Virus record (IMG/VR): IMGVR_UViG_3300042890_002964 | Coordinates: 1-29,348 of that record | Reading direction: 5' to 3' (one strand) | From: a virus | Lineage: Duplodnaviria; Caudoviricetes | DNA: 29,348 nt | Part shown: one piece after another, positions 1 through 29,348 of the stretch | Layout of the letters: every line of letters starts with the position of its first letter | Numbering within the stretch: the first letter of the stretch is position 1 | Made by a program: the position numbers and the translations under genes | Notes under the pieces: model-generated | What the model saw: the letters and a program-made list of their open reading frames with translations, nothing else | The model's database searches: none | Told to the model about the DNA's origin: nothing

Positions 1-83
1 TAAAATGGGCTTATCTCTCTTTCATTAAGAGAAATCCCTTTATTTTTTAAAAAATCTGAAAAATGTAATACTTCGTTCACTGA

Positions 84-117
84 AAAAGCTTTCCTTTATA
101 TATCCAGGAAAGCTTTT
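84..117 (-). terminator. Perfect 12-bp inverted repeat, probable intrinsic terminator
   Basis: aaaagctttcct (84-95) and aggaaagctttt (106-117) with a 10-nt loop, about 30 nt after the exonuclease stop. Confidence 0.7.
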
Positions 118-145
118 AATGTATTTGGTGTTTGTGATATTTATT

Positions 146-847
146 CTAGAAGCAGATCTTTTCCATGACTAGCATCACAGCTCTCACATCAGCTTCACAA
201 TATGCGGATATTTTTTCATAATCTTTTTCTATCCAAAAAGTATCATTTACTTTTGAGCCATCCAGGTCTCCTTTTGGTGAATCTATCCCAAGCGAGCACG
301 TGAGAAGATCCAAGCTAAGGTACTTTTGCTGAATCCAACTTCCGAATGCAAAGATCTCTGATGTATCCATATAGGGAACTTCCCATGGTTTCTTATCCCA
401 GATTTGTATATTACCCGAAGGGTTTATACCATTATAGATCATTCTCTTGCCTAAGCATGGCACATCAAATCCCTTAATATTATGTCCACAAAGTTTCCAA
501 TTCTTTGCCATTGCATTATTAAGCACCTTGTTTGTTTTGGTAAGTATGTCAATTTCGTCGCTTCCTGAAAATGACATGAACTTCTGTTCACCGTCGTCAT
601 TGAATGTTCCAAACGAAACGCACACTACTCTCGAAAATTCTGGTTCCAAACCTGCTTTCTGTTTGTATATTACCTCGGGAGCTGCATCAGCTAATGCTGG
701 ATATGCTCCTCTATAATAATCCTCTCTTTTTTTCCACATCGAAAAAAGTCTATCATTACCAGATTCCAAATCTGATAGTGTCGGATAAACTCCGGCAGTC
801 TCAACATCGAAATATAAGAACTTCTGTATAACCTCTTTTTTAAACAT
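146..847 (-). CDS. Stand-alone DEDD 3'-5' exonuclease (PolB exonuclease-like)
   Basis: ExoI FDVET, ExoII GHNIKGFD and ExoIII YCEADV motifs. Confidence 0.85.
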   Translation of the reverse strand: MFKKEVIQKFLYFDVETAGVYPTLSDLESGNDRLFSMWKKREDYYRGAYPALADAAPEVIYKQKAGLEPEFSRVVCVSFGTFNDDGEQKFMSFSGSDEIDILTKTNKVLNNAMAKNWKLCGHNIKGFDVPCLGKRMIYNGINPSGNIQIWDKKPWEVPYMDTSEIFAFGSWIQQKYLSLDLLTCSLGIDSPKGDLDGSKVNDTFWIEKDYEKISAYCEADVRAVMLVMEKICF

Positions 848-861
848 CTCTTTATTTTTTA

Positions 862-892
862 CAAATATAATACCAGTATCCGGTATAAAAAA
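862..892 (-). promoter_or_regulatory. Bacteroidota-type host-sigma promoter (TATATTTG) with upstream T-tract
   Basis: TAnnTTTG at 862-869, 14 nt before the ATG; same T-tract spacing as the sites at 7340 and 21240. Confidence 0.7.
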
Positions 893-1795
893 TTATTTCT
901 TGCTTATTTTATTTATTACCACGGGGGGAAGTGATTTCTGATTTTTGATATAATCGATGTATGTCAATTCCCTGCCAGGAGAATCTATAATAATATCACA
1001 GTCCAAACCAAAAGTTGGGATTCTTCTGGTTAGTTTATTTGTAGGGGTTGGTGATAAAGAAATTCCATGTGCATCTATATCAGATGACTCACCATGGATA
1101 AAGAATGGTCTTTCCCCGCTTTTCCAGGTGGAACTTGCTAAAAATAAGGCTTCCCTTATACTAAGTCCACCAGCATTAAATTGATGGGGAAGTGATCTAA
1201 AACATAATGGTATTCCTGATTCGTAGTAAATACCAGATAAAAGATCAGTTATGGAAAATAAACTTGGTTTTTCATCATTCATTACACATAGTTTTTCCGA
1301 TGTTGTTTTATCTAGCAATAGTACCCTATCACAAAACGACTTCATGGTGTTCCTCCTATTACCATAAGCTGAACCAACTCTAACTATAATTGATGGGTAA
1401 TTGACTCCAAGAAGATCTAATATCGATGATAGTATATTAAGGAGTCTTATCGTATTTGTTTTTACTGGATCTAACTGGCTTCCTAAGAAATAATCCTTGC
1501 CTATAAAAAAACATATTCTGAGATCATTCTTATTTATTAGCCCATTAATATCATTTATTCTGGAGGATATCTCGGGATCTTCCTCCTCTATGGTATCAAG
1601 AAAAAAGTCTGGACTTAAATCAAGTTCATTTATATCTAAACATATAACTTTGGATGATATTGACGAATTTATTATACAGACGTCTAGGATGAGGGAAAGT
1701 ATATCTGAATATGATGATATAGTAAACTCACCATTTATACTTCCCTTCGGAAGTCCTAAATAAGAAATATTCGGTTGATTGGTGCCTGATATCAT
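893..1795 (-). CDS. UvsE/UVDE UV-damage endonuclease homologue with degenerate active site
   Basis: VGSAYG, NDEK, GIPLCF, GGLSIREALFLASSTW and TFGLDCDIII match the UvsE scaffold; expected metal ligands are substituted. Confidence 0.75.
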   Translation of the reverse strand: MISGTNQPNISYLGLPKGSINGEFTISSYSDILSLILDVCIINSSISSKVICLDINELDLSPDFFLDTIEEEDPEISSRINDINGLINKNDLRICFFIGKDYFLGSQLDPVKTNTIRLLNILSSILDLLGVNYPSIIVRVGSAYGNRRNTMKSFCDRVLLLDKTTSEKLCVMNDEKPSLFSITDLLSGIYYESGIPLCFRSLPHQFNAGGLSIREALFLASSTWKSGERPFFIHGESSDIDAHGISLSPTPTNKLTRRIPTFGLDCDIIIDSPGRELTYIDYIKNQKSLPPVVINKISKK

Positions 1796-1811
1796 TGGAT
1801 ACGTTTATTCT

Positions 1812-1839
1812 TTGTATCCGATTTATATAAATTAGTTTC
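1812..1839 (-). promoter_or_regulatory. Putative phage ECF-sigma promoter GAAAC-N18-TAcAA
   Basis: GAAAC at 1839-1835 and TA at 1816-1815; same spacing at five gene starts. Confidence 0.6.
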
Positions 1840-1847
1840 CTAATAAA

Positions 1848-2327
1848 TTATCCACCTGTAGTTTCTAAACCAAGTTCACTTGAACTATATACGGTCTTAG
1901 AATTAAATGAAGAGCTTGTAGCGGTATTGTTTTTATCGCTTGCTTTAGTTTCTGTATTTCCGTGATCTCCACCTTCTGCAAATTCTATAGCATTTGATTT
2001 TATTTCAATTACCCTTTCGGTCTTTTTACCCTTATTGTAAACTTGTATAAAATATCTATAAGATTTATTATCAGGATTTCTAAATGCTCTAACTATAACT
2101 CCGATAACCTTTCTTTTTGAATCAAGTGGTTGTCCTATAACAACATCACCCAGCTGGAATTCAGATCCTTTCACCGTTCTTTCCATATTGGGATCGGAGC
2201 CAACAGAAACGGAAAGGTCCGCAAATGGCTTATAGTTTATTTTAAATACACCATTAGCACTTCCGTACCCATAGCTATCGCCAAAGGCATTAGAATCAAA
2301 TTCGTTTATAGATTTTACATATTTCAT
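1848..2327 (-). CDS. Hypothetical protein, possible capsid-internal protein with SH3/KOW-like segment
   Basis: N-terminus MKYVKSINEF; beta segment FQLGDVVIG...GVIVR; late-motif variant GATACATA at 2333-2340. Confidence 0.6.
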   Translation of the reverse strand: MKYVKSINEFDSNAFGDSYGYGSANGVFKINYKPFADLSVSVGSDPNMERTVKGSEFQLGDVVIGQPLDSKRKVIGVIVRAFRNPDNKSYRYFIQVYNKGKKTERVIEIKSNAIEFAEGGDHGNTETKASDKNNTATSSSFNSKTVYSSSELGLETTGG

Positions 2328-2343
2328 TAATGTATGTATCCGA

Positions 2344-2880
2344 TTACTCGTTGTTATTTTGCAACTTTATAACATCTCTTATTTTTGATGCTAATTCATA
2401 CTGTTCTTTCTCCAATGCTTTTCTTAGCATCATCTCCAGTTTAATCTCATCAGATTCTTCGCTCTTTGAATCTTTTAATAGTGAATTTTCAATAGCGCAG
2501 ATTCTCTGTGGTGAATATATTACTTCCAAGGTGGAATCCAATATGATATTATCCATATCATCGCCTTCATCGTCGTCCATTTGTTCTTTTAACTGGTTAA
2601 GGTATTCTTCAGACCATTGGGCATTAGTCCAAAATATCATCCAATAACCGTATATTAACTCATTTAGATCATTATCTATAACGTATTTTAGCAGGCTTTT
2701 TAACTCATTCTTTATATCCAGCTTTGTTATTCCGTCGGAGAATGATTTTCTTTTGAGACCAGGTATTGCAGAAATACCGTCACCAACACCGTGCTTGAAG
2801 CATTTGTTGACCTCGTAAATAGAGTCCCAGTCTAAACTAGCAATCACCTTATCTATAAGTTTATTGTTTTCTTTTCTCAT
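2344..2880 (-). CDS. Protein with C-terminal UVR (UvrB/UvrC) coiled-coil motif
   Basis: C-terminal LRKALEKEQYELASKIRDVI; GATATATA at 2886-2893 directly upstream. Confidence 0.7.
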   Translation of the reverse strand: MRKENNKLIDKVIASLDWDSIYEVNKCFKHGVGDGISAIPGLKRKSFSDGITKLDIKNELKSLLKYVIDNDLNELIYGYWMIFWTNAQWSEEYLNQLKEQMDDDEGDDMDNIILDSTLEVIYSPQRICAIENSLLKDSKSEESDEIKLEMMLRKALEKEQYELASKIRDVIKLQNNNE

Positions 2881-2894
2881 CTTCCTATATATCT

Positions 2895-3317
2895 CTATTT
2901 TTGGATACCAACTTGCTCGCCGACATCAATGATCCATGCCTGATATCTATCCGGATAAAATTTCTTTATTTGAGAAAGATCTCTACTAGTAACTTTATAT
3001 TTTTCCCTTATAAACCTTTCTATCTCGGGATAATCCTTTACTGAATCATCCTTCTCGATCTTATCTGATTTTTTTGTTTTGGTATAGATCCAAGTGGGTG
3101 GTTTGCTAAATCTGTGTGATAAAGTGTCTCTCCACCAATCAACTACTGGAGGTGGAGATATTTTTAATTTATTGAATTGATTAGCCTGTATGGGAAATTG
3201 TATAGACATTATCCGATTTATCATAAAGAAATTTCGGGATTTGTCTATTTTTCCTACAGATTTCCATGTTTTGTTGTTTGTGGAAAATATATTTTTTACT
3301 ATATCAAATAGTTGCAT
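2895..3317 (-). CDS. Probable clamp loader small subunit (T4 gp62-like)
   Basis: FFMINRIMS...ANQFN...W resembles the gp62 pattern; size and position near the gp44-like gene fit. Confidence 0.5.
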   Translation of the reverse strand: MQLFDIVKNIFSTNNKTWKSVGKIDKSRNFFMINRIMSIQFPIQANQFNKLKISPPPVVDWWRDTLSHRFSKPPTWIYTKTKKSDKIEKDDSVKDYPEIERFIREKYKVTSRDLSQIKKFYPDRYQAWIIDVGEQVGIQK

Positions 3318-3320
3318 TTG

Positions 3321-4472
3321 CTATGATTTTAAAAAGTTCTCAAACGGATCAAATCCTTTAGGCTGATATCCAGCGGTAACCCATTCGGTTCCTTCGAGAA
3401 TCTTTATTCTGTCTAATGATACGGATTTTTTTTCCATTGACATTCCTCTGATTATCTCGTCATTACATCCATTAGCAACAAATGCAGGTATCATCGAAGA
3501 ATCAAGCCACATTAACTTAAAGTTACGCAGTATATTTGATTTTACCTTATTTCTATTTTCAGTGCTATCAACTCCTTTGGATGTTCTGATAACTAATCCG
3601 CTTAACCAATTCAAAAATTCCTCACTCTCAGATGAATTAATAAGTGTTGTGAATGATTCATCACACCATTCAGATTCAAGAAATGCAGCATAAACTACAT
3701 CTGCCTTTCTTTGTGTAAAGTTTATGGGCTTACCATTTTGCTCATATGACCAAACGCTCGGAACAGAATCACCCTTATCACCAATAAGTATTTTATTAAA
3801 TATAAAAGGTTTACTATGTATATCCTCTATTTGAACTTTTTTCAAAAAGTCCTTAAATCTCTCCTTCTCTGGAGATATGGTGGAAGCCATATTAAATATA
3901 TTTACAGATTCATTCCTCTCCAGCCACGTTTCTTTCCAACCATTCGGAACGGATATCATATTCTTCTTCGAATTATTATTCCATATGGCTGTCCATGCAC
4001 CTGTTGACACCTTCGCTAATTGGTGTAAATCCTTGTCTCCTGTTATGATAATACAATTCTCATCCTTGGAATTAAAATAATCTGACCAGTACATAAGTAA
4101 ATCATCACCTTCTGCACCTTCAACTTTAGAAAATATAAATCCCATTTTTTCTAAATGAGATCCAAATGCCTGCATAAGATCAAAGAATATCGACCAGTCA
4201 ACATTTTCATCCTTGACTCTTCCCGATTTATATCCACCATCCTCTATTTCTACGTCCTTTCTCCAGCTTCTGCTATCTGCGGTGAATACTAATCTTCCCC
4301 CCTGTGGGATCATCTTTAATGATGAACAAAGATCAGTTGATACTTTTCTTATGAAAGCACTCTGTTCGTTCTTATCCTTTAGAACTTTACCGGGATCTAC
4401 ATTACCATATCCACCAAAAATTCCAAAAGTTTTGTGAAAAATATAGTTACCATCTATTAAAATATTGATCAT
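3321..4472 (-). CDS. rnh: T4 RNase H / FEN-family 5'-3' exonuclease
   Basis: LIDGN, YKSGR, EGDD, GDKDLHQL and GDKGDSVP motifs. Confidence 0.85.
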   Translation of the reverse strand: MINILIDGNYIFHKTFGIFGGYGNVDPGKVLKDKNEQSAFIRKVSTDLCSSLKMIPQGGRLVFTADSRSWRKDVEIEDGGYKSGRVKDENVDWSIFFDLMQAFGSHLEKMGFIFSKVEGAEGDDLLMYWSDYFNSKDENCIIITGDKDLHQLAKVSTGAWTAIWNNNSKKNMISVPNGWKETWLERNESVNIFNMASTISPEKERFKDFLKKVQIEDIHSKPFIFNKILIGDKGDSVPSVWSYEQNGKPINFTQRKADVVYAAFLESEWCDESFTTLINSSESEEFLNWLSGLVIRTSKGVDSTENRNKVKSNILRNFKLMWLDSSMIPAFVANGCNDEIIRGMSMEKKSVSLDRIKILEGTEWVTAGYQPKGFDPFENFLKS

Positions 4473-4477
4473 ATCTC

Positions 4478-5014
4478 TTAATGTTCTAATGTTATTATTT
4501 TAAAATTCCTAATATTAATATCATTCATACCAAAATTAGGATCATTTATTCTATGATCAAAATCATTAAAGTTTTCGAAGTCTTTCTCATCAGCTTCTAT
4601 TCTTCTTTCGACATTGTCTGCATCTCTTCTAGATAGAAGTCTATTTCTTCTGGTCTCTTCATCAATATCAAAATATACTATAAATGATTCCACTCTATCC
4701 GATGGCTTAATCTTCGATATGCCGGATGGCGTCATTATAAATAGATTTGATTTTACAAACTCGTCCTTTGTAGTTCCATATACCCATCCATTAAATATCA
4801 CATACTCATAGAAAAGATCCTTTGCTGCAAATTGATGGGCAGCAGCATCTTTGCTTATGAAATAATAGTCCTTACCATTAATCTCTCCCTCTCTCGGGGG
4901 TCTTGTTGTATGTGAGACACAATATCTGAATCCTGCATCCTCCAATAGTTTTCTAGCATAATCCTTGCCCGAACCGCCTTTACCAACAAGGATTATCCTT
5001 TTAGAATTTTCCAT
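4478..5014 (-). CDS. gmk: Guanylate kinase-like nucleotide kinase
   Basis: P-loop GKGGSGKD and signature SHTTRPPREGEINGKDYYFIS. Confidence 0.85.
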   Translation of the reverse strand: MENSKRIILVGKGGSGKDYARKLLEDAGFRYCVSHTTRPPREGEINGKDYYFISKDAAAHQFAAKDLFYEYVIFNGWVYGTTKDEFVKSNLFIMTPSGISKIKPSDRVESFIVYFDIDEETRRNRLLSRRDADNVERRIEADEKDFENFNDFDHRINDPNFGMNDINIRNFKIITLEH

Positions 5015-5958
5015 TAATCGACGAGTTTTTGTATCTGAAATATTAGCGATAGTAGGGATACCATCGGATCGATAACCTGATTCCTCTGTGATTGATGGTC
5101 TGCAACAAGAACTATAGTTCCCGGTATGATTTTTCTTAGCTCCGGCTTATTGTCAATAATCCAGCTTATGAATTCACTTCCAAGAGCTGACATAACTTCA
5201 TCAACCTTTCCCTGATATTCACTAACTATGGTTTGGTAATTTTTTACCGGATCCTTGGAAGTAACTATAAGATTATAAAGTTCCTCGTAAGACCAGCCAA
5301 ATTCATTAATCTTATTTGCATCGATAATCTTTATGCCTTCAATACTCCATGTTTGAATTCTGTTCAATGCAGATCTAAAGTCGGGATAATAGTTTCTCTG
5401 GAATTCAGAAAGCGATGTTTCGTCTATCTGAATACCAAGCTTACTAAGAATCAAGGTTACCCTTTTATTCCATTCAGTCTTTAGTAGATCTTCCTCTTCG
5501 CTGCTGACAGGATTAAAATCAATTACCTCGAATCTACTCTGTATAGCCTCGGGAACCTTATTGATATAGTTGCATGTTGCAACAAACCTTGTGTTGCTAG
5601 CAAACTTTTCTATTGTTCCCCTTAGTGCCTTATGAAATTGATCAGATACACCATCGAACTCATCTAAGATCACAACTTTTTTGGACGATTTCCCGTCCAA
5701 CACTGAAATCGTCGAGCAGAAGTCATTTATCTTTACCCTAATTGTATCAACCGAACTTTCATCAGATCCGTTGATAAAAATATGAGGATACGGTGCTGCT
5801 AATATTTTAGCTAATGTGGTCTTTCCACATCCAGGAGGACCGCTTAAAAGAACATTCTGGTTTAATCCGCTTTCAAATATATTTGATATTCTCTTCGGGA
5901 GAATCATATGTCTCAGCTCTTTCGGTCTAAGTTTCTCTGTTAATAATTCTTGTATCAT
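5014..5958 (-). CDS. Clamp loader AAA+ ATPase (T4 gp44 / RFC small subunit)
   Basis: EKLRP, Walker A GPPGCGKTT, Walker B LDEFD, IQSRF and PDFR. Confidence 0.92.
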   Translation of the reverse strand: MIQELLTEKLRPKELRHMILPKRISNIFESGLNQNVLLSGPPGCGKTTLAKILAAPYPHIFINGSDESSVDTIRVKINDFCSTISVLDGKSSKKVVILDEFDGVSDQFHKALRGTIEKFASNTRFVATCNYINKVPEAIQSRFEVIDFNPVSSEEEDLLKTEWNKRVTLILSKLGIQIDETSLSEFQRNYYPDFRSALNRIQTWSIEGIKIIDANKINEFGWSYEELYNLIVTSKDPVKNYQTIVSEYQGKVDEVMSALGSEFISWIIDNKPELRKIIPGTIVLVADHQSQRNQVIDPMVSLLSLIFQIQKLVD

Positions 5959-5963
5959 ACTCT

Positions 5964-5991
5964 TTTTAGTTGCTATTTTAAATCTTGTTTC
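5964..5991 (-). promoter_or_regulatory. Putative phage ECF-sigma promoter GAAAC-N18-TAaAA
   Basis: GAAAC at 5991-5987 and TA at 5968-5967, filling the intergenic gap. Confidence 0.6.
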
Positions 5992-7323
5992 TTAAAATTT
6001 TGATGAAAAATCGTCAGCAGAATCTTTATCACTTCTTATCTCTATAAATCTAGGAAGAAATAAAGAACGATTTCCATGCTTGTCCGTTATGGTAACATTA
6101 TACTGTATTGCAGCTATCTTTCCTATGTGTGAATCTGCATCGACGCTAAGTGTTTTTAGATCATTGTCAGTAAACCCTGCTCCAACTCTAACATTCAGTG
6201 TTTTTGATTTATCGGTAAGAATAAATCCACCAATGAACCCTTCTCTCTTTCCCTCTCCTGGATACCAGCCAGTTATCTCCAAATCACAATCACTAACCTC
6301 TTTAAATTTTACCCATGATTTGGATCTTTTACATTCGTATATCCCATTATCCTTACAAATTACACCCTCGCCCCCGATATCAACGATTCTTTTATAAATC
6401 TCTGTTACCTCGCTAGGATCAGAAAGCTCCCACATTTGGGCAAGCTTTACTGGTGAATCCTCGCCGATATATTTCATTATAGTTTCTAGTGTTTCCCTTC
6501 TTGTCGAATAATTTATAACTCCCGATCCTTTTTCCAGACTGGATGCTTCTTCAAAATCAAAAACATTGAATAGCAGACCCGACTCAATTGACGAATCAAC
6601 AGTACCTCTTAGAATCTGAGTGACCTTACCACTAACTGATTTTCTGTTTAGATCTGTTAATTCTCCATCAAAAAACCAATCTCCGTGCAATCCACTGTTT
6701 ATAATACAAGTTTTAAGATCAAATGTTATTTTAGGAAAACATGTTGCATCCAATTCATTAAATGCACGAGTAAAGTATGAGAATTCGCCATTCTTATATA
6801 GTGCTATAACTCTAACACCATCGTACTTTTCCTCACAATATATCTTATTCCATTTATCAATGGTCGAATGATCATCTGTAGCTAACATTAAAGATGGATC
6901 AGGAATAAGATCTCTCGAAACGGCTTTATTAATAAGCTTAGCACCTATACCTATATTCATTCTCTTTGTAAGAATCTTCATGAGAATATTTCTTAATTCC
7001 ATATCCTCAGTCGGATCATCCGAGATTTTTTGGGATATCAAAGTATTGGCTCTTCCCCTTAGTAAATCATTTGCCGCAGGTGCCTTTTTAAGCTCCTCTA
7101 CTAGCTTTATGAAATCATCCCAATGGTTATGATTATTGGCATCAAGATATTCATTAAATGATATCCTATGAAGCTTAGTTGTAACAAACGGATTGTAACA
7201 GACATCAAGCATATATGAAAATCTTTCAGTAAGGTTTTCCTTGATTAGTAATTGTTTTGCTTTCTGTGATCCCTCGCCGGTAAGTTGTTCCAGCTGTTTA
7301 AATAGTCTTAATTCTTCTATCAT
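5992..7323 (-). CDS. lig: ATP-dependent DNA ligase (gp30-like)
   Basis: Motif I EEKYDGVR, FDGE, EGVICK, WVKFK and OB-fold LFLPRF. Confidence 0.95.
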   Translation of the reverse strand: MIEELRLFKQLEQLTGEGSQKAKQLLIKENLTERFSYMLDVCYNPFVTTKLHRISFNEYLDANNHNHWDDFIKLVEELKKAPAANDLLRGRANTLISQKISDDPTEDMELRNILMKILTKRMNIGIGAKLINKAVSRDLIPDPSLMLATDDHSTIDKWNKIYCEEKYDGVRVIALYKNGEFSYFTRAFNELDATCFPKITFDLKTCIINSGLHGDWFFDGELTDLNRKSVSGKVTQILRGTVDSSIESGLLFNVFDFEEASSLEKGSGVINYSTRRETLETIMKYIGEDSPVKLAQMWELSDPSEVTEIYKRIVDIGGEGVICKDNGIYECKRSKSWVKFKEVSDCDLEITGWYPGEGKREGFIGGFILTDKSKTLNVRVGAGFTDNDLKTLSVDADSHIGKIAAIQYNVTITDKHGNRSLFLPRFIEIRSDKDSADDFSSKF

Positions 7324-7339
7324 GGTAGTTTATTTTTCA

Positions 7340-7371
7340 CAAATGTAATAAACTAATCCGTTTTAAAAAAA
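7340..7371 (-). promoter_or_regulatory. Bacteroidota-type host-sigma promoter (TACATTTG) with upstream T-tract
   Basis: TAnnTTTG at 7340-7347 upstream of the ligase; T-tract at 7365-7371. Confidence 0.7.
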
Positions 7372-7381
7372 TAATTTGCTA

Positions 7382-8353
7382 TTAGAATTTAAAATATTGG
7401 TTTTTTATGACATCCGAGATACTAACAGATACCGCTCCTATTTGTGAGCAAGCTATAGATCCAGCTATATTACAAAGAGTTAGTGTATTTTCTATACCTA
7501 TACTAGAGCATGTTGCGAGCGCAAACATTGCAGTTACTGTATCACCAGCCCCTGATACATCAGAAACGTTAATCGGGTAACCTGGACTATGGTGATATGT
7601 AGCAGAATCAACATACAGAATACCCTTATCAGATAGTGTTATCAGTATTCCATCAATTGACATGGCAATTAATACCTCTCTTGCTTTGTTGACTATATGA
7701 CTAATATCTAATATGTCCAATTTTTCATCCACCATCGAGCAGAACTCCGAAAAATTGGGTTTGACGTATGTGGATCCTGAATAATACTCAATGTTCTTAA
7801 TTTTAGGATCCACTATAATTATCTTGTTTCTGGATTTTGCTATTGATATTGATTGTTTTATTACATCAGGTGTTAGTAATCCTTTGTTATAATCCTCGAT
7901 TATCACACAATCATATAGATCAATAATCGATCTAAATTTTTCAATAAAAGAATTGGCAGTAGCAATATCTATATTGTCACATGTTTCGTCATCAACTCTG
8001 AGAAGCTGGTGTGAATTACCAATGTATCTAGATTTGCATGTTGTTTTTCTGGATGCTGATTTTAGAAGATTACTTAAATCCGATTTTGAATTGACCATAT
8101 CAATTACAATATCACCGGAATCATCATCACCTATAACTGATAGTATATCGCTCTGCCCTCCAAGGGTATGTACATTTGAAAATACATTTCCCGCTCCACC
8201 AAGATAATAATGCTCGGATTCCTTTAGTAGTACAGGAACAGGAGCCTCCGGTGAAATTCGAGAAACCGACCCGATGACATAATGATCCAACATTATGTCA
8301 CCGATTACTAGTATTCTTGATTTTAAAAATTCTTGGTGTATATTTAATCCCAT
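7382..8353 (-). CDS. rfaE: Heptose-7-phosphate kinase (HldE/RfaE kinase domain, PfkB family)
   Basis: GDIMLDHY, RISPEAPVPV, GGAGNV, DYNKG, VDPK, KPNFSE and DVSGAGDTV. Confidence 0.9.
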   Translation of the reverse strand: MGLNIHQEFLKSRILVIGDIMLDHYVIGSVSRISPEAPVPVLLKESEHYYLGGAGNVFSNVHTLGGQSDILSVIGDDDSGDIVIDMVNSKSDLSNLLKSASRKTTCKSRYIGNSHQLLRVDDETCDNIDIATANSFIEKFRSIIDLYDCVIIEDYNKGLLTPDVIKQSISIAKSRNKIIIVDPKIKNIEYYSGSTYVKPNFSEFCSMVDEKLDILDISHIVNKAREVLIAMSIDGILITLSDKGILYVDSATYHHSPGYPINVSDVSGAGDTVTAMFALATCSSIGIENTLTLCNIAGSIACSQIGAVSVSISDVIKNQYFKF

Positions 8354-8381
8354 TCGATTCTGGAATTTAAAAGATTTATAG

Positions 8382-10010
8382 TTATAGTGTTACTTCAGGA
8401 GCTTTTTCTTCACCTTCCGCTGGTGCGGCTTCACCTTCTGCTGGTGCAGCAGCTTCTCCCTCAGCTGGCGCAGCTGCCTTAGCTTCTTTCTCCTTATATT
8501 TCTCGTTCATCTTAATCTGATCAGGATTAAGTCCAAGGAATCTCTGAACTAGGAAATCGGGATCGAAGTAGGCTTTGTCTTCCTCACCAACTTTTACCTT
8601 TAGTTCCTCTAGACCCTTAATAAATTCGCTTCTTTTAGCATATCCGGACATCTCAACCATTTCCTCGAATTCACTATCCCTGTGATAGTTAAGCCCGATA
8701 TTGGCTTTAAAACTCTTGTCTCTTGATAACTCAGGATTGTCTAAACACATCTGAATATAAAGAGGTTTTACAAGAAGCTCCTGAAATATAGATCTTAATC
8801 TTCTCAGAAACTTTTCAAATCTAATCTCGTCTCTTTCTAACTGATCTATGCTTACTTGGTATGTCGCGGGAGTTCCACTTTTTGATGCAAATCTAGCGTA
8901 TGGTATCTTTGAATCCATTTTTAATTTATTGAAGAAATATAGAACATTCTCCATTACATTAAAATCAGGACCACTCGAATTAAGGGATGATATTTCTGGG
9001 GATACCCCATCTTTTTCAGGAAATAGATAATTCTTGTAAAATTGAACCTTTGGTCTACCATTTACTGTTAATTCACCGGAGTTATCGTTAATATTTATAT
9101 CCTCCTTATAGTTTGCCATTAATTGACCAAGAGTCTGCATTGCCTTTTGTGGAGACTGTGTTCCAATGGGTATAATGAACTTCAATCTATATGATGCATT
9201 CATAACGTTCCAGATAACTCTGGAGTTCTCCATTATTCTTAATATATTATAAGATCTTACTAATCTTTCGATATAGCTAACTCTCGATATACTATTACCC
9301 TTAGCATAAGATATGTAGATAACCTGCTCATTAGTAAGCTTTCTTGTCATCTGTGGATTCTTCGGATACTGTATCCAAAACTGTCTGTGCTCATTCTCAC
9401 CAACCTTTTCAACGACAGGCTGCAGAGATGCCGGATCCAATTCTTTAAATCCTATAATTTCCTTACCCTTATTGTCATAGATTAATTCAAATGCAAGAAA
9501 TCCATCTATTAGGAATTGTCTGAAGTATTGCCATCCTAATACAGTATTCTGAAATCCAAAAACATTATAAAGTCTATTATAATGAGAAGCCATCTTATCC
9601 TTGATCTTATCTTTAAGATCTATGTTTATAAACGAAGGCTGTGCAAAGTAGTTTCTATCATCGTAAGTAATCGCCTCATCCGTAATAGTATCAAGTATAA
9701 ATTCAATCTCTCCGTTTAGAGAAAACTTTCTTAGGTAGTTTCTTTTATCAATATAATCCCTGTCGAAATAAGCAATATATTTTCTTACCTTTGTGTCCTG
9801 ATATGAAGCTGTCCAATAAAATGCATCATTCTCGGTAAATCCGTTTCCGTCCTGATTATAGAAAAATCCCTCAGTCTTACCAATGGCCTGTGAGTTTCGC
9901 ACAACCATATCATCATACTGCATACCAAATTTTGATATGTTGCCTAGGTTTTTTAATATATTACCCAGTGCAGATTGATTCGGTTTTAAAAAATCTAAAA
10001 ATCCTGCCAT
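8382..10010 (-). CDS. Portal protein (T4 gp20-like), copy B
   Basis: FRQFLIDG, SYIERLVRSYNILRIME, YLFP, KIPYARF and RDEIRFEKFLRRLR motifs. Confidence 0.9.
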   Translation of the reverse strand: MAGFLDFLKPNQSALGNILKNLGNISKFGMQYDDMVVRNSQAIGKTEGFFYNQDGNGFTENDAFYWTASYQDTKVRKYIAYFDRDYIDKRNYLRKFSLNGEIEFILDTITDEAITYDDRNYFAQPSFINIDLKDKIKDKMASHYNRLYNVFGFQNTVLGWQYFRQFLIDGFLAFELIYDNKGKEIIGFKELDPASLQPVVEKVGENEHRQFWIQYPKNPQMTRKLTNEQVIYISYAKGNSISRVSYIERLVRSYNILRIMENSRVIWNVMNASYRLKFIIPIGTQSPQKAMQTLGQLMANYKEDININDNSGELTVNGRPKVQFYKNYLFPEKDGVSPEISSLNSSGPDFNVMENVLYFFNKLKMDSKIPYARFASKSGTPATYQVSIDQLERDEIRFEKFLRRLRSIFQELLVKPLYIQMCLDNPELSRDKSFKANIGLNYHRDSEFEEMVEMSGYAKRSEFIKGLEELKVKVGEEDKAYFDPDFLVQRFLGLNPDQIKMNEKYKEKEAKAAAPAEGEAAAPAEGEAAPAEGEEKAPEVTL

Positions 10011-10014
10011 CTTA

Positions 10015-11625
10015 TTATAGTGTTACTTCGGGTGCTTCTTCACCCTCTTTTTTCTCTCCGCCTTCTTTGCCTTTTTCCTCTTCCTTTTTCTTCTCCTTTG
10101 CCTTTCTCTCGATGGCTTCTTTATTAGCATCTATGTCCTGCTTAGACATACCAAGGAATGTCTCTATAAGAAAAGCATTAGAAAAATATGGTTTTTCCTC
10201 GTCACCAAGTAATCCGCCCATCGCTGATATACCTTCCTTCCTCTTATTCATCATATCCATTTCCTGATTAAGCTTAAATGGATTATCAGAAAAATAGTCT
10301 AATCCTAATTGACTCTTAAACATAAAGTCGTCTTCCAATTTAGGATATTTCTTTGCCATTTGTATCCAAAGAGGTTTAACCATTATCTCCTGGAAAACTG
10401 ATCTTAATCTGGATATAAATTTGGAGAATCTTATTTCCTCCTTATCTAATCCTTCAGCACCATTTGAATATGGTGAAGTACTTCCGCCATCGGGATTATG
10501 GAATCTTGATGGTGGAACTTTAGATTCCAGTATAAATTTATCGAAGAAATAAGCTAGAGGTTGGGGATCATTTAGATTAGGCCCATCCGTTGTTATTGGT
10601 TCTATAGTAGGTGTTCCATTTACACCTGATGGCATTAAATAATTCTTATAGAACTGGATCTTAGGTCTTCCGTCTATTGTTAATTCACCGCTTTCATCAT
10701 TAAGCTCAATGTCCTCCTTATAGATACTCATTAACTCTCCTAGGGTCTGCATACCTTTTTGTTGAGATTTAGATCCGATAGGAACTGTCATCTTAAGTTT
10801 AAATGAAGCATTCATAACAGACCAGATAACTCTGGTGTATTCCATTATTCTAAGGATGTTATACGGTCTTATCAATCTCTCAATGTAACTTATCCTTGAA
10901 ATTGAATTACCCTTAGCATAGGAGATGTAAATGATCTGGGGTTCGTAAAGTACTCTTTTCTTTTTAGGATCTTGAGGGTATTGTGTCCATGTACTCATGA
11001 AGCTACCGTCTATCTGTTTCTCGACACTAGGAATAAGTGTAATAGCATCAAGCTCCTTGAATCCTATTATATTCTGTCCCTTGTCGTCATATATTATCTC
11101 AAATGCTAAAAATCCATCTATTATAAATTGTCTAAAATATTGCCATGCAGTAATATCATCAGAAAATCCCCATGTGTCATATAATGTCTTATATGTGTCA
11201 TATAAATCCTCCTTAAGCTTATCATTAATATCACTAAGATCTATAAAATCAGGATAAGCAAAAAAGTTTGACGAGTCATAAGAAATAGCCTCATCACAAA
11301 CTGTATCTAAAACCCATTCTATCTCAGGATTAAGCGAAAACTTTCTAAGAAAGTCTCTTTTCCCCTTGTAGTCCTTATCAAAGTACCCTATAAATTGTCG
11401 GGATGATATATCCTGTTTGGCAAGAGTCCATAGCATGCTCTCATCCTCAACATTAGATTTATTCTTATTTAAGAAAGCTGCCTCCGTAACACCGACTGCT
11501 TGTGAATTACGAATGACCATGTCATCATACTTCATACCAAAGGTACTAAGTTTCCTTACGGAATCCCTGATCCTCTGTATTACAGGAGTCTGTGATGTGT
11601 TATTATTTTCTACAAAACCAGCCAT
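10015..11625 (-). CDS. Portal protein (T4 gp20-like), copy A
   Basis: FRQFIIDG, SYIERLIRPYNILRIME, KVPPSRF and EEIRFSKFISRLR; clear paralogue of the neighbouring gene. Confidence 0.9.
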   Translation of the reverse strand: MAGFVENNNTSQTPVIQRIRDSVRKLSTFGMKYDDMVIRNSQAVGVTEAAFLNKNKSNVEDESMLWTLAKQDISSRQFIGYFDKDYKGKRDFLRKFSLNPEIEWVLDTVCDEAISYDSSNFFAYPDFIDLSDINDKLKEDLYDTYKTLYDTWGFSDDITAWQYFRQFIIDGFLAFEIIYDDKGQNIIGFKELDAITLIPSVEKQIDGSFMSTWTQYPQDPKKKRVLYEPQIIYISYAKGNSISRISYIERLIRPYNILRIMEYTRVIWSVMNASFKLKMTVPIGSKSQQKGMQTLGELMSIYKEDIELNDESGELTIDGRPKIQFYKNYLMPSGVNGTPTIEPITTDGPNLNDPQPLAYFFDKFILESKVPPSRFHNPDGGSTSPYSNGAEGLDKEEIRFSKFISRLRSVFQEIMVKPLWIQMAKKYPKLEDDFMFKSQLGLDYFSDNPFKLNQEMDMMNKRKEGISAMGGLLGDEEKPYFSNAFLIETFLGMSKQDIDANKEAIERKAKEKKKEEEKGKEGGEKKEGEEAPEVTL

Positions 11626-11659
11626 TTAATAAATTGATTTATTCATTCTATCGATATTT

Positions 11660-12262
11660 TTAAATTAATTTCGATTGATACCGTTTATATATCTCCTGAA
11701 CATTCAAGCCCTCTATAAAATTTACTGTCAAATATGGCACTTTAGACCAGTCCGAGGAGTCTATTATTTTTATATCCTTCGCGAATCCGGTCTTAAAACC
11801 AAACAATGATTCAGTATATCCAGTATCTCCAAGAAGATTAATCAAAACCTTATCCTTTAAATTTATAGGTGTTCTTGCACCGCCCTTGGTATATGACGCA
11901 TCATTGCTCTTTATCTGCTCAGTAAAATTATCATATATCCTACCAAGTATATCAACTCTGGTTCTAGGAGGAACCGTTATTATATCTATACCCTTTAATA
12001 TAAGTCCGGATTCTTTCGTTTCAAATACATCTGTACAAATAACCAAAGGCATTCTGTCTATGAATGGTCTCTTCTCAGTTATTTTACTGTCAGTCTGATA
12101 ATTAAAGGAATATATCTCGCCAGGGACGAATGGTGGTTTGAATTTTTTATTCGGATTGCCGTTTTTAAAATACTTGCCAATAAAAAAATCATTGGTTATA
12201 TTATAAATATTTCCAGTGTTCTTGGGATCATTCTTATATTCTAATACTAAATCGTTGTACAT
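11660..12262 (-). CDS. DNA end protector protein (T4 gp2-like)
   Basis: PGEIYSFNY...PFIDRMPLV...GID..VPP.R pattern; adjacent to gp4 as in T4-like phages. Confidence 0.7.
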   Translation of the reverse strand: MYNDLVLEYKNDPKNTGNIYNITNDFFIGKYFKNGNPNKKFKPPFVPGEIYSFNYQTDSKITEKRPFIDRMPLVICTDVFETKESGLILKGIDIITVPPRTRVDILGRIYDNFTEQIKSNDASYTKGGARTPINLKDKVLINLLGDTGYTESLFGFKTGFAKDIKIIDSSDWSKVPYLTVNFIEGLNVQEIYKRYQSKLI

Positions 12263-12747
12263 TACTTGCTTTTAAATAGAAAATCCTCGCCAATAACACC
12301 AAATCTATAATCTCTTTTCTCTGCCCAATCTCTAGCAGCTTTAAACTTAGCCTGGTTCGTTATCCATATTTGCATATTTCTATTATAGGACTTCAGTTTC
12401 GCCACTGTCATTGTTCCCTCGTATAGAGGTTTTTTTGTTTGATTCTCCGGCTTTATCTCGATTATCCAGTCCTGTGTTTGCTGATCCTCCTTAAGGACCT
12501 TTATATAGAAATCAACATTATATTTATGTTCCTTCTTATCAAGTGGATTATAATAGTCTATAGCAACAGGTTCAGAACTCCATTTAAGTATAGCATCATT
12601 AGTATCGCAATACATACAAAATCTATACTCCCATGATGATCTATAAATGATATTATGAATATCACCAATATACTTTTCGGGATTCTTGGGATCATATTTT
12701 CCAGATCGATATTCACCATTAGGCTTTACCTTTTTAATATCGGTCAT
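12262..12747 (-). CDS. Head completion nuclease (T4 gp4-like, TnsA-type fold)
   Basis: PKNPEKYIGD, IYRSSWE, WSSE, YNVDF and IEIKP. Confidence 0.9.
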   Translation of the reverse strand: MTDIKKVKPNGEYRSGKYDPKNPEKYIGDIHNIIYRSSWEYRFCMYCDTNDAILKWSSEPVAIDYYNPLDKKEHKYNVDFYIKVLKEDQQTQDWIIEIKPENQTKKPLYEGTMTVAKLKSYNRNMQIWITNQAKFKAARDWAEKRDYRFGVIGEDFLFKSK

Positions 12748-12756
12748 AGCTCCTAA

Positions 12757-13116
12757 TTAGATATTGTATGAATTATCGTCTCCTGTAATGTAGCTAAATG
12801 GTATTGTCTTGGGATTCTTTGGCGGATGTAATTTTTTCCACCCTTTAGCAAATCCATTTTTAGCTATTTGTGTAAAATAAGCAAAAGGATTGTTTGATTT
12901 CTCTGGATTGAATCTATTCCAATATTTACATAGATCCTCCATAGCAAAAGCCATGCAATCTTCTCTATCCTCAGGATCCTTATATGACATTTTTTTAGCA
13001 ATACCAGATATCATCAAATTAAACATACCGATAGTAGCAGGAGTAAGCTTACCGTTATTCTTGGATTCTATAACAGCGGCTAATAATTCGCTGTTTTTAA
13101 CATATTCTTTTGCCAT
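12757..13116 (-). CDS. Late-transcription sigma factor (T4 gp55-like)
   Basis: YVKNSELL and FNPEKSNNPFAYFTQI signature; only 119 aa. Confidence 0.85.
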   Translation of the reverse strand: MAKEYVKNSELLAAVIESKNNGKLTPATIGMFNLMISGIAKKMSYKDPEDREDCMAFAMEDLCKYWNRFNPEKSNNPFAYFTQIAKNGFAKGWKKLHPPKNPKTIPFSYITGDDNSYNI

Positions 13117-13142
13117 TAAAGTTTAATTAGTTTGGTTTATAA

Positions 13143-13170
13143 TCTTAGTTAAAAATAGGGGAAAGATTTC
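13143..13170 (-). promoter_or_regulatory. Putative ECF-sigma promoter variant GAAAT-N18-TAagA upstream of the gp55-like gene
   Basis: GAAAT at 13170-13166 and TA at 13147-13146, directly after a terminator. Confidence 0.5.
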
Positions 13171-13172
13171 AT

Positions 13173-13205
13173 AAAAAAAGAATGTAGCGATTAGCTACAT
13201 TCTTT
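13173..13205 (-). terminator. Rho-independent terminator
   Basis: aaagaatgtagc-gatta-gctacattcttt stem-loop ending in a U7 tract on the minus strand. Confidence 0.85.
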
Positions 13206-13208
13206 ATA

Positions 13209-13373
13209 TTATTCTTTGGATTCTTCAGGTGTATCTGAATCTTCCTCTTCATCATCTATTATGCTCTTTCCGTCCGGCGCTTTACTAAGTTTTCCTTCGG
13301 AAGATTGAACAAAAGGTTCGCCTGGCTTATTCTGATTTTCCGCCTTTGGAGCGAAATAAAAGTTGCGGCTTAG
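13209..13373 (-). CDS. -1 frame C-terminal extension (54 aa) of the 793-aa protein
   Basis: Start-less open frame LSRNFYFAPK...LSKAPDGK...PEESKE* beginning at the A9 run and repeating the upstream KAP motif. Confidence 0.75.
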   Translation of the reverse strand, partial: LSRNFYFAPKAENQNKPGEPFVQSSEGKLSKAPDGKSIIDDEEEDSDTPEESKE

Positions 13374-15751
13374 TTTTTTTTTACGTCGTCAGCTTCTACT
13401 AAAGAATCATCTTCAGATTCTCTTAGATTGTATCCAATCTCATCGTTCTTACCGTCTGCGTCTTCACCTTCGAAATCAGTTTTATCTTTAGTATCTGGTG
13501 CATTATCATCTAAAAGATCTTCGCCCTCAACTTTAGCTTTCTCCTTTTTATTATCACCTGGTGCTTTAGCCAAATCACCTTTAGCTTTTTCTTTACCCTC
13601 GTTCATACTAATATTGTATCCATGAAGAGAATCAAGTTCCATTGCTATATCTTTACCACCTTCTCCTCTTGGTGCTTTAGAGAATGAGTGACCGTCAGCA
13701 AAATCCTGAAGTAACTTTTTTTGTTCCTCTATGCTTAATTCAGATTTGTTTAGGTTGTTAGATTCCTTAACTTCTTCACCTTCTTCAGATTCCTCCTCAG
13801 AGTCAGCATTTTTTTCTGCTGCCTGACTTAAAGCCTCTTCCAAATCAGTTATATCATTAACTAAAAAATCAGATGTTTTCCCGTTATCAAGTAGAATGGT
13901 GTATCTTCCAGATGATCCATCAACAGATATGATTTTTCCAGTTTCCCCAGACTCTTTAACTTTGATATAATCACCAATATTGAATCTTTCATCCTCGAAT
14001 ACATTAAGCTCCTCAGCAGTATTTATTGTATATTCGATATTTGTTAATTCAGAATTTATTTGATTCCATTTCTCTCTAAGAACCATAAGTTCTTTTTCTA
14101 GCATAGCCTTAGCTGTTACTATTTGTTCAGATCCTTTATAAAGAGAATTTGATTCGATCAATCCGTTAATTTTATCAAGTTCACCTTCTATTTTAGATAT
14201 GTTTTCCAAAACTTTATTTCTGTCATTAATCATAACAGATTTTATTCTTTGGTCACCTTCTAAGAATTCAGTTAATCCCTCAGAGATGTCATATCTAAGA
14301 TAAGATTTAACCATAGTAACTGCCTGAGTTCCGTTAACTTTATAAAGAGAATTCTCTCTCATACCCTCATTAATCTTCTGAACGTATATTTGATTGTTCC
14401 ATTTAAAAATATTAACTCCTACACCTTCGTAGATATTAGAATTGATACCTTTAGCAAAATCCAATTCAACTATATTTGAATAATTAGCATAAAGTGTCAT
14501 TGTGTCAACAACTACTTCGCTTTCATTAACTCCGAAATAAGAGCTAGATTCAAGACCTAAGATCTTAGCTAGACTTCCAGTATTTCCAAATCTAAGTTTA
14601 TCTTTACCTAAGTAAACCGAAATCTCCTCGTTCTCCTCAACCAATTTAACCATTTTCTTGCCAAACTTGATAGAGATACCATTCTCGTTTACCGATACAT
14701 GTGGTTTTCTAGATGTTTCTATTAATCTTAGGTAATCAGGAGAAAGACCGTTAACTTCTTTATCACTTAATTTTCTTAATTCATTATCAGTTGCTTCGAA
14801 TATTACACCACCAAGATAGAAGAATGTTTTACCGCTTTCAAATAATACAGGTGAATATACTTTAGATACACTTGACTCTCCTTGAGCATTTACAGGAATC
14901 TCTAATTTTCTAGTATCTTTACTCTCGTTAACATTTAAGAAATTAACAAGGTTTCTTACAACCGGATTGAAATTCCATTTAGATATACTCTTAACCAAAA
15001 GACCATTCGATTTATTTTCAGATACCAACCAAGTATTTAATGTTTCTGATAATTCAGAATAGAATGATGAGCTACCACTTGTTTTTATTGCTTCCAAAAC
15101 GTTAGCAACCTCTATTTCTCTAGTGTATTTTGCAGCTTTCGATTTAAGTTCTTCCGCGATAGGTAATACTGAAGTATCCCAGCTAAAAGATTCTAGTTCT
15201 GCAATAAAGTTATGAATAACTGCAAATTCAGATAAACCTCTATTGGTTAAAAGATTCTGATACTGCTCGCAAACTATTTTAGCTTTAGGATAAGTATAAA
15301 TTGAAGATCCTTTGATCTTATTTATAGCCTCCATTATTCCAAGATTCTTAACTCCTTGCGATTCAATGAAAGATTTAGTTACAGCATCATCCGAATCCAA
15401 TTTAGAAATGCTTTCGAATAGCGATGAAGCATTCTCATCCTCCTTAGTTTCGTTCTTTCCTGTGTATGATCCAGAATTAGAAGAATTTCTACCTCCTAAT
15501 CCTCCCCATGATTCCATAAGGGAAGCTGCAGATCTTTTTGAAATCTCACTCTCTTCTTTTCTTATAGCATCCACATGACTATTAATCACTGGTGTATTTT
15601 CTTGCATATCGGTAATGTTATGTTCATTGATAGAAGCTACCAATTCATCCTTAGAAACGGATCCACCGTTAAGGAAGCTCTCACATAAGGATCTAACCTC
15701 AGCTGATTTTGTTAGCTCTTTTAATTTTTTAACTTGGTTTATAAAGTCCAT
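13370..15751 (-). CDS. Large hypothetical protein, probable head core/internal protein
   Basis: Late motif upstream; many [LIV]-x-E sites (INE, LFE, LRE); coiled coil, SH3/KOW-like FNIGDYIKVK segment and acidic tail. Confidence 0.6.
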   Translation of the reverse strand: MDFINQVKKLKELTKSAEVRSLCESFLNGGSVSKDELVASINEHNITDMQENTPVINSHVDAIRKEESEISKRSAASLMESWGGLGGRNSSNSGSYTGKNETKEDENASSLFESISKLDSDDAVTKSFIESQGVKNLGIMEAINKIKGSSIYTYPKAKIVCEQYQNLLTNRGLSEFAVIHNFIAELESFSWDTSVLPIAEELKSKAAKYTREIEVANVLEAIKTSGSSSFYSELSETLNTWLVSENKSNGLLVKSISKWNFNPVVRNLVNFLNVNESKDTRKLEIPVNAQGESSVSKVYSPVLFESGKTFFYLGGVIFEATDNELRKLSDKEVNGLSPDYLRLIETSRKPHVSVNENGISIKFGKKMVKLVEENEEISVYLGKDKLRFGNTGSLAKILGLESSSYFGVNESEVVVDTMTLYANYSNIVELDFAKGINSNIYEGVGVNIFKWNNQIYVQKINEGMRENSLYKVNGTQAVTMVKSYLRYDISEGLTEFLEGDQRIKSVMINDRNKVLENISKIEGELDKINGLIESNSLYKGSEQIVTAKAMLEKELMVLREKWNQINSELTNIEYTINTAEELNVFEDERFNIGDYIKVKESGETGKIISVDGSSGRYTILLDNGKTSDFLVNDITDLEEALSQAAEKNADSEEESEEGEEVKESNNLNKSELSIEEQKKLLQDFADGHSFSKAPRGEGGKDIAMELDSLHGYNISMNEGKEKAKGDLAKAPGDNKKEKAKVEGEDLLDDNAPDTKDKTDFEGEDADGKNDEIGYNLRESEDDSLVEADDVKKN

Positions 15752-15773
15752 GGTTTACTTTTTTTTTACTGAT

Positions 15774-15781
15774 TATATATC
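15774..15781 (-). promoter_or_regulatory. Putative late promoter GATATATA
   Basis: Exact 8-mer also at 97, 2886, 11686, 18051 and 28798; a variant at 15806-15813. Confidence 0.65.
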
Positions 15782-15833
15782 CAACTAAGGACAGGAAACT
15801 TTTACTATATATTTATTTGTGTGGTTCATTTTA

Positions 15834-16319
15834 TTATCTGCATACCAATATTTCTAATTTGACAGTAAAATCAGCACTAGGATTACAAAAAACCATTCCG
15901 CCATCGTTAAAAACAACGTTAGGTTTGGATAAGTTCCATCCTTCAGGTATAGAGCTTACCGACGATAACATCGGTCCAGTAAGAACCATGAGTTCACCCA
16001 TATAATTTGTATTATTAAGGTATGTCCAATTTATATACTTCTTTGATTCTACTGTCAGATCGGGATACACAGCTTTAACAGCTATGAAAGAAACGTATCC
16101 CTGATTGTTCCCTATATCTGTTTGACTTAAAAGAAAACAAGCTCCTGGTTTTAGAGTTATTCTGCTTCTTGAAAAGTTATCAATATCCATCTTGATATCC
16201 TTCATTAGTAGATAATCCTGTGGATTATTGGTCATACCATTATCTAGTACAAGGTTTCCCCTGTAAAATCTGAATCCTTCCAGTAAATCATAGGGGCATT
16301 TTATAGGTTGAGTTGCCAT
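15834..16319 (-). CDS. Hypothetical beta-rich protein, paralogue of the upstream gene
   Basis: MGELMVLTG and GGMVFCNP shared with 16321..16995. Confidence 0.75.
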   Translation of the reverse strand: MATQPIKCPYDLLEGFRFYRGNLVLDNGMTNNPQDYLLMKDIKMDIDNFSRSRITLKPGACFLLSQTDIGNNQGYVSFIAVKAVYPDLTVESKKYINWTYLNNTNYMGELMVLTGPMLSSVSSIPEGWNLSKPNVVFNDGGMVFCNPSADFTVKLEILVCR

Positions 16320-16320
16320 A

Positions 16321-16995
16321 TTAGTTTGCTGTTATTACTGTTAATTTTACATTGTAATCTGTGGGGTTAGTAAAAATAAATCCTCCTAATGCACTATTGG
16401 CATTTCCTGTGTGGCCATATGTGCTAAATGGATCAACATCCCATCCCCTCCAATTATAACCTTCTTTGATAGCTCCGGTTAAAATCATAAGCTCACCCAT
16501 AATGTTTCTTTCTGTCCCTTTATAATCCCAAAATAGTATTTTACTTTCAGCTGGTGTTTCGGGAAGATAATACGCTCTAGCTATAATCATAGATACCTCT
16601 CCGTTTGTATTTACAAATGATGACGGATCAAGGTTAGCTGATGCTCTTGGTCCTATTATCATAGTTTGCTTCTGGTAATCAGAAAAACTCTGCAATGGAT
16701 GAAAGAAATCAACAACATTCAGTATATCAAGAGTTTTATCCTGCTTTACGACATCAAAAGATTCCTTTATGAATCTTAATTCCGTCGGATCGTTAAATCT
16801 CTTAAAAGTAGCCTCTATTCTTTCCAGGTCATCAACCTGCTGGGCAATGTTAATATATTCAGTATCAAATCCCCCGGTCGAACCAGCTAACGGGTCTAAT
16901 GCAAATCCTGCACTCCCGCCGACGAAAAATGTATCGTTACCTGTATTTGAACCACCGCCGTCAAAATCATTAATTTCTATGTTGTTATCAGCCAC
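16321..16995 (-). CDS. Hypothetical beta-rich protein with Gly-rich N-terminus (GTG start)
   Basis: MGELMILTG and GGFIFTNP motifs; abuts the next gene. Confidence 0.75.
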   Translation of the reverse strand: MADNNIEINDFDGGGSNTGNDTFFVGGSAGFALDPLAGSTGGFDTEYINIAQQVDDLERIEATFKRFNDPTELRFIKESFDVVKQDKTLDILNVVDFFHPLQSFSDYQKQTMIIGPRASANLDPSSFVNTNGEVSMIIARAYYLPETPAESKILFWDYKGTERNIMGELMILTGAIKEGYNWRGWDVDPFSTYGHTGNANSALGGFIFTNPTDYNVKLTVITAN

Positions 16996-17010
16996 CTTTT
17001 ATTGATTATT

Positions 17011-17730
17011 TTATAATTTAGTAGGATCAGTAGTATCATGATAAGCAGTATCGCTTCTGCTTTTTAATACATCTACTTCTGGTATTAGGTCAGCTTCTGT
17101 TTCTTCGTCAGACCAAATGTCAGATTTTCCCGCATCCAATGCTGGGGTTTCGTCTATATAATTCTCTACCTGTATATTATTATTCTGTGATTCGATATCT
17201 TCAACAGATGCTGGGGTCTTCGATACTGGGGTCTCGATGTTATCGAGATCATCAAAATAATCATCATTGCTGATTTCCTGATCGATCTCGATATCAGCGG
17301 AAGGCTTTATGTAATCTACCAGAGATTTGATAAATCCAAGTGCAACTATAGGAAGGACTGCTCCACTAACTATAGATAATACTCTCTTCTGATATATTAG
17401 CTCCTCTTCTGCCAATCCAAATAATTCTATCCATCCCTGAAAATCCGATAAGTGTGTATATGCATAGTAGGTATTACCCATTGCCTGCATAAGTGTCAAT
17501 ATGATAAAAAGACCCCAAACTATACCCTTATTCATTTTCTCCAGAGTTATTATAGAAGCTAGAGAAGCCGCTGCACCTACTTCAAATGCAATTGCTAAGC
17601 TTATAGCTAACCATGTGGGATTAGATAATTTAAAGAAATCTATAACGTGGATAGTTGATATAACAGAAACAAGAAGATATAGAGTGACAAAAGTCCCTAT
17701 TATAAAATAGCTTGTCGTTTTCTTTTTCAT
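17011..17730 (-). CDS. Four-transmembrane protein with acidic tail
   Basis: Four hydrophobic stretches in the first ~140 aa; 1-nt overlap with the upstream gene. Confidence 0.75.
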   Translation of the reverse strand: MKKKTTSYFIIGTFVTLYLLVSVISTIHVIDFFKLSNPTWLAISLAIAFEVGAAASLASIITLEKMNKGIVWGLFIILTLMQAMGNTYYAYTHLSDFQGWIELFGLAEEELIYQKRVLSIVSGAVLPIVALGFIKSLVDYIKPSADIEIDQEISNDDYFDDLDNIETPVSKTPASVEDIESQNNNIQVENYIDETPALDAGKSDIWSDEETEADLIPEVDVLKSRSDTAYHDTTDPTKL

Positions 17731-18029
17731 TATTTAGATATTTCTAATTTTTTAATCTCAGCATCAATCTCGGATTGACGATTAACATCCATGATTCTTC
17801 TATCTGTAGATTGAATCATTCTTTTTTCTGCCTTCAGACCTTCTATTTCTATTGCTCTTTTAAGCTCCGCTTTTGTGCAAATAGAGTCCATATAAAGGCT
17901 CTGAATTTTAGATTGCTTCTCAATTTTTGAGATACTGTTGTTTACCCCGCACTGTCTTAGAAACAGAATCATTAAAAGCGAAAGAGAGATAGCCCAAGAA
18001 TTGGCTTTGATTTTTTCGATTGTTTTCAT
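17730..18029 (-). CDS. Membrane-anchored coiled-coil protein, 99 aa (start revised to MKTIEK)
   Basis: Hydrophobic N-terminus ending LRQC, then a charged coiled coil; the longer ORF call crosses the promoter. Confidence 0.7.
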   Translation of the reverse strand: MKTIEKIKANSWAISLSLLMILFLRQCGVNNSISKIEKQSKIQSLYMDSICTKAELKRAIEIEGLKAEKRMIQSTDRRIMDVNRQSEIDAEIKKLEISK

Positions 18030-18050
18030 AATAAATCTTTTTTTGTTTTT

Positions 18051-18058
18051 TATATATC
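18051..18058 (-). promoter_or_regulatory. Putative late promoter GATATATA
   Basis: Lies between a terminator and the ATG at 18029. Confidence 0.65.
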
Positions 18059-18075
18059 TACAAAAAATTACAGAC

Positions 18076-18109
18076 AAAAAAAAAGCTAGCTTATTAGGCT
18101 AGCTTTTTT
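18076..18109. terminator. Intrinsic terminator, potentially bidirectional
   Basis: A9-gctagc-ttattag-gctagc-T6. Confidence 0.85.
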
Positions 18110-18125
18110 ATTAATTTTATTGGAA

Positions 18126-18665
18126 TTATCCAAGAGAAACACCCTGCATTGCAGCAGCTAGATTCTTTTCAAAATCCTTTAGTTCAGTAACATCAGTCTT
18201 AGCATCAGATAATGCCTGATCAAAAGCCTTGAATAATCTTAAAAAATCCTCAGCGCTTTTAAGTCCAGAACCTTTAGATTTGCTTAAAAAATAATGACTT
18301 GCTTCCAAAGGTAAAGCTCCCAGATAGATAACTCCATCCTTTATGCCATCCTTTTTAATTCTTTGTAAGTGTTTATTTACCTCAACGATACCTAGAGCTT
18401 CAGTAGAATTCCATTCAGCCTCCTCGCTCATGAATTTTTCATACTTAGCAAATAACTCGTCCGAGCAAGAAACTGCATAAACCTTAGTTCTAATTTCTTC
18501 CTTCTTTGCTGCAATCTGATCCTGGATCTGATTAACCAACACCTCATCATATGAGAAAATTGGATCAATCATCTCTCCCATAGGGGATGTACCAAAATCC
18601 ACTTCGTTTGATCCTCCAGGTAAATCATATACCATAGGTTCCGCTTTCTTTTTACTTGTTGACAT
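18126..18665 (-). CDS. Hypothetical helical protein
   Basis: 179-aa ORF with its own putative promoter and terminator; no recognised family. Confidence 0.75.
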   Translation of the reverse strand: MSTSKKKAEPMVYDLPGGSNEVDFGTSPMGEMIDPIFSYDEVLVNQIQDQIAAKKEEIRTKVYAVSCSDELFAKYEKFMSEEAEWNSTEALGIVEVNKHLQRIKKDGIKDGVIYLGALPLEASHYFLSKSKGSGLKSAEDFLRLFKAFDQALSDAKTDVTELKDFEKNLAAAMQGVSLG

Positions 18666-18685
18666 ATTTCTATTTTATTTTATAT

Positions 18686-18713
18686 TTCTATTGTTTAAAT
18701 CGATAATTGTTTC
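18686..18713 (-). promoter_or_regulatory. Putative ECF-sigma promoter GAAAC-N18-TAgAA
   Basis: GAAAC at 18713-18709 and TA at 18690-18689. Confidence 0.6.
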
Positions 18714-19531
18714 TATGCGAGATCAAAAATATCCAAACTATTTCTATTTTGATCGAGGTATGCTCTGAGAGGCTCTCTAAGATCCTTAGCTGGATATATT
18801 TTAGGGTCACTATCGGGTCCTATATGACAAAGAAATCCGCTTTCCGTATCTATACCAAGCTCCTCCTCCAAAATGAGCCTATACAAGCTTATTTGTATCG
18901 AGTACTCATTATGCTGGTTCTCGTATAGATGACCAAACGGTCTAAGCAATTTCTTGTATCTTCCTTTGGGATGATCGTCATGTTTAAAATCACCATTCGT
19001 TTTCCAGTCTCCTATTATAAGAAATACCTTCTGTCTCTTTTCGTCCCAAAAAAGAAATGGTTGATCTATCGTTCCAGCAAGTCTCCATTTTCTGGAAAAA
19101 ATTCGTAACTCAGATTTAAGAGGAACAAATACTTTAAGCTTTCTATTATAAAGATCTATAAATTTATTAACTCTCTTCGAGTATTCATCATCTGGATTAT
19201 ACTCGGGAATCTCTGGATCCAATCCGCTCCAGAAATCCTCTATAAATTTATGAACTCTTGTTCCAAGGTTGTTTGCAACATCGGCCTTACCCTGCCACTC
19301 ATTAAGAACCACTGATACATCAACTCCCCTTTCCTGAGCTTTTCTTTTCGACCAATATTCTCTATCGAATGGTGTTTTAAAAGTTTTAAGAAAAGTTGTT
19401 ACAGAATCATACTTAATACCGTCGTATCTGTATACGTGGGATTCCTCATGAAAGTTAAACTTATTGTCATTGGTAAAGAACTCAAGTTTTAGCTCAATGT
19501 CTTTTTTTACCTTAGCTACCTCTTCAACCAT
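18713..19531 (-). CDS. PD-(D/E)XK exonuclease
   Basis: SVTTFL, GTRVH, LAGTID, DWKT and YSIQISLY motifs. Confidence 0.85.
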   Translation of the reverse strand: MVEEVAKVKKDIELKLEFFTNDNKFNFHEESHVYRYDGIKYDSVTTFLKTFKTPFDREYWSKRKAQERGVDVSVVLNEWQGKADVANNLGTRVHKFIEDFWSGLDPEIPEYNPDDEYSKRVNKFIDLYNRKLKVFVPLKSELRIFSRKWRLAGTIDQPFLFWDEKRQKVFLIIGDWKTNGDFKHDDHPKGRYKKLLRPFGHLYENQHNEYSIQISLYRLILEEELGIDTESGFLCHIGPDSDPKIYPAKDLREPLRAYLDQNRNSLDIFDLA

Positions 19532-19971
19532 TATTTATAAAAAAGACTTATTATCCAATCGAACTTAGCAATGACAGTAATTATAATGCTGATCTCTGCC
19601 AAAAATCTAAGTATCCATAACCATGTTATGTGTCTGAAAAGAAATTGATATACTGCCAAATATGATTCTTCGTTAGTTCCAGGAACAGGTTCTATCCACA
19701 TGGTTAGTAATTCTTCCAGATTTAATGACTTAAGGTATTCGTTGGTTGGCTTAAGCTCGCTAACAACAAAAGAAGGTCTTGATTCCTTAGGAAGGTCCGT
19801 TGATAGAAGAATTTGTGGTGGAAGATTAATAACTGTATAAATCCTATTTAGATAATCACGTCTCAGATTTCTTCTCGCCCATATAGGTGAGTTCATTTCC
19901 TCTGTCTTGATAATCTTAATATATTCTCTATAAAGGGATATCTCCTTTATTACTTTAAATAATCTAAACAT
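19531..19971 (-). CDS. Hypothetical protein with C-terminal transmembrane segment
   Basis: Hydrophobic C-terminus; 1-nt overlap with the nuclease gene. Confidence 0.7.
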   Translation of the reverse strand: MFRLFKVIKEISLYREYIKIIKTEEMNSPIWARRNLRRDYLNRIYTVINLPPQILLSTDLPKESRPSFVVSELKPTNEYLKSLNLEELLTMWIEPVPGTNEESYLAVYQFLFRHITWLWILRFLAEISIIITVIAKFDWIISLFYK

Positions 19972-19977
19972 AGAATT

Positions 19978-20610
19978 TTATTTTTTATACCCAAGATTTA
20001 TTGTAATGTTTCCATCTATCTTTTTTCTTATCTTACCTCTGGCTCTTCTTATCCTGGTTGCGATGGATCTCTTTTTGATACCATATTTTTCAGCAATGTC
20101 CTTATATTTCATGTTATTAATCTCCCTATCGATCATGATGTCACGATATAGTTCAGGTAGATCCCTAATTTCATCAAGGACAGATTCATAGACATCGTCA
20201 AGATTTGATCCCTCGTTAAAAAATGCATATGACGGGTCATCCTCCATTAAATATTCTCCTCCTATATCTCCTATTGTATTTTTGGATGAGAAATATTCAA
20301 GCTCAGTATCACTGTGGCTATAATATCTCTTCCTTGATTTCATAAGTAGCAGGGATTCATTTCTAGCTATATTATAACACCAAGTGGAGAAATTTCCCCT
20401 CTCTCCATTATATTGATCTATCTTTAGCCATATTTTGGCCATAGTGTTAAGGAATGAATCTTCCGCAAGATCCTGGTCCTTTAGGATAAGGAAGCAATGA
20501 TTAAGTACCCCCGGTCTGAGTCTTTCAAATAAAAACTTAAAGCTTTTGTCGTCTCTGCATAATATAAAATCCTCTGCTAATCTCTGGATGTTTTTTTCTT
20601 TTTGTTGCAT
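19978..20610 (-). CDS. ECF-type sigma-70 factor
   Basis: Region 2 AEDSFLNTMAKIW...FSTWCYNIARN; region 4 HTH YKDIAEKYGI...TRIRRAR. Confidence 0.9.
   Translation of the reverse strand: MQQKEKNIQRLAEDFILCRDDKSFKFLFERLRPGVLNHCFLILKDQDLAEDSFLNTMAKIWLKIDQYNGERGNFSTWCYNIARNESLLLMKSRKRYYSHSDTELEYFSSKNTIGDIGGEYLMEDDPSYAFFNEGSNLDDVYESVLDEIRDLPELYRDIMIDREINNMKYKDIAEKYGIKKRSIATRIRRARGKIRKKIDGNITINLGYKK
19985..20012 (-). promoter_or_regulatory. Putative ECF-sigma promoter GAAAC-N18-TAtAA inside the 3' end of the sigma gene
   Basis: GAAAC at 20012-20008 and TA at 19989-19988, 16 nt before the ATG at 19971. Confidence 0.55.
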
Positions 20611-20632
20611 TTTTAATTAAGGGTTTAAGGGA

Positions 20633-21217
20633 TTATTTACTTATTTTTAAAATTTCTATTCCTGCCTCGGCTAAAAAAGATATGGATTCGGGTTTTCTAT
20701 AAACCTCGGTAAATACAACTCTTTTTATTCCTGACTGTATTATAAGCTTTGAGCATTCAAAGCATGGTGAGAGTGTAACATATAGTGTTGATCCCTCGGA
20801 TCCCTGTGTACCCTTCGCTAATTTTGTTATTGCATTAGCTTCAGCGTGTAAGATATAAGGTAGAGTTACATTATCGTCACTTTCGCAAATATTAGGAAAT
20901 CCAGTGGGTGATCCATTATATCCATCCGATATAATTGATTTATTTTTTACTATTAAACATCCGACCTGCATTCTTTTGCAGTATGAGTTTTTAGCCCATA
21001 CATTAGACATCTCCAGATAGATTCTGTCTCTTTGGTCCACTGCTATATTTGAATTGTCGGCTGGGGAAGATACCTCGTATACAAACCCATTAGTATTATG
21101 ATACGGGATTTTTATTATCCTCCAAATATCGAGATTTAAAAAATCATCATCCAGGAATTCTGTGTTTTCGTAATGCTTCGTATTAATTGCTTCTGTGTAC
21201 TTTTCTGGACTGATCAT
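20633..21217 (-). CDS. dCMP deaminase (start revised to MISPEK)
   Basis: GYNG, HAEANAI and SPCFEC zinc motifs; promoter lies upstream of 21217. Confidence 0.9.
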   Translation of the reverse strand: MISPEKYTEAINTKHYENTEFLDDDFLNLDIWRIIKIPYHNTNGFVYEVSSPADNSNIAVDQRDRIYLEMSNVWAKNSYCKRMQVGCLIVKNKSIISDGYNGSPTGFPNICESDDNVTLPYILHAEANAITKLAKGTQGSEGSTLYVTLSPCFECSKLIIQSGIKRVVFTEVYRKPESISFLAEAGIEILKISK

Positions 21218-21239
21218 CTCTATCTCGCTTTGATTCCTA

Positions 21240-21271
21240 CAAAAGTAATCAAATATCTCGGAATAAAAAAA
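21240..21271 (-). promoter_or_regulatory. Bacteroidota-type host-sigma promoter (TACTTTTG) with upstream T-tract
   Basis: TAnnTTTG at 21240-21247; T-tract at 21265-21271. Confidence 0.7.
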
Positions 21272-21287
21272 TAATTGGTGGTATTTT

Positions 21288-22850
21288 TTATACCCTTCTG
21301 GAATCCGGTCTATATGGTGCATCTATCGATGATACACTCAGTGGACCTTCCAATAGCGATGCTATCCTCATAAGTATAGATTTCATCTCGGTAGCATCAT
21401 CTTTACTCATGCCTTCAGATCCACCGGAAGCAGCGGTAGAAGTAGATGTTGCTGATGCAGATGAAGTCTTAGCTTCACCTTTATTAGTCTCGGTTTGGCT
21501 AGTAACAGCGGATGGCTTATTAGCTGGTTCTGCAGTTGGTGTTGAATCTGGTGTATTCTTAGCGGACTGTTTTGGTACAGGAAGCTTAGATAATTTATTA
21601 ACAGTATTTTTTATTTCACCTGGTTTAGCCTCCTCCTTCTTTTTAAGCATTGCTTGCATTCCAATACCACCAGCGCTTTTCAGAAGATCGGCAGGATTCT
21701 TTAGAAGATCTGTTGGATTCTTTAGAAGATCCTGACCGCCTTTAATTAATGATTCCTTATCAACATTTTTAAGCAAATCCTTACCTCTATCCAATAACGA
21801 AGGTCCTTTAGATTTTTCTTCCTCCTTGGAAGCAGTCTCGTCCTTCTTCTTGCCAAATACCTTAGAAAATAAACCATCCTTCTTTTCCTTAACTTCGCTC
21901 TTAGTTTCGGGTGCTTTATTTACAGGACTTACTACTGCCTCAGCTTTATTATCTACGGGTTTGGTTAGTTTCTTTAAATCGTCTTGAGTAAATTCAGATG
22001 TTGATTTTCCCTGAAGTCCCTCCAGATATGAATTAATGTCCTCCTCCAGCCAACCTGGTTCATCTTCATAATATAGAGGATCCGCTGCAAGCAGTTCATT
22101 CCTCTTCTTAGATATTTCTTTCTCACTCGGAGCTTCAGGTCCTAGTTTTTTTAGTATATTCTGTCTTTCCTTTAATATGTTATTAGGTATAACAGCAGCA
22201 CCTTTAGTAAGGTTTACAATTTCGGGTCCTTTTTCACCGACAAGATAATTCCCAGTCTTTTCAACATTTCCTCCAGCTGCGAATCCACCAAGTAGATTTT
22301 TACCAAATCCTTTTGCAAGTCCTCCAAGAGATCCTGAAACTACGTTCTTTATTCCATCCCCCTTTACCGCACCTGCAATTCCACCGATATCAAGTCCTTT
22401 AATTCCGCTCGCTGCACCAGCTATGCCTTTCAGATCTAAACCTTTTATACTTCCAGCAAGATCCTTAAAGTCAAGTTTTTTAAGATCCTGGCCAAGAGAT
22501 TTGAAATCTAAACCTTTTATACCTTGAGTTAGCTCTTTAAAATCTAGCCCCTTTATACCTTGAGTTAATCCCTTAAAATCAAGAGATTTTAAATCCTTTG
22601 ATAAACCCTGGAAATCTAATCCACTTATGCCCTTTGTTAATTGGGAGAATTCACCCTTTAAACTTCCAAGATCAAGCCCCTTTATTCCTTCAGCAATTTT
22701 ACCAAGATCCTTGGTATTATCTGCTGCTTTAGTTTGGGTTTCAGCAAGATCTGCGGTTGTTGAAGTATTCTTTTTAATGTCACCAGAAAGCTTATCAACA
22801 TTTCTGCTGAGATCTAATAGGGATGATATAAGTTTCTGATCTATTGCCAT
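21288..22850 (-). CDS. Tape-measure-like tail protein
   Basis: 11-aa repeats, FAAGG...YLVGEKGPE motif and position after the tube and chaperone-like genes. Confidence 0.6.
   Translation of the reverse strand: MAIDQKLISSLLDLSRNVDKLSGDIKKNTSTTADLAETQTKAADNTKDLGKIAEGIKGLDLGSLKGEFSQLTKGISGLDFQGLSKDLKSLDFKGLTQGIKGLDFKELTQGIKGLDFKSLGQDLKKLDFKDLAGSIKGLDLKGIAGAASGIKGLDIGGIAGAVKGDGIKNVVSGSLGGLAKGFGKNLLGGFAAGGNVEKTGNYLVGEKGPEIVNLTKGAAVIPNNILKERQNILKKLGPEAPSEKEISKKRNELLAADPLYYEDEPGWLEEDINSYLEGLQGKSTSEFTQDDLKKLTKPVDNKAEAVVSPVNKAPETKSEVKEKKDGLFSKVFGKKKDETASKEEEKSKGPSLLDRGKDLLKNVDKESLIKGGQDLLKNPTDLLKNPADLLKSAGGIGMQAMLKKKEEAKPGEIKNTVNKLSKLPVPKQSAKNTPDSTPTAEPANKPSAVTSQTETNKGEAKTSSASATSTSTAASGGSEGMSKDDATEMKSILMRIASLLEGPLSVSSIDAPYRPDSRRV
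22380..22690 (-). repeat. In-frame degenerate 33-bp (11-aa) tandem repeat IKGLDFKxLxxG
   Basis: About nine units, e.g. IKGLDFKELTQG and IKGLDFKSLGQD; boundaries approximate. Confidence 0.85.
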
Positions 22851-22874
22851 ATACTAATGTATATATTCTATTTC

Positions 22875-23081
22875 TTATTTAGTTAGACTGAATAGTTGTT
22901 TAACACCATCCTCTGTCTGTCTTTCTGTATTCTCCTTATCTATAGCATCATTTAACATGTCTAGCCATAGCTGATATTCATAAAACGGTATTGATTCTAC
23001 CCAAACAGGATCTAATCCATGCTCTTTCCAAAGTCTAAATTTAATCTCAAAGAAGTTCTCCAAAGATATCTGAAATAACGA
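22875..23081 (-). CDS. T4 gp51-like baseplate hub/tail assembly domain (TTG start at 23063 or frameshift entry)
   Basis: SLENFFEIKFRLWKEH...ESIPFYEYQLWL resembles the gp51 pattern; no ATG ahead of the conserved part. Confidence 0.65.
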   Translation of the reverse strand, partial: SLFQISLENFFEIKFRLWKEHGLDPVWVESIPFYEYQLWLDMLNDAIDKENTERQTEDGVKQLFSLTK

Positions 23082-24108
23082 AAAGAGATCTGAACCCGCT
23101 GGGAAAGTTGATCGCAGCGGTGACCTCCCTATCACCGCATACAGGGCATTTTTGTTTAACTTCCAATTCAGTGCCAATTCTGATCTTTTCTGAAAGCTCG
23201 AAATACAAACTATATTCTTCCTTTGTCCAATAATCGGCTTCCCTCATTTTGGTAAGTATTCTATCACTTGTTAATTCTCTCCATTCATTAAATATAAAAG
23301 GAGCAATTTTTAAAAATCCATCATCAATCTCAATACTCTTTCTATTCATATCGGAAATAAATTTTGAGATTGCTTTTGTAACACCTATACTTGGGATTGA
23401 CATTTCAATTTTCTTTCCTATTCTTTTTACGTCGAATAGAAAAGTTCTGCTTTCGCTATCATAGTATTTGTTTATCCTGTCATCCAGCTCATATGAACTT
23501 AAAACTCCAGTTCTTAATTCAATACCATTATTAAATGGGCAATCCAGTGTTTCGTCGCATTTCTTTGACGTCTGAAGCATTATTGAATTCTCGCCTCTAA
23601 CAAAAGTTAAATCCCTTATTGCCATTATTATAAAAAATCTATCCTCTTGTTTTAGATCAAGATATGATACCACACCTTCATTAGGAAAATCCATTCTCAG
23701 ACATCTGTCTAAAATATAGCTTAGTTTATCCTCGATGTCCAATCTATCATCATCATCAATAGTGGAGAAATGCCTAATTTCTTTAACTTCAGCTGATCTT
23801 ATGGCTAGCTTTGTTCCCTCGGGATAATATACACCTTTGGAAGGCAATATATCAACTGGTAAATTCTTCCACCCTGTATCGAATGCAGGGGAAACTGATT
23901 GTGCCTTGCCAAAATTATTTGGTGTTGCTGGTTGGTCCGAATATACATTTTTTTCGACAACATCAGTTTTTATAGGTTCAATCAAAACTGGTTGAGCCTC
24001 AGCTGGTTTCGCCTCTGGCTTGGATTGTACATCAGTAGGGTCGTCATATTCTATGCCACCCATTATTTCTTTTCTTTTGAGAATTTCTTCCGGAGATATG
24101 TTATCCAT
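23047..24108 (-). CDS. T4 gp26-like baseplate hub/tail assembly chaperone
   Basis: LPSKGVYY, DRFFIIMAIR and C-terminal CPVC; located after the tail tubes. Confidence 0.7.
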   Translation of the reverse strand: MDNISPEEILKRKEIMGGIEYDDPTDVQSKPEAKPAEAQPVLIEPIKTDVVEKNVYSDQPATPNNFGKAQSVSPAFDTGWKNLPVDILPSKGVYYPEGTKLAIRSAEVKEIRHFSTIDDDDRLDIEDKLSYILDRCLRMDFPNEGVVSYLDLKQEDRFFIIMAIRDLTFVRGENSIMLQTSKKCDETLDCPFNNGIELRTGVLSSYELDDRINKYYDSESRTFLFDVKRIGKKIEMSIPSIGVTKAISKFISDMNRKSIEIDDGFLKIAPFIFNEWRELTSDRILTKMREADYWTKEEYSLYFELSEKIRIGTELEVKQKCPVCGDREVTAAINFPSGFRSLFVISDIFGELL

Positions 24109-24144
24109 AAATAATTTATTTTATCTATTATATAACCCAAAATG

Positions 24145-24176
24145 AAAAAAGAGGCCAAATCAGCCTCTTTTTTTTT
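24145..24176. terminator. Intrinsic terminator after the tail tube genes
   Basis: A6-gaggc-caaatca-gcctc-T9. Confidence 0.85.
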
Positions 24177-24197
24177 AAAATATATTTTTTAATTGAA

Positions 24198-24773
24198 TTA
24201 TATGAATAGATCTTCCCAGTAATCACAAACCCAACTGGCATTTATGCTGTATATAGCCGGAGTTTCATAATCAAGTTCCATTGAATTTATAGGCTCACTC
24301 AAGAAGCAAGAAGGTATTCTTATTCTTCTGAAGACATCACCTCTTTTATTAAATATTGATATGGACATAGATCCAACATAATCTGATTTTAGACCCATCG
24401 CTCCGGTAAGTGGATTATAGATTAAATCCGACCACTGTCTAAGAATTTTATAAACAGACATAGAATTAGCGTCATTTAAGTTAACCTCAAATTCCATAGA
24501 AAGTGTCATATCACTCTGAGAAGGTTCACCACCAGCATATCTTCTGGTAGCAAATTTATATTGCTGATTAACTGTCTGAGCAGGAGCAATATCTACTGCC
24601 AATCCAGTTATAGCTTTAACTTGTTGTGCTAGTATACTCTCACCTTTAAAAGTGGTAGCTGAATCAACAATTCCAGATGGTGGATTTATAAGCACCTCAA
24701 ACTGGTTCAAATAAACCGGTTCGTAATTGTTTATCGCTGCTTTAGAGTTTGTAAAATGTGGTAATCCTGCCAT
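24198..24773 (-). CDS. Tail tube protein (gp19-like), copy 2
   Basis: EPVYLNQFEV, LRQWSDLIYNPLTG and DYWED; follows the sheath gene. Confidence 0.85.
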   Translation of the reverse strand: MAGLPHFTNSKAAINNYEPVYLNQFEVLINPPSGIVDSATTFKGESILAQQVKAITGLAVDIAPAQTVNQQYKFATRRYAGGEPSQSDMTLSMEFEVNLNDANSMSVYKILRQWSDLIYNPLTGAMGLKSDYVGSMSISIFNKRGDVFRRIRIPSCFLSEPINSMELDYETPAIYSINASWVCDYWEDLFI

Positions 24774-24787
24774 TTTTGTTCTTTATT

Positions 24788-25342
24788 TTATAAGAATAGA
24801 TCTTCCCAGTAATCAACCGCCCAAGACATGTCATCAATTTTATATAGATCCGTTGACATGTAGCTTAAATTCATAGCAGTTATAGGTTTAGTAGGAAAAC
24901 AATCTCTACAAGTTATTCTTCTGTATACATCACCTTGCTTGTTAAAGATTGATATTACGATAGTACCTGTATAATCGTTTTTAAGACCCATAGCACCAGT
25001 TAAGGGGTTATAGATTAAATCTGACCATTGTCTTAATGTTTTATGCACATACATTGAATTAGCGTCATTAAGATTGACGGTAAAACTTAAACTCACGTCC
25101 ATATATGTGTTTTCTGGTTTAGCACCAGCATAGTTTCTTTTAGCAAATTTATACTTTTGTGCTATAACACTAGGGTTTTTATCCAAAGAAAGGCCGGAAA
25201 CTTTATTAACGTGCTGTAGTAATATCTCACCGCCAGCAACAGCAGCAGGAGGTATAATAGTAACCTCAAACTGGTTTAAATAAACCGGTTCAAACTTGTT
25301 TATTCCTGATAGTGAATTTTGAAAATGTGATAATCCTGCCAT
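24788..25342 (-). CDS. Tail tube protein (gp19-like), copy 1
   Basis: Same motifs; immediately downstream of the sheath; GATAAATA at 25352-25359. Confidence 0.85.
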   Translation of the reverse strand: MAGLSHFQNSLSGINKFEPVYLNQFEVTIIPPAAVAGGEILLQHVNKVSGLSLDKNPSVIAQKYKFAKRNYAGAKPENTYMDVSLSFTVNLNDANSMYVHKTLRQWSDLIYNPLTGAMGLKNDYTGTIVISIFNKQGDVYRRITCRDCFPTKPITAMNLSYMSTDLYKIDDMSWAVDYWEDLFL

Positions 25343-25387
25343 ATCTAATTATATTTATCTTTTGCTTCTAAATATTCGAAAATTTGA

Positions 25388-28300
25388 TTATACAAATTGT
25401 ACGAATCCTCCAGCTGCGATTCCACCAGTTCTAGTAACAGTAACTCTATTAATGAATTTCTGAATTCCTCTAGCAGGTTCGATTATAACGTCAATTATAC
25501 CCATATTCATATCGATGATTGCCGGAGTGTTGTTTGATGCATCCATTATAGTTTGGTAAGCATAAATACCACCACCTGCTCTAACACCATCAAGGTAATT
25601 ATCAACTAATGTTTTAATTTCAAGTCTTATTGAATCGTCATTGAAATCAAATAGGTAGTTAGCTAATATTTCTTGTACGTCGCTTTCTATACTGATTAAA
25701 AGATCTCTTACGTGAACTAGGTTGAAAGCTGAGTTAACTTGTTGGTAAGCCGTTTGGTTACCGAAGATAACTACACCAATACCTCTTCTCTTGATGATTG
25801 GGTTTATACCGAAAGGCTCTAAATTTCCTCTATCCTCATCGGTAAAGTCATATTCAACTCCTACGATATTTCCTCCACTAATAACTCCTCTTTTTTGACC
25901 TGCGATAATTGCATAAGGTTCACCGTTTGCGAATTTTCTAAGGAAGTTATTAGAAACGTATGCTGCTGGTGGAACTTCCACATTTCTATTTGATTCTCTT
26001 ACAGTAATGAAAGGGGAATAGAAACCACAGAATTTAGATCCATCATCTTCGGTAGGTAAACTGAAAGTATATGTAGGATTAAGCGATAAATTCCCACCGT
26101 CCGCGATATAAGCAGTATTTAATTTCGGATATGGATTTGCTGCTGTTGGAGCATCAGTAAATCTAGGATCCGTGCTAGCTCTAAATTGTGCCATCGAAGG
26201 GGCATTTATAATAGCAAGAGCTTGTTGTCTTAATTTAGCAAGATTACTAAGTTGGTATTTAGAGTTAGGTAGAATCTGTCCAGCGAAAGTATCTACGATG
26301 TATCTAAATGATATAACGTCTTTAGAAGCTAATGTTTTAGCTATATTAGTGTCATACATAACATCAAGAATATCGCTAATTCTAGCATCACTACCGTTAG
26401 GTCTATGTGAATCCGTCATTGTGAATCCACTTAAATATGTGAAATCAAACGATCTCGTAAATTGAGATATTGATTGGAATTTTTGAATTCTAAGTCCAAC
26501 ACCTGCAGTATAATAAAGAGCTGGTCTTGCTACTTTTACTCTATATGTTCCAAGAGTTGTTGTCGTAGCAACCGAAGTAACCTTAGCTAATCTGCTTTGT
26601 CTGTTACCTGTTACTGGCTCACATATATCAAGGTCAGTAGAAACTACCAAATCTCCCACAGATAGCGGAACATTACCTGAACTATCTTGAGTTATCAAGA
26701 ATGTCGTAACGTCTATTCTAGTACAGTCGATGAATTGGTTAATGGATCCTTCCTGTGAAATTATATCAAATGCTTGTGCACTTACAGGAAGACCTGCATT
26801 ATCAGAAGCATAAGTAGCACCAAATGCAGGAACATTTACTATAGTTGCATCGTCTCTATCAACATTACTGAATGTTCTAAGGTATGTCATGTCAAATTGA
26901 TCCTTATCCACAGTAGTTTCAAATCCTAGATAGCTAAGATTAGTACCTGCAGAGTTTCTCCAAACCAAGTCACCATCCGCAATTCTTGCATATTTATGAT
27001 CCTGGAATAATGGTGAAGCATTATATCCAACTAGCACATTAGAAACTCCAAGAGGAGCACCAGGTCCAGTAACACCATCAGGTGTAGCTACACTAATAAT
27101 ATCAGTATAATCAGAGTTACCAAATTGATAAGCACCTGTATAGAATGGTTTATTACTTCCAGATGCACCAGTATTATATGATGTTAAGTTATATGTAGGG
27201 CTAACCGTTATACCTTGCCCTCTATAGAAAGCGTTATCGAGAGGGTGGGTAAAGAATATTCTTAATTCTCCCGAAACCTCTTTAGTTCCAGTAACCTTCA
27301 ATTTAACAAGAGAAGCTTCAGAGAATTGATTTAGTAATGCTCCGGTTAAACCCCCTGTATATCCAGAAACTACACCAAGTATAAATTTCTCATCGTTAGA
27401 TGATGTAACAGATACAAAGCTTTTCAAAGATTCTTTTTGTATAGAGTTATTGAATCCACCAGTAGCACCGGTTAGTCCAGATGTTTGTAAATAATGTAAT
27501 CCCCCATCGAATGCATTAGGATTATAAGCCGCAAAAGAACTGTTTATTACACCAGCAGTAACACCAGATTCAGTAAGTGTGAAAAGAGTACCAACATTAA
27601 CACCGGTAGCATAAACTGTAGCACCAGTAGCGCTAACAAATCCAGTTGCCCCAGTTACACCAACAACATTTTGTGAGTATAAGTAGTCAGCAACTAGTAC
27701 CTGATCATAACTTAAGAAATTAATTCTAGGGGTTGCAAGGTCTCTATCGCCAGTTAATTCATCAATTAAGTGATTACCAACTAAATCTATTTTAGAAGGG
27801 TTATTACAAATAGAATCGAATGCAACTTCATCAATCGCACAAAATAAACCGCTTGAAGGCGTGTTATTATTAACTAGTGTTTGTATGTATTGATTAATTC
27901 CGTTAAGATCAACAAAGTCGGGTATAATACATCCGGTAACAGAAGTAACTATAGAAACATTAGGTTCCGCAAGGAATGCATCTATTTTACTTTTAACAAA
28001 TCCATTATTAGTAAAATATCCTCTTCCCGTTCCTCCGAATCTTGGATCTTGGTATCCCCAATATGGATCCAATGCTAAGGCCTGGTAATTTGTCCAGTTT
28101 CCATAAACCGCAATTACATCAATAAAGTAATCAGAGATGTAATCGTAAGGGTGCATAAAAGTAGGTACATTATTAGCTCCATACCAATCTATTGCGAATA
28201 TATCATACCCTTTAAGAGGTTTAGAAGAATCCGTAGATTTCCTAGTTATGATACTCATTGGTGATTTACCTAGATTAGTAAGACTGAATAATTTCCCTTG

Positions 28301-28768
28301 ATCAACAACACTTAATGTTGCAAGGAAGTAATTAGGGTCTGCAAACCAAAATCTCTCCTTATTATAATAAGATGAGTAAAGTCTGTTTGTTACAACACCA
28401 TTAGATTCCTCTGTATCAACAGAGTATGCTTGATATGTGACCTTATCTGGATTTGCGGTTGCCTCGTCGTCATTTAATCTTAAAAGATTCAATGCAAAAA
28501 CCGGACCTGTATTTAAACAAGTTAGTATCGATCTCTGAAAGAAAGAACCTTTATTTTCTAGTGATCTGTCTACGTCACCAAAAATAGATATTAGTGTTGT
28601 TACGTCAGGAATATAAACCGGTGTATTGAAAGGTCCCTTATTAGAGAATCCAACCACCAATCTAATAGTTTGTGATGTTAGAATCACATTTTGTGATGCG
28701 TCGAATTCCAACGTATAAACTCCAGACGCTCTAAACTGCGAGTAGTCTATTTTTACCTTATTTGCCAT
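25388..28768 (-). CDS. Contractile tail sheath protein (gp18-like), 1126 aa
   Basis: SGVYTLEFD and VVGFSNKGPFNTPV at the N-terminus; INPII, GNQT, VRDLL, FDFND and NNTP in the C-terminal domain. Confidence 0.93.
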   Translation of the reverse strand: MANKVKIDYSQFRASGVYTLEFDASQNVILTSQTIRLVVGFSNKGPFNTPVYIPDVTTLISIFGDVDRSLENKGSFFQRSILTCLNTGPVFALNLLRLNDDEATANPDKVTYQAYSVDTEESNGVVTNRLYSSYYNKERFWFADPNYFLATLSVVDQGKLFSLTNLGKSPMSIITRKSTDSSKPLKGYDIFAIDWYGANNVPTFMHPYDYISDYFIDVIAVYGNWTNYQALALDPYWGYQDPRFGGTGRGYFTNNGFVKSKIDAFLAEPNVSIVTSVTGCIIPDFVDLNGINQYIQTLVNNNTPSSGLFCAIDEVAFDSICNNPSKIDLVGNHLIDELTGDRDLATPRINFLSYDQVLVADYLYSQNVVGVTGATGFVSATGATVYATGVNVGTLFTLTESGVTAGVINSSFAAYNPNAFDGGLHYLQTSGLTGATGGFNNSIQKESLKSFVSVTSSNDEKFILGVVSGYTGGLTGALLNQFSEASLVKLKVTGTKEVSGELRIFFTHPLDNAFYRGQGITVSPTYNLTSYNTGASGSNKPFYTGAYQFGNSDYTDIISVATPDGVTGPGAPLGVSNVLVGYNASPLFQDHKYARIADGDLVWRNSAGTNLSYLGFETTVDKDQFDMTYLRTFSNVDRDDATIVNVPAFGATYASDNAGLPVSAQAFDIISQEGSINQFIDCTRIDVTTFLITQDSSGNVPLSVGDLVVSTDLDICEPVTGNRQSRLAKVTSVATTTTLGTYRVKVARPALYYTAGVGLRIQKFQSISQFTRSFDFTYLSGFTMTDSHRPNGSDARISDILDVMYDTNIAKTLASKDVISFRYIVDTFAGQILPNSKYQLSNLAKLRQQALAIINAPSMAQFRASTDPRFTDAPTAANPYPKLNTAYIADGGNLSLNPTYTFSLPTEDDGSKFCGFYSPFITVRESNRNVEVPPAAYVSNNFLRKFANGEPYAIIAGQKRGVISGGNIVGVEYDFTDEDRGNLEPFGINPIIKRRGIGVVIFGNQTAYQQVNSAFNLVHVRDLLISIESDVQEILANYLFDFNDDSIRLEIKTLVDNYLDGVRAGGGIYAYQTIMDASNNTPAIIDMNMGIIDVIIEPARGIQKFINRVTVTRTGGIAAGGFVQFV

Positions 28769-28797
28769 TATTTTTCAAGATATTTTTGCTTCTAGAC

Positions 28798-28805
28798 TAT
28801 ATATC
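28798..28805 (-). promoter_or_regulatory. Putative late promoter GATATATA upstream of the sheath gene
   Basis: Exact motif 29 nt before the ATG. Confidence 0.65.
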
Positions 28806-28851
28806 AAAAAAGAATTAAGAATTATTGAAGAGGATTATTAAAAATGATGCG

Positions 28852-29348
28852 TTACATTAGTTTATTGAAATCCCCGTAGCTTTTACCGTCCTTGGTAACG
28901 GGTCCTCTCGAATCTTCATCTAGGCTCTGCCCGCCTTCCAGCTTCCTGATTATAGCATTCTTATAAGTACTGTCCTCGAGCTCATCGAAAACATCCCCCA
29001 CTATCTGATTAAAGTCATATCCATCAAATAATCCCGGGAGATTGACCAGAGTCATAGCAACATCGTCGTGCCCGCTCTGACTCGAGTACGTACCTCTATT
29101 ATTTAAACCGAAAGTAAAAAGTTCGGGAACTGTCCATTTCTTTTCGTTAATTAGTATACGATCACCCTTTATGAGACTTCTCAGCATCTCACAATATTTC
29201 ATTTTATTCTTTTCGTTGTATTTTATACCAGCTTTTAATACTCTTGCGCTCTCCGTATGTTTAGTAAATAAGAACATCTCATCAAAGAAATCGTCCCTCT
29301 GCATAAGTTTATCATATAGAAGCTCACCTTTGAAATTCATCTCCAGTG
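28852..29348 (-). CDS. Large terminase (gp17-like), C-terminal nuclease part, truncated by the window edge
   Basis: ELFTF...GTYSSQSGHDDVAM motif; upstream of the sheath as in T4-like phages. Confidence 0.8.
   Translation of the reverse strand, partial: LEMNFKGELLYDKLMQRDDFFDEMFLFTKHTESARVLKAGIKYNEKNKMKYCEMLRSLIKGDRILINEKKWTVPELFTFGLNNRGTYSSQSGHDDVAMTLVNLPGLFDGYDFNQIVGDVFDELEDSTYKNAIIRKLEGGQSLDEDSRGPVTKDGKSYGDFNKLM

Follow-up and report, generated by a model that had tools for sequence, protein, structure and literature searches.

A conserved nine-adenine run and probable recoding at the end of a late gene in freshwater jumbo phages

Results

Organization of the locus

In the window (the whole 29,348-nucleotide stretch of viral DNA analyzed here, IMG/VR record IMGVR_UViG_3300042890_002964), positions 8382–13116 of the minus strand encode a gp55-like late sigma factor, a head-completion protein, a DNA end protector, and two T4-like portal proteins. 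These genes were assigned with PHROG and Pfam, which also identified a tail sheath and two tube proteins. The gene under study encodes a protein of 793 amino acids and precedes the late sigma, head-completion, and portal genes on the same strand (13370–15751). It lies outside the classical tail-chaperone site, as a first-pass annotation of the DNA had claimed; the locus lacks the small gene pair between major tail and tape-measure genes that marks such a site. On its 5' side are a GATATATA motif, which is likely a late promoter, and an A-rich leader (15759–15781, minus strand). The same motif is found 5' of the tail sheath and second portal genes.

The 793-aa ORF ends in GTA AAA AAA AAC TAA. 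These final codons generate a run of nine A's (A9; 13374–13382, minus strand) that contains two overlapping heptamers, A_AAA_AAA (13382–13376) and A_AAA_AAC (13379–13373), and abuts the TAA stop codon (13370–13372, minus strand) of the short, 0-frame isoform. The −1 frame remains open for 54 codons without a start codon (13209–13373, minus strand; stop at 13211–13209), and reading into this frame would generate a long form of 847 aa. The extension contains an RNFYFAP motif, the pattern Q..PG..F, one further L-S-K-A-P repeat, and an acidic tail. It occupies most of a 253-nt gap, the largest among the 32 listed genes (runner-up, 89 nt). An intrinsic-terminator-like hairpin with a U tail (13177–13205, minus strand; z −5.25) begins 3 nt past the extension stop, which indicates that the extension would fall within the transcript. 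In 61 of 67 homologous junctions, a hairpin below −8 kcal/mol lies no more than 70 nt from the extension stop. The first-pass annotation had called attention to the A_AAA_AAC heptamer beside the stop, the 54-codon frame free of ATG, the size of the gap, the 3-nt distance to the terminator stem, and an LSKAPDG sequence echoing KAP motifs upstream. Our coordinates and the translation of the minus strand agree with this description, and, in the numbering of the long form, the [LF]xKAP motifs fall at residues 690, 727, and 822.

Several observations bear on the host. Five complete relatives of the window have genomes of 290–435 kb; all encode a Gp23 capsid protein, and one encodes bS21. More distant homologues of the 793-aa protein are found in Prevotella Lak phages (22% identity) and, by fold, in the Tenacibaculum phages PTm1 and pT24. 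Shine-Dalgarno (SD) sequences are ignored by the ribosomes of Bacteroidia, and none of 28 window genes (0/28) has an SD-like motif. Because of these homologues and the lack of SD-like motifs, the host is probably a species of Bacteroidota. The phage is uncultured, and the sequencing runs that best match the window are lake or freshwater metagenomes.

Conservation of the junction

Homologous loci were gathered by four scans. Two used the main protein as query, which takes no account of the junction, and the other two searched for the extension motif. Together with the window, the 225 loci gave 226 sequences with many duplicates among them, of which 219 matched; 8 of these end before the stop, and the remainder collapsed to 70 distinct junctions, one of them being that of the window. 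The sequences are related to one another, and the counts given below are not independent events. The extension is shifted to the −1 frame in 64 junctions, fused in frame in 5, and split off as a separate gene in 1. All 70 junctions contain at least nine A's (A9 in 63, A10 in 7). Among the 64 shifted junctions, 57 have A9, 7 have A10, and none has A6–A8; the same break is present down to ~43% protein identity. A 0-frame stop directly follows the run in 63 of the 64. The codon phase that creates the two overlapping heptamers is kept in 58, and 5 of the 6 junctions in another phase are A10 extensions of the same site. One junction of the L022 group has exactly nine A's in a different codon phase and lacks the adjacent stop.

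Conservation of the run extends to codon positions that are otherwise free to vary. In a set of 61 shifted ORFs, each 600 aa or longer, three consecutive codons at the junction end in A without exception (61/61), and the first of these encodes Leu, Val, Ser, Gln, or Lys. The codon before Lys-Lys is GTA, TTA, CTA, TCA, or CAA, its final A being constant. In the same ORFs, the third base is invariant in 0 of 675 control columns other than Met and Trp, and AAA is the sole codon in 0 of 15 conserved Lys columns; immediately after the run, third positions vary. Other xKK[KN] motifs reach A9 in just 6 of 33 cases. When the last codon is Asn, it is AAC in 43/43 compared with 11–51% elsewhere, with one AAT in L317; AAC is also the commonest last codon in the window's subfamily (44/63). 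The base that follows the run is almost always C or G and almost never T, and some sites with GCT or ACC after the run persist.

The junction run exceeds what chance would produce: exact A9 runs number 6–36 in each 290–435-kb genome of a relative. Within the 32 listed coding sequences of the window, the junction run is the sole A9, and one A8 occurs elsewhere. An A9 run followed by a stop is found in the five complete relatives just at the junction and in the gene's leader (G001–G004). A further match, in G005, was rejected because it lies inside another ORF with its TAG out of frame. The A run in the leader of the 793-aa gene serves as a control, and its length is not conserved (4–10 A's).

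The extension itself is under purifying selection. Its pN/pS is 0.36 in a pairwise calculation that ignores kinship and covers 33 codons in all but 2 of the 64 shifted junctions, and 0/62 contain a stop. In the other two frames at the same position, pN/pS is 1.25 and 1.47, and stops occur in 56 and 62 junctions, respectively. Selection of this kind implies that the extension is regularly used. It might be supplied as a small protein of its own, through re-initiation at a non-standard codon past the stop, and one lineage does have a separate gene for it with an ATG. From the previous stop to the motif, however, the −1 frame contains no ATG, GTG, or TTG in any of the 64 shifted junctions, and re-initiation leaves the invariant A9 unexplained. 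We consider this route highly improbable.

Fused, split, and sister forms

A quick maximum-likelihood tree was built from 67 of the 70 junction rows after 3 short rows were dropped. The fused and split forms make up one strongly supported clade that is nested among the shifted forms, and the shifted state is likely ancestral for that reason. The reverse scenario, in which a fused ancestor lost one base to give rise to the shifted forms, finds no support in this tree. The fused forms read K-K-N-[PL]-S-R across the junction and retain A9, such that a −1 event there would lead to a stop within one to three codons. This clade would thus also produce two isoforms with the polarity reversed, the slip truncating the long form, although recent ancestry may equally well account for the retained run in these five related sequences. 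In the split form, found in one lineage, the extension is a 72–77-aa gene with its own ATG. Its leader resembles 4 of 36 ORF leaders near the capsid gene of a relative, by a pattern that was defined post hoc, and may function as a propeptide for capsid targeting, as described for T4 in an excerpt of PMC9026906.

A sister subfamily shares 34% identity with the 793-aa protein over 571 residues (loci L243–L316; 47 distinct ends once 3 truncated loci were dropped). An A9 or A10 run plus a stop is present in 42 of these ends and is followed by an extension of ~83 aa, for which BLAST detected no similarity to the window's extension. The remaining 5 ends lack both the run and the extension, and have a hairpin-like inverted repeat directly after the stop. 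Run and extension therefore come and go together. Sister sequences add ACA, GCA, and AGA to the codons found before Lys-Lys; their last codon is AAG in 39/42, and A6–A8 occurs in 0/47. The run is independent of which extension sits behind it.

Sequencing evidence at the run

Homopolymers are error-prone in sequencing, and five relatives carry one continuous ORF, as would be expected if the break in the window were an assembly error or a recent lesion in the gene. The first-pass annotation had suggested checking A9 against A10 for this reason. DNA contigs from runs X3 and X4, which belong to two further studies, cover positions 13000–13800 with 0 gaps and read A9, although such near-identical contigs may still share the window's source. 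In addition, the same break recurs in 64 distinct junctions across the range of identities given above, and the continuous ORFs form a derived clade nested among shifted ones. The chance of an artefact is negligible, and we consider it ruled out.

The notion that one protein in two lengths is made from this gene was also put forward by the first-pass annotation. It is well supported because other assemblies read A9 and because run, stop, and open −1 frame are all preserved among the homologues. Programmed recoding of the gene into 793- and 847-aa isoforms is very probable on this comparative evidence, and we infer that both proteins are produced.

One database protein, P0274, reads K-K-K-L-S-R-N-F-Y-F across the site, which is the product expected from one extra A. 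Upstream of the site it is identical at 129 of 130 positions to P0066, which ends there. P0274 stems from just one contig, and its reading may reflect a DNA variant or an error. It could also be an A10 genome, which would fit a model in which replication slippage interconverts A9 and A10 in the DNA such that each genome specifies one form. Homopolymers are mutable (excerpt of PMC1088944), and the junction has been labile in one clade. However, a frame-restoring extra A is present in 0 of the 70 junctions, the seven A10 cases remain out of frame, and a scan of 2.9 million viral contigs revealed 0 examples of the extra-A form. Purifying selection on the extension likewise speaks for its regular use. 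DNA-level phase variation is very unlikely.

Of six RNA runs, one (X15) has a contig over the site. This contig (depth 6) reads A9 with no indel; no extra-A transcript was seen in it, at a contig level where minority variants are lost.

Mechanism of recoding

A single X_XXY_YYZ frameshift site requires just six A's. The RNA:DNA hybrid within RNA polymerase spans 9–10 bp. At the junction, at least nine A's, conserved in length, are found in 64/64 shifted junctions and in 42/42 sister ends with an extension. According to an excerpt of PMC1088944, an A9 run whose length is conserved among homologues is the criterion for purposeful slippage. Slippage becomes efficient at 9 A's or T's in threshold data that come from E. 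coli and Thermus, not Bacteroidota (excerpt of PMC5009743). For E. coli RNA polymerase, an excerpt of PMC6260861 reports that at least 8 A's are needed and that A runs give insertion and no deletion, which agrees with the −1 direction of the extension.

These observations suggest a model in which the host RNA polymerase would slip on A9 and insert one A in a fraction of transcripts. On A9 mRNA, ribosomes would halt at TAA and release the 793-aa protein; on A10 mRNA, they would read onward in frame to yield an 847-aa protein bearing the RNFYFAP..LSKAP module. Part of the long form may in addition come from ribosomes that shift by −1 at this run.

The alternative is that programmed ribosomal −1 frameshifting on A_AAA_AAA plus A_AAA_AA(C/G) is the main route, which would leave the isoforms unchanged. 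Three Lys/Asn codons and the adjacent stop would assist the slip. Most shifted junctions do keep the heptamer phase (58/64) and nearly all the stop (63/64), but shared ancestry also fixes phase. The window's junction has a heptamer in the correct phase; any A9 run holds at least one. The almost exclusive use of C or G after the run points in the same direction, as does A_AAA_AAG, the best bacterial motif, in 39 of the 42 sister ends. Moreover, a tandem heptamer would account for the ninth A, and the K-K-N-[PL]-S-R sequence of the in-frame relatives resembles the product of simultaneous slippage. Tailed phages are known to use unstimulated, low-level frameshifting (excerpt of PMC5009743).

Against ribosomal shifting as the main route stands the lack of a stimulator. 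The hairpin 3' of the window's run is weak and no better than those of shuffled sequences (z +0.5). Pseudoknot-free consensus folding returned no structure for 52 downstream and 56 upstream sequences; single downstream sequences reach z < −2 in 10 of 64 junctions without a common structure. SD-like 4-mers lie within 22 nt upstream of the run in 22/70 junctions, and no upstream position is fully conserved. The last codon also argues against this route. In E. coli, A_AAA_AAC is inefficient, AAC being a poor shifter, and the best unstimulated heptamers reach ~0.3% (excerpt of PMC4066793). AAC is nevertheless the commonest last codon here, and sites ending in GCT or ACC persist. Finally, a ribosomal site would tolerate A6–A8, yet runs of these lengths are absent from both the shifted junctions (0/64) and the sister ends (0/47). 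From a cassette of nine A's, E. coli made 40% trans-frame product, for which an excerpt of PMC3711429 does not separate the two mechanisms.

Because the site maintains nine A's although six would suffice, and because the search for a stimulator was negative, polymerase slippage fits the data better than ribosomal frameshifting, and we lean toward it as the main route. A predominantly ribosomal route is possible and the less probable of the two, and both may act at one site.

Structural analysis of the 793-aa protein

The predicted model of the 793-aa protein (mean pLDDT 66.6, pTM 0.32) comprises a helical N-terminal part, an α/β middle, a long helical hairpin (residues 493–573), and an SH3-like barrel (residues 595–636). 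Folded domains extend to approximately residue 650, and residues 689–793 form a disordered repeat tail with 1–7 Ala-Pro motifs, depending on the lineage. Searches of PDB sequences, Foldseek PDB, and the ESM Atlas returned nothing usable. Foldseek matches in BFVD consist of uncharacterized phage proteins and one labelled protein of pT24; the label of the latter, "DNA ligase 1," was not accepted (TM 0.15).

The first-pass annotation had named this protein a probable head protein, a claim for which there is indirect support. Database assignment did not come to its aid: PHROG gave no match, and the SH3 match in Pfam remained below the cut-off. The late promoter motif and the amino acid sequence, on the other hand, are in favor of it. 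L/I-x-E, the cleavage motif of T4 gp21 (excerpt of PMC9026906), occurs 25 times in the protein compared with a mean of 14.5 in shuffled sequences (p=0.004). This enrichment is the strongest among the 16 window ORFs longer than 200 aa; the next is that of a 210-aa ORF (p=0.014). With a wider motif chosen after inspection, the density is 2.6 per 100 aa, compared with 2.0 in the prohead protease-scaffold protein of a relative. The promoter motif, the enrichment, and the similar density in the protease-scaffold protein make it likely that the 793-aa protein is a component of the prohead core, that is, an internal head protein. The extension is predicted to be a terminal binding module. The isoform ratio would then set how many copies of this predicted module are carried by a protease-cleaved core protein during head assembly.

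Discussion

The closest parallels to the signal are found in Thermus thermophilus dnaX, the orfA-orfB fusions of insertion sequences (IS), and Shigella spa13/mxiE. As described in excerpts of PMC5009743 and PMC1088944, these systems share with the present site a length-conserved nine-A run, a pair of products with identical N termini, and independence from an RNA stimulator; spa13 also gains a C-terminal extension. The default product of dnaX is the long one (PMC5009743, PMC1088944), whereas that of the 793-aa gene is the short one. Unlike these systems, the gene that carries the present site is a late structural one and belongs to a dsDNA phage; slippage there is what we infer. In our search of open-licence papers and preprints, no dsDNA phage emerged with polymerase slippage in a structural gene.

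The outcome has its parallels among phages. In T7/T3 10A/10B, the head protein of Lactobacillus A2, and the capsid and tail proteins of Listeria A118/A500/PSA, recoding at the 3' end likewise generates a minor isoform with a C-terminal extension. In the accounts of these cases in an excerpt of PMC5009743, the recoding is ribosomal, affects major capsid or tail proteins, and often adds Ig-like domains. In contrast, the major capsid gene is a different one here, Gp23 being encoded ~20 kb away from the 793-aa gene in relatives, and the extension of the latter is a short, low-complexity module without a family match in PHROG or Pfam. By analogy, then, the signal would resemble that of Thermus dnaX or Shigella spa13 and the outcome that of T7 10A/10B or A2.

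Lambda gpG/gpGT is similar in that the −1 event is conserved, has no obvious stimulator, and fixes the ratio of two assembly proteins. It differs in gene, position, and size, and the 793-aa protein has no tail-chaperone match. T4 lacks the G–T shift (excerpt of PMC5009743). The T4 core proteins gp22, gp67, gp68, and Alt, which are substrates of gp21, resemble the 793-aa protein in being products of late genes that are rich in L/I-x-E and contain acidic and disordered regions (excerpt of PMC9026906). None of them matched the 793-aa protein in PHROGs, Pfam, PDB sequences, or Foldseek PDB. A further difference from the T4 core genes is that the relatives already have a long protease-plus-tail protein beside the capsid gene, and an excerpt of PMC9026906 mentions no recoding of these T4 genes. 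Carboxysome CsoS2A/B provides another shell-assembly protein with short and long forms generated by a −1 event. The comparison is an analogy only, CsoS2 being non-homologous, cellular, and ribosomally recoded (excerpt of PMC5009743).

It is tempting to speculate that in T4-like jumbo phages of Bacteroidota, slippage of the host polymerase on A9 acts as a portable isoform switch for head assembly. Such a switch would be older than its cargo, since unrelated modules sit behind the same run in two subfamilies, would have been lost with it in some lineages, and would run with reversed polarity in the fused clade. We advance this broader scheme tentatively, at a confidence short of even. If the event is transcriptional, phage head assembly would join IS elements, dnaX, and secretion systems among the settings of programmed slippage. 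A one-base slip, which is likely at work here, is a known trick, in this case in a gene family of which open-licence papers and preprints yielded no account.

Gene callers overlook the probable long isoform of a gene conserved among widespread freshwater jumbo phages, with the consequence that the proteomes of these phages are mis-annotated. The locus also offers an unusually clean natural series at one site, in which shifted, fused, split, and lost states occur along with two unrelated extensions. With this series, whether the polymerase or the ribosome acts on A9 runs can be tested directly, and in a phylum where SD sequences are disregarded by the ribosomes.

Beyond the two subfamilies, A9 is absent from the gene ends of the homologues in Lak-A1 and LR756500. 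A second A9 position may exist in distant homologues of ~525 aa, several of which terminate with Lys-Lys-Lys(x) right ahead of the SH3-like region.

Variation of the A-run and 3' end among homologues

A sister subfamily (34% identity over 571 residues; loci L243-L316, 3' end of the matched gene) carries the same A9-stop device as the window junction. The extension that follows the device in these loci is approximately 83 amino acids long, helical-looking, and unrelated to that of the window. Five ends in the sister subfamily lack both the A9-stop device and the extension. More distant homologues of about 525 amino acids (P0167, P0170, P0173, P0192, P0199, P0200, and P0208) terminate in Lys-Lys-Lys(x). 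This C-terminus coincides with the start of the SH3-like region and suggests, at the protein level, a second position for the A-run.

Members of the clade in which the extension is fused or split off (P0109, P0111, and P0113-P0115) contain an inserted peptidoglycan-binding domain, PF01471, that occupies residues 122-172 in P0109. Whole repeat blocks in the tail differ between close strains, giving proteins of 731 vs 793 amino acids (L001, P0277; window residues ~718-780), and 24 nt at window position 13389 are absent from the RNA-library contig X15. One contig, L043:4001-6180, has lost an internal stretch of the gene, which disrupts the reading frame at codon 463; its 3' junction is normal.

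The motif T-A9-G-TAA is repeated in the leader of the main gene (window 15759-15781), just after GATATATA, where it resembles the junction in some relatives. The leader A-run ranges from 4 to 10 among homologues; it possibly supports reiterative initiation or acts as a translation enhancer.

Other genes in the window and its relatives

The window contains two tandem T4-like portal genes (8382-10010 and 10015-11625; 542 and 536 amino acids) with near-identical C-terminal ends, and the complete relative genome G003 has the same pair. Two similar tail-tube-like genes follow the sheath gene in tandem (24198-24773 and 24788-25342), the first of which was covered by the scan. In G003 (L232), several ORFs 3' of the capsid gene start with similar short leaders that resemble capsid-targeting propeptides and end close to an x-x-E motif. 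Ribosomal protein bS21 is encoded in one of the five complete relatives (L231, G004:40696-40851).
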